A stretch of 64,000 bases of DNA from Octopus vulgaris. Taxonomy: Eukaryota. The stretch is taken from positions 79,050,001-79,114,000 of the forward strand of contig OX597814.1 of assembly GCA_951406725.2 (NCBI GenBank), given 5' to 3'. Below are positions 1-64,000 of the stretch, piece after piece (the stretch's first letter is position 1; the number at the start of each line of letters is the position of its first letter). A program made the translations under genes and the position numbers. A model generated the notes under the pieces. It saw only the letters and a program-made list of their open reading frames with translations. It was not told where the DNA came from and made no database searches.

Positions 1-225
1 AGCTATGTGAGCTGAAGTAATATAGAACATAGGAAGTCTACCACAAATTTGAACTAAAACTTCACTAGGCCATTTTGCTTTTAATAAGAAAAGCTTCAAA
101 GTTACACATTCTCATTTTCCTTTTTCAAATGTGAGGTTGTATAAACAAGTGTTTCAGTGTGTTTCAGGATAGAACAATTTATTCTATTATTATTTTTTTT
201 ACTTCATCTCAATAGACAAAGCATT

Positions 226-430
226 TGTGAGCTGGCAGTATCTTAGTGAGTTAAACAAAATGGCTTACAGCATTTCTTCCAGATCTCTACATTCTGCGCT
301 TGAATTCCAGTGGGGTCATCTTTGCCTTTCATCCTATTATGGTTGATAAAAGTACCTGTTAAGCACAGGGGTTGAAGTAATCAACTTGCCTTTCCTCTCA
401 AAACTGCTGACCATATGCTCAAATTAAAAA
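226..430 (+). mobile_element. SINE family C (GAGCTGGCAGAATCGTTAGC head ... CCAAAATTTGAAAC tail), decayed
   Basis: Colinear similarity to copies at 11266-11465, 35620-36060, 36355-36540 and 47950-48225. Confidence 0.75.
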
Positions 431-3029
431 GGAAATTTACTTTTATTTTGATTGGTTTAAATTCTAGCCATCTTTGAGTGTCTTAATCCTGAATATCTGC
501 ATAGTAGTGAACTGGGTTCAAACTAAAAATCTTTATTCATAAATGAAAGATAACATTTTTATCAACTAGTCCACTGAGGCATACACAACTAATGTCATAT
601 TTTTAGGTTATTCAAATTTATCATTTTGTAAAAGGGAGCCATACTGTGTTCATGTCAACCCTAAGCTTATTGACTGGCTCATCAGCAAGTATTAAATGCA
701 TTGCCACCTTGATTTTTCTAAGTTTTCACTTTGGTTTTCTATCAATTATGGAAATTTAATTCCATAGCAGTTTATGATTACCGTTTTCTGTCATAATTGC
801 GCTGGCCATTCCTAACTTTGAGGTTTCACCTCTCATTAAGGCTTTTTTTATATACCTTTATTCTAATTTTTAAGGGATTCCCAATTTCTCCTTTAGAATA
901 CTTTCTGTAAATGTACAGGGTATTATAGAAACTATTCTAACGCTTTCACCATTCCTGAGTAGGTTCAACTTCAGTGAGGTATCTGAGAAGTGGGGTACTA
1001 ATATTGAACAGATTTCTGATGCTATATATGCTAAAGACTCTTTGAATTTTCTGAGAGAAAACTTTGTTGCAGGCAGAAACACCTTGGAGTTTGGTTTAAT
1101 ATATTTTATATCTTTAACACACCACGTATTTGTGGGAGGTCATATAAAAGCAAAACTGGTAGGTTCTTAACGTCAGAATATCATCAAAATCCCTAAAGAG
1201 AGGAGGAACATCTTTACCAATTCTATGCTATCAAAGTGAGATTTAAAAAGCATTTCTATTTATATTGTAGTAGAAGTATAATATTCATTAAAGTGAAACT
1301 AGAGGGATGAAAAGTAAGATCAACTAGCAAGATTTGAACTCAGCAAATAATAGATAAAAATGATGATGATAGCTATCTATTGCTATCAGTGTTACAATTT
1401 GACTTCAGTTTGTATGGTGATGATAGTAGCAAGAAATTTGTATTTTGGAACTAAGCTGCATATTTGTATTGAAGGGTTACAATTGATCAGTATCATTCTT
1501 GTGAATTACTGGTATTAATTTTATCAACACTGGAGGAATGAAGCTAAAGCTAGCAGGATTTTTGACTCAACAACAGAGAGCATTGGAACTAAATACAGAA
1601 AGGTAGTTTATCATTTTTTCTCTTTTTTTTACCCAAAGAAGTGTTTCAACAAAAATGTTGGAATTTACATGTTTGCCATGGTATACAAACTTATTCATAT
1701 TTGCAAATTTAACCTGACAACCATTTCTGCCAACTCACCAAGGTTCAATTATCTTTGTAACAGGTGCATGTCTTCTGTATAAATACAGCAATTGTTTTTA
1801 AACAGATGGGGGAGGGGGAAGAGAAAGGAAAAAAATCACTTTATCATTCCATCATGGAGAAGTCTTCAGCTTCCCCATACACATTTTTCTACGCACCACT
1901 GGGTTTTTATGTTTTCTTTGTCACAGTTCTCAGTGTCATATTACAGATTAATAGTCTATTTACTAAAGTGGGGGAGTAATCCTTGAATGCTTTATATACA
2001 GGTTGTTTTCCTTTTTCTTTTCTACTTTCAAACTTTATTTTTATCCCCCTTTTGTCACATTAAATATAATCAACAAGAGGCCCTACTGCTAATTGGTTTA
2101 TTGTTTCCTTGAGAACACTATTCACTAGAGCATTGGTTGTGTGTGAGTGGGTACTACATCCCCTTAAGGGTTCCTTCTACCATGAACTACAATTGATTTC
2201 TAAGTTTGACATTAAGTCACAAGAGAGTAGAAAAGGAACTGAACTGACTTAATTCCTTTCATTTGAATATCGGTATTCATTTTATTGATCTGAAGGGTTC
2301 AAAGGCAAAATCACCCAAGTACCTTTTCCTGCTACCCTTGTGGCTCATGACTTATAATTGAAAATACACATTGATGTGTAATTGTCCTCCTTTTCCTGTT
2401 GAATGTGTATTTTCCTAAAAATCTTCTCATAGCCATAATGAAGCTTTTAACTTTAATTTTTGTATCCTGACAGAGTTATATTTATCATCTCCCTCTGCAC
2501 ACATTAGATGAACGGAATTATTGGGATTCATTAATTTATCTCCATATTCCATACATAACAGAATCAATATATTTGTTTATCTATTTGAATCAGAGACTGG
2601 TTCTCTCTAACGTCTGGGTTCAAAAGCATTCTGATGGTTTGGTTCATAGGTTGACTGGGCAACACACTAAAGAGATCGGTAGTTTGTGTCAAGTGACTGA
2701 CACTGTGTTACATCATTAAGTCAGTTGATATAACACTTAACTCTCAATAGTCATCACCTAGTTGTAAGTGCTAAAGAGTAAGATGCATAATTTAAAGCAA
2801 TAATTCACAACAATATTACTACAAAACTAGTGTTCAGTTGCCCAACAGTGTTCTGTGTCTCCTAAGAGGAAAATAAGTGCCCTAAGAAATGGGAGATATA
2901 GCTCATTATATCATCTATTCAGTGTTAAAGAAACTGGAGATAAACAACAATAATGTAGATTGAGTAAGTAGCTGCTCCTGCTGCCCTTTCCTTGGGTTTT
3001 GTAGTTTAGTGAGCTGCATGGTGGCTTCA

Positions 3030-3200
3030 CTAGAGCCAGTGGCACAAAAAGTGCACCATGTATATGCTGTAGAATGGTTGATGTTAAGAGGGTGTTAACT
3101 ACAGAAACCATGCCAAAGAAGACACTGGAGTATGATTCAGTCCTTGAACTGATCTGTTGAACTGTCCAGCCCATGCCAGCATGGAACATGGGTGTTAAAT
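3030..3200 (+). mobile_element. RTE LINE 3'-end fragment or RTE-tailed SINE
   Basis: AACTGTCCAGCCCATGCCAGCATGGAAC...GTTAAAT matches the reverse complement of the RTE 3' terminus at 32075-32120. Confidence 0.65.
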
Positions 3201-3214
3201 AATCTACTATAGGG

Positions 3215-3345
3215 ATAAGGCCTGAAAATTTTGCTGAGGGAACAAGTTGATTACAGTGACCCCAGTGCTTCACTGGTACTTATTTTTATTGACCCTGAAA
3301 AGATGAAAAGCAAAGTTGATCTCAGGGATATTAGAACTCAGACAA
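3215..3345 (-). mobile_element. SINE family C fragment
   Basis: CCCCAGTGCTTCACTGGTACTTATTTTTATTGACCC...GAACTCAG is the reverse complement of the family C body. Confidence 0.7.
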
Positions 3346-4119
3346 CTTGCTGTGATGATGTCACAAACATATAAAAATATTTTGTGTTGCATTTCTGTGT
3401 CTACATATACACACAAGAAAATGCTATTTATTTTCTAATTAGTAATCTAAAAAGAAAATATTATTGTATTTTTTTACAGTAACAAACTGCTACTTTCTTC
3501 TTAGCTTGTTGATGATTTGTTTAGATGCACAGTTTCTTATTCTCACTCCATCTCACTCTCTTTAGCACAGAAATCATTTTTGCATGTCTTGACTTTTAAC
3601 ATTTTAAATTGTTCAGATTTATTAGTATTCCTATATCTTTTGAAACTGGCTTCTTTAAACTAAATAAAAAGAAGGATTAGATAGATGGTTGACAGCCAAC
3701 AAGTTTCACAGTGTTATATGCAACAGAAATGTTAAAGATGTAAGCAGTGCTTTATATCTAGGCCTTTAGTGAGTGTAGTAAAATCAGTCAAAATATCTTT
3801 TAGTGTTCCTTTATATTTTGAGTTAAAATCAGTCAAATTTTATATCCTTTTATCTGCCCATCACTTCTCAATCACAGGGGCCTTAGTTCTATCCTACAGT
3901 GTGATACTTTGAGAAAATATCAATTGCACCATAGAATACTTTGAATCACAAGCAATCCCTCAGTTTCACAAGTAGAGCAAGCAAATATTTCCAAAGCCTT
4001 GATTTAACTTTGGTCATAACTTAGCAGTTCAGCTAAAGAAACTGATACCAGGTTTAAAAAACAAAGTATTGGGATTGATTTGTTTGATTAAAATTCTTGA
4101 AGGTGGTGTCCCAGCATAA

Positions 4120-4176
<57 letters not shown>

Positions 4177-4732
4177 CATATATATCTATACATTTATATG
4201 TACATATATAGTGCATATATACATACATACATATATCATATATAATGTATGAGTTTCTTAGCAATATATTTTTATATCTATATAATTATGTACACTTAAA
4301 CTGATACACACATCCATATTCTTCCTCTACATATACAGAGACAGGCAGCGGCACCATCAGCACCACCATGATGATGATCATCATCATCATCCACGTAATA
4401 TATTTCTTATTTCTAGTTAAGACTGAAATGAATGTCTTGTGTGGCAAACAATTCAGAGAAAAGCATAGTAAAATCCTTCATAATAACTCATTTAAATTTT
4501 CATTTATGAAAGAATAGACACTCAATAATATATATGGACACTAAACAATACCCACCAAAAATTGAAATTGCTCCAATTCAATTTTTAACAAAGACTACAT
4601 AATAACATACATTCACAATTAATGTGGTCACACACACACGCATGCACCTCCCCACGCACACACATTTACACATATACATACACACAGAAATGATTCTTTA
4701 AAAGTGTGCCCATGTGTGTATAAAAATATATA

Positions 4733-5085
4733 TGGCTCTGGTAAGAAGTGACTAGGTGATATGAAGTTTGCTTCCCAACCACATGGTTCCAGGTTCAGTC
4801 CCACAGTATGGCAGTTTAGGCAAGTGTCTTCTATTATAGTGCTGTGTCGACCAAAGCTTTGTGAGTGGATTTGGTAGATGGAAACAAAAAGAAGCCTGAC
4901 ATAAACGTGTGTATGTGCATTTGTCTAGTATTGGTTTGTTATGTCTTTGTAACCTAGCAGTTCAGCAAAGTTGGTGGATAGAATATGCACCAGGTTTTAA
5001 AAAAATAAGTCCTGAGAATGATTTGTTCAACTAAATCTTACAGGGCAGTGTACCAGCTTGGATGTATTCCAAAGACTGAAACAAA
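4733..5085 (+). mobile_element. SINE family A (tRNA-derived head, internal TA/TG microsatellite)
   Basis: TTGCTTCCCAACCACATGGTTCCAGGTTCAGTCCCAC...GTGAGTGGATTTGGTAGA; matches the best-preserved copy at 56256-56638. Confidence 0.85.
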
Positions 5086-5088
5086 ATC

Positions 5089-5395
5089 AGGTGTAGTAGT
5101 TAGGGTATTTGGCTCAGAATCGTAAGGCCATGAGTTCAATTTCAGGCAGCATGTTGTGTCCTTGAACAAGACACTTTATTTCACATTGCTCCAGTTCACC
5201 CAACTGGCAAAAATGAGCAGTACCTGTATTTCAAAGGGCCAGTTTTGTCACGCTCTGTGTCATGCTGAATCTCCTTGAGAACTATGTTAAAGATATGCAT
5301 GTCTGCGGAGTGCTCAGCTACTTGCATGTTAAGTATCAGAAGCAGGTTGACTGGATGAACTGGAACCCTCATCATCGTAACCAACAGACTGCCAG
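5089..5395 (+). mobile_element. SINE family B (tRNA-derived)
   Basis: A/B-box-like head (TAGTAGTTAGGG...GAGTTCAATTTC); body shared with 9659-9975, 10278-10540 and 42042-42360. Confidence 0.85.
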
Positions 5396-5405
5396 TTATA
5401 TATAT

Positions 5406-5680
5406 AACTGGCACTCTGTTGGTTCTGATGACCAGGGTTCCAGTTGATCCAATCAATGGAACAGCCTGCATGTTAAATTAATGTGCAAGTGCCTGAGCAT
5501 ACCATGGACACGTGTACCCTTAATATAGTTCTCAGGGAGATTCAGTGTGACACAGTGTATGACAAAGCTGCTCCTTCGAAATGTGAAATGAAGTGTCTTG
5601 CTCAAGGGCAAAATGCATTGTCAGCAATTCAACTTACAACCTCATGATTGTGAGCTGAATACCTTAACCACGCATCTTTA
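5406..5680 (-). mobile_element. SINE family B, inverted and tail-to-tail with the preceding copy
   Basis: Reverse-complement similarity to 5089-5395 around the palindromic centre TGCCAGTTATATATATAACTGGCA. Confidence 0.85.
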
Positions 5681-5860
5681 CAATTATATAATTATACATA
5701 TGTATATATATAAGTAGTTGAATGAATTATCCTAGTATGGATAATTTGGTTAACCGATACCTGGGTAGCAAATTCACGTCAGAAAAACACGGTTGAAGCT
5801 ACATGCCAAGGGCAGAGATCACGTGCTTTCGTGTGGAAATTTGTGTGTTTTTTAATACAA

Positions 5861-5937
5861 ATAAATGAAAGAATGGAGTTGAACGACGATTTAAAAAATT
5901 TTGTTAAATCGTCGTTCAACTCCATTCTTTCATTTAT
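5861..5937. repeat. Near-perfect 77-bp palindrome (34-bp perfect arms)
   Basis: ATAAATGAAAGAATGGAGTTGAACGACGATTTAA-aaaattttg-TTAAATCGTCGTTCAACTCCATTCTTTCATTTAT. Confidence 0.95.
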
Positions 5938-5940
5938 ATG

Positions 5941-5982
<42 letters not shown>

Positions 5983-6252
5983 CATATACATGTATATATA
6001 TATACATATATATGGTGTGTTATGAGAATTTATGGAAAGGTATCCCATAGAAACTCAACAAATGTGTTAATATGGAAGAGAAATATAAATGGAGTAAAGG
6101 AAGAGAAAAATATAGATCGTGGCAAGTGCTAAAGCATATCCTTGAGGTTCAAATGCCATATTATAAGTAGCAGTGTATTGTGAAGGAAGTGCAGAGGGGG
6201 AGGAGAGAGTTGCAAAAACCTGGGTATATATAGGGTTAGGGTGCTACCAAAC

Positions 6253-6670
6253 AGCAATGATACAGAGGAACAAGGTCATGAGGTCAGGATAGGGGAGTGA
6301 GAACTAGGCATAGTGTATGAAGCAGGAAATGTGAGGAAGAGAAGAGATGTAGAGATGTAGATTGGTTTGTTGAGGTAGGGTGAGTGAAAAGCATTCTTGT
6401 TACATGTGGGTGGAACACACAGGTCAGGGGCTAGCAGAAAGCAATAATAAAGTGAGACAGGTTGTGTAGGTGAAACACACCGGTCAGATGATAGCAGAGA
6501 GCAATGATACAGTGGCACAAGGCCAAGAGAACAGGATTGGAGACTGGGAGAAAAGCATAGTGCATGAACTGGAAATGTGAGGAAGAGAAGAGATGCAGAG
6601 ATGTAGTTTGGTTTGTTGTGGTAGGGTGTGTGAGTAGTTTCCTTGTTAAGTGTGGGTGGGATGCACAACA
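6253..6670. repeat. Diverged direct duplication (about 170-bp core, about 245-bp period)
   Basis: GCAATGATACAG...GGAAATGTGAGGAAGAGAAGAGATG.AGAGATGTAG.TTGGTTTGTTG occurs near 6255 and near 6501. Confidence 0.8.
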
Positions 6671-6686
6671 CTTCTAGAACTCAGTT

Positions 6687-6770
6687 TCATTGATGTGGGC
6701 AGGTCTTCTCTAGAACTTCATATTGCCAGACATCTCGGTCCATTGTCATTTCTTTTGTGAGGCTCAACAC
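6687..6770 (-). mobile_element. RTE LINE ORF C-terminal fragment
   Basis: LSLTKEMTMDRDVWQYEVLEKT aligns to LGLTMEMTRDRDLWKYAVREKT of the RTE ORF at 32864-33526. Confidence 0.7.
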
Positions 6771-6792
6771 ACATACATAAAATGTACATATA

Positions 6793-7400
<608 letters not shown>

Positions 7401-7907
7401 ACTTATGTACATCTATTTTTCTATATATCACATATATTTATAGACATGTCTACATTTTTATCAATGTATATATAATAAATATCTGTATATATACACACAA
7501 ACATACAAATATACTTACTTATATATACGTATATACATACATACACACACACATGCATACGTATACACATAGAAACACACACACATACATATAGATGACA
7601 GCATTAAAAATATAAAACATCTCTGACTTTTTGTATTAAACATAACCCCATTTATCACAGTAACGTTAGAATTGAATGACAGTAATGAAACAAATATCTG
7701 AAACAGACTTCCAGAATCTGTTCAGAACCCACCCTGATGGCTACCCTTCACCTTGCTACTGATTTTAATATGTATCTTTCTATCACCACAAACAGATGCA
7801 TCATTGAGAAATCTAAATTATGGATATTTTAATAGCTAATTTTCATGAAATTACAGGTTGTCAAACTTTGGAAAGAAACATTCATTCTGCAAAAAGGTTT
7901 TGTTTAT

Positions 7908-7939
<32 letters not shown>

Positions 7940-8233
7940 CAAATATATATATGTATTAAACACAGACTGCATTTTTTCCTGTATATATATCATACATACA
8001 AATAATGAAATGGTAATATAATTCTATGCCTGAGAATTCTTGGTTGAATGAAATTTCAAGAAAAATTTATTGAGATAAGTTTATTAGCAAAATTTATAGA
8101 ATGATGGTGAAAAAATTTATATATGCACACATACACATGTACTATAATTATTATTATGATTATTATCATTATTATTATTATACATAATCATATATATACA
8201 TACATACACACATATATACACACACATACAGTC

Positions 8234-8276
<43 letters not shown>

Positions 8277-8845
8277 AAGAAATAAAAATGTAAATGAGTA
8301 GTATAAGATATGGATTCAGAGAATCATGCAGCTATCATAGTAAGCTCCTTTTACAGACTTGGTTATCAGTTCACATAGTAATCAATTATGAAGTAGTGCA
8401 ATGTAAAGTGTTCTTGTAATTGAAAATTCAGAAAATACAAGCAATAAAATTGTTCTGTGAGGAATATATAAAAACAAAATCAGAATGTATGAAAATTTGC
8501 TTAAGGTAAGCATGAAAAAAGGTGGGGTTTCTTCAAAAACACCTACTCTTTGCTTTACTTGTCTCCTGAACTGGTGGTGATGACAAGCATTGCTTTCCCA
8601 ACTAACCTTCTCTAGAAGGTTACACAACAGAAATTGTGAGGTATAATACACCTATATTTTGGGCTTCTTGCACAATTTATCCTATTAATCAATTCTTCAT
8701 CTGCTGTCTGTCTGCCACTCTACCTATTCATCTCTTTATCATTGATTCAACTCCCACTAATCCTCTTTCTTTTGTTTCAGAATACCATACAGCTTGTGTA
8801 ACTAGTCAGCTTACTGACACACTCTCTGTATTCTATTGCCTGAAT

Positions 8846-9585
8846 AACTAGAAAAGCACTCAGAGAGCACAGACCTCTGCCAAGCAGCTCATTTCCACCC
8901 ATATACATGCATGCTGAAAATCACCCAATTTCCTAAACCAACGCCAGCGAAAACACAACCTCCTTGGCAGGGATAAAAAAAAAATAACACGGCCATATGA
9001 TTTTAAGGAAAAAAAACCCCTCTAAAAACAGCAATCATCTGAAGCAGTTCACAACTAACATCATCAGCAGCTTTGTCATTGCTTCCACTTCAACCACATT
9101 CACTGCCATCAATGTTATCACGACGGTTACCTTGACAGTCACTTTCACCACCATAACCAGTATAATCACTACAATACCACCCTCACACAACTAACACTAT
9201 CACCAACACCACTATTATCAGCATCACACATTACACTGCTCCTGTCGCCATTATAACCACGGATACTATTTTATCCTCCTCTCATTCTTATCTCGACCAG
9301 CAATGCCACCATAGGTTACGTGGAAACGATGTGTTTTCAAGGGAGATAATCAAAGAACAAAATTGTAATACTTCATGTAAAGTAAAGATAACAAATGAAA
9401 AATCCTTCAAGAATCCATAAAACTTCCCAGATCACTACCAAAATTTCATCATCTGTTCCTTGTGTCATTAACAACATTTCCTGCAAATTTCATCAAATAC
9501 TGTTCAGAACTTTTTGAGTTATTTTGCACACAGACGGACAAACCAATGCCAATGAAAACATAACCTCCTTCCTTGGCAGAGGTAA
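8846..9585 (+). mobile_element. Helentron-associated (HINE/DINE-1-like) non-autonomous element, two 3' ends
   Basis: 5' AAAGCACTCAGAGAGCACAGACCTCTGCCAAG; the subterminal inverted repeat/hairpin AACCTCCTTGGCAG occurs near 8958 and again as CCTTGGCAGAGGTAA ending at 9585, preceded by an ACAGACGGACAAAC simple repeat. Confidence 0.6.
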
Positions 9586-9658
9586 TGAAGGATGGCACTG
9601 GAGATACCTGTACTCAATCCCTGTCACCATCATCACTGCCATTCTACACCATTGTCAC

Positions 9659-9975
9659 TGGCACTCTGTTGGTTATGACAATGAAGGTTCCAGTTGATAA
9701 AATAAATTGAACAGCCTGCTTGTGAAATTAATGTGAAAGTGGTTGAGCACCCAACAGACATGTGTACTCTTAACACAGTTCTCAGGGTGATTCAACATGA
9801 CACAGAGTGTGACAAGGCTCTTTGAAATACATGTACAGCTCATTTTTACCAGCTGAGTAGACTGGAGCAGTGTGAAATAAAGTGTCTTGCTCAATGACAC
9901 AATACATTGCTGGGAATCAAACTCATAATCTTGTGATCGTAAGCTGGATACCCTAACCACTAAGCCACATGCTTT
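9659..9975 (-). mobile_element. SINE family B
   Basis: Full-length reverse-complement match to 5089-5395. Confidence 0.85.
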
Positions 9976-10277
9976 TTACTCTACGTAATTGTACCTTTCA
10001 GAATAATGGGTGATGGTTCTGGGCCTGTCTGCTACCATCCTTATTGCTATGGCTATTTTGTATAGTATACATATTATCTTGAGAAATCATTATTTCTTAA
10101 GCCTTTATTGTACTACATTGCAACATTTGTTGAAAGAATGTTCAGTGTATTACATGGGAGGTAAATGAATCCTAATACTCTTTAATAAGGCTGGCAGATG
10201 GTTCCATTTTAAGGTGATGTAGTAGAGTCTTTCATGTGTTTTCTATAAGGATGGTATTTGCTAGTGTTTAAATTCCC

Positions 10278-10540
10278 AGAAGGTGCATGGTTTAGTGGTT
10301 AGGGTATTCAGCTCATGATTGTAAGGTTGTTGATTCAATTCCTGGTGGCATGTTGTGTCCCTGAGCAAAACATTTTTTATTTCTCATTGCTCCAGTCTAC
10401 TCACTAGGCAAAAACGAGAATTACATTAAGAGTACCTGTATCTGTGAAGTGTTCAGCCACTTTCATGTTAATTTCAAAGGAACGCTGTTCAGTTGATTGT
10501 ACCAAATGGAACACTCATTGTTGTAACTGAAGGAGATCCA
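10278..10540 (+). mobile_element. SINE family B (internal deletion)
   Basis: GAAGGTGCATGGTTTAGTGGTTAGGGTATTCAGCTC head and shared tail. Confidence 0.8.
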
Positions 10541-10627
10541 GGTCAAATTTACAGTAATGTTTGACAAAAAAAAGAAAAAAAGAAGAAAAGGACTATTTTA
10601 AAATTTGTATCTTATTTAATCTCTTAA

Positions 10628-10863
10628 CCCTTTGCCTGTCCCATTATTCACATGTGATACACTAGACATATTCCCCTAATGTCCATGAATCATAAAATAC
10701 ACACTCCTAATTTTGTTTTCAGTGACCAGAGTAATGTGGTACTTATGAAAGGAAAGCTTTATATTACTCAGAATGTATGAGACAAGCCGACTAAGTGTCT
10801 GAAAACAAGCATAGGTGTTTAAGGGTCAAACTTATAATTTTCATGCTTTGGATAGGTAAAGAG
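10628..10863. mobile_element. piggyBac-like MITE
   Basis: TTAA|CCCTTTGCCTGTCC ... GGATAGGTAAAGAG|TTAA (TIRs match at 11/14, TTAA TSD). Confidence 0.65.
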
Positions 10864-10997
10864 TTAAATCTAATTATGTAAACTGTTCATTTTCATTTAA
10901 AAATAGGTATCCATTCCACTTACAAGTTGGAGATTATCAAGAAAGAACATTAATTAGTGTGAAACCTCACACCAACATGTAATATTTTCATAATGCC

Positions 10998-11465
10998 ATA
11001 AGGTGATGAACTGGCAGAATCATTACTTATTTCTTTATTGCCCCAAGGGGCTAAACATAGAGGGGTCAAACAAGGACAGACAAAGGGATTAAGTCGATTA
11101 CATTGGCCCCAGCACGTAACTGGTAGTTAATTTATTGATCCTGAAAGGATGAAAGGCAAAGTTGACCTTGGCGGAATTTGAACTCAGAACATAATGGCCA
11201 ACGAAATACCGCTAAGCATTTTGCCCAATGTGCTAACGTTTCTGGCAGCTCGCCACCGTTCAAAAGCAGAATCATTACTGTGGTGAGCAAAATGCATAGC
11301 AGCATTTCATCTGTCTTTGCATTATGTGCTCAAATTCCACCTATGTTGAATTTGCCTTTCATCCTTTGTAGGGCAATAAAATAAGTACCAGTTGAGCATT
11401 GGAGTTGATGTAATCAACTTACTCCCTCCCCTGGACTTGCTGGCTTTGTGCCAAAATTTGAAATC
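10998..11465 (+). mobile_element. SINE family C with a related minus-strand SINE nested at 11028-11265
   Basis: Outer TSD AATATTTTCATAATGCC (10981-10997 / 11466-11482); inner TSD GCAGAATCATTACT (11014-11027 / 11266-11279). Confidence 0.9.
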
Positions 11466-11927
11466 AATATTTTCATAATGCCCCAGGAACAAACATCAAG
11501 TTCATATTAATTGAATCTGTAACTTATGAAGAATTTTATCTTAGTAAAATTCATAGTTGGCTGAAATTGTAGACACCAACGAGTTACAATGTATTCTTAA
11601 TATTCAATCACACATACACAAACACACACACAAAATTAATTTTTTATTATGAGGCCATACAGCTAAACCAGTAGAGTGGAATAGTATATATTAGGCAAAT
11701 CTGAAGACCAGTGTCTTCATTGGTTCAATAGTTCTTATCATGATGACACCTTTTAGAGTTTCACAGCTTACAGAGTATGCAGCACATTTTATCCTACATT
11801 GGATACTTTCAATATAGCTAATAACTAATAAACATAGAATATTAGTTTGTAGAACTTCACATATCACAAAATTAATATTTATCCAGAAAGGATAGAAATT
11901 TGATACACAAAGTGTATTTTAGAGGAG

Positions 11928-12570
11928 TAGGTGTGGTTGTGTGGTTAAGAAGCTCACTTTGCAAGTTTTAGGTTCAGTTTCACAGCACAGTACAGTGAAT
12001 GTGTATTTTTGCCTACTAAAGCTCCTGTCCAATGCCTTGTTAGTGAATTTGGCAAACAGAAACTATGCAAAAACAGCCTGTCAGATATATTTCTTTTATT
12101 TGTTCACCAATGAAGGCATGTAGCTTAGTGGTTAGGATGTTGGACTCATGACTGAAAGACTGTGGTTTCAATTTCTGGAGTGGGTGATGTATTGTGCTCT
12201 TGAGCAAAATACTTCATTTCATATCGCTCTAGTCCACTCAGCTGGCAAAAAGGAGTAATCCTGTGACAGTCCAGTGTCTTGTCCAGCGGAGAGTATTATA
12301 TGCCATAATATCCAGGAAACCACCAATGAGTCTCTATGATTAGGAAAGGAACTTTATCTTTTATCTATCTATTCATTTAAGTGAGTGTGTGCGTGTTTGA
12401 TCAACCAAACCATTTGACAAATGGTGGTTGGTTTCTTTAAACTCCTATAACTTATAAGCTTGGCAAAAAGAAACTGATAGATTAAGTACCATATTCAACA
12501 AGTACCAGGGTCAATTTAAGGTGGTGCCCCAAATATTGCTGCAGGCCAATGACTTAAACCAGTAAAAAAG
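11928..12570 (+). mobile_element. Old SINE A interrupted by a B-type-head SINE (12112-12360)
   Basis: A head 11928-12090, B-type head from 12112, A tail resumes at about 12380. Confidence 0.7.
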
Positions 12571-14719
12571 CAAAAGTGTAAGTCTAGAAAACAGTTATGT
12601 GGATGGAAAGGAAATAATATTTCATTTCAATATAGAAATAAGAATGTCTGCTTTGTTTTGTTCTTGTCATATTTTCTGTTCTATTACCTAAAGATATAGA
12701 ACAATACACAGCAAATCATCTTAGAAAGAATGCAATCCATTATATTATAAATATAGTGCTTTCTCTAAGAGGTAGAGTAGATATTAAGTACATTATTCAG
12801 ATAACACTTCAATTTAGATAAACATTTGACTTGAGTATTGATTTTGAGTTTTGCAAAAATTAGTTGAGAAAGTTTATTATTATGGTGGTATTTACTCTGA
12901 CAAAATGCCAACTTAAAATATATTGTAGTTTTCTGATGCTAAATCTATTTACATTGAAAAGGAAATATTTGAAATGTTATAGAACTTTATATAATAATAA
13001 TCAGGAGTGCTGAGAGTAAAGTTAGTATAACACACAGAGAGGTGATGAGAACAGTGTGAAAACAAAACCAGCACATAAATACAGAAACAAATTAGTGTGT
13101 GTTTGTGTGTGTGTCTAAAGTGATGAAGAAAGTGTTAGTAATTGATGGCAATGAATAACTAAAGCTATGACTAGCCTTTCTCATTTTAGATTAAGGACTG
13201 TGGAAGTTGCAACATTCATTCATCTCTTCTTCAAGAGCATGATGTAAAAGCTACAGCTAGATATTATACAGGGTTTGCAAACTCAGTTCACTATAGATTT
13301 TACTACCTCCATTGTAGGACTTTAGTAGTCAGTAATAAAATGAGAGGTGAGCATTTGGGATTACTAGAAGACAGGATAAGCAAAGGAATCCATTTAACAA
13401 ATGACCTCATAGAGGTATGGATGTAAAACTGATAAGAATGATTTTGATGATAGCCTGATAATCATGACAAGGATGAAACTGAAGATGTTAGAATCTAAAT
13501 GGCCATCACCTAAGGAAGAGAACTGTTCATGTTGCCAAGTGAAAGCAGGAAATGAAGCAAATAAAATGTGGGAGGAAAGGAGATGAGTGACAGAAGGATA
13601 ATGATGATGATCACAAGAAAGAGGATGTAGCTGAGGAAAAGAATGTTGAGTTGATGAAGGCAATTACTCTCATGGTAACATTTATGGCAATAAAAGGATA
13701 ACAAGTGTTACAGGTGATGAGAATTTGATAATAATAATATGATATGTAGAGTTCGTGGCACAAAATAAGATAATTGCAGCGACAACATTTATTGCTGTTT
13801 AGCTCCAGGTCAATTCTGATCCAAACGGACCTATGGTCAAGAACTGATAAAGTCCCCAACCACCTCCTTTGATAATCATACAGGCAGCCTGTCGTCGCCG
13901 CCACCACCACCATCACCACTACCACCAACATCATCATTTTAACCTCCAGTATAATAAAGTGGATGGGTCTGGGATGTGGTATCCATATGCATATTTGTTT
14001 GATTAGGTTAGGGATCTTACAACTGTATGGCCTTATTACAAAACTGTCACTAGCAAAGTGAACTGGATGGATTTATTACAGAGAACCAGCAAAAAGTAGC
14101 TGTTTTACAGGATTAAGAAAACCTTCTCAACTCTATATTAAATTTCATTTTAAAGTATCTTTCTCTAGGGAGTCATGAAGCTTCTTTTAATTACATTTAC
14201 AGCAGTATATTGTCAACATCATGACTGCTGTTAACAATATGATGATAGAAGGTAACAATGAGAACACTGGTGGTGGAGATGATGATGATGACAACCACCA
14301 TCACTGCTACAACCACAATTAGTAATACAGTGTTGTTTTCTAGACCAGAAAGCAGCCTTGCATATTGAGTGCAAACACTGTACATTCTGTATTATAATCT
14401 TTTATAATCACAAGTATCCATTCATAGGTGATCAGATTTATTAGCTTCAAGAGAAATAGGCATTAGTGAAGTAAATGAAAAAAAAAAGCTACCAGTGGGA
14501 ATCAAACTGATGTCATGAACTGAATTTGTTAAGAGCTTACCACGAATGCTATAGGGAAAAAGAATTTTTATGTAATTTTTAGTTTCATATGATGTATTTT
14601 ATGAGCAATAACATTGTTGCTCCTATGTTTCTGATGGGCCATGAGAGAGCAACTTCACATGAATAAATACCACATGGTTTGAAAGCACCAGTTCATGATT
14701 TTTCTTGCTAACGTCATTG

Positions 14720-14910
14720 TCATTATCATCGTTTGACATCTGGACAGTTTGACATGGAGGTGGCTAGTATGGTTTCTATGGCTGGATGACCTTCCTAACA
14801 CCACTCACTGAGCAGAATGTGCTCAATGCTTTTTACATGCCACTGGCTGAGGTGTGTTTATGCAGCACCAACATGGGTGCATTAATGCAGCACCGGCACA
14901 GGTGCCTGAG
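14720..14910 (-). mobile_element. RTE 3'-UTR fragment
   Basis: GGTTTCTATGGCTGGATGACCTTCCTAACACC...TTTTACATGCCAC is similar to 32165-32240. Confidence 0.65.
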
Positions 14911-15499
14911 AAGACAAGCCAGTATGTGTATGCATTGTTTTGCTAATATTACCTGAAATGCATAAAAACATGTACACACATACATACACTTACACCCATT
15001 GCATGTCCACCACCACCACCACCACCACCACTCACAAGCACAATGAGATTTTGCCCGAGGAGAATAGCTGGTGAGACATAATACCTTATGAACAAGATGG
15101 GGATTCCTTCACTAGGTGAGAAAGGAACAAAAGAGTCTCAACAAGGGAGCTTGCCCTTCTAGAAATATCACCTAAATTTCTTTTATGTCTTGAAAGTTAT
15201 GATACTGAAGACTACATTAGATAATGTAGTTTTAGATATATGTTCTCTCAAGAAAAAAACAAAAAGGTGAGATTGAGATAGTTCTTGCTGGAATTTTCCA
15301 ACAACAGGTTTAAACAACTATGGCTAATCTGAGGTTAAATAAAATGACAACCCCATAAATCCTATTGAAGCTTTGTGCATGATTACATCTTGTTCAGATT
15401 TAATTTGGCTTTTAAATCTGGTACCCTTTTTATGTAAATCATTTAGAAAACTGCTTGTTTTGAAGACATCATATTAAGAAATGTCATTACAATCAGATA

Positions 15500-16272
15500 T
15501 CTATAAATATAAAACTTAACTTGTGTGTCTGTGTGTGTATCTGTGTGCTTAACTTTCCGGTACATCTCCTCCTAGCCAACAAATCGTAGAACCACCAAAA
15601 ATAGGTCACTTAAAGTTTGGGGGAATGAAAATTGAACTGCGCTATTTCTGTTCCGAAATTCATCTCGCAAGTGCAAAAATCGATAATGTGTTTGTTTAGG
15701 CCTTATCCCATGCATTGAGTAGTGATCTTTACTCAGTCAGCTGTTTGACTTGAACTGTGTTCACCACGCATGCAAGCATGCGTAAATTGCATGAAAAATA
15801 AAACATCAAGATATAAAAACGAATCACCGTAAATATTGTAGAAATTCAGCAAAGAAATGAATTTTTGGGATGTAGCCTGGAGGATTTTTTCATATTAATC
15901 GCTTGGACTTTGTGAACACATACCAATTATCTATATATATATAAAGCTGAAGTTGTCTGTGTATAGCAGGTTTGGTAGCCTTCAACTAACACTATTTCCT
16001 CCGAGACCCTGAGGCGCAAGTTGACCAAAATTGAGTGTATGATAGAAGAAGGCTTGCTCTTCCTTCTGTAGGAGAAAAAATTCAAATTGGGTCATGTTAA
16101 CACCAAAAATTATTTACACCAAAAAGGTGCTTTTTTTCTATGAAAATCCCTATCTTTTTACGATTTTTTGACTGTCGCCATGTTCACTTAAAGAGAATAA
16201 CAAGCTACATAATGCAAAATTTTTACTTTTCAAAAATTCCAATTCTAAAGCAACGCCGGGTGATACTGCTAG
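15500..16272 (+). mobile_element. Non-autonomous Helitron with two 5' heads
   Basis: A|TCTATAAATATAAAAC at 15500 and A|TCTATATATATATAAAGCTGAAGTTG at 15930; 3' end GCAACGCCGGGTGATACTGCTAG|T, shared with the elements at 25268 and 53356. Confidence 0.75.
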
Positions 16273-16374
16273 TATATAAATATTTCACATAATAATTTTG
16301 TGAAACAAGCCTCATTTGGTCTGGTTTTCTCAACAAGAAAATTATTAAGCCAGTATTTTACAAATGAAGTAATA

Positions 16375-16590
16375 TCAGTTTCAAATTTTGGCACAAGGCC
16401 AGCACTTTCAGGGGTGGGTGTTGAATATATAGACCCCCCAGTGCTCAACTGGTACTTATTTTATCAACCCCAAAAGGATGAAAGCAAAGTAGACCTCAGT
16501 AGAATTTGAACTCAAAATATAAAGATGGTTGAAATGCTGCTAAGCATTTTGCCCAGCATGCTAACAAATTCTAACAGCTCACTGCATTAA
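16375..16590 (-). mobile_element. SINE family C
   Basis: TTTCAAATTTTGGCACAAGGCCAGC...GCTAAGCATTTTGCCCAG. Confidence 0.8.
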
Positions 16591-18101
16591 AATTCCTGTG
16601 AAATATTTACAGTCAGGAGATGCAGTCCACCAGTGATTGGTGAATAAGCAACAATACCACTGATCATGAAATGTCATATCAAATAGAAAAAAAAAAATAC
16701 ATACTATCTGCTTATTGTACTGAGACAGGTTGTTATATAATTAAATTATATTTTCAGACAGTAAAATATGCTGTAAGAAGAGGGAAGCATCTATCTTTCC
16801 CATTTCAGCAGAGAATCATAATGTAACATCTATATGCCTATTTAACTGAACTGCGGGAGAAAATATCTCCACAACTCCAATCAATTTCAGTCTTCAGCTA
16901 TATTTTCTTCATAGGAGATTTTTTTCACACTGAGTTTAAACAACTTCTTTCAGTTCTTAACAAAACCAATCTATTGCAAAGTTGAATAAATTCCTCAACA
17001 AATTTTGACCAATATCAGGAGTATCCTTAAGTATTGGAGCCAGTATTTCAAACATTACTCACTATCAAATCTAATACAAAAAAGCAAGGTTTGAACTAAT
17101 TTGAAACCTAATTAAAGTAACGTTAACTCCTCTATGATATATATCTACCTGTATATCACAGGCTTTAAATACCTCTATATCTAACTCAATTTTCTTCACT
17201 CGAATAAGCTGACAAATAAATTACCATTTTAGAGTGGAATGGTTAATATCAAACAGAGACATTCAATCACAAAACATCAGTTGTAACATTTTGTGAAAAA
17301 TGTCTAAATTTCTAGGACTAGTCAAGTTGTATGGGGGGAAGTACTGTAGGTTAGTTTACTAGCCACCAGAGATTGCAGAGATCTGTTTCCAGTTAAACCA
17401 TTTCCCTCTTCTATCCATCCATAATCAATAACCTAGTGAAGTATAGGTAGAGTCAGGTTGACTTGCCCTTGTTATATTAAACAGAGTGAAGTAAACTACA
17501 CTAGTGGCATGTAGTAGAAGTAAGTAAAACATTTGTAATTAGATATCATAAATAATATTATGGACTTCCTAAGATGTTTAAGCTGCTGACATGTTATCAC
17601 CATCACCACCATCTCAAGGGCACATCATTTAATAGATACATTCAATTTCCATGTTGATTATGTTTGCATAAAGGTTTCTCTTTTTTTCTTCTTCCACCCC
17701 CGCCTCAAATCACTTATTTTCATTCATAATATAACATCAATGAACATGCTTCACCACTGAGCACAATAACAAACACTAAAAAAATGAATTATAAAAAGAG
17801 AAACGAATGTGCAGACTACTCACTGCTATATAAATAATTACAACTTGTGTAATAAAAAAAAAAAGACTGATGTATTAATTGGTAATTGCTTGAATAGCAT
17901 GTACACAGAAATACATTTCAAAACCAAACAGATGGTGTGGTTTTACTGCTCCAGAGATAACTGTTATTGATCAAAATAATTGGAGGATTGAGTTAAGTGG
18001 TTCAATAGGTTAATTGTGGTTAATTAAATTCAATTTTCAGTGATCATTTCTATCACACAACTAATATACACTATTGTTACAACACTTTATATATGTACAT
18101 A

Positions 18102-18314
18102 TGAGGAGGTGTTGAAAAGTTACTGACTTTAAGGGTATCAAAAAAGCCTGGTTGGAGGCTCAACCTTCCAAATTCTTTTACAGGGCTTAGAAAAACTGAA
18201 GAACTGCTGCAATAAGTGTGTGAATCTGAAATGGAAATATGTTGAATAAAATCATAATAAACTGATCCTCCTGTATCTTCCTTTCCCAAACCCAGGAACT
18301 TTTCCGCACCTTCA
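18102..18314. mobile_element. Tc1/mariner-type MITE (about 210 bp)
   Basis: TA|TGAGGAGGTGTTGAAAAGTT...AACTTTTCCGCACCTTCA; second copy in the opposite orientation at 39072-39276. Confidence 0.8.
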
Positions 18315-18519
18315 CATGTGTGTGCATACATATCCACCTGTTACATCTATTTTGCCATGCTAGCATGGGTTAGATAAATGTATTGTTGGAGGTAATAGTT
18401 TTACTGTCAGATGCCTTTCTTGTTGTTAACCCTTTCTTGTTTTTCAATTTAATTTATTCCTTTACTTACTTGATATCTGCCAGGATTTTTTAATCCCATT
18501 TTTTTTCTATATAGACATA

Positions 18520-19366
18520 TGAGGTCTGATTAATAAACATCCAGACTCTTGCCATAGTAATGAAACTAAAGCACACAAAGTGAAGCTGCTTAATAAAGAT
18601 AGACCTTGAACTCTGCTGTGCATGTGCGCTAAGTTTTAATGTTCTAGCTCACTTCTGCTGTTTACAGCAGTGCTTGGAAGGAAGGTGTGTAGTGTGTGAT
18701 TGTCGCATTGACCATGGCAGAGAAAGTTGTCATGGCATGACCTGCTCAGAAGACTATGCAAAGTTGCAGAAATTGCATGGAGAGGAGTGTATGAGCCACA
18801 CACAAGTGTATGAGTGGTTTAGATGTTTCCAAGATGGCCAAAAAAATGTTGATATTGACAGACATTCTGGGAGACCTGAGAAACATATCGTAGATATGCA
18901 TGCAGCTGTGAGGGGAAATCATTGAATCACCATCCATGAGTTACCAGAGGACATGCAAATTAATTACAGTTCAGTTCAGTCCATTAACACTGAAGATTTG
19001 TGTATGAGACACGTGTCTGCCAAGTTTGCGCTAAAACTGCTTTCAGCTGACCAAAGAGACACTTGCACAAGATCTCCTTGATTGTGTCAAGAACAAAGAA
19101 AACTTGTTGAAATCTTTGAGTAGATCTCGCCAAACTTTTGGCAAAATTTGAAGCAGATTCTCTGCTCAACTTTCTCTGTCATGGACAATGCAATGATCAC
19201 ATGCTACACATCTTCCTTCCAGACACTGCTGTAAACAGCAGATGTGAGCTAGAACATTAAAACTTTGTGCACATGCACAGCAGAGTTCAAGGTCAATCTG
19301 TGCCAAGTGACTTCACTCTGCTTTGTTACTTTTGCAACAATCTGGATACTTCTTGATCAGACCATT
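18520..19366 (+). mobile_element. Non-autonomous mariner element with about 200-bp TIRs and transposase HTH remnant
   Basis: TA flanks and long inverted arms. Peptide TCSEDYAKLQKLHGEECMSHTQVYEWFRCFQDG...RHSGRP is a mariner N-terminal HTH. No DD34D domain. Confidence 0.9.
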
Positions 19367-20159
19367 TATATATATATATAAAATAGTAAATGCGAATGTC
19401 AGTGTGTCACACTTTTTCAACTTTACTCCCAGAGACTGTAGCCCAACATATCATACCATTTTGAAATGACGCTGACTCCATGAGTAAATTAAAAACATTC
19501 CGGGTTGAATCTGGATCTGCAATCCTGAAATTCTGGATTCCTAAGTTTTCATTACTATGATTGTTTCCAGTGATTTTTTAATGATAATAATAAATACATG
19601 CAAAGAAAAAAATATCCTAAAATATTTCTCCCTTAACTTACTACAGCTCTAAGATGCTTGCCATATTCATATACATTGGTACTACACCTTGACATGTTCA
19701 TTAACATCAGTAAGAATAAAACTTTGGCAATATAAAATATCTCAAGAGTTTTAATGAAATTCTTTAGATGTCCCTGACAATTTCTCATAACTTTTTGAAG
19801 AGTTATATTTTGTTCCTCATCTTTCTCCTTGTTTTCTTTCTGTCCAACAGACAACTGTGTATTCTTCAGAATACGGCATGAGATGCTACTCCCCAAATAT
19901 AAGTCATTTCTTTCTGTCTTTTGATATGAAGTGATCCTTCTCACTACATATCAGTTAAGTTTCGGTTTTAGATCACACAGATGTTTACATGTCTAAGCCC
20001 AGCCAATCCAGCTATGTATGAAGTTGAAGTATTTCAACCAGTTATTCGAATACATATCTTATACAGTATGTCAGTTTCTATTAGGGATATGACTAGGGCT
20101 GCACAACAACAACAACAACATCAACTATCTCTTCTTTCTTGGATGTATTTACAGGTTTT

Positions 20160-20700
20160 CTTTTGATGGACATTAGCCATTCAGCATTATGGCATTATAT
20201 TGCAGTGGCAGACAACTCTTCCCTATATATCTGACCAAGATGTTTTGGCCTCACAAGCATTGAAGGAACTGTTTCCTGAATGTCACATTCCAGTTTCTTG
20301 AAGAATTACTTCTGGTTTGAAGAGAACAATCTATTCAATTTGAATTGCATTATTCACTCACAATATCTCTTCACTTTGATGGCTTTGGTTCCCAGTCACT
20401 TCTTGATCTCTTCTATTATAGTGAGAAACCCTTTTCCCCTGATGCTATATTTCTATTGCAATTTTCTTTGTGCAGATTCCACTGAACACAATACCACCAT
20501 ACAATTCAGCTAAGATCTTCCTGCAGTATTTTTGTCTCCTTCCAGTTTTCTATTCAACCATGTCTCAATATCAACCTCCAGGATTTCTATTTTAAGTTTA
20601 TTTCTATCTACATATTGTAGTCCCAGACAATTCCTTCTTTGTCTTCTGTTTCGGTTGTTGGTATCATGTCAATTTGATAGATGCTCTCAGCAATTAAATT
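20160..20700 (-). mobile_element. R4/Dong-like non-LTR retrotransposon relic (region N-terminal to RT)
   Basis: Manual minus-strand translation gives IIEEIKK*LGTKAIKVKRYCE*IMQFKLNRLFSSNQK*FFKKL, then SWSDI* and HNAEWL, resembling the R4/Dong pattern LKQ...RY...QN.LF..N.K.FY...FW..IW...HN..AEW. Confidence 0.55.
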
Positions 20701-20769
20701 GAATTAAATTTTAATTTAAATCAGTCTAGGCTTGAACAAGAAACAATCATTTTAAGAATAGAACAAAAG

Positions 20770-20771
<2 letters not shown>

Positions 20772-20825
<54 letters not shown>
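20772..20825. repeat. (CA)n microsatellite
   Basis: Seen directly. Confidence 0.97.
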
Positions 20826-20827
<2 letters not shown>

Positions 20828-21872
20828 CATGTGTACATACATATACAACAACTGACTTCTAGATATCTACTTTGGAGGTTCTTTTCAAACAACAATTTCA
20901 TATAATCCTTACATATATTTATAGGAAACAGATGCAGAAAAAAATATGAAGGGAAAAGAAAACAAAGAAGTAAAAAACATAAGCAAAAATGGAAAGAAAT
21001 GAAGGAAGGAAAGAGAAACTGAAGAACAAGAAATAAAGAAAGAAAGCAAAGTGGAAACAAAATAACCACATATTTTATTTTTAAATATCCCATGTTGTGA
21101 GAGTGACCACCTCAGTCAGATAATCATATTCATATCATGTCTGTCTGGGAGGTATCAAATCACTTACTTTAAGGGTGTCTTGACTAGATATATATATATG
21201 AAATATAAATCTTCTAAATGTATATATTTAATAGTCTGCTGCATTGCCCTGATCTCCTCACTATCACCACCACAAGATTTTCCTATATGTAGATAACCCA
21301 AATCAACAAGATAGACAAAACACTGTTTGTGTGTGTGGTGGGAAGGGGAAATTCTATCAGTCATTTTAGACCTTTGTCACGGAGCTACTTTATCAGAACA
21401 ACAACACTTGGGACTGGTCATGACTCTCTTAGATAACCTATTGACTATCATTCTGTATTAGGCAGTAAGCAAGCCAGGATGCTTTTGAAAAGAAGAGTGG
21501 AGGCTGGGGAGAACAATTTACCATTTTACTCAAAAGTATGATATTACCTACTATTTATAAAAGGTTCTCTGGAAAACAATTGCTATTTTCTCACTTTTGT
21601 TTCAAAAATTTTATATCCATCTTTTCCCACGTTAATTTGGGTAGGATATCTTTTAAAATTTTTACCACCCCCAGCCTTTTTCAGTGAGGTACTTTTGAGA
21701 CTAATCATGATGTAAAAGCAGTCACATTAATTCCTCCTTTACCAAACAGCAGCATTAATAATAATGGTTTCAAATTTTGGCACAGGTAGTTAAAAAGAAT
21801 GTTATTCTGTTAGTGGGATAAGCACTGGAGGTCCATCCTAAAGAAACTGCTACAGTTCCTCAACCAACTTAA

Positions 21873-22072
21873 CCCTTTACCATTCAGATCACTTAATTAT
21901 TTGCACTGTTTTGAATTAACCATGCATTATCTTATAGCTTTGAGATTTCGACAATGAGATTTAAAATTTTAGAATGGCATTGTAGGATATGTGTAAGAGG
22001 CTAGATCTTGATAGCTTGAACATAATACAGGTAGAATAATTGGGCTAGATATGGCTGATTTAAATGTTAAAT
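21873..22072. mobile_element. piggyBac-like MITE, decayed right end
   Basis: TTAA|CCCTTTACCATTC start; right end TTTAAATGTTAAA is only partly complementary. Confidence 0.45.
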
Positions 22073-22179
22073 TCAAATATGATATCAGCACTATGCAAAA
22101 GAAAAAGAAAAGAAAAATTGTCATGAGGTACTGCTCATATCCCATGAAAGGCTGTCTCTGTCTGAGATCTGATGAAGAG

Positions 22180-22530
22180 ATATCATCATCATCATCAACA
22201 TTTAATGTATGTTTTCCCTGTTGGCATGGGTTGGAAGGTTTGACAGGAACTGGCAAGGCCAGTAGCCACACCAGGTTCCATACTTTGTTTTGGCTTAGTT
22301 TCTACAGATGGGTGTCCTTCCTAACACCAACCACATTACAGACTGTACTAGGTGTTTTTTATGTGACACCAGCATCCACATCAGTGCTTTTTATGTGGCA
22401 CTATCAATTCTGGTGTGATGTACAGGTTTTCTTGAGTACAGCAATGTGCGCCATATCTTGGTCTTCTGTCTTTTCTTTTGTGAAGCTCAGCATTTTGAGA
22501 TCAGCGTTCATTACTTCATCCCATACCAGT
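22180..22530 (-). mobile_element. RTE 3'-end fragment
   Basis: (CAT)n tail plus TTTTCCCTGTTGGCATGGGTTGG; extends into TTCATCCCATACC (the W-D-E motif of the RTE ORF end). Confidence 0.7.
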
Positions 22531-22599
22531 TTTCAGAAACTATGAGAAGCACAAATAATAATAATTACATGCTTACTATTACTCAGGAAATTAACTAAC

Positions 22600-23260
22600 C
22601 TCATAGTAGACAAATTGTAGAGCTTTTTAGAGAAGAAGGTTAACAGAAGGACAAAAGAGATGAAAAAAATCAAGAGAAATTGTTGATCTAGTGTATACTG
22701 ACAACATGATATTAATTGGAAAACAAAACTAAATATGAAAACAAATCATTAGGAAATGTGAAAATCTGTAAGGGAATATTCCAGGGAGACTCACATACTC
22801 CATTACTGTTTGTGATTGTGTTAATCCCTCTGGCAAGTATGCTTGAGGCAATTTCAGGCCTATCTATGAGTTTGCACAAACCACGGTGAAAAATAAATTG
22901 CTTGCAGCATAAGGATAACCTCAGGTTATACACAAAAAAATTAAAATAACTTGGACTCACTGATCTAAACAGTAAGAATATTTAGCAACAATACTGGTAT
23001 GATGTTTGGGCTTTAATTATGAAGGGAAGGTGAAATAATGAGAGATATGAATACATAAGGGGGCTGCAGAACGATTAGGATAAAGGAAAGAAAAATAAGA
23101 AAGTTTCCAAAGAGCACAAGAGAAGGATTAGCAAGACATTTGAGGTAGAACTAAATGGAAGGAATATTTTCAGTGAATCCATGCCAGTATTAAGATAGTC
23201 TGCTCCCTTTCTAAAATAGACAGAGACAGAACTAGAAAGCTGTTCACAATGTATAATGAG
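22600..23260 (+). mobile_element. R4/Dong-like reverse transcriptase relic
   Basis: Plus-strand translation gives ICKGIFQGDSHTPLLFVIVLIPLASML, INCLQHKDNLRLYTK (decayed HLLYMDDLKLY) and LDSLI*TVRIFSNNTGMMFGL. Confidence 0.8.
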
Positions 23261-23289
23261 CACCACCTTAAAGCTAACATAATAATAAT

Positions 23290-23510
23290 AATAAATTTCA
23301 AATTTTGGCACAAGGCCAGCAATTTTGATGGAGGTGATAAGTTAATTACACCAGCCCCAGTGATCTACTGGTACTTATTTTATCAACCTCAAAAAAAGAA
23401 TGAAGGACAAAACTGACCTCAACAGTATTTGAACTCAAAACATAAAGACAGGCGAAATGATCTGAAGCATGTTACCTAGCACACTAACGATTCTGCCAGT
23501 TCACCCTTAT
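23290..23510 (-). mobile_element. SINE family C
   Basis: Full-length reverse-complement match with (AAT)n flanks. Confidence 0.8.
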
Positions 23511-25267
23511 TATTATTTTAATAATAATAATAATGATAATAATAACTTACTGCATAGGTGAAAGCTAGAAATCATTGAGGTTGTTGTTAACCTATCAAAC
23601 TGTTCTTACTACTTTACTAAAACTTTATTTCATCGACACCAAAAAGATGAAAGATAAAGTTGACCTCAATGGGATTTGAACTGAGAGGACAGAGTACCAC
23701 AGCAAATACCACAAAGCATTTTGACCTATACTGTTATGGCTCCACCAGTTCCACACTGTTATCATTGCTGCCATTCTTGTCATTACCATCATTATCATGT
23801 TAATGTGTTTTCCACACTGACATAGATTGAATACTTCTACTGAACAGCTTATCATTCCTCTATTGCCATCTCATACTACTACTACTACTACTACTGAAAA
23901 GATAAACACTAACACAAATTTGGAGTTATAACTAGCAAATTATATGCTTTTATTGAGTTTACTATAAATTAGCATATACATGCCTAAAATTTCACATACC
24001 ACAATCGTATAAACTAGCAAGGCCTGTGGAAATTCCATGGTGTATGTTGGAATATTTGAATATTTATTCTAATTATAATAATAATAAGCAATTAAACCTA
24101 ATACTAAAAAAATAAAAAAGAATAATGGTGACACCCCAGCATGGCCACAGCCTTTGGTCCAGAGAATGTAAAAGATAAAAGTGTAACATCCACAGCCATT
24201 TCCTAACAAAAGTTATTTCACTTTAATTTAACTACCTATCGATATATCTTTTAATGCATAAATTTATTGATCCTCATGACACTGTTTCATTATGTTAAAC
24301 ATTTTGATTGTTCCTGTGATTTGGATACACAAATGCAGAGTAATACAGACCCTATCTCTCTCTCTCTCTCTCTCTCTTGTGCTTTCTCTTTCTATATTTT
24401 CATTGATTCCACAATTTCAATTTCTCTCTTTGTCTCCCCTTTCCCGCTCCAAATATTTTTTTTCTATTCAAGTTATTACCTCCCTTGGCATAACACATGG
24501 AGAAAACTGACAAACCAGTGGAAGAATTAAGCAAGTTACAGAATCAATGAGGTAAAAATCTGAGCTCATGCAATTTTGCTAAGCTTCATGCCATCTTTAC
24601 TACCAGAGAAATTTAATCCCAGAAGTAGAAAAAGAAAAGCAAAGTTATATTGTAACAGATTTAGCATTCTCCTCATATAGTAGCCTTATCAGCAGGTTCA
24701 AACATCAGGCTGGCTACAGGTAACAAATCAATCAGCTCAACATAATGTCTCTCTAAGAAAAGCAACTGCAGTGTAATCAGATGTTATCCCTCTCAGAATC
24801 CCTATAGCTAGTGAGAGACTACCTTTATAATTTCCTCTTTCAAACTGCTGATACCAAATTATCAGCTGCTACCAGATGAGAAGAAAACTAAAAAAAAATT
24901 GTTGGTAACTTGTTGAACAAGTCAGTTTTGACCAGCTGGACACTTCCTTGGTGCCTTGGTAAAGTTGGATATTCTATACATCCATTTGTAAGCAACAGAG
25001 TCTGGAGAACCAGAACCCTTAGCATACCAAAAAGCATTATGATTTTCATGGTCCAGTACTTTGACATTTGCATTGTATCAAAGAAATAGTTGAAAGTCAT
25101 ACTTTTGTTTTCCTAATTATTTAAGGTTTATATAAATGAAGATACAATTAAATTTAGTAGAGGACCAGAAATTGCATTTATATTATAATAAACTTTTGAC
25201 TATTTCTTTGAAATATTTGATGAATACTGCCTTGTATTGGTTTTAGAAATATATATATATATATATA

Positions 25268-26385
25268 CTAGCAGTATCGCCCGGCGTTGCTCGGATTTGT
25301 AAGGGAAATAACTATATAAGCATTTTTAGAGAGTTATAGCCAAAAAATAGCAAAAAAATGCATTAAAAATTGAAAAAAAATTATGGTAAATTTTTTTTTA
25401 AAATCGTTGACACATCGTAGATATTTTTAGAGAGTTACTTCCCTTATATAAAAGCGAAAAAAATGCATTAAAATGGAAAAATATGATGGTAAATTTTTTT
25501 AAAATCGTAGACTCATCGTAGACGCGCGCTAATACCCAGAAGGGCTCGATATGAATCACGACTATAAGATACCCGCTTTTGGTTAAACTGCACCGCAAAA
25601 TGTGGGAGTAGTTAGGAATCTAAATCGTAGGAGACAGACACACAACTTCACTCTTATATAAAGATGCTTTTTTTTTTTCAGTCATAGAGTTAGATTTATG
25701 AAGGTCTTCAGTAGAAAATCCTTCGAATTCTGACTCGCTGCTTGATATAATGAAATTCGTATCCATTTTTTGTCAGAATTACAAATTTTGAAAACACAAT
25801 AGGAACAAATTTCGGAAAAAAATCTCCCATAATTCACGGAATTAAAATTACACTTCGATTTTTGTACAAAACTGTATTTGAAGTGTTTATGAAGTGTAAT
25901 ACGTGTTTTCACGAATGTACTAAAGAGGTTTACTCTGATATTCTCATTTAAATATGAATAGGTAAATTCGGGCGGTTTGGTAACGAAAGGGTTTATATAA
26001 GTCGTCTGTTTATACATAAACACTGTTTCATACTTTCAGTTTAGTCTTCCTCAAATCACTCTGTCGCTATTTACTCTCTTCCAAGAACATTTTCACTCAC
26101 TCTTATCTGTTAGCTTGCCATACATTTTACTCATGTATCTATCAGCGTGATAGACAGAAACAAATATTACATCTAGTTTCACTTTATTCGTTGCACACTC
26201 TGTGTGTGCGTTTGCGTGTGCTGTAAACCAGACTAAGAAAAGCATTTGATATACACACCTGGACCTGGCAAAACCCGATGCCTTCTACTCTTAAAAATGC
26301 TAGGTAAATTGTAATTGAAGAAATCCTATATTGTAGATTTCTATAACTGACAAAGGGAGGCAGATAAAATCTGCCTTTTATAATA

Positions 26386-26388
<3 letters not shown>
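25268..26388 (-). mobile_element. Composite non-autonomous Helitron insertion (core 25268-25664)
   Basis: Minus-strand 3' end CCGAGCAACGCCGGGCGATACTGCTAG|T; A|TC heads at 25664 and 26388; (TA)n on both flanks. Confidence 0.7.
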
Positions 26389-26423
<35 letters not shown>

Positions 26424-26497
26424 ATTATTATTATTATTAAATGCAGCCAAATGAACCATATCACTTTTGCATCAATATTGCCTCCTTAACTAATCAT

Positions 26498-26800
26498 AAG
26501 GCACATAGCAGTTAGAGCACTGGGCTCACAATCATGAGGTAGTGAGTTTGATTCCTGGACACTTTATTCCACATTGCTCCAGTTCACTCAGCTGCAGAAA
26601 TGAGTTACGACATCACTGGTGCCAAACTGTATTGGCCTTTTGCCTTTCCTTTGGATAAAATCAGTGGCATGGAGAGGGGAGACTGGTATGCATGAGCAGC
26701 TGCTGGTCTCCCATAAACAACATTGCTTGGACTTGTGGCTTGGAGGGTAACTTTCTAGGTGCAAACCCATAGTCACTCATGACCGAAGGGGTCTTTACTC
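26498..26800 (+). mobile_element. SINE, B-type head with alternative tail
   Basis: Reverse-complement similarity to 34925-35227. Confidence 0.75.
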
Positions 26801-27672
26801 CTTTTTACATTAATGGAGCTACAATTACATTTAATGGGGGACCAGAAATTGTGTTTTAAGTGCATTTATAATAAATTTTTGACTATTTCTTTGAAATTTT
26901 TGATGAATACTGTCTTTGTATTAGTTTTAGAATTTATATATTTTAAATATAGCCAAATCAACCACATCACTTTTGCATCAATATTGCCTCTTTAACCAAT
27001 CATAAAAGCTTCTTGTATACATACCTCTATGGCTATTTCTTTTTTTAATGGAAGGGTGCATTTGTTAATGCTTAGTCATGTTGTTGATGTTCAGACCAGT
27101 CAATCCATGACTAAGCTGATGCATGATCAAAGGAAACCCAGATGCGACCATCCATCCTGTCTTTTTAGGGATAAGTTAGGCTACCATATTGAATGCTTCT
27201 TTTCATGAAATAAACCAGAAGGATGGGATCTGGATAGGATTTAGTGATCAGTAATTGGTTTGTGAGTCATGAAATAGAGGTGGTAGCTGATCTTAAGCTA
27301 GGCAGACTCAAAGGAGAAGAGTAATAAATGCCTTGCTTTACATATAAGTAAACTCATGCTCACACACACACATGCAAATATACACACACACATAAATGTG
27401 TGTGTCGATATGTGTACCTTTATGTATGTAGGGGTGTGTATGTAAAGTATTACATTATATGTGTGTATACACACACACATACACGCACAGATAAGCAGGT
27501 TGATTGGCAGAGCTCTTGAATTTTTTGATAGAATGTATTGATATTTTTATTCCAACTTTCTTGATGGAACCAACTTTACTTTTCATTCTTATGGAGTTCA
27601 GATTCAATAAATAAAGTGCCAGACCCAGTGCCAGTGTGACCCTCTCTTCCCTCTTCCTGTCACACACACACA

Positions 27673-27820
27673 ACGGGCTTCTTTCAGTTTCTGTCTATTA
27701 AGTTCACTTACAAGACTTCAGTTGCTCCAGGGTTACAGAAGAAGACACTTGCTCAAGCTTAAGGTGTCACACAGTGGGACTGAACCAAAAACCATGTGGT
27801 TGGGAAACTTGTTACCACAT
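27673..27820 (-). mobile_element. SINE family A 5' half
   Basis: GGGCTTCTTTCAGTTTC...GGGACTGAACC...ACCATGTGGTTGGGAA. Confidence 0.8.
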
Positions 27821-28672
27821 ATCCACACATGCACCCACCCACATACACTCAAATTTTTCAAGAACACAATGTAATATTGTAATATAGGCATTCCCTAATA
27901 TAAGGGAATGCCTATATGTATAGCAGGCAGAAAATAATAATGATAGCTGTCAGTTGCATAAGGACACTAGAGTTAGAGGAAAATTTGAATAAATCAAATA
28001 TGGCTGAAATTTTCTCATACATCTTGAGTTAATTTCATCTAAAAATGTTGATATTTATAGCTGTAGGCATTCTCTACATATAAGTTATCATCATCAGCAG
28101 CAAAATAGAAATAGTTGCACCTCTGTTTGGTGCCTGATGTAAGGTTTTATTTTTGATATAAATGGAACAATTCAAATAGCCAGCATGGGAATATGAAAAT
28201 ATTGGTATATTGGATGGAATAAGTTGCAGCTTTGAGATTTAAAAAAAAAATAAAACAAAATACAATAACAATAATAAAACAATAACTACTTAAAACCAAT
28301 CACCTGAAGTATAGTAATATTGGAACCACTTAAAATAGTAAGCTACAGTACACAAATATTACATCTTAGGCTGTCAGGCAGCAATATTTTATCTCTAACT
28401 TTATAATTCAATAAAAATGTTTGTAATATCAACAACAACGTTCATACTCTCTATTCATAATGCTAATTCTATGGTATATTGTTAAGACATAATATGATAT
28501 TTAAATATTGAAGTTTATGAGTGAAATGGCTGCAGTATCAACAATAGAGATTAAACATTAGATGAAAAGCAGTCACTTTCTTGAGATGGCTGCGTTTGCT
28601 GAAAACTCACAGTTCAGCTCCTGATGAATCATATGATCTAATTTAAAGTCCTGGAATTTATCATAGGTTCAG

Positions 28673-29000
28673 GGGCACAGTTGTGTGGCAAGAAGCTTGC
28701 TTCCTAACCACATGGTTCCAGGTTCAGTCCCATTGCATGGTACCTTGGGCAAGAGTCTTCTACTATAGTCCCAGGCTGATCAAGGCCTTGTGAGTGAATT
28801 TGGTAGATGGAAACTGAAAGAAGCCTGTCGTGTGTGTGTGTGTGTTAGTGTGTGTGTTTGTGTTTGTCCCTCACCACCACCACCACTTGACAACTGGTGC
28901 TGGTGTGTTTATGTCCCCATAATTTAGCAGTTCAGCAAAAGAGACTGATAGAATGAGCATCAGGCTTTAAAAAATAAGTACTGGGGTTGATACATTCAAC
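28673..29000 (+). mobile_element. SINE family A, 3' truncated
   Basis: Match to 56256-56638. Confidence 0.85.
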
Positions 29001-29018
29001 TTCTCTCTATCTGGTGGG

Positions 29019-29400
29019 ATTGCTAGAAATATGAGTCAAAACAACTCTTAGCCATGGGAATGCACTTATCTTATGACTGACAAGGGAGGCAGGCTCCTTA
29101 AGTCACTTTAGTGATGTCTATAGCTCTGATTTTTGGTTGTAAATTGCAAATAACCCACCTTTATTATTTATAATTTTCACTTTAACCATTTATGAAATCA
29201 TTGTGAGATTTCTACAGTAACTCATAAATAAACAAGGCAAGCTATCTTAACCCTAGGCAGCTGAGAGCCACTGACAAGCATTAATCAAATGCGAAATCAC
29301 TGGGGATCTGGCTATGCTCTGGATGTTGCCTCCCTTGTCAGTCGTAAGATAAGTGTGTTCCCATGGCTAAGAGCTTGTTTGACTTGTATTTCTAGCAATG
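29019..29400. mobile_element. MITE/fold-back element with about 73-bp TIRs
   Basis: 29019-29091 is the reverse complement of 29327-29399; CTGGTGG is directly repeated on both flanks (29011-29017, 29401-29407). Confidence 0.75.
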
Positions 29401-29408
29401 CTGGTGGT

Positions 29409-31617
29409 CAGTGATGGATCTACAATATTGGGCCCCTGAAGCTTAAAATATTATGCGGGCCCCTTTACAGCCAGCAACAGTAGGATAAAATCCAACAAGG
29501 GTCAAAGAATTTTCATGCCTTTGCAAGGAACTCCAGCTTGAAGCCCTGATAGCCAAAATGGTGGAGTTGTGACCTGAGTCTTTGCATCTCGCTTACATTC
29601 AGGCTTCTCTTCTGAGTCTTCAAACATATGTTTGAGAGTTTGTAAGATATCCCTTTATCCATTTTTAATTGCCCATTCTGCTTCATAGTGTGCAACCCAT
29701 CTAGTTACATTTAAGCTCTTTAGAGAAAAGGCTAGTTTGCTCTGTATGTTCAAAATCATCCTGTCTTCGAGAAGATTCAGGAAAGAAAACATATAGCTGT
29801 TGCAAGATGCCAAACTAGCCAACAACTTCAGGTACAGCGGACACTGCCTTTTACCAAACAAGGTTGAGTGAATGGCTTCCACATAGTACATAGTCTGCAT
29901 ACTTGTTAATGTTTTTAAAAAGTGCTTGCAGTCCTTTCTCCGTGCCCTTCATGTTGGATGCATTATTGTATGACTGACAACAGATATTTTCAAGTGAAAG
30001 CTTATGCTCCTCCAGAAATTGTTATTTTGTGGAACAAGGGTGTGGATGAATGTTTTCTATAAACAAAAATGCTAAAAATCTCTCACAGGGTTTTCCATTA
30101 TAACAGTATCGAATCACACTCATACCAGCTTTACCAGCTGGTCAACATGTGTAGTGTCAACAATAACTGAGTAGTATTTGATGTCGAGGCTGTTGATCTG
30201 ATTCACCACTTTATCTTTCACATGTTTTCCAATGACTTCTATCAATTCTTCATATACAGATTTGGATAGGTAAGTAATATTTACTTTTTCATTTTTACAT
30301 TTCTCTAAACGTTCATGTAAAAATGGGTCAAACTCCACATTAAGCTGAACGGCCCCCATGAAATTTCCATCGTTTGGAGAACCCCACTTTTCCTCATGAC
30401 CTCTAAATGCTAAATCTCTTTCACTTAAAAATCTTATCTGCTACAACTCTTCTTAGTACTGCACATGTTTTCTCAACTGTTCCTCATGTTGCTGATCTGC
30501 AGTGTTTTTGTTTGACTTTCATGTTAGCCAGCTCAACATCACAATTATGTTCCATGCTGTCATGATTTTCCAGAGTTCTGAGTATATTCATCCAATCAGA
30601 AAACCTACCCATTGTAAGTGATATAGGCCAGTTAGAAAACAGTTTGCTCTTTGAGTAAACTAACCATGATCTCATCACAGTCTGACAATTTTCCAATCTT
30701 TTTCAAAATACTTGTTTGAAAAACTGCGATTTTGCTGTTTGTAAATCTTGTTGGATTCAGTATATACATTATCTGGTTTTTTATTTTGAAAAAATTGATG
30801 TCTTGCATTAAACAGTTTTGTATGAAATCATTACCAATTGCTACGGACCAGTTTGCCAGGTCACTGTATTCTTTGAAATCACTAAATTTGCTTTCTGTTT
30901 CTTGTTTCTGCTCTCTCTTTTCTCAAAGTTCTTGATCACCTTGATCATCATCTGCACCAAAAGTGTCAACAGTAGGTTAATTATTGTTAAACAGAGCACT
31001 CGTGGTTTGCACACTATCATTGACTTCACTGGTGCTTGCATGGCTTGTTTCAGTTGCAGGTGATGACAAACTTTTACCTGACATTGTAAAATAGTTTGAT
31101 AGTTATTGACATTTAGAAATTTTATTAGATTGCTTTTCCTTGAGTCAGTGTTTCTGATATACACTTAAGTACTTTCTTGAAGACATTGCTGTTCCTCTTG
31201 GAGCCTAAACCTCTGTGAAAAAAACTTGGGGTAATATTTTCATTAGCCACAGCAAGACAGAGATTGATCAAGATAAAGGTCCACAACTTAATATATAGTC
31301 ATAAATGAAGAATTGTTCATTTTGTACAAGGTAATATTCAAACAATTTTTGAAGTAGAAAAACTGTTTTGCTTCTGAACAAGTTGTAAGTCCAAAATTAG
31401 GAGGCATTTGGTGTGAAAATAAGAATTCTTATCTCTACCATGCTGATGTAGTAGTAAGCATATTTGACAATGGGAGGGCAGGGCTGAAGTTTCCAAAGTA
31501 ATTCAAGTAAAGCGAATTATCTGTGCTTCATTTGTACTTTTATTTTTTATGCTTCTCCACACCAGCAAAAACAGCTTAAGTTTAAGCATCATTAGTTTTA
31601 TGGTAGATCCGCCACTG
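29409..31617 (-). mobile_element. hAT DNA transposon relic (DUF4371/ZMYM1-like transposase pseudogene)
   Basis: TIRs CAGTGATGGATCTAC / GTAGATCCGCCACTG. Minus-strand peptides: RSWLVYSKSK; FLSERDLAFRGHEEKWGSPNDGNFMG...FDPFL...YLSK...KYYSVIVDT.HVDQL; QSYNNASNMKG; LKSLNVTRW. Many stops and frameshifts. Confidence 0.9.
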
Positions 31618-32056
31618 CAGGTACTAACTAGTACTCCTAGTCACTTTTATATATATAGATATAATATGGACATACTCTCACACACATATGCATACATATT
31701 TAATCATGTATATGTATTTTATGTGTGTGTGATAACAATGGAAATATACCAAAATATGGAATAATATCTACGATAATAAAAGAAGTACAAAAGTGCTGAA
31801 AGCAAAATAAAAAAAAATTTTGACATAAATAAATCAATCTGGAACAAAACATCCAACTTTTCAATGTGATATGATTCATTACCTAAAGAAAGAAAATAAA
31901 TTTTTACAGCAAAAACGAAGGTAAACAGAGGAAATTTTTACTTGGAGAAAAGAGGCTTATGCTGAAAAAGCTTTCTTCCTTTTTTTTAAATTTCTATGTT
32001 TACAGTTTGCATATCTGAGTTTATATGCACAATCTTTCCCCCTTTTGCATGTACAT

Positions 32057-33601
32057 ATCATCATCATCATCATCTTCGTTTAACGTCCGCTTTCCATGCT
32101 AGCATGGGTTGGACGGTTCAACTGGGGAAGCCCGAAGGCTGCACCAGGCCAGTCAGATGTGGCAGTGTTTCTACAGCTGGATGCCCTTCCTAACGCCAAC
32201 CACTCCGAGAGTGTAGTGGGTGATTTTATGTGCCACCGACACAGGTGCCAGACGAGGCTGGCAGACGGCCACGCTCGGATGGTGTTTTTTATGTGCCACC
32301 GACACAGGTGCCAGACGAGGCTGGCAGACGGCCACGCTCGGATGGTGTTTTTTATGTGCCACCGACACAGGTGCCAGACGAGGCTGGCAGACGGCCACGC
32401 TCGGATGGTGTTTTTTATGTGCCACCGACACAGGTGCCAGACGAGGCTGGCAGACGGCCACGCTCGGATGGTGTTTTTTATGTGCCACCGACACAGGTGC
32501 CAGACGAGGCTGGCAGACGGCCACGCTCGGATGGTGTTTTCTTATGTGTCACCGACACAGGTGCCAGACGAGGCTGGCGGACGGCCACGCTCGGATGGTG
32601 TTTGTTACGTGCCCTCAGCACGGAGGCCAGTCATTGCGGTACTGGCTACGGTCACGTTCGGATGGTTTTCTTATGTGCCACCGGCACTGGTACCACAAGG
32701 ATACAAATTCCATTGATGTTCATCTATTTTGATTTGGTTCGATTTGATTTGATACGATTCGATTCTCACTTGCCTCAACAGGTCTTCACAAGTGTCACAA
32801 GAAGGAAGGTATGCACAGGTGGACTGACTACGTCCCAGGTAGGGGCCACGGATTATGGCTTCACTAGTCTTGCTGTGTCTTCTCACGCACAGCATACTTC
32901 CATAGGTCTCGGTCTCTAGTCATTTCCATGGTGAGACCTAACGTCCGAAGGTCGTGCTTCACCACCTCGTCCCAGGTTTTCCTGGGTCTACCTCTTCCAC
33001 GGGTTCCCTCAACTGCTAGGGATTGGCACTTTCTCACACACCTATCTTCATCCATTCTCGCCACATGACCATACCAGCGCAATCGTCTCTCTTGCACACA
33101 ACAACTGATGCTTCTTAGGTACAACATTTCTCTCAAGGTACTAACGCTCTGTCGAGTAAGTACACTGACATTACACATCCATCGGAGCATACTGGCTTCG
33201 TTCCTCACGAGCTTACGCATGTCCTCAGCAGTCACGGCCCATGTTTCACTGCCATGTAGCATAGCTGTTCGTACACATGCATCATACAGTCTGCCTTTTA
33301 CTCTGAGCGAGAGGCCTTTAGTCACCAGCAGAGGTAAGAGCTCCCTAAACTTTGCCCAGGCTATTCTTATTCTAGCAGTTACACTTTCAGCGCACCCACC
33401 CCCACTACTGACTTGGTCACCTAGATAGCGGAAACTATCAACTACTTCTAGTTTTTCCCCCGGAAAGTGACAGAAGTTGTTTTCTGCAGATTTTCGGAGG
33501 TCAATGCTCCAGAGCACCTGCCACATACAAAAACTATCTTCCCAGTTAGCCTACCTTTGACATTGCTGCACCTCTTATGTGTCCATAGCTTACACTGGGT
33601 C
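32057..33601 (-). mobile_element. Young 5'-truncated RTE-clade LINE (RT C-terminus, 3' UTR, (GAT)n tail)
   Basis: ORF 32864-33526 has LEVVDSFRYLGD, RIRIAWAKFREL, MLHGSETW, RRLRWYGHVARM and GRGRPRKTW; (CAT)n tail at 32058-32073. Confidence 0.95.
32225..32690. repeat. 63-bp tandem minisatellite inside the RTE 3' UTR (5 near-identical plus 2 diverged units)
   Basis: Unit TTTATGTGCCACCGACACAGGTGCCAGACGAGGCTGGCAGACGGCCACGCTCGGATGGTGTTT; 21-aa periodicity in the ORF track. Confidence 0.95.
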
Positions 33602-34644
33602 TTTACGTGATAATATATGTACATTTAAAATGAATACAAATATATACACACACACACACACACACTATAAAACAACTATACACAGACACACAAATACACA
33701 CAGACATACATACACAAATAAACATTTTTTTGTTATCTTCATTTTTATGGTGCAAAAGTCTGATAGTTACAGGTGGATTCGGAAGATTTGCAATAATGGA
33801 ACAACAAACTTAACCTTATCGCATGGTCTGATTTGAGAAAATGTTCTGCTTCTTTAGTTAATGGTGCCTTGGGAGAGCAACATGGGTGGAAGTATATGAA
33901 AGAAGTGCCAAATATATGAAGGATTTAATGAAATGTATAAGGAATGAGAACAACAGGGTTCAGTTTTTCCAGCAGATGCAGAGTGCTGAGGGTTTCTGGC
34001 TAAATCAATGATATCCTACCAAGCTGGCATTCAACTTACAAAGGATAGCTGAGCTGGGATTTGTGAGCTGCAGAAAAAAAGCAGAGAATATTTTACTGCT
34101 TTATCATGAATATATATGGCTGAGGCATGAAAGAGAAAGACCAAAGCAGAAAATGCAGAACAAATCACCAGCAAATAGTAAAGCATAATAGATACTGCAT
34201 GGCTGATGTGTTTACAGCAGATCTCAGTTTGACTTGATGGCTGCATAGAATAACTGGAGAGAGAAATTAAACCTGTCACACTACAGGTTAAAAGAACTTG
34301 GACATTCCTTGGTAGCATCATTGCTGTTGGTAAGTCCTAAAATCTATTTTGAACTCAGCCAATAATTGGTGAAGAGAATTCCCTGCAATGCTAGATGCAT
34401 ATAGAATATGTAAAAGCTACTGTAAAAATATGGAAAATAAGAAAACTTATCTTTTGGATACTTTCAGAGCTGCACAATAAGCTATATACATAAGGCAAAT
34501 AAGAAAATGGAGAGGATAAATAATTGACAAACATCAGCCTGTAAACATTCAATTATATCTATTAATATCCCTTAGATGGTTACTTAACCTCTAACTCATA
34601 CAGACAGATATATATATATATACATATATATATGTTTGTATATA

Positions 34645-34766
34645 TGAAAGCGTAGTAAGAAGTTTGAATCCAACTACATGGTTCCAAGTACAGTCGCACT
34701 GTATGGCACCTTAGACAAGTGTTTTCAACTATATCCCCAGGCTGACCAAAGTCTTGTGAGTGGATT

Positions 34767-34811
<45 letters not shown>

Positions 34812-35330
34812 ACATGTATATAAGTATATATTTAACTATGTGTAGTGTGCCTTTGTGCTTGTTTCTCCAAATCCTTTTAACTTAGCAGTTCAGAAAAAGA
34901 AACCAATATAATAAGTAGAAAAAAAGACCCCTGTCAGTCATAAATGACCAAAGGATTGCACCTAGAAAGTTACCCTTAGAGATACAAGTTTGGACAAAGT
35001 TTTCTTGTGGAAGGACAGCTGTCATCCATACATACTGGTCTCCCCTATCCATGCCACTGATGTTATCCAGTGACATCGCAACTCATTTCTAAAGCTGAGT
35101 GAACTAGAGTGACGGGAAATAAAGGGTCTTGCTCAAGAAAACAACACACAGCCTGGTCCAGGAATTGAACTCACAACCTCATGATTATAAGCCTGACATT
35201 CTAACCAGCTGAGCCACATGCCTTCACAAAAGTGTGCATGTATAAGTGCTGCAGGCAATTTGTTCGACTAAAACCCTTAAAGACAGTATCCCAGAATGGC
35301 CGCAGCCAATGACTGAAGCAAGTAAAAGAT
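34645..35330 (+). mobile_element. SINE A interrupted by a minus-strand B-type SINE (34925-35227)
   Basis: A head and (TG)n, body to about 34920, insert, then A tail TTTGTTCGACTAAAA...GCAAGTAAAAGA. Confidence 0.7.
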
Positions 35331-35619
35331 TTTCATCACAGTTTCTTGACTGTAAGGAAAGGTTTGCAGTTCTCACATATAGTAGAACTGACTAAAATTA
35401 TTCAAATTGTTCACCACTCAGTATTCATCTTTACACTTACAACTTCTTTATTTAGAAGCATCTTTAAGTAACTGTACCTTATTCTTCATCTCTTCTTCAC
35501 CTTTGTAATACTCCTCTCTGACTTGCTCTTTCAACATTTTTTTATCAGAATTCTTTTTATTTGACTTCATTTACAAATTTTCCTTATTTTCTATTTAAGT
35601 TCTTGTTGCTGTTGTTCTT

Positions 35620-36540
35620 ATTGGCAGAATCATCAGCATACCGGACAAAATGCTTCACAGCACCATGTCTGTCTCTAAGTTCTGATTTCAAATTCTGCCA
35701 TGATTGACTTCGTCTTTCATCCTTTCAGAGTTCAATAGAATAAATACCAGTTGAGTGCTGGAGTTGAAGTAATAGACTTCTGCTGCCAAACCTGACAGCC
35801 TTGTGCCAAAATTTGAAACTATTATTATTATTATTATTATTATTATGATTAAGTCAGTGCACTGGCAGGATTGTTAGCATGCTGAACAAAATGCTGCTAA
35901 GCATTTTGTCTGTCTCTGAGTTCAAATTCTATTGAGGTCGACCTTGGCTTTCATCCCAACAGGGTCAACAAAATAAGTATCTGCTGAACACTGGGGTCAA
36001 TGCAATTGAACAGCCCCTCCACTAAAAAAATCAGACCTGGTGTCAATAGTAGAAAGGATTATCATTATTATTATTATTATTATTATCATTATTATTATTA
36101 TTATTATTGAGTGAGAGAGCAGTGCATGCCATCAAAGTGACACTGGGGTAAAATATATGAAGCCCAGTATACCCATCACGACTACCCATCTGATAAGGGT
36201 ACACCAGGCACATGCATCACAACCATATATGCGCGACATGGTGATCTCATGTCAAGATAAACAGCGCATGACCTTGCAGGTGGGGCCCAGTTAGAATTTT
36301 CTTCTGGTTGAGTAGCCCATCCCACTCAAAAGGTCCCTTTATTATTATTATTATTAAGGTGGTGAGCTGACAGAATCATTAGCAGCACTTCCTCCAGCTC
36401 TTTATGTCTTGGGTTCAAATTTCACTTTCAACTTTTCAGGATTGATAAAATAAGTACCAGTTGAACACTAAGGTCAATGTAATTTGACTTACACCCTCTC
36501 TTAAAATCGCTGGCCTTGTGCTAAAATTGGAAAGAATTAT
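35620..36540 (+). mobile_element. Cluster of three family C SINEs in (ATT)n tracts
   Basis: Heads at about 35620, 35850 and 36355, each followed by (ATT)n. Confidence 0.8.
36109..36338 (-). mobile_element. Retroposed 3'-end fragment inserted in (ATT)n
   Basis: GC-richer block of about 230 bp with (ATT)n on both sides; family not identified from sequence. Confidence 0.55.
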
Positions 36541-36784
36541 TACAATTATATTCTAGCCCTAACAACTTGCTGGCCTTTATCCTTTTATCTTACCACTACT
36601 TTTTATTTGCCAGATTTGAAAAAGATTAGTAGAATTTCAGATCAGATACAGAATATTATCGTGACATCCATCAAAGTAATAATCACAATAATAATATTAG
36701 TGGTTTTTATATTGGCAATTATAAATTGGATAGTTTATTAACATCACTTACACTGACTTTAATACATGGCACTATTGTGACAGT

Positions 36785-36965
36785 GGCTGTTAGAATTTAG
36801 CCCCAGATCAATTCTGATCAAGCAGACCTACAATGAAATGGTCTCCAGTCATGACCATCTTGTATATCTAGAATTACATTTTTCCAAGTGTCCTTCCTCC
36901 CCACGTTTTTTTATTATAAGCTGATATGGTGTGATTTATAGAAGGTTGCACAACTGGATGGCAGC
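36785..36965 (-). mobile_element. SINE family D (old); further copies at about 15140-15350, 27075-27240, 40995-41175 and 46240-46395
   Basis: Shared TTTAGCCCCAG.TCA...CTGATCAA.CAGACCTA motif and its reverse complement. Confidence 0.6.
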
Positions 36966-37653
36966 TCTAATATTAAAAAATATACGATGAAATTCATTAA
37001 TAGTGAAGGAGCTTGAACAACAGCATAAATCAAGTGTCTCATCTGTTACACATCTATCATTCAATGGTTTCATACAAAACAGATATAAATACTTCCCAAC
37101 CTGGTTTACAAAAATTTTAAATTGGGACAAAACTAAAAATAATTAACCAAATAAAATAAATTAAATAAATAAATAAACAAATATGCAAGTAAATGACCCT
37201 GATATCATCATCATTACCATTTAATGTCTATGTTTTCATGCTTGCATGATTTGGAAAGAGCTTATTTAAGCAGATTTTCTATGGCAGAATGTCCTTTTTG
37301 TCATCAGCCTTCACTAGTTTCTCAGCAAGTTAATATTTTCCCATGGCCAGGCGTTTCCACAGAATATAGGAAATGAAAACCATTCTTTTGCAACAATCAT
37401 GTGATGTCAAGACTAAGAGAAACAAACACTTTCACACTCAAAAACACAACAGGCTTCTTTTCAGTTTTCCTCTACAAATCAATAATAATCAATCACAGCA
37501 ACCATGCCACTACTGCATCCTGTTGAAGGGTGATTGGAATTAATATCAAGACAACTAACAGTTTAATAATATATAAGGTAAAACAGTCTAAAACACAGTG
37601 ATGAGTATGTTTTAGGATTCATTAGTTTAGGTCTGAGATAGCCTATAGTTTAA

Positions 37654-37875
37654 CCCTTTCGTTACCAACCCGGCTGAAGCCGGCTCTGGCTCTGTAGTAC
37701 AAATGTCTTGTTTTCATGAGTTTCAAATTAAAATCTTCCACCAAACCTTAGTCACAGTTTATATTCCTAACACTAGCTTAATGATAACTAAGTTATTTTA
37801 CTAAATTCTTTGTTATATTTAAAATTAATTGAATGAAACACAGAGCGTCTCAACATAAATACAGTAACGAAAGGG
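37654..37875. mobile_element. piggyBac-like MITE, young
   Basis: TTAA|CCCTTTCGTTAC ... GTAACGAAAGGG|TTAA; perfect 12-bp TIR. Confidence 0.9.
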
Positions 37876-38894
37876 TTAAAGGTGTTTCATGAAATAATAG
37901 TGCTCATATTAAATCCTTCTTTGTACAAACTCTAGGCATGTATAAAGGAGTAAGAAGAAACAAGAATATTTTCTGGGCAATCCATTTGACAAGTTTGAGA
38001 AATGATGTTTTCAAGCATGTTTTCATGCTTGCAGAAGAGACCAGGGTATGGCTTTATTGTTATGAGCAGCAGGAATGCATCAGAATTAGCAACTGTTTTG
38101 TCACCTTGCAATTATAGAATTATTAAAATGCAAATGGAGCTTCAAGTTTTGAAGAGACTAGTTTAATCAGATAATATGAAAAACCAATTTTGTAGTGGAA
38201 AATTACTCATCAACAATAGCAACAATAACAAGTTATCTTCTTACATGCTATTTCACAATAATTTTTAACAAATGGATGCTAGGTCAAAGTTAAATGGACA
38301 TTTACTTTTTTTTTTTTATTCTTTTATTTCAGACAATAATTAGAAATTTAATCTTTTCTAAATCTCAAAATAACTTTTCATTATTCCTTAATAATGAATA
38401 GATGGATGTTTTACTCACCAAGTTAGTCACATAGAGCGCTAAGAGACCACGTCTGGATAAAAATAAATTTAAAAAATGTTAATTAAACAGATAATAAAAA
38501 TGGAAATGCAGAATTAATAAATTCTCAGATTGATTCTGGAGGGGGAAAATTAAAATATATAAGCAACCACTATAAAAATCTATATACTGAGTCAGTCCAC
38601 TGTTTCACTGAGTAGCTTAAAATATGACTTGCCACCAAGACAATACATTAAATCAGTAATTTGCAATAATCAAATGGTAGTAGGACAAGCTAGATGGGTC
38701 CTCTAATAGGCAAAGGGGTACTTGAAGCTTAAAAAAAAAAAAATCATGCGTATCTTACTTCTTTACATCTATAACTACATTGAGTATTTTAAGGAATATG
38801 AATAAACCTGTTTTGTGAAATGAAATGAATCAAACTATGAACCATAGGTATAACCTACTTTAGAAGTAAGTGTATATCTTCAGGTTGTCTAAGG

Positions 38895-39055
38895 TAATGA
38901 TGAAATGATTCACTCTCCTATGGCAGCAGTAACTGTTAAAGGGGTCATGTGTCTGAAAAATTCTAGCTATGAATTCATGAAAATTCATTTTAAACTGCTG
39001 ATGATGGTCAAGACATATGTGCTTATGAACAGATGTCTGCTCCACCACACAAATG
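38895..39055 (-). repeat. Dispersed repeat, also at 45350-45560 and 44525-44625
   Basis: The reverse complement matches TGTGGTGGAACAGACATCTGTTCATAA...TTTTCATGAATTCACAGCTAGAATT at 45358. Confidence 0.8.
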
Positions 39056-39071
39056 ATCAAATATCAGTATA

Positions 39072-39276
39072 TGAGGGGGTGCAGAAAAGTTCCTGGCTTT
39101 GGCTAAAAGAAAATACAGGAGGATCAATTAATTACAATTTTCTTCTCTCAGATACACATGCTTATTGCAGTGGTCCTTCAGATTTTCTAAGCCCAGTAAA
39201 AGAACTTAGAAGGTTGAGCCTCTAACTAGGCCTTTCACAATACCCTTAAAGCCAAGAACTTTTCAGCACCCCCTCA
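39072..39276. mobile_element. Tc1/mariner-type MITE
   Basis: TA|TGAGGGGGTGCAGAAAAGTTCCTGGCTTT ... AAAGCCAAGAACTTTTCAGCACCCCCTCA|TA. Confidence 0.9.
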
Positions 39277-39899
39277 TAATATAATATATACAGAATATAT
39301 GAAAAAAATTTAAAAATACAGATTGAAACAAATGTCTACTCTGCAAAGAATACACCAGAAAATGGTGAGTAAAGTTGTTTGTAGCTAAAATTAAAATTAT
39401 TGGCTATTATAAGACATTTTACTAAATTAAGCTGTTGAGCTGTCTTGCATTTTTCAGAAAGGTACAGAATATAATTGACAAACAGTAAGACAGGTAGACA
39501 GTTTTATTACATAACCAAAGACATAGAACTAAAAAATTATAGTTTATATTAATGAGTTTTTGTTTAAAGAATGAATATATATATTCTATGAATTAAGACA
39601 AAACATTTGACAGCAAAAGGTTGACCAATGTATACAAACACAGAGTCACATGAAACAACAAAAAGAAATATCATGAAATTCTTGCAACAAATGTGAACTT
39701 AAACAGATGTGAACCAGTAGTGTAACAACTTATGTAGAGTTGACCTCTTGGAAACAAAATTAAATACTTTTTTTTTTAAATTGTCTTTCCATGAGAATTT
39801 TGATTACACTATTTCAATTTAGGTGATGATATAAGACACAAAAACAAGACACAAAAACAAAAAGTGAGAAGAGAAGAAACACAGAGAATGGATGCCAGG

Positions 39900-40330
39900 A
39901 TGCTAAATGGACTTCTGATGATAAATGTGACATATGAGGATAATGATGAAGAACATAATGGTAGTGTTTATGTGATAGTAAAGAAGATAATAGCAGGTTC
40001 TGTGATAGAGTTGGTGATGATGGTAGAGATGATGATGATGATGATAGGAATAGTAGTAGTTTAATGGTAGTACAATTCATGATAGGAGAGTGTAAAGATA
40101 ACAATGATGATGCAGAATGATGAAGGTAGTTGAAGTAGTGGTGATAATAAAGAAACAGATGACGATGGTGATGATAATGATGATGATAACAATGACAACA
40201 ATAATAATGGAGATGTTGATGGGTAGTGTTAGTTATGATGATGAGAATGGTGGGGATGTACATAATGGAGCTGATATTGTCAACAACAGCGATGCTGAAA
40301 CAGCGATGGTGTAGGAATTTATGAGAATGA
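39900..40330. repeat. Degenerate (GAT/GTA)n low-complexity tract
   Basis: Seen directly; it generates Met/His-rich spurious ORFs. Confidence 0.85.
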
Positions 40331-41599
40331 TGCAAGCAGTAATATTTATCATTTGAAGAGTGGGTGAAGCTAGAAAGTTATTATAAATCTACTTCTTGTT
40401 TTTGGCTGTCATTTTTCTTTTTCTTTTTTTCTTTTTTTACATTGTATTTATAGTTGCAAACGATCAATTATGAGTCAATATGTTTTAGAGCTTGAAAGTT
40501 TTTCCATCAAGTGTCATAAATTCTACAGAGTTAATCCACATTCAGCAGATATGGTTTTGCCCAGTAAAGCCTGCTGTCAAGAACTTACTGGCAACCGTGT
40601 CTTTCCAATACCCCCACAACAAACTTGGAGTAAAAAAAAAAGTGGTTTTATTTATTTATATATTTTGTAAAACCTGGCTGAATTCTAATCAGTTTAAAAA
40701 CTGAAAGACAATTTATGTAACCTTATGTAAAATTCCATTTCTGCACAGAATCATTAATTTAATCACAGACTTTGTGACTAGCATACAAGTGAATAGCTTA
40801 AATATATGTAAAAGCATTTTTTTTTTAGTTTCACAGAATTTTTTTTATCATGCTAACATTAGAGGGGTAATTTTTTTATTTTTTTTATATACATTTAAAC
40901 TAAAAAAATATTTTTATTTCTAGATACCCACTGCTACTTCTAACCACAGTTAAGAAATAGGAGCAGAATTTGTTTTGCCATGTAAACTGGAACAAGAAGA
41001 GTTGTTGATATCTTTTAATCTCTGGTCAGTCCTGATTAAGCAAACCTATGATGAAAGGTGATCAAGCTGTAACATCCTATCTTTTTGTATGTCAATGAAT
41101 TGGTTGTCTGTTGGGAGCTTTTATGTTTTTAAGATGAAAGGGTGTAATTTGAAGGAAATTGGAATTTTATTTCTACCAAGTTATACTGAGAAAATACAGA
41201 GTCATATTGGCAAATTTATATGCTTTGCACAAAGGCACAATACAGTGGTTTATTGTAATAAGGTCTGAAGTCACTGCCACAAGACCAGTAGCACAGCACC
41301 TTAATATCAAAAGCTTTGAGACTATAGATTTATAAATATAAGGATTTCTAGCTTGGCTAGAAGTTTTAGGGTAGAGAACAGCCACAGTAAATGACTGGTA
41401 CTTTATCTTATTGGTCACAAAAGGATGAAAGACAAAGTTGATCTGAACATCTTATTGAGGTCAACTTTGCAGAGCTGAAATAAATACTGCAAAACATCTT
41501 GTGCAATATGCTAACAATCTAACATCCATATAAACTATGAAATAATAATAATAAAGAAACCTTTATATTGATCATAGGTTTGTGTGAGGAAATGTGCCT

Positions 41600-41742
41600 T
41601 GCTTACCAACCATGTGGTTCTACGTTCCTTCCCACTGCATGGCACCTTGGGCAAGTGTCTTCTACTATAACCTCAGGCCGACCAAAGTCTTGTGAGTGGA
41701 TTTGGTAGACAGAAACTGAAAGAAGCCCATTGTGTATAATAG

Positions 41743-41774
<32 letters not shown>

Positions 41775-42016
41775 ATATATGTATGTATGTGTGCATGAGT
41801 GTGTGTGTGTGTTTATTTGTTTGTGTTTGTCCCCCGAACATCGCTTGACAATTGATGGTGGTGTGTTTATGTCCCCGTAACTTAGCGGTTCAGCAAAAGA
41901 GACTGATAGAATAAGTACTAGGCTTACAAAGAATAAGTCCTGGGATCGATTTGCTCGACTAAAGGCGGTGCTCCAGCATGGCCACAGTGTCAAATGACTG
42001 AAACAGGTAAAAGAGT
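41600..42016 (+). mobile_element. SINE family A
   Basis: Near full length, AAAAGAGT tail. Confidence 0.9.
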
Positions 42017-42041
42017 AATTCTGTAATATCAGCAAGTAAGT

Positions 42042-42360
42042 AGCACTCTGTTGCTTATGACAATAAGGATTCCAGTTGATCCAATCAATGGAACAGCCAG
42101 CTTGTGAAATTAACATGCAAGTCACTGAACACTCCACAAACACATATACTCTTAATGTAGTTCTCCAGGAGATTCAGTGTGACAATTTGACAAGGCTAGC
42201 CCTTTGAATTATAGATACAACTCATTTTTGCCAGCTAAGTGGACTGGAGCAACATGAAATAAAGTGTCTCACTCAAGGACACAATGCACCACCAGGAATC
42301 AAACTCAAGACCCTACCATCATGAGCTGAATAACTCTAACCACTAAATCATGTTCCTTCA
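42042..42360 (-). mobile_element. SINE family B
   Basis: Reverse-complement match to 5089-5395. Confidence 0.85.
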
Positions 42361-43938
42361 GTAGTTGATATCTAAATAGATCTGAATTAGTTTTGAAAAG
42401 AAGCGGTCTCTTTATGGGTGGAGTTATATGCTGACCCCTTTAAAACTAATACTTGAGTTTGTAGTGCCTTTAGTAAAGTTAATATGTACAGATTTTAGAC
42501 CATGTTTCTGGTTTTCTTGTCCCCGCTACTTTTTATGTATACATTAATCAGCAGTAATTCAGAATGGACATAAGCCATATCAACTTAACCAGTATATATT
42601 TAATGGCACTTTAAACAAGGTATCTTCTACTACAGTCTTAAGCTGATTAATATCTTCTAAGCAAAATTTGGTAGGTGGAAACTGTACGGAAGCCCACCAT
42701 GTGTGTATATGAGTGCATACAGGTGTGTGTATGTGTGTGTGTTAGCTTCCATGTAATTGCTCATGCACACCATTTGGGTAAAATGATGTTTGTGTATTTT
42801 TCACTATGACCAGTATCTCAGTAATTGAGTCAGGTTTAATACGTGAAGAATGCCAGTGGGATGAAAATAAATGGCTCACTTGTAAACATAAGTAAAGGAA
42901 CCAGCAGGAAGGACATCTGGCTGTAGAATGCTGCCTTGCAAAGACTCATTTAACTCCTGCTAGTGTTGAAACTGTAGACATAATTATAAAGACGGTGACA
43001 ATTCTCTCTGGAACTCATAAATGGCTGGTAGATTTCATGTTTCATGATGAAAACTACATCTGTACATAGATAAAATGCCCATCTGAAATACCTTGAAGAA
43101 ATACTATATTACATACACAAACACACATTTATATTTATAGATATACAAACAACTCAATCATTTGAACACACTCAAAACAATCCTTAAACATGTATACACA
43201 TACTTCCTTCAATAAAAGAACACACACACAGACATACATACATAAAATGGCTTAGACACAAACATACACATCTGACATTAAAAATCTAATACACTCAAGG
43301 TTCAGAAATCTTTCATTACAGCAATCAATTTTTTTCACTCTCTTCATATTCTTACTGCAGCTATTGCTGCTGCTGCTGCTGTGGTTGTTATTGTTACTGT
43401 TGATGTTATTGCTATTTGGCTATATTTCGCTGACTAATTTATTACTATTTTGATACGAGTCCTGTACAGTGTTTTTTTTATTTTCTATTTTTTTTTGTGG
43501 GGTTTGTATATTTTTATTTTTTTTTTTGTATTCTGTTTATTATTCTTTGCAGATGTCTACATAATAATGGAAAATTCTAAGAGGAAATAATGATTTCGTC
43601 CTGCAGGAAACGAAGAGCCAAAGAAGTTTGATAGATAAAGAATATAAATCAGTCAAAAACTGGCAATACTTTCATATATTAGGAAATTTTCACTATTTCC
43701 CTCATATTTCTCTGTCTCAGTCTGTATAATACAAAGTACACATAGAGAGAGATAGAAAGATGCATATTTTCAGCTGTTGTTTTTAACTATTAAAATTTAT
43801 ACACAACACTATATATACTCTCTTTCTCACTATGCTCATACATGTACATATAGAAAGAGGACATTACACACACAAACACACATATAGGTTTGTTGGTGCA
43901 AACAGGAAAAACAGAACTCAAAATATGAGTATATGTAT

Positions 43939-44077
43939 ATTTTTATTGATATTTAGCAGAAGTAATGGAGTGACTCAAGGTCTGAGAATTTCGTTCGTTG
44001 GTACTTATCAAACTGATAATGCACAAAACTCTCGGACATTGAGTTAGTATGTTTCTTCTGCTAAATATTAATAAATA
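43939..44077. repeat. Small fold-back element with two degenerate back-to-back HHR cores
   Basis: Arms TTTATTGATATTTAGCAGAAG...GACTCAAGGTCTGAGA / TCTCGGACATTGAGTT...CTTCTGCTAAATATTAATAAA. Confidence 0.7.
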
Positions 44078-44213
44078 TGGCTGTGTGGTAAGAAGCTTGC
44101 TTCCCAACCACATGATTCCAGGTTTAGTCCCACTGCATGGCAAGTGTCTTCTTCCTCGGACTGATTAAAGCCTTGTGAGTGGATTTAGTAGACAGAAACT
44201 GAAAGAAGCCCGT

Positions 44214-44253
<40 letters not shown>

Positions 44254-44507
44254 CATGCTAGCATGGAAGGTGGATATTAAATGATGATGATGATGTATTT
44301 GTATGTCTGTGCTTGTCCTACCACCATCGCTTGACAACCGACGTTGGTGTGTTTACGTCCTTGTAACTTAGTGGTTTAGCAAAATAGACCAATAGAATAA
44401 GTACTAGGCTCACAAAGAATAAGTCCTGGGGTCGATTTGTTTGACTAAAGGCGGTGCTCCAGCATAGCCATGGTCAAATGACTGAAACAAGTAAAAGAAT
44501 AAAAGAA
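44078..44507 (+). mobile_element. SINE family A with an RTE tail fragment in its microsatellite
   Basis: Full A body; CATGCTAGCATGGAAGGTGGATATTAAATGATGATGATG inserted at about 44254-44294. Confidence 0.85.
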
Positions 44508-44659
44508 TACACATACAACACACACACGAGGTCCCTCTAACAGTTACAGCTATTACAAAGAAGATAGTCATTTCATCACAATATGAAGTAGGATTGAAAA
44601 TTTGAAATTGAAATTAAGGAATTTTTATATTTCACATATTCCATCCTTTTAGTTGTTAT

Positions 44660-44897
44660 CACCCATGCTGGTGACACGCAAGAGGCACTTGTGCCAGTGA
44701 CATGTAAAAGGCACCCAGTACACTCTGTAAAGTAGTTAGCATTAGGAAGGGCATCCAGCTGCAGAAACCAAGTCAAAGCAGACAAATGGAGTCTGGTGCA
44801 GCTCTCCTGCTTACTAGATCCAGTCAAACTGTCTAACCCATTGTAGCATGGAAAACAGATATTAACCCTTTCAATGATGATGATGGTAATGATGATA
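44660..44897 (+). mobile_element. RTE 3'-end fragment
   Basis: TAGGAAGGGCATCCAGCTGCAGAAAC...GCATGGAAAA...(GAT)n. Confidence 0.75.
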
Positions 44898-45644
44898 TTT
44901 ACTTAATCGAAAGTTCTTAAAATCTCTAGTCATTAGTAATCATGTATTATATAACACTATTTCATTCTCTTTAGAAACCATCAGTATAACATAACCTATG
45001 ACTTATTAATTAAATGTTTTATAAGTGAGACATTTCATTAAAGATGCATATATTTGCAGTCTGGAAGAAATTCAAGGAGTGAGTTTTTTTGTTTATTTTT
45101 AATTTACTTCATAGAATGTAAGTAGGTTAGGAATCAAGAAAATAGAGAGAAAGTTCTTAACATTTGCATACAAAATAATAACTGCTCACAGGAAATTCTA
45201 CTGTGAAGATGCTTTATAGTAACCAATAATTTTAGTTTTAGCAACAAACAACTTCACAAGTTGTTTTCCAATGTATTCTTCAAGGAATAGACATTCATTT
45301 CAAGCTGTATTTTTAAAAAAGTTTTTATTCACTTTTCTTAGTGATATTCTGTTATGTGTGTGGTGGAACAGACATCTGTTCATAAACACGTAGACCTTGA
45401 CTATCATCAACAGTTTAAAATGGATTTTCATGAATTCACAGCTAGAATTATTCAAACATACGAGGTCCCGCAAACGGTTACAGCTATTGCAGGGGAAATA
45501 GTCATTTTGATATAATACAAAGCAGGATTGGAAATTTGAAATTGAAATTAAGGAATTATAAGAAGATGCAGCAAACTCATATATTTCTTTCTTTTTTTAT
45601 TTTTTATTTACTTAATATAAAGTTTTTAAATTTTCTTAATACAT

Positions 45645-45828
45645 GCGTGGCTATGTGGTAAGAAGCTACAGGCATGGTTATATGGTAAAAAGCTGACTTC
45701 ACAGCCACATAGTTCCAGGTTCAGTCCCACTGTGTGGCACCATGGGCAAGTGTCTTCTACTATAGCCTTGGACCGACCAAAGCCTTGAAAATGGATTTGG
45801 TAGACAGAAACTGAAAGAAGCCTGTTGA

Positions 45829-45898
<70 letters not shown>

Positions 45899-46097
45899 TT
45901 GTCCCCACCACCATCACTTGACAACTGATGCTAGTGTGTTTATATACCTGTAACTTAGTGGTTTGAGAAAAGAGACTGATAGAATAAATACTAGGCTTAC
46001 AAAGAATAAGTGCTGGGGTTGATTTCTTTGACTTAAGGTGGTGCTCCAGCATGGCTGCAGTCAAATGACTGAAGCAAGTAAAGGAATAAAGGAATAA
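45645..46097 (+). mobile_element. SINE family A (duplicated head)
   Basis: Two successive GCGTGGCTATGTGGTAAGAAGCT-like starts, then a full body. Confidence 0.85.
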
Positions 46098-46737
46098 ATT
46101 GTCAACACCAGAAAAATAGAGACAAACTCTAGAAGGATTTGAATAAAATCGTCCTGAAATGATGAAAAGCATTTAATATGTCACCCTTTGCACTTGGCTG
46201 TTCCACTGCCTTTTTCCAACAATAATAACAATAAATTAGGGAATAGTTGCTGAACCTGCTAGAAGTAGCAAACAAATCTACTATGATATTGATATGTCCC
46301 AGATACACCTATTTGAATAGAAGACAAGATAGTTACAAGTGAAGACTTTGTTCATAGATCTGATTGATCAGGGCTGACCTGGGGCTAAACAATGATATCA
46401 AAGGTAGGTAAAAAAAAAAAAAATGACAAAGTGCAGATGCAAAATTGTAGAAATTTAAACTGAGTAAGTGAAGAAGTAGCTACTGAGTAAGTTGAAGATA
46501 GCATTTTTCATTGATTGTTTGCAGTATGATATTTCTGATACCTGGATATTTGAGAGGTTCTGAAGGGATCTAAATACTATCATGTAATGATCCTAGCTGT
46601 TAACAACAGAACAGTCAGATAAACTCTAAAAGTAACATATCCTCTAGTGAGTCTGCAGGCAAATCGTGAGGGACATGGACTATAGCGCAATATTTGTACT
46701 ATATTGTATGTGTATACTGTCTTCTTTCTATGTGTAT

Positions 46738-46770
<33 letters not shown>

Positions 46771-47182
46771 AGTATAGCGTTTGTGTACAGTTAAAAGCAA
46801 CAGCTGTTGATAGTGTTAAAAACAACAGCTGCCTCTCTAGATGTGTACTTTGTATCATACAGACTAAGACAGAGGTATTATACTTTTGTACAAAAGTCCA
46901 AATGAGGCAGCATCTGCATAGTCATTCGGTCTGCTGAAAAGAACAGCCAAATTCTTCTCAAATCATAAAATACTGTCTTACAAAGCAAAGGATTCTTTAG
47001 TTAATGTAGTTTTGGATACAATAAAGTAACAATAAATATTTTAAGGTCATTTTTGCCTGTTAAAGAAGTGGTATTACCAACCACGTACAGAGTTCGGTCT
47101 CATTATCACAGATTAGTGATTGATGCCAGTGTAAGAAATGGTATATTTGGAAACGAAATCATAATTCAGTTGTATATAGAAA

Positions 47183-47418
47183 TGAGGAATTATGTACATT
47201 ATTTACATTTGATGGATATTTGTCCTCATCTTTGTTGTTAAAACAATGTTTCAATTGATATACCCTCTAGCCTTCATCAGGTGTCTTGGGGAAATTTCAA
47301 ACCTGGGTTCTCATTTTTAAGGTATTTTTCTATGTTATTATTATTATTACCATTATTATTATTATTATTTAGGTCACTGCCTGGAATCGAACTTGGAATC
47401 ACTACGCCATATGCCTGT
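47183..47418 (-). mobile_element. tRNA-headed SINE with an HHR-like 3' part; second, more complete head at 47606-47707
   Basis: Minus strand: TGGCGTAG (A box) ... GTTCGATTCC (B box), (AAT)n, then GACAC-CTGATGA-AGGCTAGAGGGTATATCAATT-GAAAC-ATTGTTTT. Confidence 0.65.
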
Positions 47419-47932
47419 GGCTTTATGGTCAAGAAGCTTGCTTCCCAACTATATGGACTTTGGTTCAGTCTCATTATGTGGCACCTTGGGCAAGTGTCTT
47501 CTACAACCAAAGCCTTGTGAGCAGATCTGGCAGGCAGAAAGTGAAAGAAAAACCTATAGTGTGTGTGTGTGTGTACGCGTGCGTGCGTGTGTGTGTGTGT
47601 GTGTATTTTTCGATGTTATTATTATTATTCAGGTCACTGCCTGGAATCAAACTCGGAATCTTGGAGTTAGTAGCCTGTGCTCTTAAGCCTCTACGCCATG
47701 TGCCTGTGGCTTTATTTGGCTTTATGGTCAAGAAGCTTGCTTCCCAACCATATGGACTTTGGTTCAGTCTTATGTGGCACCTTGGGCAAATGTGTGTGTG
47801 TGTGTGTGATTGTGTGTATCGTTGTGTTTGCTCATCCTTCCACCACTTAATAATCAGTGTTGATTTGTTTGACTAAATGTGGTGCTGCAGCATGGCAGCA
47901 GTCCAATTATTGAAGCAAGTAAAAGATTAAAA
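47419..47932 (+). mobile_element. SINE family A, head duplicated together with the opposing tRNA head
   Basis: GGCTTTATGGTCAAGAAGCTTGCTTCCCAAC at about 47419 and about 47718. Confidence 0.8.
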
Positions 47933-48457
47933 ACAGACATGCATAAATAAATGGTGGCAATGGTGCAGTAGAATGCCAAATAAAATGCCATATTGTATTA
48001 TTTAGTAGTGTGTTTTGATATTCTAGGTTCAAATTCTCAACACAGATCAACATAATATTTTATCTTTTTAGTGAGTACAAATTCCACAGAGCTCAATTTT
48101 GCCTTTTATCTTTTTGGAGTAGATAAATTGAGTAGCAGTGAAGCACTGAGATCGATGTAATTAACTTACATGCCCCCGCCCAACTCCCTAAATTGCTGGC
48201 CTTGTGCCAAAATTTGAAACCAATATAAACACAATTCAAGTTTCAGTTTTGGCAGCACTGTTCTGGTACCTTACAGAATTGATAAACATTAAGCACCACA
48301 TAGAATTTGATAAATGGTGGTTTTCAGCTGATAAACACGGTTTTAGAATTCATTACATGTTTGGTATTGAGCTGTGTTAGCTCTGTTTCTTCAATTGTTA
48401 TTAAAATGCTTTACTTCCCTGAATTATATCATTTGTATCACTCCAAACGATATAATT

Positions 48458-48723
48458 CAGTGGTTCTCAATTAGGGTCCATATAAGATTTTGTTGTTAAA
48501 AATTCATGTGCAATAGATTGCTTATACTTTTACAGTACATTTCTTTTATACAACTCCTAATAATGCTTAATTATAAAGATACAGCAGGATTTTATTATAT
48601 ACACCAAATGGCTATGGTGGTCCAGTAGAATAAAAATAGGAATTACCAAATGGCTAAGGTGGTCCAGTAAAATAAAATAGGAATCAAAGAGATCCAAAGG
48701 CAAGAAATTGTTGAGAACCTCAG
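48458..48723. mobile_element. hAT (Charlie-like) MITE
   Basis: TIR CAGTGGTTCTCAA / TTGAGAACCTCAG; 8-bp TSD ATATAATT / ATATAACT; internal tandem duplication of about 42 bp. Confidence 0.8.
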
Positions 48724-49456
48724 ATATAACTGGGTCCATGCAATTTCCTTCTGCATTCCATCACAGCTATTGAATTTCACTACCTTTAGCAGAACTTTTG
48801 CCAAGGCCTATTCCTAAAATATTTGTCTCTAGAAATTCTCACCACGAACTATTTTTTCCCTTTTGTAATGAGACACCTTGTGAAATTAATGAGAGAGAAA
48901 GGAATATTTTTCTGGTTCATTCAAAATAAAATTAGAGTAATTTAAAAATGGGTGGGGAGAAAAAGAAGAAAATAATGAAAGTTTATGTTGACATAAATAT
49001 GGAAACTGACGAATGATAAATAAGGATGATTTTTTTTTTAATGCAATTGATTTTAAATAGAAATCAAAATTTATATCCAATTTAGAATTAACAACAGTAA
49101 GTGAAATACCAGAATGCCAACAGATGCTGAAATTTCCAGAGTTTATATGTTGGATTTGTTTCATAATAAATAATGATAATGATGATATCAATATCATATG
49201 ACTAGATAATTAGATAGATGGATGCATGAATGGATAAACAGAAATAGATAGATTGTTAAACTGCTAGGTGGAAAGCTGGACTGCTAGATGGATGAATGGA
49301 TGGATTGCTAGGTAGCAAGATGGATTAGACAGATAAAAAGATAGCAAGATCAAGAAAAAAAACAAAACAAAAATGTAATATCAGACTGATGGAAAGCTAG
49401 ATAGGTAAATATATAGCAAGATAAATTGTTAATAGATTGAAAGCCACATATACACA

Positions 49457-49480
49457 TATAGATAGATTAGTTAGATAGAT

Positions 49481-49539
<59 letters not shown>

Positions 49540-49627
49540 CAGATAGATAGATAGATAGATAGTAAGATAGGTAGATAGTAAGATAGGTAGATAGAGAGAT
49601 AGTAAGATAGGTAGATAGTAAGATAGG

Positions 49628-49696
<69 letters not shown>

Positions 49697-49700
49697 GAAT
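49457..49700. repeat. (GATA)n microsatellite with internal GATAGTAAGATAGGTA units
   Basis: Seen directly. Confidence 0.97.
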
Positions 49701-51409
49701 GGATGGAGGGATGGCTATGAATAAATAACATAGATGTTTAAACTTTCACATTATTAATTTCACAGGAAAAAAAACAAGTTGCAACTAAAAGTTGATTTGC
49801 TTGAAGTCAAAATATTAAGGAACAGATGTTTAAAAAAGATAATGACAGTATTAAAGCTGCTAATATTGATGGTGATGATGAAGATAGCAGTTAAGAAGGA
49901 TTATTACTATGATGGTGATGACTTATTACAACATACATTTTTTTGGTTTTATAAAAAAAAATATATCTGAAGTTCAACTTCTAGTATTACTTTATTGATA
50001 ATGAGGACACTATTTTAAATTTTTAATTTTGTAAAGTACTTCTCTAAATAAATTTTGAGGTTGAGTAATTCTCAATCTATAATTACATTTACTGAGCCTT
50101 TACTACTTCTTTCTCTTTCATTCTTTCTGCTTCTTCTGCTTTTTCTCATATTTTGTTGTTTCATTTGTTTTCCCTTGTCTTTTTTCTTTTAGTGACCAGT
50201 ATTTCTGGTAGTGAACTTTTCCCCAGTTATCTTTTGTTAATCATCAGTCATGATAATTTTTGTCAGTCACATTTATCTTCATCAGTCTTCATCTTCTTTG
50301 TCAAGGATCTTCATCTATCATCTTCTTCAGTCATCTTCACCAGTCATCTTTATATGTCATTTTCATCTGTTACGGATATTCTTCCTATGCTCTTTTTTAC
50401 CTTTTTCTTTTTTTGATTCACCACCTCCGTGTCTCTTTTGTCTCTTGTAGTTGTCATGTCATCTCCAATATTTTATCTATTTCTATCCACCTCTTTTATC
50501 ACCATTTTCTTCATCCACACCTTTTTACCTTTCTATTTTTACTGGCATCATTACAATTTTCTCCATTTCATTTTATCTTCAAATCCTTACTATCTATTTT
50601 CTGTTATCAACCACATCATTATCATGACACAAATTCTCAGATTCTGAAAGAAAGAAGCTGCAATAACAGTTTAGATTTCAACGGTCTAAAGTTCAACAGA
50701 ACATGTCAAAGACCACAACACTAATTAGTTACACAAAGAACATAACACCACAGCGTATTCACAAGATTGGCTTTGTTTGATATAGTATAAGGAACCAAGA
50801 AAAACTTTATATGGTATATTCAATGAAAACAATGGACACACACAAAAAAGCCAGTGAAAATCTTGGTAGATCTACATAACCACAGTCACAGACGTCCACA
50901 GCTATTACAAAATCCCCAGATACATGAAACTGCAGTTCAAATAGTGCTGACATATAGGGGTTAAAAACTGGAACTAAGCACTTTTATATACAAGAAACAG
51001 GGTTTAGCTTTATTTTAGAATGAACTCCTTGTCAAAATTCTTCCTGTTTGAATCATATCCATTTTTTGAATTTTATCTTTTTATCAAAAAAATTTCCTCA
51101 GATTTTTTTCTTCTTTCAATTTTAAGATTTCATGGCAGCTAAAAAACTTCAAGCAGTGATTTAGAATTTGGTGATATTATTTATTAATGATTATCAAATA
51201 TTTATTTATTAGTGAATTAATTAGGAAATCAATGCCCAGGAATCAATATCTTGTAAATATATGTGTAAACATCTATGTGTAGTCGACCCTACTGTATTCA
51301 GTCTACCTTGGTAGGTGAAATAATCTGCCAACAGGTAAAACTCAACAAGTAACATCCAAATCCACAATGTACACCAATGATCATAATACTGTACTAGCAA
51401 AATCATCTA

Positions 51410-51570
51410 ATTTCACACAGTGGTTGTCTCATCACCTCATCTTGTCCATGGTCTACCCTGGGTCTTCTGCCAGTTGGTTTTACCCATAAATCCTGCCCAG
51501 TGATTCTTTCTTGAGACATACTTACATGCCCAAAGTATCAGTGCTGCAATCTATCAGTTCAAAGAAGTAG
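51410..51570 (-). mobile_element. Ancient RTE-like ORF C-terminal relic
   Basis: Minus-strand RLQH*YFGHVSM...KPTGRRPRV resembles R.RW.GHV.RM...G.RPRGRP. Confidence 0.5.
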
Positions 51571-52059
51571 CAGCTCTAAATGGAGAGGAAGGAGTAAAAA
51601 GCAAACTTGCTACCTTCAATTTAGTGTTCGTACCTTACCAATAGTAAAGCCACTACTTCTCCAAAATGGTTGTATATTTAGAATTTTTATACTTCACTAC
51701 CAGCATTTTGACACAGTATCTACTTTCTAAAAGGGACTGAGAGATTTATATAGACATTACAGCACTTAGTGAGTTAAATATACTAGAACTAGAGAAATAG
51801 TTAGCAGCAGAGGAACACATGAAATCAGTCCATAAATTGTTCAGAAATTTCAAAAGATGTATTAGATAGTTGATAGTTCATGTTCTGTAACATGGTAAGG
51901 AATGAGAGGTAGTAATAAAAACAGAGAAGCCTGTGGAACAACTGTGTTGCTTGGCATCAAAAGGTTAATTTCTGCCAATATAAGACGACTGGGGAAGAAA
52001 AGTGGTGCTGCATCAGAATGAGAGATGAGTACTATACACAGCTGATCTGAGGGTGCTAA

Positions 52060-52420
52060 AAAGGAAATGAACTAGGTATGATCTATTTGAGAGTAATCAT
52101 GATACACAGAAAGAAACATTAAGGCCTGTGTGCTGAAGAGAGCAGCAAAACATTAAATACGTCAGTTGATCTGTATACAAACATATGATTGATAGACATG
52201 GCTATGTGAATCAAATGAACGATGGGATACTGGTATGTGCTGACAAGGCAAGATACTCTTGGCACTGGAACACTGAAGAAAACATACAAACATGTGAAGA
52301 ATTCAGATCTCAGTGTTTTGGATTCTCACAGACAAGATGATGCAAGATGAATGATGATTTACTGTTGCTGTAAACCGATCCAATCCTTGCCAGCAGAGTT
52401 AAATAGACATTAAAATGATA
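52060..52420 (+). mobile_element. Ancient RTE 3' relic
   Basis: Scattered similarity to the RTE ORF end, plus terminal CCAATCCTTGCCAGCAG...GACATTAAAATGAT. Confidence 0.45.
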
Positions 52421-53322
52421 TTGCTGACAAAATTCTATCTTGGCTTACATTATTATTATTACATTATCCAGTTCGCTTTTCACCTCCCAATTTCATTAGG
52501 CTCATTCTCACCATCTTCCTAAGTATCAGCAGCAGCACCAATACCATCTTGTTTAACATCAAGCTCATCAGCATCATCTGTCTTTCACATAGTATTTTCC
52601 AAAACCCCTAACCAAACTCCCTTGTTAGAAAGCTCTACTTCATTCATTCATTCATTCATTCATTAGCTTTCTTCTCACAAGACCTCTTATGGTGCTTTCT
52701 TCTTTTCTTCAATAATACAGCTGTGGCCGACATTCTCCTCTCTTCTCTCACTAAGCAACATCTTCCACTTTCTTGCTGCTCCTCCTCCTCCCCCATTTTA
52801 ATTGGTACCTTAAATATTTTGCCCATTAATGTAACTTGACTCCTTACCCCAACAACATATTCTGTTCCCACTAATTTCTTATTCCTCAGGGTTGTCAACA
52901 ACTACAGCCTTATTTCCTTAGCAGAACCTGCATGCGACGACCACGACCACGACCATGCAGCCTCTGTTTGTGGCTTAACAGCAAGCTTTCTAACCCACTA
53001 ATTAAGTTCAGATTAGTTTCCAGTCAGGCACGAAAGAAAATACCGTTCTCCACCATACTAAACCCACATACCTATGTGGGAATTTTCACACCCACACAAA
53101 ACATATACACACCCACCCATGCAAATGATTATACAAGTAGATACACACGCAAACACACACATGCACACAAAGGCATACCAAGAAACATACCAATGAACAA
53201 ATGATATACATACATACAAAAAACATGAACATACACACACATATGAACATACATACACAAGCACGCATACAAACACATGCTCATACACAAACAAGTATAC
53301 ATACATTCCAAATTTGTGTGTG

Positions 53323-53355
<33 letters not shown>

Positions 53356-53358
<3 letters not shown>

Positions 53359-53738
53359 GCAGTATCGCCCGGCGTTGCTCAGGTTTGTAAGGAAATAACT
53401 ATAAAAGCATTTTTAGAGAGTTATAGCCAAAAAATAGCAAAAAAATGGAAAAAAAATGATGGTAAATTTTTTTTGAGAGTTAAAAAGGTGGAGTTGCGTC
53501 CCCTAGACGGTCTGTGGTTTGGGTTTCTGATTCTCGACCCCATGTCGAATTTATCGATTTTTTTCAGAACTGGGGGAACTTTTCAAAATTTTCGCTGCGT
53601 TAGTCTTAAATTATGACATTGGGCTATGCGTGTGTCAAGTTTCATCAAAATCGGTTGAAAGCCGTGGTCAGAGTGAGGGTACGAGAAAACAGACACACAG
53701 AAAACGCACAGACAAACTGCCGTTTATATATAGAGAGA
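53356..53738 (-). mobile_element. Non-autonomous Helitron
   Basis: About 120 bp of 3' end nearly identical to 25268-25395; distinct 5' part beginning A|TCTCTCTATATATAAACGGC. Confidence 0.8.
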
Positions 53739-53973
53739 TATAATGTTCACACACATACAAAGCGATGTATACATTTGTACATAAGTACATAGTTATACAT
53801 CCATATAAAGATGAAAATATATCTATACATATCCAAGCAAATATGTATACACAAATAGATACACACACATATATATATCTATACATATATATAGATACAT
53901 ATACACACACTCCTGAAGATTTCTCTTGAATGAAACAGTACTAGTCCTGTAGAAGCTCCTTCTATATAATAAA

Positions 53974-54004
<31 letters not shown>

Positions 54005-54069
54005 TACATACACACATACAAATACACACAAACATATACACACACACATACATACATACACACATACAT

Positions 54070-54107
<38 letters not shown>

Positions 54108-54122
54108 TTAATTATCTCAAGT

Positions 54123-54284
54123 ATAGGTGCAGAAGTGGTGGTGTGGTAAGTAGCTTACTTACCAACCACATGGTTCCAGGTTTGTTCCCACTGCATGGCA
54201 CCTTGGGCAAGCATCTTCTATTATAGCCTCGGGCCGACCAAAGCCTTGTGAGAGGATTTGATAGATGGAAATTGAAAGAAGCCC

Positions 54285-54347
<63 letters not shown>

Positions 54348-54535
54348 CTTTGTGTGTCTGTGTTTGCCCCCACCACCATTGCTTGACAACCGATGTTGGT
54401 GTATTTATGTCCCTGTAACTTGGCAGTTCAGCAAAAGAGACTGATAGTACTAGGCTTACAAAGAATAAGTCCTAGGGTCCTTGTTTGGTTAAAGGCAGTA
54501 CTGCAGCATGGCTGCAGTCAAATGACTGAAAGAAA
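54123..54535 (+). mobile_element. SINE family A
   Basis: Full-length match. Confidence 0.9.
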
Positions 54536-54747
54536 TTATAGAATATAGCTAGCTCTTAAAGGGATGTCAGCATCCAAGGTCCCCAGTTTTATCCAGTGTA
54601 TCAATGAAATACTAACAGATGCTAGCTTCACATTGATTTGTTTGAGTATATTATTATTTATGTATAAGAAAAAGAAAATGGAGAAATTGACATACAGACA
54701 TCAATTTATTAAAACAAATTCAATTTCAAACAATATTAAACTCATAG

Positions 54748-54842
54748 AACCTACAATTGTTTCCATGTCCAATTAATTCAAATAAGAAAATTTAATTAAT
54801 GATTCATGCTGAGTATAGTTAATTGGACATTTCCTCAGAGTC
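54748..54842 (-). ncRNA. Type I hammerhead ribozyme motif, long stem II
   Basis: GACT-CTGAGGA-A-ATGTCCAATTAA...TTAATTGGACAT-G-GAAA-CAATTG-TA-GGTT. Confidence 0.65.
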
Positions 54843-55124
54843 AGGACTTGATAGAAAAAGGAACTACATCCCAATGTATTGACTGATCATTGGTAGGCTC
54901 AGCATTAAATTAAGATAAATGTGCGCTTGTGCATTCTAATGTATTTAAAAACAAAACCCGCTAAAACATCGTCTAGGCCACCTAATGGTTCCTTTGTTTT
55001 TCAACACGTAACAGTTTCTTTTAAATACATTAGAATGCACAAGCACATATATCTGAATTTAATGCTGAGTCTACCAATGATCAATCAACACATTGGGATG
55101 TAGTTTCTTTTTCTAACAAGTTCT

Positions 55125-55219
55125 GACCCTGACGATATGTTCAATTAACTATATTCAATATGAATCTTTAATTGAATTTTCTTATTTGAATTAACTGGAC
55201 ATGGAAACAATTGTAGGTT
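55125..55219 (+). ncRNA. Type I hammerhead ribozyme motif, long stem II
   Basis: GACC-CTGACGA-T-ATGTTCAATTAA...TTAACTGGACAT-G-GAAA-CAATTG-TA-GGTT; predicted GUA cleavage after 55215. Confidence 0.65.
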
Positions 55220-55413
55220 CTATGAGTTGGATATTGTTCGAAATTGGATTCGTTTGAATAAATTGATGTCTATATGTCAATTTTTCCATTTTCTTTTGCT
55301 CATACATAAATGATGTGTGTGTGTGTGTGTGCGTGCATGTGTGTTACATAAAACGAGACAACAAAGCCAAGGCAGTGTGAAATTTCTAGGACCTTTTATA
55401 AAGAGAAAGGTAG

Positions 55414-55459
55414 TCTTACAGCTGTTTCAGGGATATAAAAGATATCCCATCATCAGAGA
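55414..55459 (-). ncRNA. Minimal type I hammerhead ribozyme motif
   Basis: TCT-CTGATGA-T-GGGATAT-CTTTT-ATATCCC-T-GAAA-CAGCTG-TA-AGA: intact core, palindromic stem III. Confidence 0.75.
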
Positions 55460-55666
55460 TGACATGAGAGAGCTAAATAGAAGGAAATAGTTGAGTTCAA
55501 TATAAGAGGTTATTTTGGAAAGGGAGAGAAATATGAAGTATAAAAGGAAATACTTTTTTTTATTTTTATTCTTATACTACCCTTTATGATTTCTATATCT
55601 CTACTTTTCCAAAATAACTTGTCATATTGAACTCAACTATTTCCTTCTATTTAACTCTCTCATATT

Positions 55667-55714
55667 GTCTCTGATAATGGGATAACTTTTATTTCCCTGA
55701 AACAGCTGTAAAAC
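55667..55714 (+). ncRNA. Hammerhead motif, core-mutated copy (CTGATAA)
   Basis: GTCT-CTGATAA-TGGGATAACTTTTATTTCCCT-GAAA-CAGCTG-TA-AAAC. Confidence 0.55.
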
Positions 55715-55947
55715 TACCATTCTCTTTATAAAAGGTCCTAGAAATTTCAAACTGCCTTGGCTTTCTTGTTTCATTGTATTTAAGATATACATGCTCACAA
55801 ATGACCCATGTTAAACTCCTCACTCATACTTTTATCAAACCAGAAGTCTAACAGTGGTCCTTCTATAGCACATACATAGACTCAACTGTCTTTTCAATAT
55901 TCTCAATACCAAAACCTTTCATATAAATTCATATATATATATATATA

Positions 55948-55983
<36 letters not shown>

Positions 55984-56255
55984 ATATGAAAGAAGGTTTG
56001 AAAATGCAATTTTAAAAATGCTTATTCACTTGAGTGGTTTCACTTTTTTAGAAAAAGATTGTCAAAAGTAAAATGTAAAGCTTTGTATGAGCTTTGTTGT
56101 GTTAAGTACTGGTTATCACAAAAGTATTAAAATAGATATATACATTCTTTGAAAATAATAAGAAAATGTTAAAAACATTTTACAAGAAAGTATTTAAGGA
56201 AACATTTTGAGTTCAATAAAAATCCTGTTTGTTTGGTAGTATATATATATAGTAT

Positions 56256-56636
56256 AGGCGCAGGAGTGGCTGTGTGGTAAGTAGCTTGCTAACCAACCAC
56301 ATGGTTGCGGGTTCAGTCCCACTGCGTGGTATCTTGGGCAAGTGTCTTCTGCTATAGTCCTGGGCCGACCAATGACTTGTGAGTGGATTTGGTAGACGGA
56401 AACTGAAAGAAGCCTGTCGTATATATGTATATATATATATGTGTGTGTGTGCTTGTGTTTGTCCCCCTAGCATTGCTTGACAACCGATGCTGGAGTGTTT
56501 ATGTCCCCGTCACTTAGCGGTTCGGCAAAAGAGACCGATAGAATAAGTACTGGGCTTACAAAGAATAAGTCCCGGGGTCGATTTGCTCGACTAAAGGTGG
56601 TGCTCCAGCATGGCCGCAGTCAAATGACTGAAACAA

Positions 56637-56638
<2 letters not shown>
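56256..56638 (+). mobile_element. SINE family A, best-preserved copy
   Basis: GGCGCAGGAGTGGCTGTGTGGTAAG (A box) ... GGTTCAGTCCC (B box); CpGs retained. Confidence 0.92.
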
Positions 56639-56691
<53 letters not shown>

Positions 56692-56692
<1 letters not shown>

Positions 56693-57126
56693 TGATGTCT
56701 CCCCTATCTCCCCTATATAGGAGCATTGCGGAACGACTAAATGAACATCTGAGACAATATGACAACAAAAAAACAGTCCTCCAAACTCTACCAACATGGT
56801 GGCAACCTGGATCAACTTGACATCCGCATCTTATCCGAGCACCCAAAAGACCCAACACTCAGACAAATATGGGAGTACATCCTTATAAATGAAACTTCCC
56901 CAATACTCTTGTGTGACCCCTCTGTCCAGCATTTGCCATGATAGATCGCTAGCCACTACACATTCTTTATTTTCTCTCCTTATTTCTTTCTGTGTTCCTT
57001 TCTGTGGAAGAGAATAGGCTCGAAATGTTAAAGACTTTTTCCCTTCCCAAGTGTTAAACTAATACATTTGTTTGTTGTCTACACCACCTGTCTTCGTCCT
57101 TTGTTTTTTTTTGTGAATTCTCCCCC
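56692..57126 (+). mobile_element. Penelope-like element 3' fragment (GIY-YIG end plus pLTR-like tail)
   Basis: Plus-strand RSIAERLNEHLRQ...SKLYQH...IRILSEHPKDPTLRQIWEYILI; YIGE(IGE)TS on the opposite strand just upstream; decayed HHR-like GGAAGAGAATAGGCTCGAAATGTTA at 57005-57030. Confidence 0.7.
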
Positions 57127-57193
57127 TATATGTATATATATACATATGTATGTATATATATATATATATATATATGAAAACACACATGCACAT

Positions 57194-57455
57194 ACACACA
57201 TGCTCTCTCTCACTTTCTCCCCATTCTTCACCCTCTTGTACTATGTTATATCCCTCCCCACCACTACACACTCAATGACACTATAAAATGGTCAAATTTT
57301 TCCCCCAAGATCTTAGACACCCCCTGGGAGTAAACATCCTGACATACTACAAAGGAAACCAGCAAAATAATTTTTTTCATCCCTCTCTCCCTTTTCTGCC
57401 TTCCCTTCTTTTTCTCTAACACTATTTTCAGATACAAAAGCACACACACACACAT

Positions 57456-57512
<57 letters not shown>

Positions 57513-57613
57513 CTCTCTCTCACTTTCTCCCCATTCTTCACCCTCTTGTACTATGTTATATCCCTCCCCACCACTACACACTCAATAACACTATAAAATG
57601 GTCAAAATTTTTC
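57194..57613. repeat. Near-identical direct duplication of about 110 bp (57194-57302 / 57504-57613)
   Basis: ACACACATGCTCTCTCTCACTTTCTCCCC...CACTATAAAATGGTCAAA occurs twice, 310 bp apart. Confidence 0.92.
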
Positions 57614-57707
57614 CACAGGAACTTAGTTCCATTTGAAAAATCCACCAGAATGGACGAAAGTGCTAATATATGATATATGATATAAGTTATATGATGTATA
57701 AAAACAC

Positions 57708-58440
57708 AAGGTGTGTAGCATGTGATAATTGCATTGACCATGACAGAGAAAGTTGTCATGGTGATGCCTGCTCAGAGGCCTATGCCAAGTTGCAGAAAGT
57801 GTATGGAGAGGAGTGTATGAGCTGCACACATGTGTACGAGTGGTTCAGATGTTTCCAAGATGGCTGAAAAATTGTTGATAGCGACAAACGTTCTGGGAGA
57901 CCCACAACCAGCAGGACTGAGAAAAACATTGCAGATGTTGGTGCAGCTGTGAAGGGAAATCTTTGAATCACAGTCTGTGAGTTATCAGAGGATGTGCAGA
58001 TTAGTTACAGCTCAGTTCAGTCCATCATCACTGAAGATTTGGGGATGAGATGTGTGTCTGCCAAGTTTGTGCCAAAACTGCTTTTAGCTAACCAAAAAGA
58101 CAATTGGATCTCAGTTGCACAAGATCTGCTTGATTGTTTCCAGATGAAGAAGACTTTTTGGAAACTTTGTGTAGGCCTCTGAGCAGGTATCGCAAAGCTT
58201 TTGGCAAAATTTGATGCAAATTCTCAGCTCAGTTTTTTTCTGTTACACTCATTGCGACAGTCACACACTGCACACCTTCATTCCAAGCACTGTAGCAAAC
58301 AGCAGAAGTGAGTTAGAACGTTAAAATTTAGTGTGTACATACAGCAGAGTTCAAGGTGGATCTCTGCCAAGCGGCTTCATGTTGCACGCTTTAGCTTTGT
58401 TATTATGGCAACAGTCCGGATACTTATTGATCAGATCACG
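57708..58440 (+). mobile_element. Second copy of the rearranged mariner element (left TIR mostly lost)
   Basis: ACSEAYAKLQKVYGEECMSCTHVYEWFRCFQDG and MRCVSAKFVPKLL; right TIR ends GATCAGATCACG|TA. Confidence 0.9.
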
Positions 58441-58501
58441 TATACACACACATATATATGTACATGCATATATATATACAGACATATAGTATGCTTATAT
58501 A

Positions 58502-58577
<76 letters not shown>

Positions 58578-59234
58578 GAAAGCAACTACTCTGTACTTTA
58601 TAATTCCTGAGAGACTTTGAACTTCAAATGAATATTTATAAAAATAAAAATGGCTATTGCTGATCTGGTTGAGGAGTGGAGGGTCCACTATGGGATATGA
58701 GAAAGAGAAAGCTTGTATGAGGGTAAAAATACGTAATCTGAGAATGGTGTGAAGACAATTAATCACGTAAAAAAAAAAAGAAATATAAATTGGAAAATAT
58801 TTAATACAAAAGACACAAAAGAGAAGAAAACAAAGCCAACACAGGATATTCCAGCAATAAATAGAGAATCATGATGCAATTCTCATGAAAAGATTAAATT
58901 TATAAAATATTGAGTGGTGAGTGGGTGTTATTCCAAGTTATCAATGAATGTTGTGACTGAATAACTGTAGTGTTACAATAAAAGATGATAGGTCATGACT
59001 TTCAAACTCTTCAGTTACATTATTTTCATTGACCCAATCAAGCTAAGTTGAAGGTTGGACTTCACAATTGTAATGGGACAACTGAGAAAAGGGCATGTAA
59101 TGTAATTGCCAAAAAGGAAAAGAAAAATAAACCAGCAAAACAAAAAGGAAAAGAATAAAACTATGATCCTCCTCACCACTACCACTGCCACCACCACTAA
59201 CAACAACAACATCATCATCATCATTAACTTCATT

Positions 59235-59545
59235 ACATCATCATCATTCTTTAACATCCGTTTTCCATGCTGGCATGGGTTGCATGATTTTATCAGAGCT
59301 GGTAAGCCAGAGAGCTGCACCAGGTTCCAATCTGATCTGGCTTGGTTTCTACAGCTGGATGCCCTTACTAATGCCAGTCACTTTATATAGTGTGTGCTGG
59401 GTGCTTTTAATGTGGCACCAGCACAAGTGCATTTATGTGATGCTGGCCCAAGTGCACAGAACTCTTGCAGGCCAATCCTCTTCACCAGAGAGGGAGTGGC
59501 TTTAACACTTCTGCTGTAAAGGATGGGTCTTCTTGAGTACTAGTA
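59235..59545 (-). mobile_element. RTE 3'-end fragment
   Basis: TTTAACATCCGTTTTCCATGCTGGCATGGGTTG...GTTTCTACAGCTGGATGCCC. Confidence 0.75.
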
Positions 59546-60180
59546 GACAAATGTGATACCCTACTTATTTGGCTCTACACAAAAAGCAAACAATCTATAG
59601 AAAAGAGAAAAGAACAAAGACACCAACGGGGTGAAAAAAGAATAGGGCAGCAAGAGCTGCAGTGCATTTTGATAACTGATGTCTAGAAGACTTTTTAACT
59701 GAAGCTGAACTTCAACAACAATTTAACAGCATCATTTACTATACTAGCATCCAGAAAATGTCACCAAACAAACATGCATTATCATCATCAATATCCTCAT
59801 CATTTTAATGTTCAGTTTTCTATGTTTGTATGGGTTGGGTAGAATTTCTTGAGGCAAAATTTCTTATCGCTGCATAGTCACCTACTGATACAAACCTTCA
59901 CCTGTTTCCAGATAAGGCAATATTTCCCTATGGCTGGATGTGAATACATGGCAAATTGGAGAAGAAACAAACTGCTTGTATGGTGGTGATAACTGTAAAC
60001 AACTTTACTTGATGTCTGACAATGAGTTAGCTGGACAAAACTTTGACATCACTGTCAACAACATTCTTGTAGAAAAATAATAAATTTATACCAAAAAAGT
60101 ATAGAGTAACCCTCCAGTTTAATGTAAAATTGTTTTTATCACTAAACATAAAAATAAACATTTGTATGTATGTATGTATG

Positions 60181-60240
<60 letters not shown>

Positions 60241-60247
60241 GAATTCT

Positions 60248-60323
<76 letters not shown>

Positions 60324-60371
60324 TTGTGTGTGTATATGCTTTATTTAAAAGCAGCATAAATATCACAAAAA

Positions 60372-60409
60372 CTGTTACTCAGAGTTTCACGTTTCCATTC
60401 GTCGGACAG
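60372..60409 (-). ncRNA. Minimal hammerhead-like motif with U4C core variant
   Basis: CTGT-CCGACGA-ATG-GAAA-CGT-GAAA-CTCTGAG-TA-ACAG: stem I CTGT/ACAG, 3-bp stem II, near-palindromic stem III. Confidence 0.55.
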
Positions 60410-61754
60410 AATGTTAGAATGGAACAGAAATGATGAAATAATCAAACAAAAACAAAATAACTAGTTTAAAGGATACATCTTTGAAAATGGTTTTGTTTCA
60501 TTGGTCCTTTCAACTAACAGTCTTAAGCAAGCAATGAACAAAGTAAATTAGTATAAATTTTTCTTAATGGAAAATCGAAGAAAACTTTAAATTTAAGGAC
60601 AGATTCCAAATACATATGGTAAGTAATCATATACGAAATATAAGTCAATTAACACATTAAAATTAAAAATTTCACACTATATTACATATTTTTTCAGCGG
60701 TATGTACGCATACTAGACCATCTATAATATACATATATACACGAAAAATATACAGATGCATGTACATAGTTATATACATATTTAGACATACATATATAAG
60801 ACATAAATATTTAGATATATACACAAATACACACATGTACGTATAAATTCTCTTGACGTATACATAAACATGTAAGATAAATATATACACATATACATAT
60901 ATGACGCAATACAAGCACACGCATAAAATGTCTTAGAGTATACATATACAGGACAGTTATTACAGACGAGAGAAATAGGAAGTTTACCTTAAGCATAGGG
61001 AAGAGAAAAAGAAACAAAGACGTAAAAACTAGCGAACGAAAGAGAGAAAAAAGTTTTTTAAGGGCTCTAGGAATGTATCCAATAGGAAGAGGAAAGATAG
61101 TTTGAGTAAGGAGAGAAAAGAAAGAGAAATTGATCACAAAATATGTGTAACGAACATACACATAAAATAAAACTAAAAATTACACACACACACACACACA
61201 CATATATATAAATATAAATAAGTATACATTAGCATACAAATACACACACATATATATATATATAATTACGCATATAAATATACTGAAATATGTAGGTAAA
61301 TACATATTCACACAAATATAAGTGTATACATATATGCCCATGTACTATGTACATAAATATAAACGTACACGTATACATATACACAGACGCACAGATACAA
61401 ATACATATGCATGCCTACAATACATGCGTCCACATAAAAACACATCTAGATCCCAACGTATATATACAAACAACTTTTTAAAAGATTACTCAGTGTATAT
61501 AATAATAAAATCGGATAAAAGATATTTGTAAAATTCAGCACTATGCATAGAATTATCTTTAAATATAACAATTAAATAGGTTCGTAAAATAAAACAAAAT
61601 AAAATAAAATAATAAAATTTAAACTTGAAAATAATATATAACAGCCGAAGGCTTTCTTAAAATACATACAATACATGCAATACGAAACAACCATATACTA
61701 CAAAATAAATTCAACAGTGATATTGGAAATCAGTTCAAGAATCAAAAATATATT

Positions 61755-61957
61755 CTATCCATATGGTATTTTATTGGCTGACATTTTAAATTTTGTTGCG
61801 TGCCTGCAGGAATTTAAGAGTTTGCATCTTTGATTCAAAGCTCTATTGTTCTGGAATAAAATATTAAATTTTTCCAAAAGGCATAAATCACATTTGATGG
61901 GCCTTTTATGAGCACCATGCCTGTAAGCTGATGCTTCATTTAAAATTTTCCATGTTA
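61755..61957 (-). mobile_element. Penelope-like GIY-YIG C-terminal relic
   Basis: WKILNEASAY...KCDLCLLEKFNIL...LNQRCKLLNSCRHATKF fits the PLE motif W.IL...C.LCL.EK..I...LN.R.E...CRH..K. Confidence 0.8.
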
Positions 61958-61987
61958 CATATATAAATGTATATATTGATATATGAT

Positions 61988-62122
61988 AGGCTTCTTTCAG
62001 TTTCCATCTACCAAATCCACACACATGGCTTTAGCTGGCTTGGGGTTATAGCAGAAGCCACTAGCGAAAGTGCCATACAATGGAACTAAACCCAGAACCA
62101 TGTGGTTGGGAAGCAAGCTGCT
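61988..62122 (-). mobile_element. SINE family A 5' half
   Basis: GGCTTCTTTCAGTTTCCATCTACCAAATCCAC...ACCATGTGGTTGGGAAGCAAGC. Confidence 0.8.
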
Positions 62123-63164
62123 TAGTGTCATCATACTTCCACCTTACTGCTATGCCTGTGCACATGCATATATACATGTGTGTATACACACACACACACA
62201 TACACATATAAACATACATATATTTTTTTTCTCCATGGCAACTGCAGTGAATTAGCCTTTAGATGTTGAAATATGTCACAAGCATATTTTAACTGACCTA
62301 AAGTTTGTGTGTATGTATGTATGTGTATATATATATATATACATATATATATATAAAATAGAGTTTGTATGTGTGTATGCGTATGTTCCTTATGCATTCC
62401 AAAACCGAGTTGCCAATTTTGACGCATGGGGTATCAAAAGATTCAGTACTATTTCCGCTACCAACTAAACTATATTTTCTTGACAATTCCCATTACAAAA
62501 ATTCAAAATTGTAATCTTTTCTATAACTCAACTGTCATAAGCAATTATACGACGACGATGACGTCACATTTTCTATATGAGTGCGTACCTTAGAAGACAT
62601 CCATCATTATGACACACACCTTCACTCACTCATTCTCTCTCTTACATACACACACACACACGTCCATTTTATATACACGTACATACATCTTATTTTTACA
62701 GAATGATTGAGTGAAATGCAGAATGAGAAAAAGACAGAGACAAGAGAAAGAAACAGAGACAGAAAACAAGCTTCTATAGAAGTTGAAAGACGGATAGTGG
62801 GTGAGAGACAGACAGTGATGTTTCATATCCTATGTATGTTCTATAGTTGAAAGTGAAAAAAAGTCAGCACAAAATTGATACTGTATGTTCTATAGATGAA
62901 GGTGAAAGAAAGTGGTACAAAGAGAGGGGGAAAGCGGGAGAGAACCCCAGAAATGAGGTCGTGTCATACAATTTTGAGGTCATTTTCACTTTTGTACCAT
63001 GTTTCATGCGTGTGTAGAATTAGGCTTTATCTTTCTCTTTCAATTTCTCATAATTTACGGAGACCTTCTGCTGTTAACATATTACAACTTCACTACATTT
63101 CCTTCTTTTGGAATTAAGAAAGGTATGCAAAAATAACTTCCTTTGGCACACACACACACACAGA

Positions 63165-63960
63165 GTTAAAGAAGCTGACAAATGAGGCAACATTGTAATA
63201 CTGAACAAGACACATTACAAGAAAAGGGTCTTAGAGCATATTTCTAAAACAAAAATTAGAAACTGATGTAGATAATCAAAGAACAAAACTGGTAAGTTAA
63301 CAGACAAATTCAAAAGCAATCTACTGAAAAAAAATTGGATTACCTAACTAAATCAAAGGTAAAAGCAAGCAACTTTTGTAGACTACCAAAAATACATAAA
63401 TCTAAAGAAATCCATAACAGTTTAAAGGACTGCCATACACAATATATAAACCATCTGATTTAAAATTGCACCCCAACATCAAATGGTCAACAATTAAACA
63501 ATTTACTGGACAACATATCAAAGCCATTATGCAAATTGCTTCCTAGATTCATCAGAGATATGAACTTCCTAAACCATGTTCCAGGAAGAGTAAATATAGA
63601 GACAACCTTAGTTTCAAAGTGATCAACTTCTACACAAATGACTTCCTTGGGTTACAGTTGGAAGAAGTGGAATTTTGGATAGACAAATACTAACACAGAA
63701 TTGAGGAGAGATTCCAATACAAATTTATGCAAGAAGGATTATGGTTCACACTAGAAGATAACTTCTTTTTTGATAACTAATATCACTTTCAAATAAAATA
63801 GATGGCAATGGGCACAAAAGTTGCAAGCACATGACACATCTATGCCTAATCTGGAATTACGTTTGATCAGCATTCCCAATCTTATTTAAAAGAAAATTGA
63901 AAAAAGATTCCTAAATGACTGCTTTATATTTTGGAACAGAAGTTAAGAAAACCATGCTAG
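63165..63960 (+). mobile_element. Penelope-like reverse transcriptase relic
   Basis: Plus-strand FCRLPKIHKSK, TTLVS..NFYTN, MAMGTKVA and KRFLNDCFIFW correspond to the PLE RT motifs FY.LPKIHK, G.AMG and RY.DD; many stops. Confidence 0.85.
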
Positions 63961-64000
63961 GTTTTGGAACAGAGGTAAAGAAAACCATGCCAAATTAATC

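Follow-up and report, generated by a model that had tools for sequence, protein, structure and literature searches.

The window, by which we mean the whole 64,000-nt (64 kb) stretch of contig OX597814.1 of Octopus vulgaris that was analysed, contains two adjacent fold-back elements carrying hammerhead motifs. The first of these, element 1, consists of two inverted arms at positions 54653-54950 (minus strand) and 55019-55314 (plus strand), separated by a 68-nt spacer (54951-55018) that is likely upstream family sequence belonging to one of the arms. In an alignment of the arms, 267 of 296 aligned bases were identical (90.2%), and a self-BLAST of the window recovered the inverted pair with an E value of 0.0. 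An independent contig from a public run (run X3) spans the centre of the element from 54742 to 55166 with 4 differences and 0 gaps. Consequently, the centre is not an assembly artefact. The first-pass annotation had described a fold-back at 54654..55313 with arms of about 295 bp. The fold-back is real and its two arms lie where they were placed, but the true size of the element is larger, as family contigs run past the left arm to 54543. The left arm, a pLTR-like copy, thus bears a tail-like extension of ~110 nt (54543-54652, minus strand) that is absent from the right arm, the inverted copy. On the right, element 1 is followed by a (TG)n-rich microsatellite (55315-55344) that lies between elements 1 and 2. 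A search for TSDs at the arm ends, at the extended ends and at the ends of the composite of the two elements found only AT-rich matches of 6-8 nt, TSDs of 2-3 nt being below the search length. Decay may also have erased old TSDs.

Both strands of the whole 64 kb were scanned with a strict type I hammerhead descriptor. Three matches were obtained, at +55129..55219 and -54838..54748 in the arms of element 1 and at -55456..55414 in element 2, and all three contain a 6-nt palindromic helix III insert. Thirty block-wise dinucleotide shuffles gave a mean of 0.27 matches of any kind and none with a palindromic helix III. This result bears out the earlier claim that each arm carries an outward-facing hammerhead core. 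The left-arm motif (54748-54842, minus strand) has the sequence of a minimal type I hammerhead, with a 4-bp helix I, CUGAGGA, a palindromic helix III and a predicted cut after 54752; its helix II is 12 bp long and encloses a 42-nt loop. In the right arm (55125-55219, plus strand) the motif reads CUGACGA, the predicted cut falls after 55215, and helix II is interrupted by an A-C mismatch, leaving 11 of 12 pairs, one of them G-U. A short stem I and a 12-bp stem II with a loop of ~40 nt had been reported for both arms; the description fits the left arm, while the right arm falls one pair short. The core had also been said to differ between the arms at the free N7 position alone. This is correct for the core proper, but the base after A9 (A on the left, T on the right) and helix II differ too. 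Comparison with the contigs revealed private changes away from the family in each arm, at 54839 (left) and at 55136 (right, a T). Several contig pieces span the ribozyme with merely 3-16 gap letters, and therefore the 42-nt loop is a trait of the family and not a local insertion.

A G10.1-C11.1 pair has been described as highly conserved in the hammerheads of Penelope-like elements (PLEs) (PMC4209133). This pair is absent from both arms of element 1, where a G precedes GAAA, and from element 2, where the base of helix II is U-U. The motifs of both elements are consequently variants rather than matches to the PLE hammerhead consensus. The Rfam/Infernal hammerhead search that had been proposed as a check yielded nothing at the gathering score in the window, and among 30 weak matches near element 1, with E values up to 10, there was no hammerhead. 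In element 1, helix I of each arm is immediately preceded by a pyrimidine tract ending in AG (54813-54875 region, minus strand; 55092-55128, plus strand), and such a tract also occurs in the left arm of element 2 (55457-55493, minus strand).

Element 2 starts ~20 nt to the right of element 1 and belongs to a different, more abundant hammerhead family. Since self-BLAST gives no similarity between the two elements, they represent different families with the same layout. The arms of element 2 (55335-55547, minus strand, and 55580-55794, plus strand), delimited by alignment and, for the left arm, also by self-BLAST and contigs, are identical at 187 of 212 positions and are separated by a T-rich spacer of 32 nt (55548-55579). 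The left arm has a hammerhead motif with an intact core, a 7-bp helix II and a palindromic helix III insert (55414-55459, minus strand), while the core in the right arm (55671-55710) has lost G8. Beyond the right arm is an extension of ~85-105 nt (55795-55900, plus strand), supported by pieces that reach 55830, 55848, 55864, 55879 and 55900, the last being the end of the stretch examined. The unextended arms of both elements face the intervening (TG)n tract. The core-to-core distance is 291 bp in element 1 and 215 bp in element 2, and the arms end 99 nt and 82-84 nt past the predicted cut, respectively. A weaker hammerhead-like string lies between microsatellites at 53909-53955 (plus strand). 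It consists of CTGAAGA, a 3-bp helix II, GAAA, a palindromic helix III insert of 14 nt and TA; its helix I has 2 bp, it failed both descriptors and it folds worse than shuffles. It is possibly a third, decayed hammerhead family.

We also compared the locus with contigs of four public runs bearing four species labels, matched at 80% likeness. Both elements are dispersed repeats: the family base at 55136 was found in 32-46 contigs per run, and that at 55393 in 80-103. Of the 32 contig pieces listed, 5 cross the left boundary of element 1 (54653) from inside the arm, 4 of them reaching 54543 and 1 reaching 54574, and 5 others run past 55794 in element 2. Three of the pieces that end at 54543 share identical difference counts and may represent one other locus in three species, so that about three distinct loci support the extension. 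In both elements, only one arm is followed by further family sequence. The extensions of ~100 nt could reflect more distant RT start sites, or they could be what is left of a tandem copy. In element 1 the extension stops at the start of a very high-copy repeat, two copies of which are present (~54113-54542 and 56244-56636). This repeat has an internal (TA)n, its contig depth is in the millions, and we take it to resemble an octopus tRNA-derived SINE.

The one-sided extension bears directly on whether element 1 could be a DNA-transposon MITE, in which long terminal inverted repeats happen to contain a hammerhead-like string. In overall shape the element would pass for one, and a mariner-like remnant with inverted repeats is present elsewhere in the window (18503-19383). 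However, the repeats are not terminal, since the family runs ~110 nt past one arm, and this largely refutes the idea. The first-pass annotation had itself raised the contrary case that the arms are TIRs of a DNA transposon with a fixed TSD; we found no TSD at the lengths searched. In addition, the motif occurs far above chance and recurs in a second family. We consider a MITE extremely unlikely. Most likely, element 1 is a Penelope-like derivative that encodes no protein and whose inverted arms are of the pLTR type. It had been called a protein-free, MITE-looking PLE derivative, of which the PLE-type motif and architecture stand and the MITE character does not.

Contig depth was then used to ask about the movement of the hairpin, as its spacer should be about as common as half the arms if it moved whole. 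In all four runs, each step inward from the outer arm, down to the spacer, brought a lower mirror-summed contig depth. In run X2 the steps, from outer to inner, were 12825, 9396, 5233, 4537, 2646 and 1287, with 370 in the spacer. Across the runs, spacer depth was 5-15% of half the outer-arm sum and 16-23% of half the core sum. This gradient fits 5' truncation better than a fixed unit, but it is a hint only, because summed contig depth does not measure copy number or allow parts of a sequence to be ranked, and the AT-rich outer parts may gather loose matches at 80%. On the other side, spacer depth, although low, exceeded that of a single contig in all four runs, and a contig of run X11, with 18 differences over 177 nt (~90% identity), bridges the centre of element 2. 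This contig could derive from the orthologous locus of a related species or from another copy that shares the junction. In a rotifer, moreover, pLTRs alone can drive integration in trans (PMC3846280). These observations would suit a non-autonomous, PLE-derived fold-back that is copied whole, with its hairpin RNA and cleavage serving as a switch or feeding ADAR or Dicer. The divergence of the arms and the predicted folding of their RNA both weigh against such a unit.

Differences between the arms of element 1 are evenly spread, with 10 in the 95 positions of the ribozyme, 10 in 84 upstream and 11 in 95 downstream. The ribozyme is therefore conserved no better than its flanks, and under this divergence the chance of an intact 13-nt core is 0.26. 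The 29 substitutions between the arms include 4 and 3 of the A/G type and 7 and 6 of the C/T type in the two directions, with no A-to-G skew.

Read-through RNA of element 1 would be a long hairpin and, like that of any inverted repeat, could serve as a substrate for ADAR or Dicer. Cephalopods edit RNA heavily. In element 1, self-cleavage had been proposed to compete with the formation of a dsRNA of ~300 bp. In equilibrium predictions, to which all folding figures refer, the hammerhead-shaped fold had an energy of -8.2 kcal/mol for the left arm and -3.1 kcal/mol for the right arm, compared with -12.5 and -13.8 kcal/mol for the best fold of the same 95 nt. Isolated ribozyme regions folded no better than shuffles (z -0.24 and -0.15). 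The full hairpin, in contrast, was predicted at -382 to -390 kcal/mol. Within the plus-strand transcript of the whole hairpin, helix II of the right arm had a pair probability of 0.000, and ribozyme bases paired with the other arm at a mean probability of 0.935. The antisense arm is transcribed before the ribozyme. The proposed competition is thus predicted to be one-sided, with the inter-arm duplex winning outright in read-through RNA. Minimal PLE hammerheads did not cleave as monomers and cleaved weakly as dimers (PMC4209133), and the anole PLE ribozyme needed the protein (PMC11167929). For these reasons a switch between cleavage and dsRNA formation is unlikely. Its helix III being so short, the motif probably requires a partner on the same strand, and the head-to-head arrangement gives none. 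Without such a partner, and buried in a 290-bp duplex in any read-through RNA, the ribozyme is predicted to be inactive at element 1, where it would be inherited pLTR cargo. Taking depth, divergence and folding into account, we think it quite unlikely that the fold-back is copied whole.

Several searches were carried out for a coding link and for relatives. A 54-aa frame downstream (54539-54700, minus strand) gave 0 matches among 12 candidates, 0 Pfam families and no Atlas match at >=0.9. Its sole match among 1.84 billion sequences was a bacterial four-repeat dockerin-bearing protein with 32-39% identity over 31-37 residues, which we attribute to chance. The 58-aa frame over the spacer matched no Pfam family. 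Among 110 frames of at least 70 aa in the window, after removal of low-complexity sequences, 3 had Pfam matches, with no PLE domain and no convincing host exon. Motif scans of viral contigs and prokaryote genomes returned 0 loci; one locus from a metagenome collection proved to be a chance match of 20 nt with no further similarity. In the available portions of the literature on octopus Penelope hammerheads we found nothing on the element 1 family, and a search for literature linking cephalopod A-to-I editing, inverted repeats and Penelope elements found none. Penelope elements and 235 Rfam hammerheads have been noted in the giant squid (PMC6962438).

We believe that element 1 is a decaying head-to-head fold-back, likely the dead-end product of one PLE insertion, and assign this reading a probability of about 0.8. 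Because no autonomous partner was found, we infer the PLE origin from the type of motif and the architecture. In the proposed sequence of events, the RT/GIY-YIG protein of an autonomous PLE would nick AT-rich DNA, and reverse transcription would start within the PLE RNA at a point downstream of the pLTR hammerhead. Synthesis would halt after a few hundred bases, leaving a 5'-truncated copy, and an inverted copy would be added at the 5' junction. The use of two RT start sites would make one end longer than the other. On this scheme the hairpin itself would probably not have moved as a unit.

Published PLE insertions offer close parallels. They have undergone strong 5' truncation, and many are accompanied by a neighbouring truncated copy in inverted orientation and by a tail of 30-40 bp at one end (Craig et al. 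2021, PMC8557442). Head-to-head inverted pLTRs of ~180-220 bp have been described with TSDs present or absent (Arkhipova et al. 2013, PMC3846280), and inverted pLTRs and 3' extensions serve as cues in PLE curation (PMC8969392). Element 1 shares with insertion units of PLEs (EN+) the head-to-head inverted copy, presumably 5'-truncated, arms of pLTR size, a hammerhead in the repeat, an extension at one end, the optional TSD and AT-rich or microsatellite surroundings. It differs from them in that no ORF is left, the extension is ~100 nt instead of 30-40 bp, and the parent was not found. That the arms are head-to-head and extended at one end only, twice in two unrelated families, supports the origin from a PLE insertion.

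The hammerheads give similar support. Dual minimal hammerheads on opposite strands, 100-700 bp apart, have been ascribed to truncated PLEs (Cervera and de la Pena 2014, PMC4209133), and the core distances of 291 and 215 bp lie within this range. The putative ribozymes of element 1 agree with minimal PLE hammerheads in being type I, with a 4-bp helix I, an enlarged helix II, a palindromic helix III and an arrangement in opposite-strand pairs. They differ in the size of helix II (12 bp with a 42-nt loop, compared with 7-8 bp in the Schistosoma families described) and in the missing G10.1-C11.1 pair. In Drosophila Penelope an intron ends at helix I (PMC4209133), and the pyrimidine-AG tract before helix I, which resembles that intron end, may count in favour of the same origin.

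The position of the arm ends can be compared with Poseidon PAc of Anolis carolinensis, in which cleavage occurs at +26 and reverse transcription begins at +111-118, ~85-92 nt further on (Frangieh et al. 2024, PMC11167929). The arms of elements 1 and 2 end 82-99 nt past the predicted cut. Both elements end 80-100 nt downstream of the ribozyme cut site, like the first RT start of PAc, and this also argues for an insertion scar. The PAc tail has been tied to two internal RT start sites, and its ribozyme is dispensable for insertion in vitro (PMC11167929). PAc differs in being autonomous, and its two starts define a tail of 30-40 nt. The even divergence, the loss of G8 in element 2 and the private changes in element 1 are in keeping with a decaying scar. 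Counted against a PLE scar are the lack of a linked RT/GIY-YIG frame, extensions longer than 30-40 bp, the absence of G10.1-C11.1 and the failure to find a TSD.

Alternatively, a hammerhead repeat of other origin, for instance a non-LTR retrozyme monomer, might have been inserted and then turned into a palindrome when DNA repair duplicated it locally in inverted orientation. No link to a PLE protein was found, and retrozyme monomers of 220-350 nt carry type I hammerheads (PMC7229834), both of which would fit. Element 1 shares with non-LTR retrozymes the absence of protein, a size of ~300 nt, the type I hammerhead and a probable dependence on PLEs. However, retrozymes are head-to-tail tandems that yield circular RNA (PMC7229834; bioRxiv 10.64898/2026.07.22.740005), while in element 1 two copies stand head to head, each strand having a single ribozyme. 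The window holds no head-to-tail tandem copy, self-BLAST showing the inverted partner only, and two independent adjacent families share the head-to-head form extended on one side. Moreover, the preprint derives animal retrozymes from the pLTRs of PLEs (bioRxiv 10.64898/2026.07.22.740005). We regard this origin as improbable, and the fold-back left by a PLE insertion remains our preferred reading.

The proposal of a distinct unit with its own regulatory logic was not supported by the analysis: the element is asymmetric, no TSD was found, the ribozyme is not extra conserved, few contigs extend over the spacer, and the architecture is published. Opposite-strand hammerhead pairs are already described (PMC4209133), and no new system is shown here. 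As two families lie side by side, scars of PLE insertion may often give rise to long inverted repeats in octopus genomes. For annotation, PLE palindromes are easily taken for MITEs, and Rfam missed all three intact hammerheads in the window. Curators of PLEs may wish to record two modest variations, in the length of helix II and in that of the one-sided extension. A bolder view is that the hammerhead of octopus PLE families is a variant to which standard models are blind, with a helix II of 12 bp, a loop of 42 nt and no closing G-C pair, that their RT starts lie ~100 nt apart, and that some fold-backs are copied whole as protein-free palindromes. We consider this combination unlikely. If it were true, fold-backs copied whole would seed substrates for long-hairpin RNA across a heavily RNA-editing genome.

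Some other features of the window were observed. Inverted repeats of ~220 bp (79%) at 18503-19383 surround a frame with a weak match to the mariner HTH_48 domain (E 0.00017, below cutoff); this is probably a DNA transposon of the mariner type with an internal deletion. A 228-aa open frame (32867-33550, minus strand) encodes the C-terminal part of a LINE protein and has many relatives with RT domains. Among the best 120 of 216 matches, its closest named relatives come from Octopus bimaculoides, with 79% identity over 43% of the query and 93% identity over 36%. The LINE fragment adjoins a GC-rich tandem array with a period of ~60 nt (32080-32730). Local palindromes with no hammerhead motif are located at 5228-5582, 11084-11427, 5855-5943 and 43939-44078. 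The two longer ones (5228-5582 and 11084-11427) look like adjacent inverted copies of common repeats, and that at 5855-5943 is a near-perfect hairpin of 89 nt.

What the first reader, a model, noticed from the sequence alone, without database searches (positions are those of the whole stretch)
55352..55774. Second, unrelated HHR fold-back only about 40 bp from the first
Seen: inverted arms of about 195 bp with no similarity to fold-back 1 but the same design. The left arm has a minus-strand minimal HHR (TCT-CTGATGA-stem II GGGATAT/ATATCCC-GAAA-CAGCTG-TA-AGA). The right arm has a plus-strand copy with G8 changed to A. Both elements show a GUA site and a 6-bp palindrome in stem III (CAGCTG versus CAATTG). 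Inference: the same architecture in independent families points to a general class of palindromic ribozyme-bearing retroelements rather than chance, and their adjacency in TG/TA repeats suggests a shared target preference.
Basis: partly seen in the sequence, partly recalled or inferred. Interest (0 to 1): 0.75.

Follow-up and report, generated by a model that had tools for sequence, protein, structure and literature searches.

The report
Head-to-head Penelope retroelement insertion remnant
This hairpin-shaped stretch is two tail ends of one common repeat joined head to head, each with a damaged hammerhead ribozyme motif, and it is likely the ordinary decayed leftover of a Penelope-like jumping-gene insertion rather than a new kind of element.

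Summary
The fold-back and both hammerhead motifs are real: 209-nt arms, 87% complementary, and a strict descriptor finds 3 hits in the window and none in 200 shuffles. The 'new class of palindromic retroelement' reading is not supported. Contigs of three DNA runs show the arm is a high-copy repeat and that G8A is a lesion of this copy (86-95% of family depth reads G). The 22-nt 'spacer' is simply more family sequence of the right arm, the right arm runs on about 95 nt further at its 3' end, and other copies fold back at other positions. The two arms share two minority variants, so they likely arose in one event and then decayed. [quoted passage not shown] Opposite-strand hammerhead pairs 100-700 bp apart were described in 2014. 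No reverse transcriptase could be linked to this family, so PLE membership rests on architecture. The scan noted the same pattern before in other genomes. Interest is low.

The parts
55330..55552 (-). Left arm: inverted, more strongly 5'-truncated copy of the family 3' end; its outer end runs into (AC)n
   Evidence: high summed depth in three DNA runs, 33/44/41 contigs continue past 55552 with family sequence
55414..55459 (-). Type I hammerhead motif, core boxes intact, U-U at 10.1-11.1, 7-bp stem II, CAGCTG palindromic loop III, 3-bp stem I; predicted cut between 55417 and 55416
   Evidence: loose ends behind 55459 begin with C in 26/26/41/6 contigs, so the family stem I is likely 4 bp and this copy lost one pair
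55552..55553 (.). Head-to-head junction; no real spacer
   Evidence: 55556-55574 matches the reverse complement of the family loose-end consensus at 18 of 19 letters (read by eye); one listed contig (run X11, record 13, depth 32.6) bridges it
55553..55799 (+). Right arm: main 5'-truncated copy, about 22 nt longer at its 5' end than the left arm
55668..55713 (+). Decayed hammerhead motif: G8A at 55676 with C3 unchanged, stem I broken at 55712, stem II weakened
   Evidence: family depth reads G at 55676 in 10236 of 11894, 10534 of 11963 and 10969 of 11595
55800..55894 (+). One-sided 3' extension (tail-like), about 95 nt; end point approximate
   Evidence: summed depth 4600-6000 in bin 55802-55847, 190-450 at 55880, 61-157 in bin 55894-55920; loose ends behind 55879 resemble the window to about 55894 (compared by eye)
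55315..55329 (.). (TG)n between fold-back 1 and fold-back 2
   Evidence: read laying skipped this repeat
54560..55314 (.). Context: fold-back 1, unrelated family, arms 54653-54924 and 55043-55314, hammerheads at -54752..54838 and +55129..55215 with a long stem II loop, one-sided extension to 54560 or beyond, abutting a SINE-like repeat's 3' end

Best explanation
The stretch is two 5'-truncated 3' ends of one high-copy repeat joined head to head, likely left by a single insertion of a Penelope-like retroelement and decayed since. Inferred mechanism: a PLE GIY-YIG endonuclease nicks a TG/TA microsatellite, the reverse transcriptase copies only the last 250-340 nt of the RNA (the pseudo-LTR, which holds the hammerhead), and a second, inverted copy is made at the 5' end by snap-back or by priming on the other strand. 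Each arm therefore carries the hammerhead reading outward. In the parent element the motif would work as a dimer through its CAGCUG loop in tandem transcripts; here it is likely a passenger. On either strand the antisense arm is transcribed before the sense ribozyme, so a read-through RNA is predicted to lock it in a hairpin. Shown: geometry, copy abundance, private G8A, shared minority variants, other junctions in other copies. Inferred: PLE parentage, single event, priming route, inactivity.
For: (contigs of runs X1, X2, X11): summed depth up to 129,000-143,000 over the outer left arm against about 30-56 for single DNA contigs, falling to 4,500-8,300 at the inner ends, as 5' truncation predicts; loose ends show no spacer; one-sided extension. 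Other junctions across the centre: 55521->55638 (X1, X2), 55552->55645 (X11), 55431->55639 (X1, kind not shown); for fold-back 1, 55054/55128 opposite strands and 54895->55049; of 8 family-majority differences tested in the arms, 5 are private to one arm and 3 rows (two mirrored sites, 55492/55635 and 55393/55734) are shared by both arms; whole hairpin -266.9 kcal/mol against -193.5 with the ribozyme forced; two monomers cofold through the 8-bp palindrome. Literature: PMC4209133 gives PLE minimal hammerheads helix II 7-8 bp, helix I 4-5 bp, palindromic loop 3 and 'dual min-HHRs ... (~100-700 bp) but in opposite strands'; PMC8557442 and PMC3846280 give the adjacent inverted truncated copy, unequal arm lengths, one-sided tail, head-to-head geometry and microsatellite bias. 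A GIY-YIG-like end followed by a decayed minimal hammerhead lies 800 nt away in (TA)n, so hammerhead-bearing PLE-like ends occur in this genome.
Against: No RT or endonuclease ORF was linked to this family; only 30 letters of upstream family sequence were seen. No target-site duplication was found (longest flanking direct repeat 8 nt). The extension is about 95 nt, against 30-40 bp in the papers read. Positions 10.1-11.1 are U-U, not the G-C that PMC4209133 calls highly conserved. Fold-back 1 showed 0 shared variants in 11 rows tested. tables are cut (15 of 169 joints, 32 of 8490 pieces, 40 of 304 differences), and summed depth is not a copy number.
Confidence: 0.8

Rival explanations
1. The family is a non-autonomous, ORF-less hammerhead repeat (solo pseudo-LTR or non-LTR retrozyme type) moved in trans by a PLE enzyme; the fold-back still forms anew at each insertion.
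For: No ORF link found; inner-end depth is about ten times lower than outer depth; bioRxiv 10.64898/2026.07.22.740005 (first fifth of text) argues that animal retrozymes are PLE derivatives with monomer copies.
Against: No tandem head-to-tail unit is seen here; truncation alone explains the depth slope; the family continues upstream of the junction.
Confidence: 0.12
2. The palindrome itself is the mobile unit: a hairpin element with one ribozyme per strand that is copied whole.
For: Both arms share two minority variants, which a palindromic master would also give; one contig of another organism label bridges the same centre; two unrelated families show the design side by side.
Against: That contig has single-copy depth and may be the orthologous site; 33-44 contigs per run leave the palindrome at 55552; other copies have different junctions; G8A is private; the hairpin is predicted to block the ribozyme by about 73 kcal/mol.
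Confidence: 0.05
3. A MITE-like DNA element or a later local inverted duplication, with the hammerhead motif incidental to it.
For: Four other palindromic loci in the window lack the motif; shared variants also fit a local duplication.
Against: No fixed termini, no TSD, unequal ends and variable centres; the motif is conserved in the family and absent from shuffles; two unrelated families fold back in the same head-to-head sense.
Confidence: 0.03

Closest known systems
Insertion units of endonuclease-positive Penelope-like elements (Penelope/Poseidon, Neptune, Nematis clades; PMC8557442, PMC3846280, PMC8969392)
   Same: 5'-truncated copy with an immediately adjacent inverted truncated copy, head-to-head, unequal arms, one-sided 3' extension, microsatellite surroundings, TSD not discernible.
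   Different: No ORF left; extension about 95 nt rather than 30-40; clade not determinable.
Minimal type I hammerheads of metazoan PLE pseudo-LTRs (PMC4209133)
   Same: Type I, long helix II, short helix I, palindromic loop 3, pairs on opposite strands 100-700 bp apart (here about 250 bp).
   Different: 6-nt palindrome; U-U (A-U in some family copies) at 10.1-11.1 instead of G-C; G8A is not compensated by U3.
Non-LTR retrozymes of animals (bioRxiv 10.64898/2026.07.22.740005; PMC7229834 seen as search listing only)
   Same: Short non-coding high-copy repeat with a type I dimer hammerhead.
   Different: Retrozymes are head-to-tail tandem units; this is head-to-head with variable truncation.

Membership tests
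Penelope-like element | Telomerase-like RT with GIY-YIG endonuclease ORF linked to the repeat | not testable with these tools
   No genome held; arms give no long frame; only 30 upstream family letters seen
Penelope-like element | Variable 5' truncation | tested here: met
   Depth falls about tenfold toward inner ends; family continues past this copy's ends
Penelope-like element | Inverted 5'-truncated copy directly adjacent, head to head, position varying by insertion | tested here: met
   Junction 55552/55553; other junctions in other copies
Penelope-like element | One-sided 30-40 bp tail | tested here: inconclusive
   One-sided extension present but about 95 nt
Penelope-like element | Target-site duplication or microsatellite target | tested here: inconclusive
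   No TSD above 8 nt; left end abuts (TG)n, right end 27 nt from (TA)n(TG)n; 9.8% of the window lies within 60 nt of such a run
PLE-type minimal hammerhead | Core CUGANGA, GAAA, UH in type I topology | tested here: met
   Left arm; family G at position 8; not met in the right arm copy
PLE-type minimal hammerhead | Palindromic helix III loop allowing dimers | tested here: met
   CAGCTG; predicted intermolecular 8 bp in cofold
PLE-type minimal hammerhead | G10.1-C11.1 pair with one unpaired base after A9 | tested here: not met
   U on both sides of stem II in both arms; some family copies read A-U (loose ends)
PLE-type minimal hammerhead | Self-cleavage | not testable with these tools
   Only contigs were available; they cannot show RNA ends
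Non-LTR retrozyme | Head-to-tail tandem monomers | tested here: not met
   No tandem unit at this locus; not tested genome-wide
MITE | Fixed termini, shared centre, TSD | tested here: not met
   Unequal ends, variable centres, no TSD

The most novel reading that the evidence does not exclude
A subfamily of these head-to-head units is re-mobilised whole: the hairpin, carrying one dimer-type hammerhead per strand, is copied in trans by a PLE enzyme as a palindromic non-autonomous retroelement, in at least two unrelated families.
Probability: 0.05. Interest if true: 0.55.

Novelty: new member of a known kind. Interest (0 to 1): 0.15.

Why it matters
As read, it matters little: it is one more decayed example of a described insertion pattern, in families whose hammerheads were not found in print in two searches. 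Its use is as material: thousands of such junctions could be tabulated to test snap-back against two-strand priming, a step of PLE integration that PMC8557442 and PMC11167929 leave open. If the palindrome were copied whole, it would be a new non-autonomous retroelement type.

Tried and rejected
Own-genome search: none held. Rfam: 0 at gathering score; 12 matches at E up to 10, all generic hairpin families below their cut-offs, no hammerhead. Metagenome pattern scan: 3 loci (L001-L003), none with similarity to the elements or an inverted repeat; rejected as chance. Expression: no RNA holder listed; run X20, RNA only by guess, has family contigs over fold-back 2, which says nothing about this locus or about cleavage. 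Most 'opposite strands' joints have coordinate sums near the mirror axis and were read as arm swaps at indels, not as fold-backs. TSD search negative. Six-frame reading of the arms gave no convincing ORF. A 5-of-6-nt self-complement in family sequence at the junction could allow snap-back, but rests on a consensus with 0.63-0.66 agreement and is not counted. Neighbour peptide: Pfam 0 families for both pieces, word search none, Atlas no usable hit for the first piece. Monomer folds of four motifs are no better than shuffles (z -1.3 to 0.1). PMC5785218 is not held. Supplements of the papers were not read; they may list these families.

Full report
Setting. The window is 33-36% GC in most bins, rich in TA/TG microsatellites and dispersed repeats, with no Rfam match at gathering score. 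It reads as animal non-coding DNA. The SINE-like repeats beside the finding look like octopus repeats to me; that label is recalled, comes from no call and carries no weight in the verdict. No whole genome is held.

Observation. The fold-back is real: arms 55344-55552 and 55575-55783, 209 nt, 87% complementary, with 28 ungapped mismatches, 15 transitions and 13 transversions. With one 2-nt gap it extends to 55330 and 55799. The predicted RNA hairpin is -266.9 kcal/mol, z -34.7. A strict type I hammerhead descriptor with a palindromic stem III finds 3 hits in the window, two in fold-back 1 and one in the left arm of fold-back 2, and none in 200 dinucleotide shuffles; relaxing G8 adds the right-arm copy and one unrelated weak hit. 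Self-BLAST shows 6 locally palindromic loci in the window; 2 of the 6 carry the motif. The two fold-backs share no real similarity (score 30, reached by 7 of 300 shuffles).

Family evidence. I laid 4 of the 24 listed runs: three DNA-guessed runs under three organism labels and one RNA-guessed run, all contigs, at 80% likeness. Summed depth over the outer left arm reaches 129,000-143,000 in the DNA runs, against about 30-56 for single contigs; this is not a copy number, but it points to a family in the order of a thousand copies or more. At 55676 the family reads G in 10236 of 11894, 10534 of 11963 and 10969 of 11595 depth units, so G8A is a lesion of this copy and not a design feature. Behind 55552, 33, 44 and 41 contigs continue with a consensus whose reverse complement matches window 55556-55574 at 18 of 19 letters (compared by eye). 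The 'spacer' is therefore the right arm's longer 5' part and the arms meet directly at about 55552/55553. On the other side the right arm stays high-copy to about 55870 and low-copy to about 55894, some 95 nt past the mirror of the left end. Fold-back 1 shows the same asymmetry on its left side, to 54560 or beyond.

Junctions. Among the 15 of 169 joints and 12 of 37 insert rows shown, other copies cross the centre at 55521->55638 (X1, X2), 55552->55645 (X11) and 55431->55639 (X1; kind not printed), each at depth 52-138. For fold-back 1, 55054/55128 changes strand within one arm. One of the 32 of 8490 pieces shown bridges this copy's own centre (X11 record 13, depth 32.6, 18 differences in 177), and another spans the right arm into the flank; these may be the orthologous site and argue against an assembly artefact. 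Because the tables are cut, a small subfamily with the same centre is not excluded.

One event, then decay. Nine rows of the difference table fall in the mirrored arms; I dropped one (55683, a minority letter) and tested 8. Five are private to one arm, the other arm matching the family. Three rows, forming two mirrored sites (55492/55635 and 55393/55734), carry the same minority letter in both arms. That fits both arms coming from one template, followed by about 7% change per arm (Jukes-Cantor 0.148 between arms). For fold-back 1 I tested the 11 of 23 rows where the other letter dominated; all 11 were private and none shared.

How it would work. In both arms the ribozyme reads outward, so on either strand the antisense arm is made first. 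Forcing the left motif to fold inside the full hairpin costs about 73 kcal/mol. The monomer does not adopt the active fold on its own; two monomers pair through the 8-bp palindrome, although the full active dimer (-25.5) is less stable than the cofold minimum (-34.5). So this locus is predicted to be inert, and the motif makes sense only in a parent element with tandem pseudo-LTRs. These are predictions; cleavage was not tested.

Comparison with what is known. PMC4209133 (first two of four parts read) describes PLE minimal hammerheads with helix II of 7-8 bp, helix I of 4-5 bp and a palindromic loop 3, and reports dual motifs about 100-700 bp apart on opposite strands, with most motifs attributed to truncated PLEs. 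It also calls G10.1-C11.1 highly conserved, which this family does not meet. PMC8557442 (passages) describes the adjacent inverted 5'-truncated copy, a 30-40 bp one-sided tail, and a microsatellite bias that hides TSDs. PMC3846280 (passages) describes unequal inverted pseudo-LTRs, head-to-head geometry and a self-priming explanation. PMC11167929 (first two of four parts) ties the tail to internal initiation of reverse transcription and finds G8 essential for cleavage but cleavage dispensable for insertion in vitro. PMC8969392 and PMC6765202 (passages) agree, the latter noting that PLEs tend to insert into or beside other PLEs. PMC13282606 (passages) lists 31 recently active Penelope-like families in Octopus vulgaris and does not use the word ribozyme. 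Two searches for octopus with hammerhead ribozyme listed no description of these families; supplements were not read. The element works like a PLE insertion unit; membership is not proven because the ORF could not be tested.

Adjacency. Fold-back 1 begins at the 3' end of a SINE-like repeat, 15 nt of (TG)n separate it from fold-back 2, and (TA)n(TG)n follows 27 nt after the inferred right end. The second SINE copy ends in (TA)n, and within that run sits a third insert, 56690-57125, with a frameshifted GIY-YIG-like end (Atlas nearest named cluster PF01541 on 15% of members, score 0.90; P0005, E 6.6e-05, matches both pieces by eye; Pfam itself finds nothing) and a decayed minimal hammerhead at 57002-57030. 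It is not a fold-back and is not shown to be related.

Earlier notes of this scan reached the same reading for similar fold-backs in other genomes. My reading was entered before I saw them, and they are not independent evidence.

Verdict. Real feature, known kind, uncharacterised families. Best reading 0.80, ORF-less PLE passenger 0.12, whole-palindrome unit 0.05, MITE or local duplication 0.03. Interest 0.15.

Noticed in passing
window 56690-57125 (+): Insert between two (TA)n runs with a frameshifted GIY-YIG-like C-terminal piece (56692-56938) and a decayed minimal hammerhead at 57002-57030; likely the 3' end of a third PLE family, not a fold-back.
   Followed up: partly
window 54560-55314: Fold-back 1 has both hammerhead cores intact, with a stem II of 8-12 bp closed by a loop of about 45 nt, and a one-sided extension to the SINE-like repeat's end; other copies fold back elsewhere.
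   Followed up: partly
window 5096-5671 and 11084-11427: Older palindromes (75% and 68%) built from dispersed repeats found several times in the window in both orientations; no strict hammerhead.
   Followed up: partly
window 5855-5943 and 43939-44078: Short palindromes (94% and 71%) with no other copy in the window and no strict hammerhead.
   Followed up: no
window 54105-54546 and 56240-56637: Two copies of a SINE-like repeat about 83% alike; each has a hammerhead-bearing insert at its 3' end.
   Followed up: partly
window 32224-32613 and 32864-33550 (-): A 63-nt tandem repeat (6.2 copies, 97%) beside a 228-aa open frame that looks like a LINE C-terminus (resemblance recalled; Pfam gives nothing above cut-off).
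   Followed up: no
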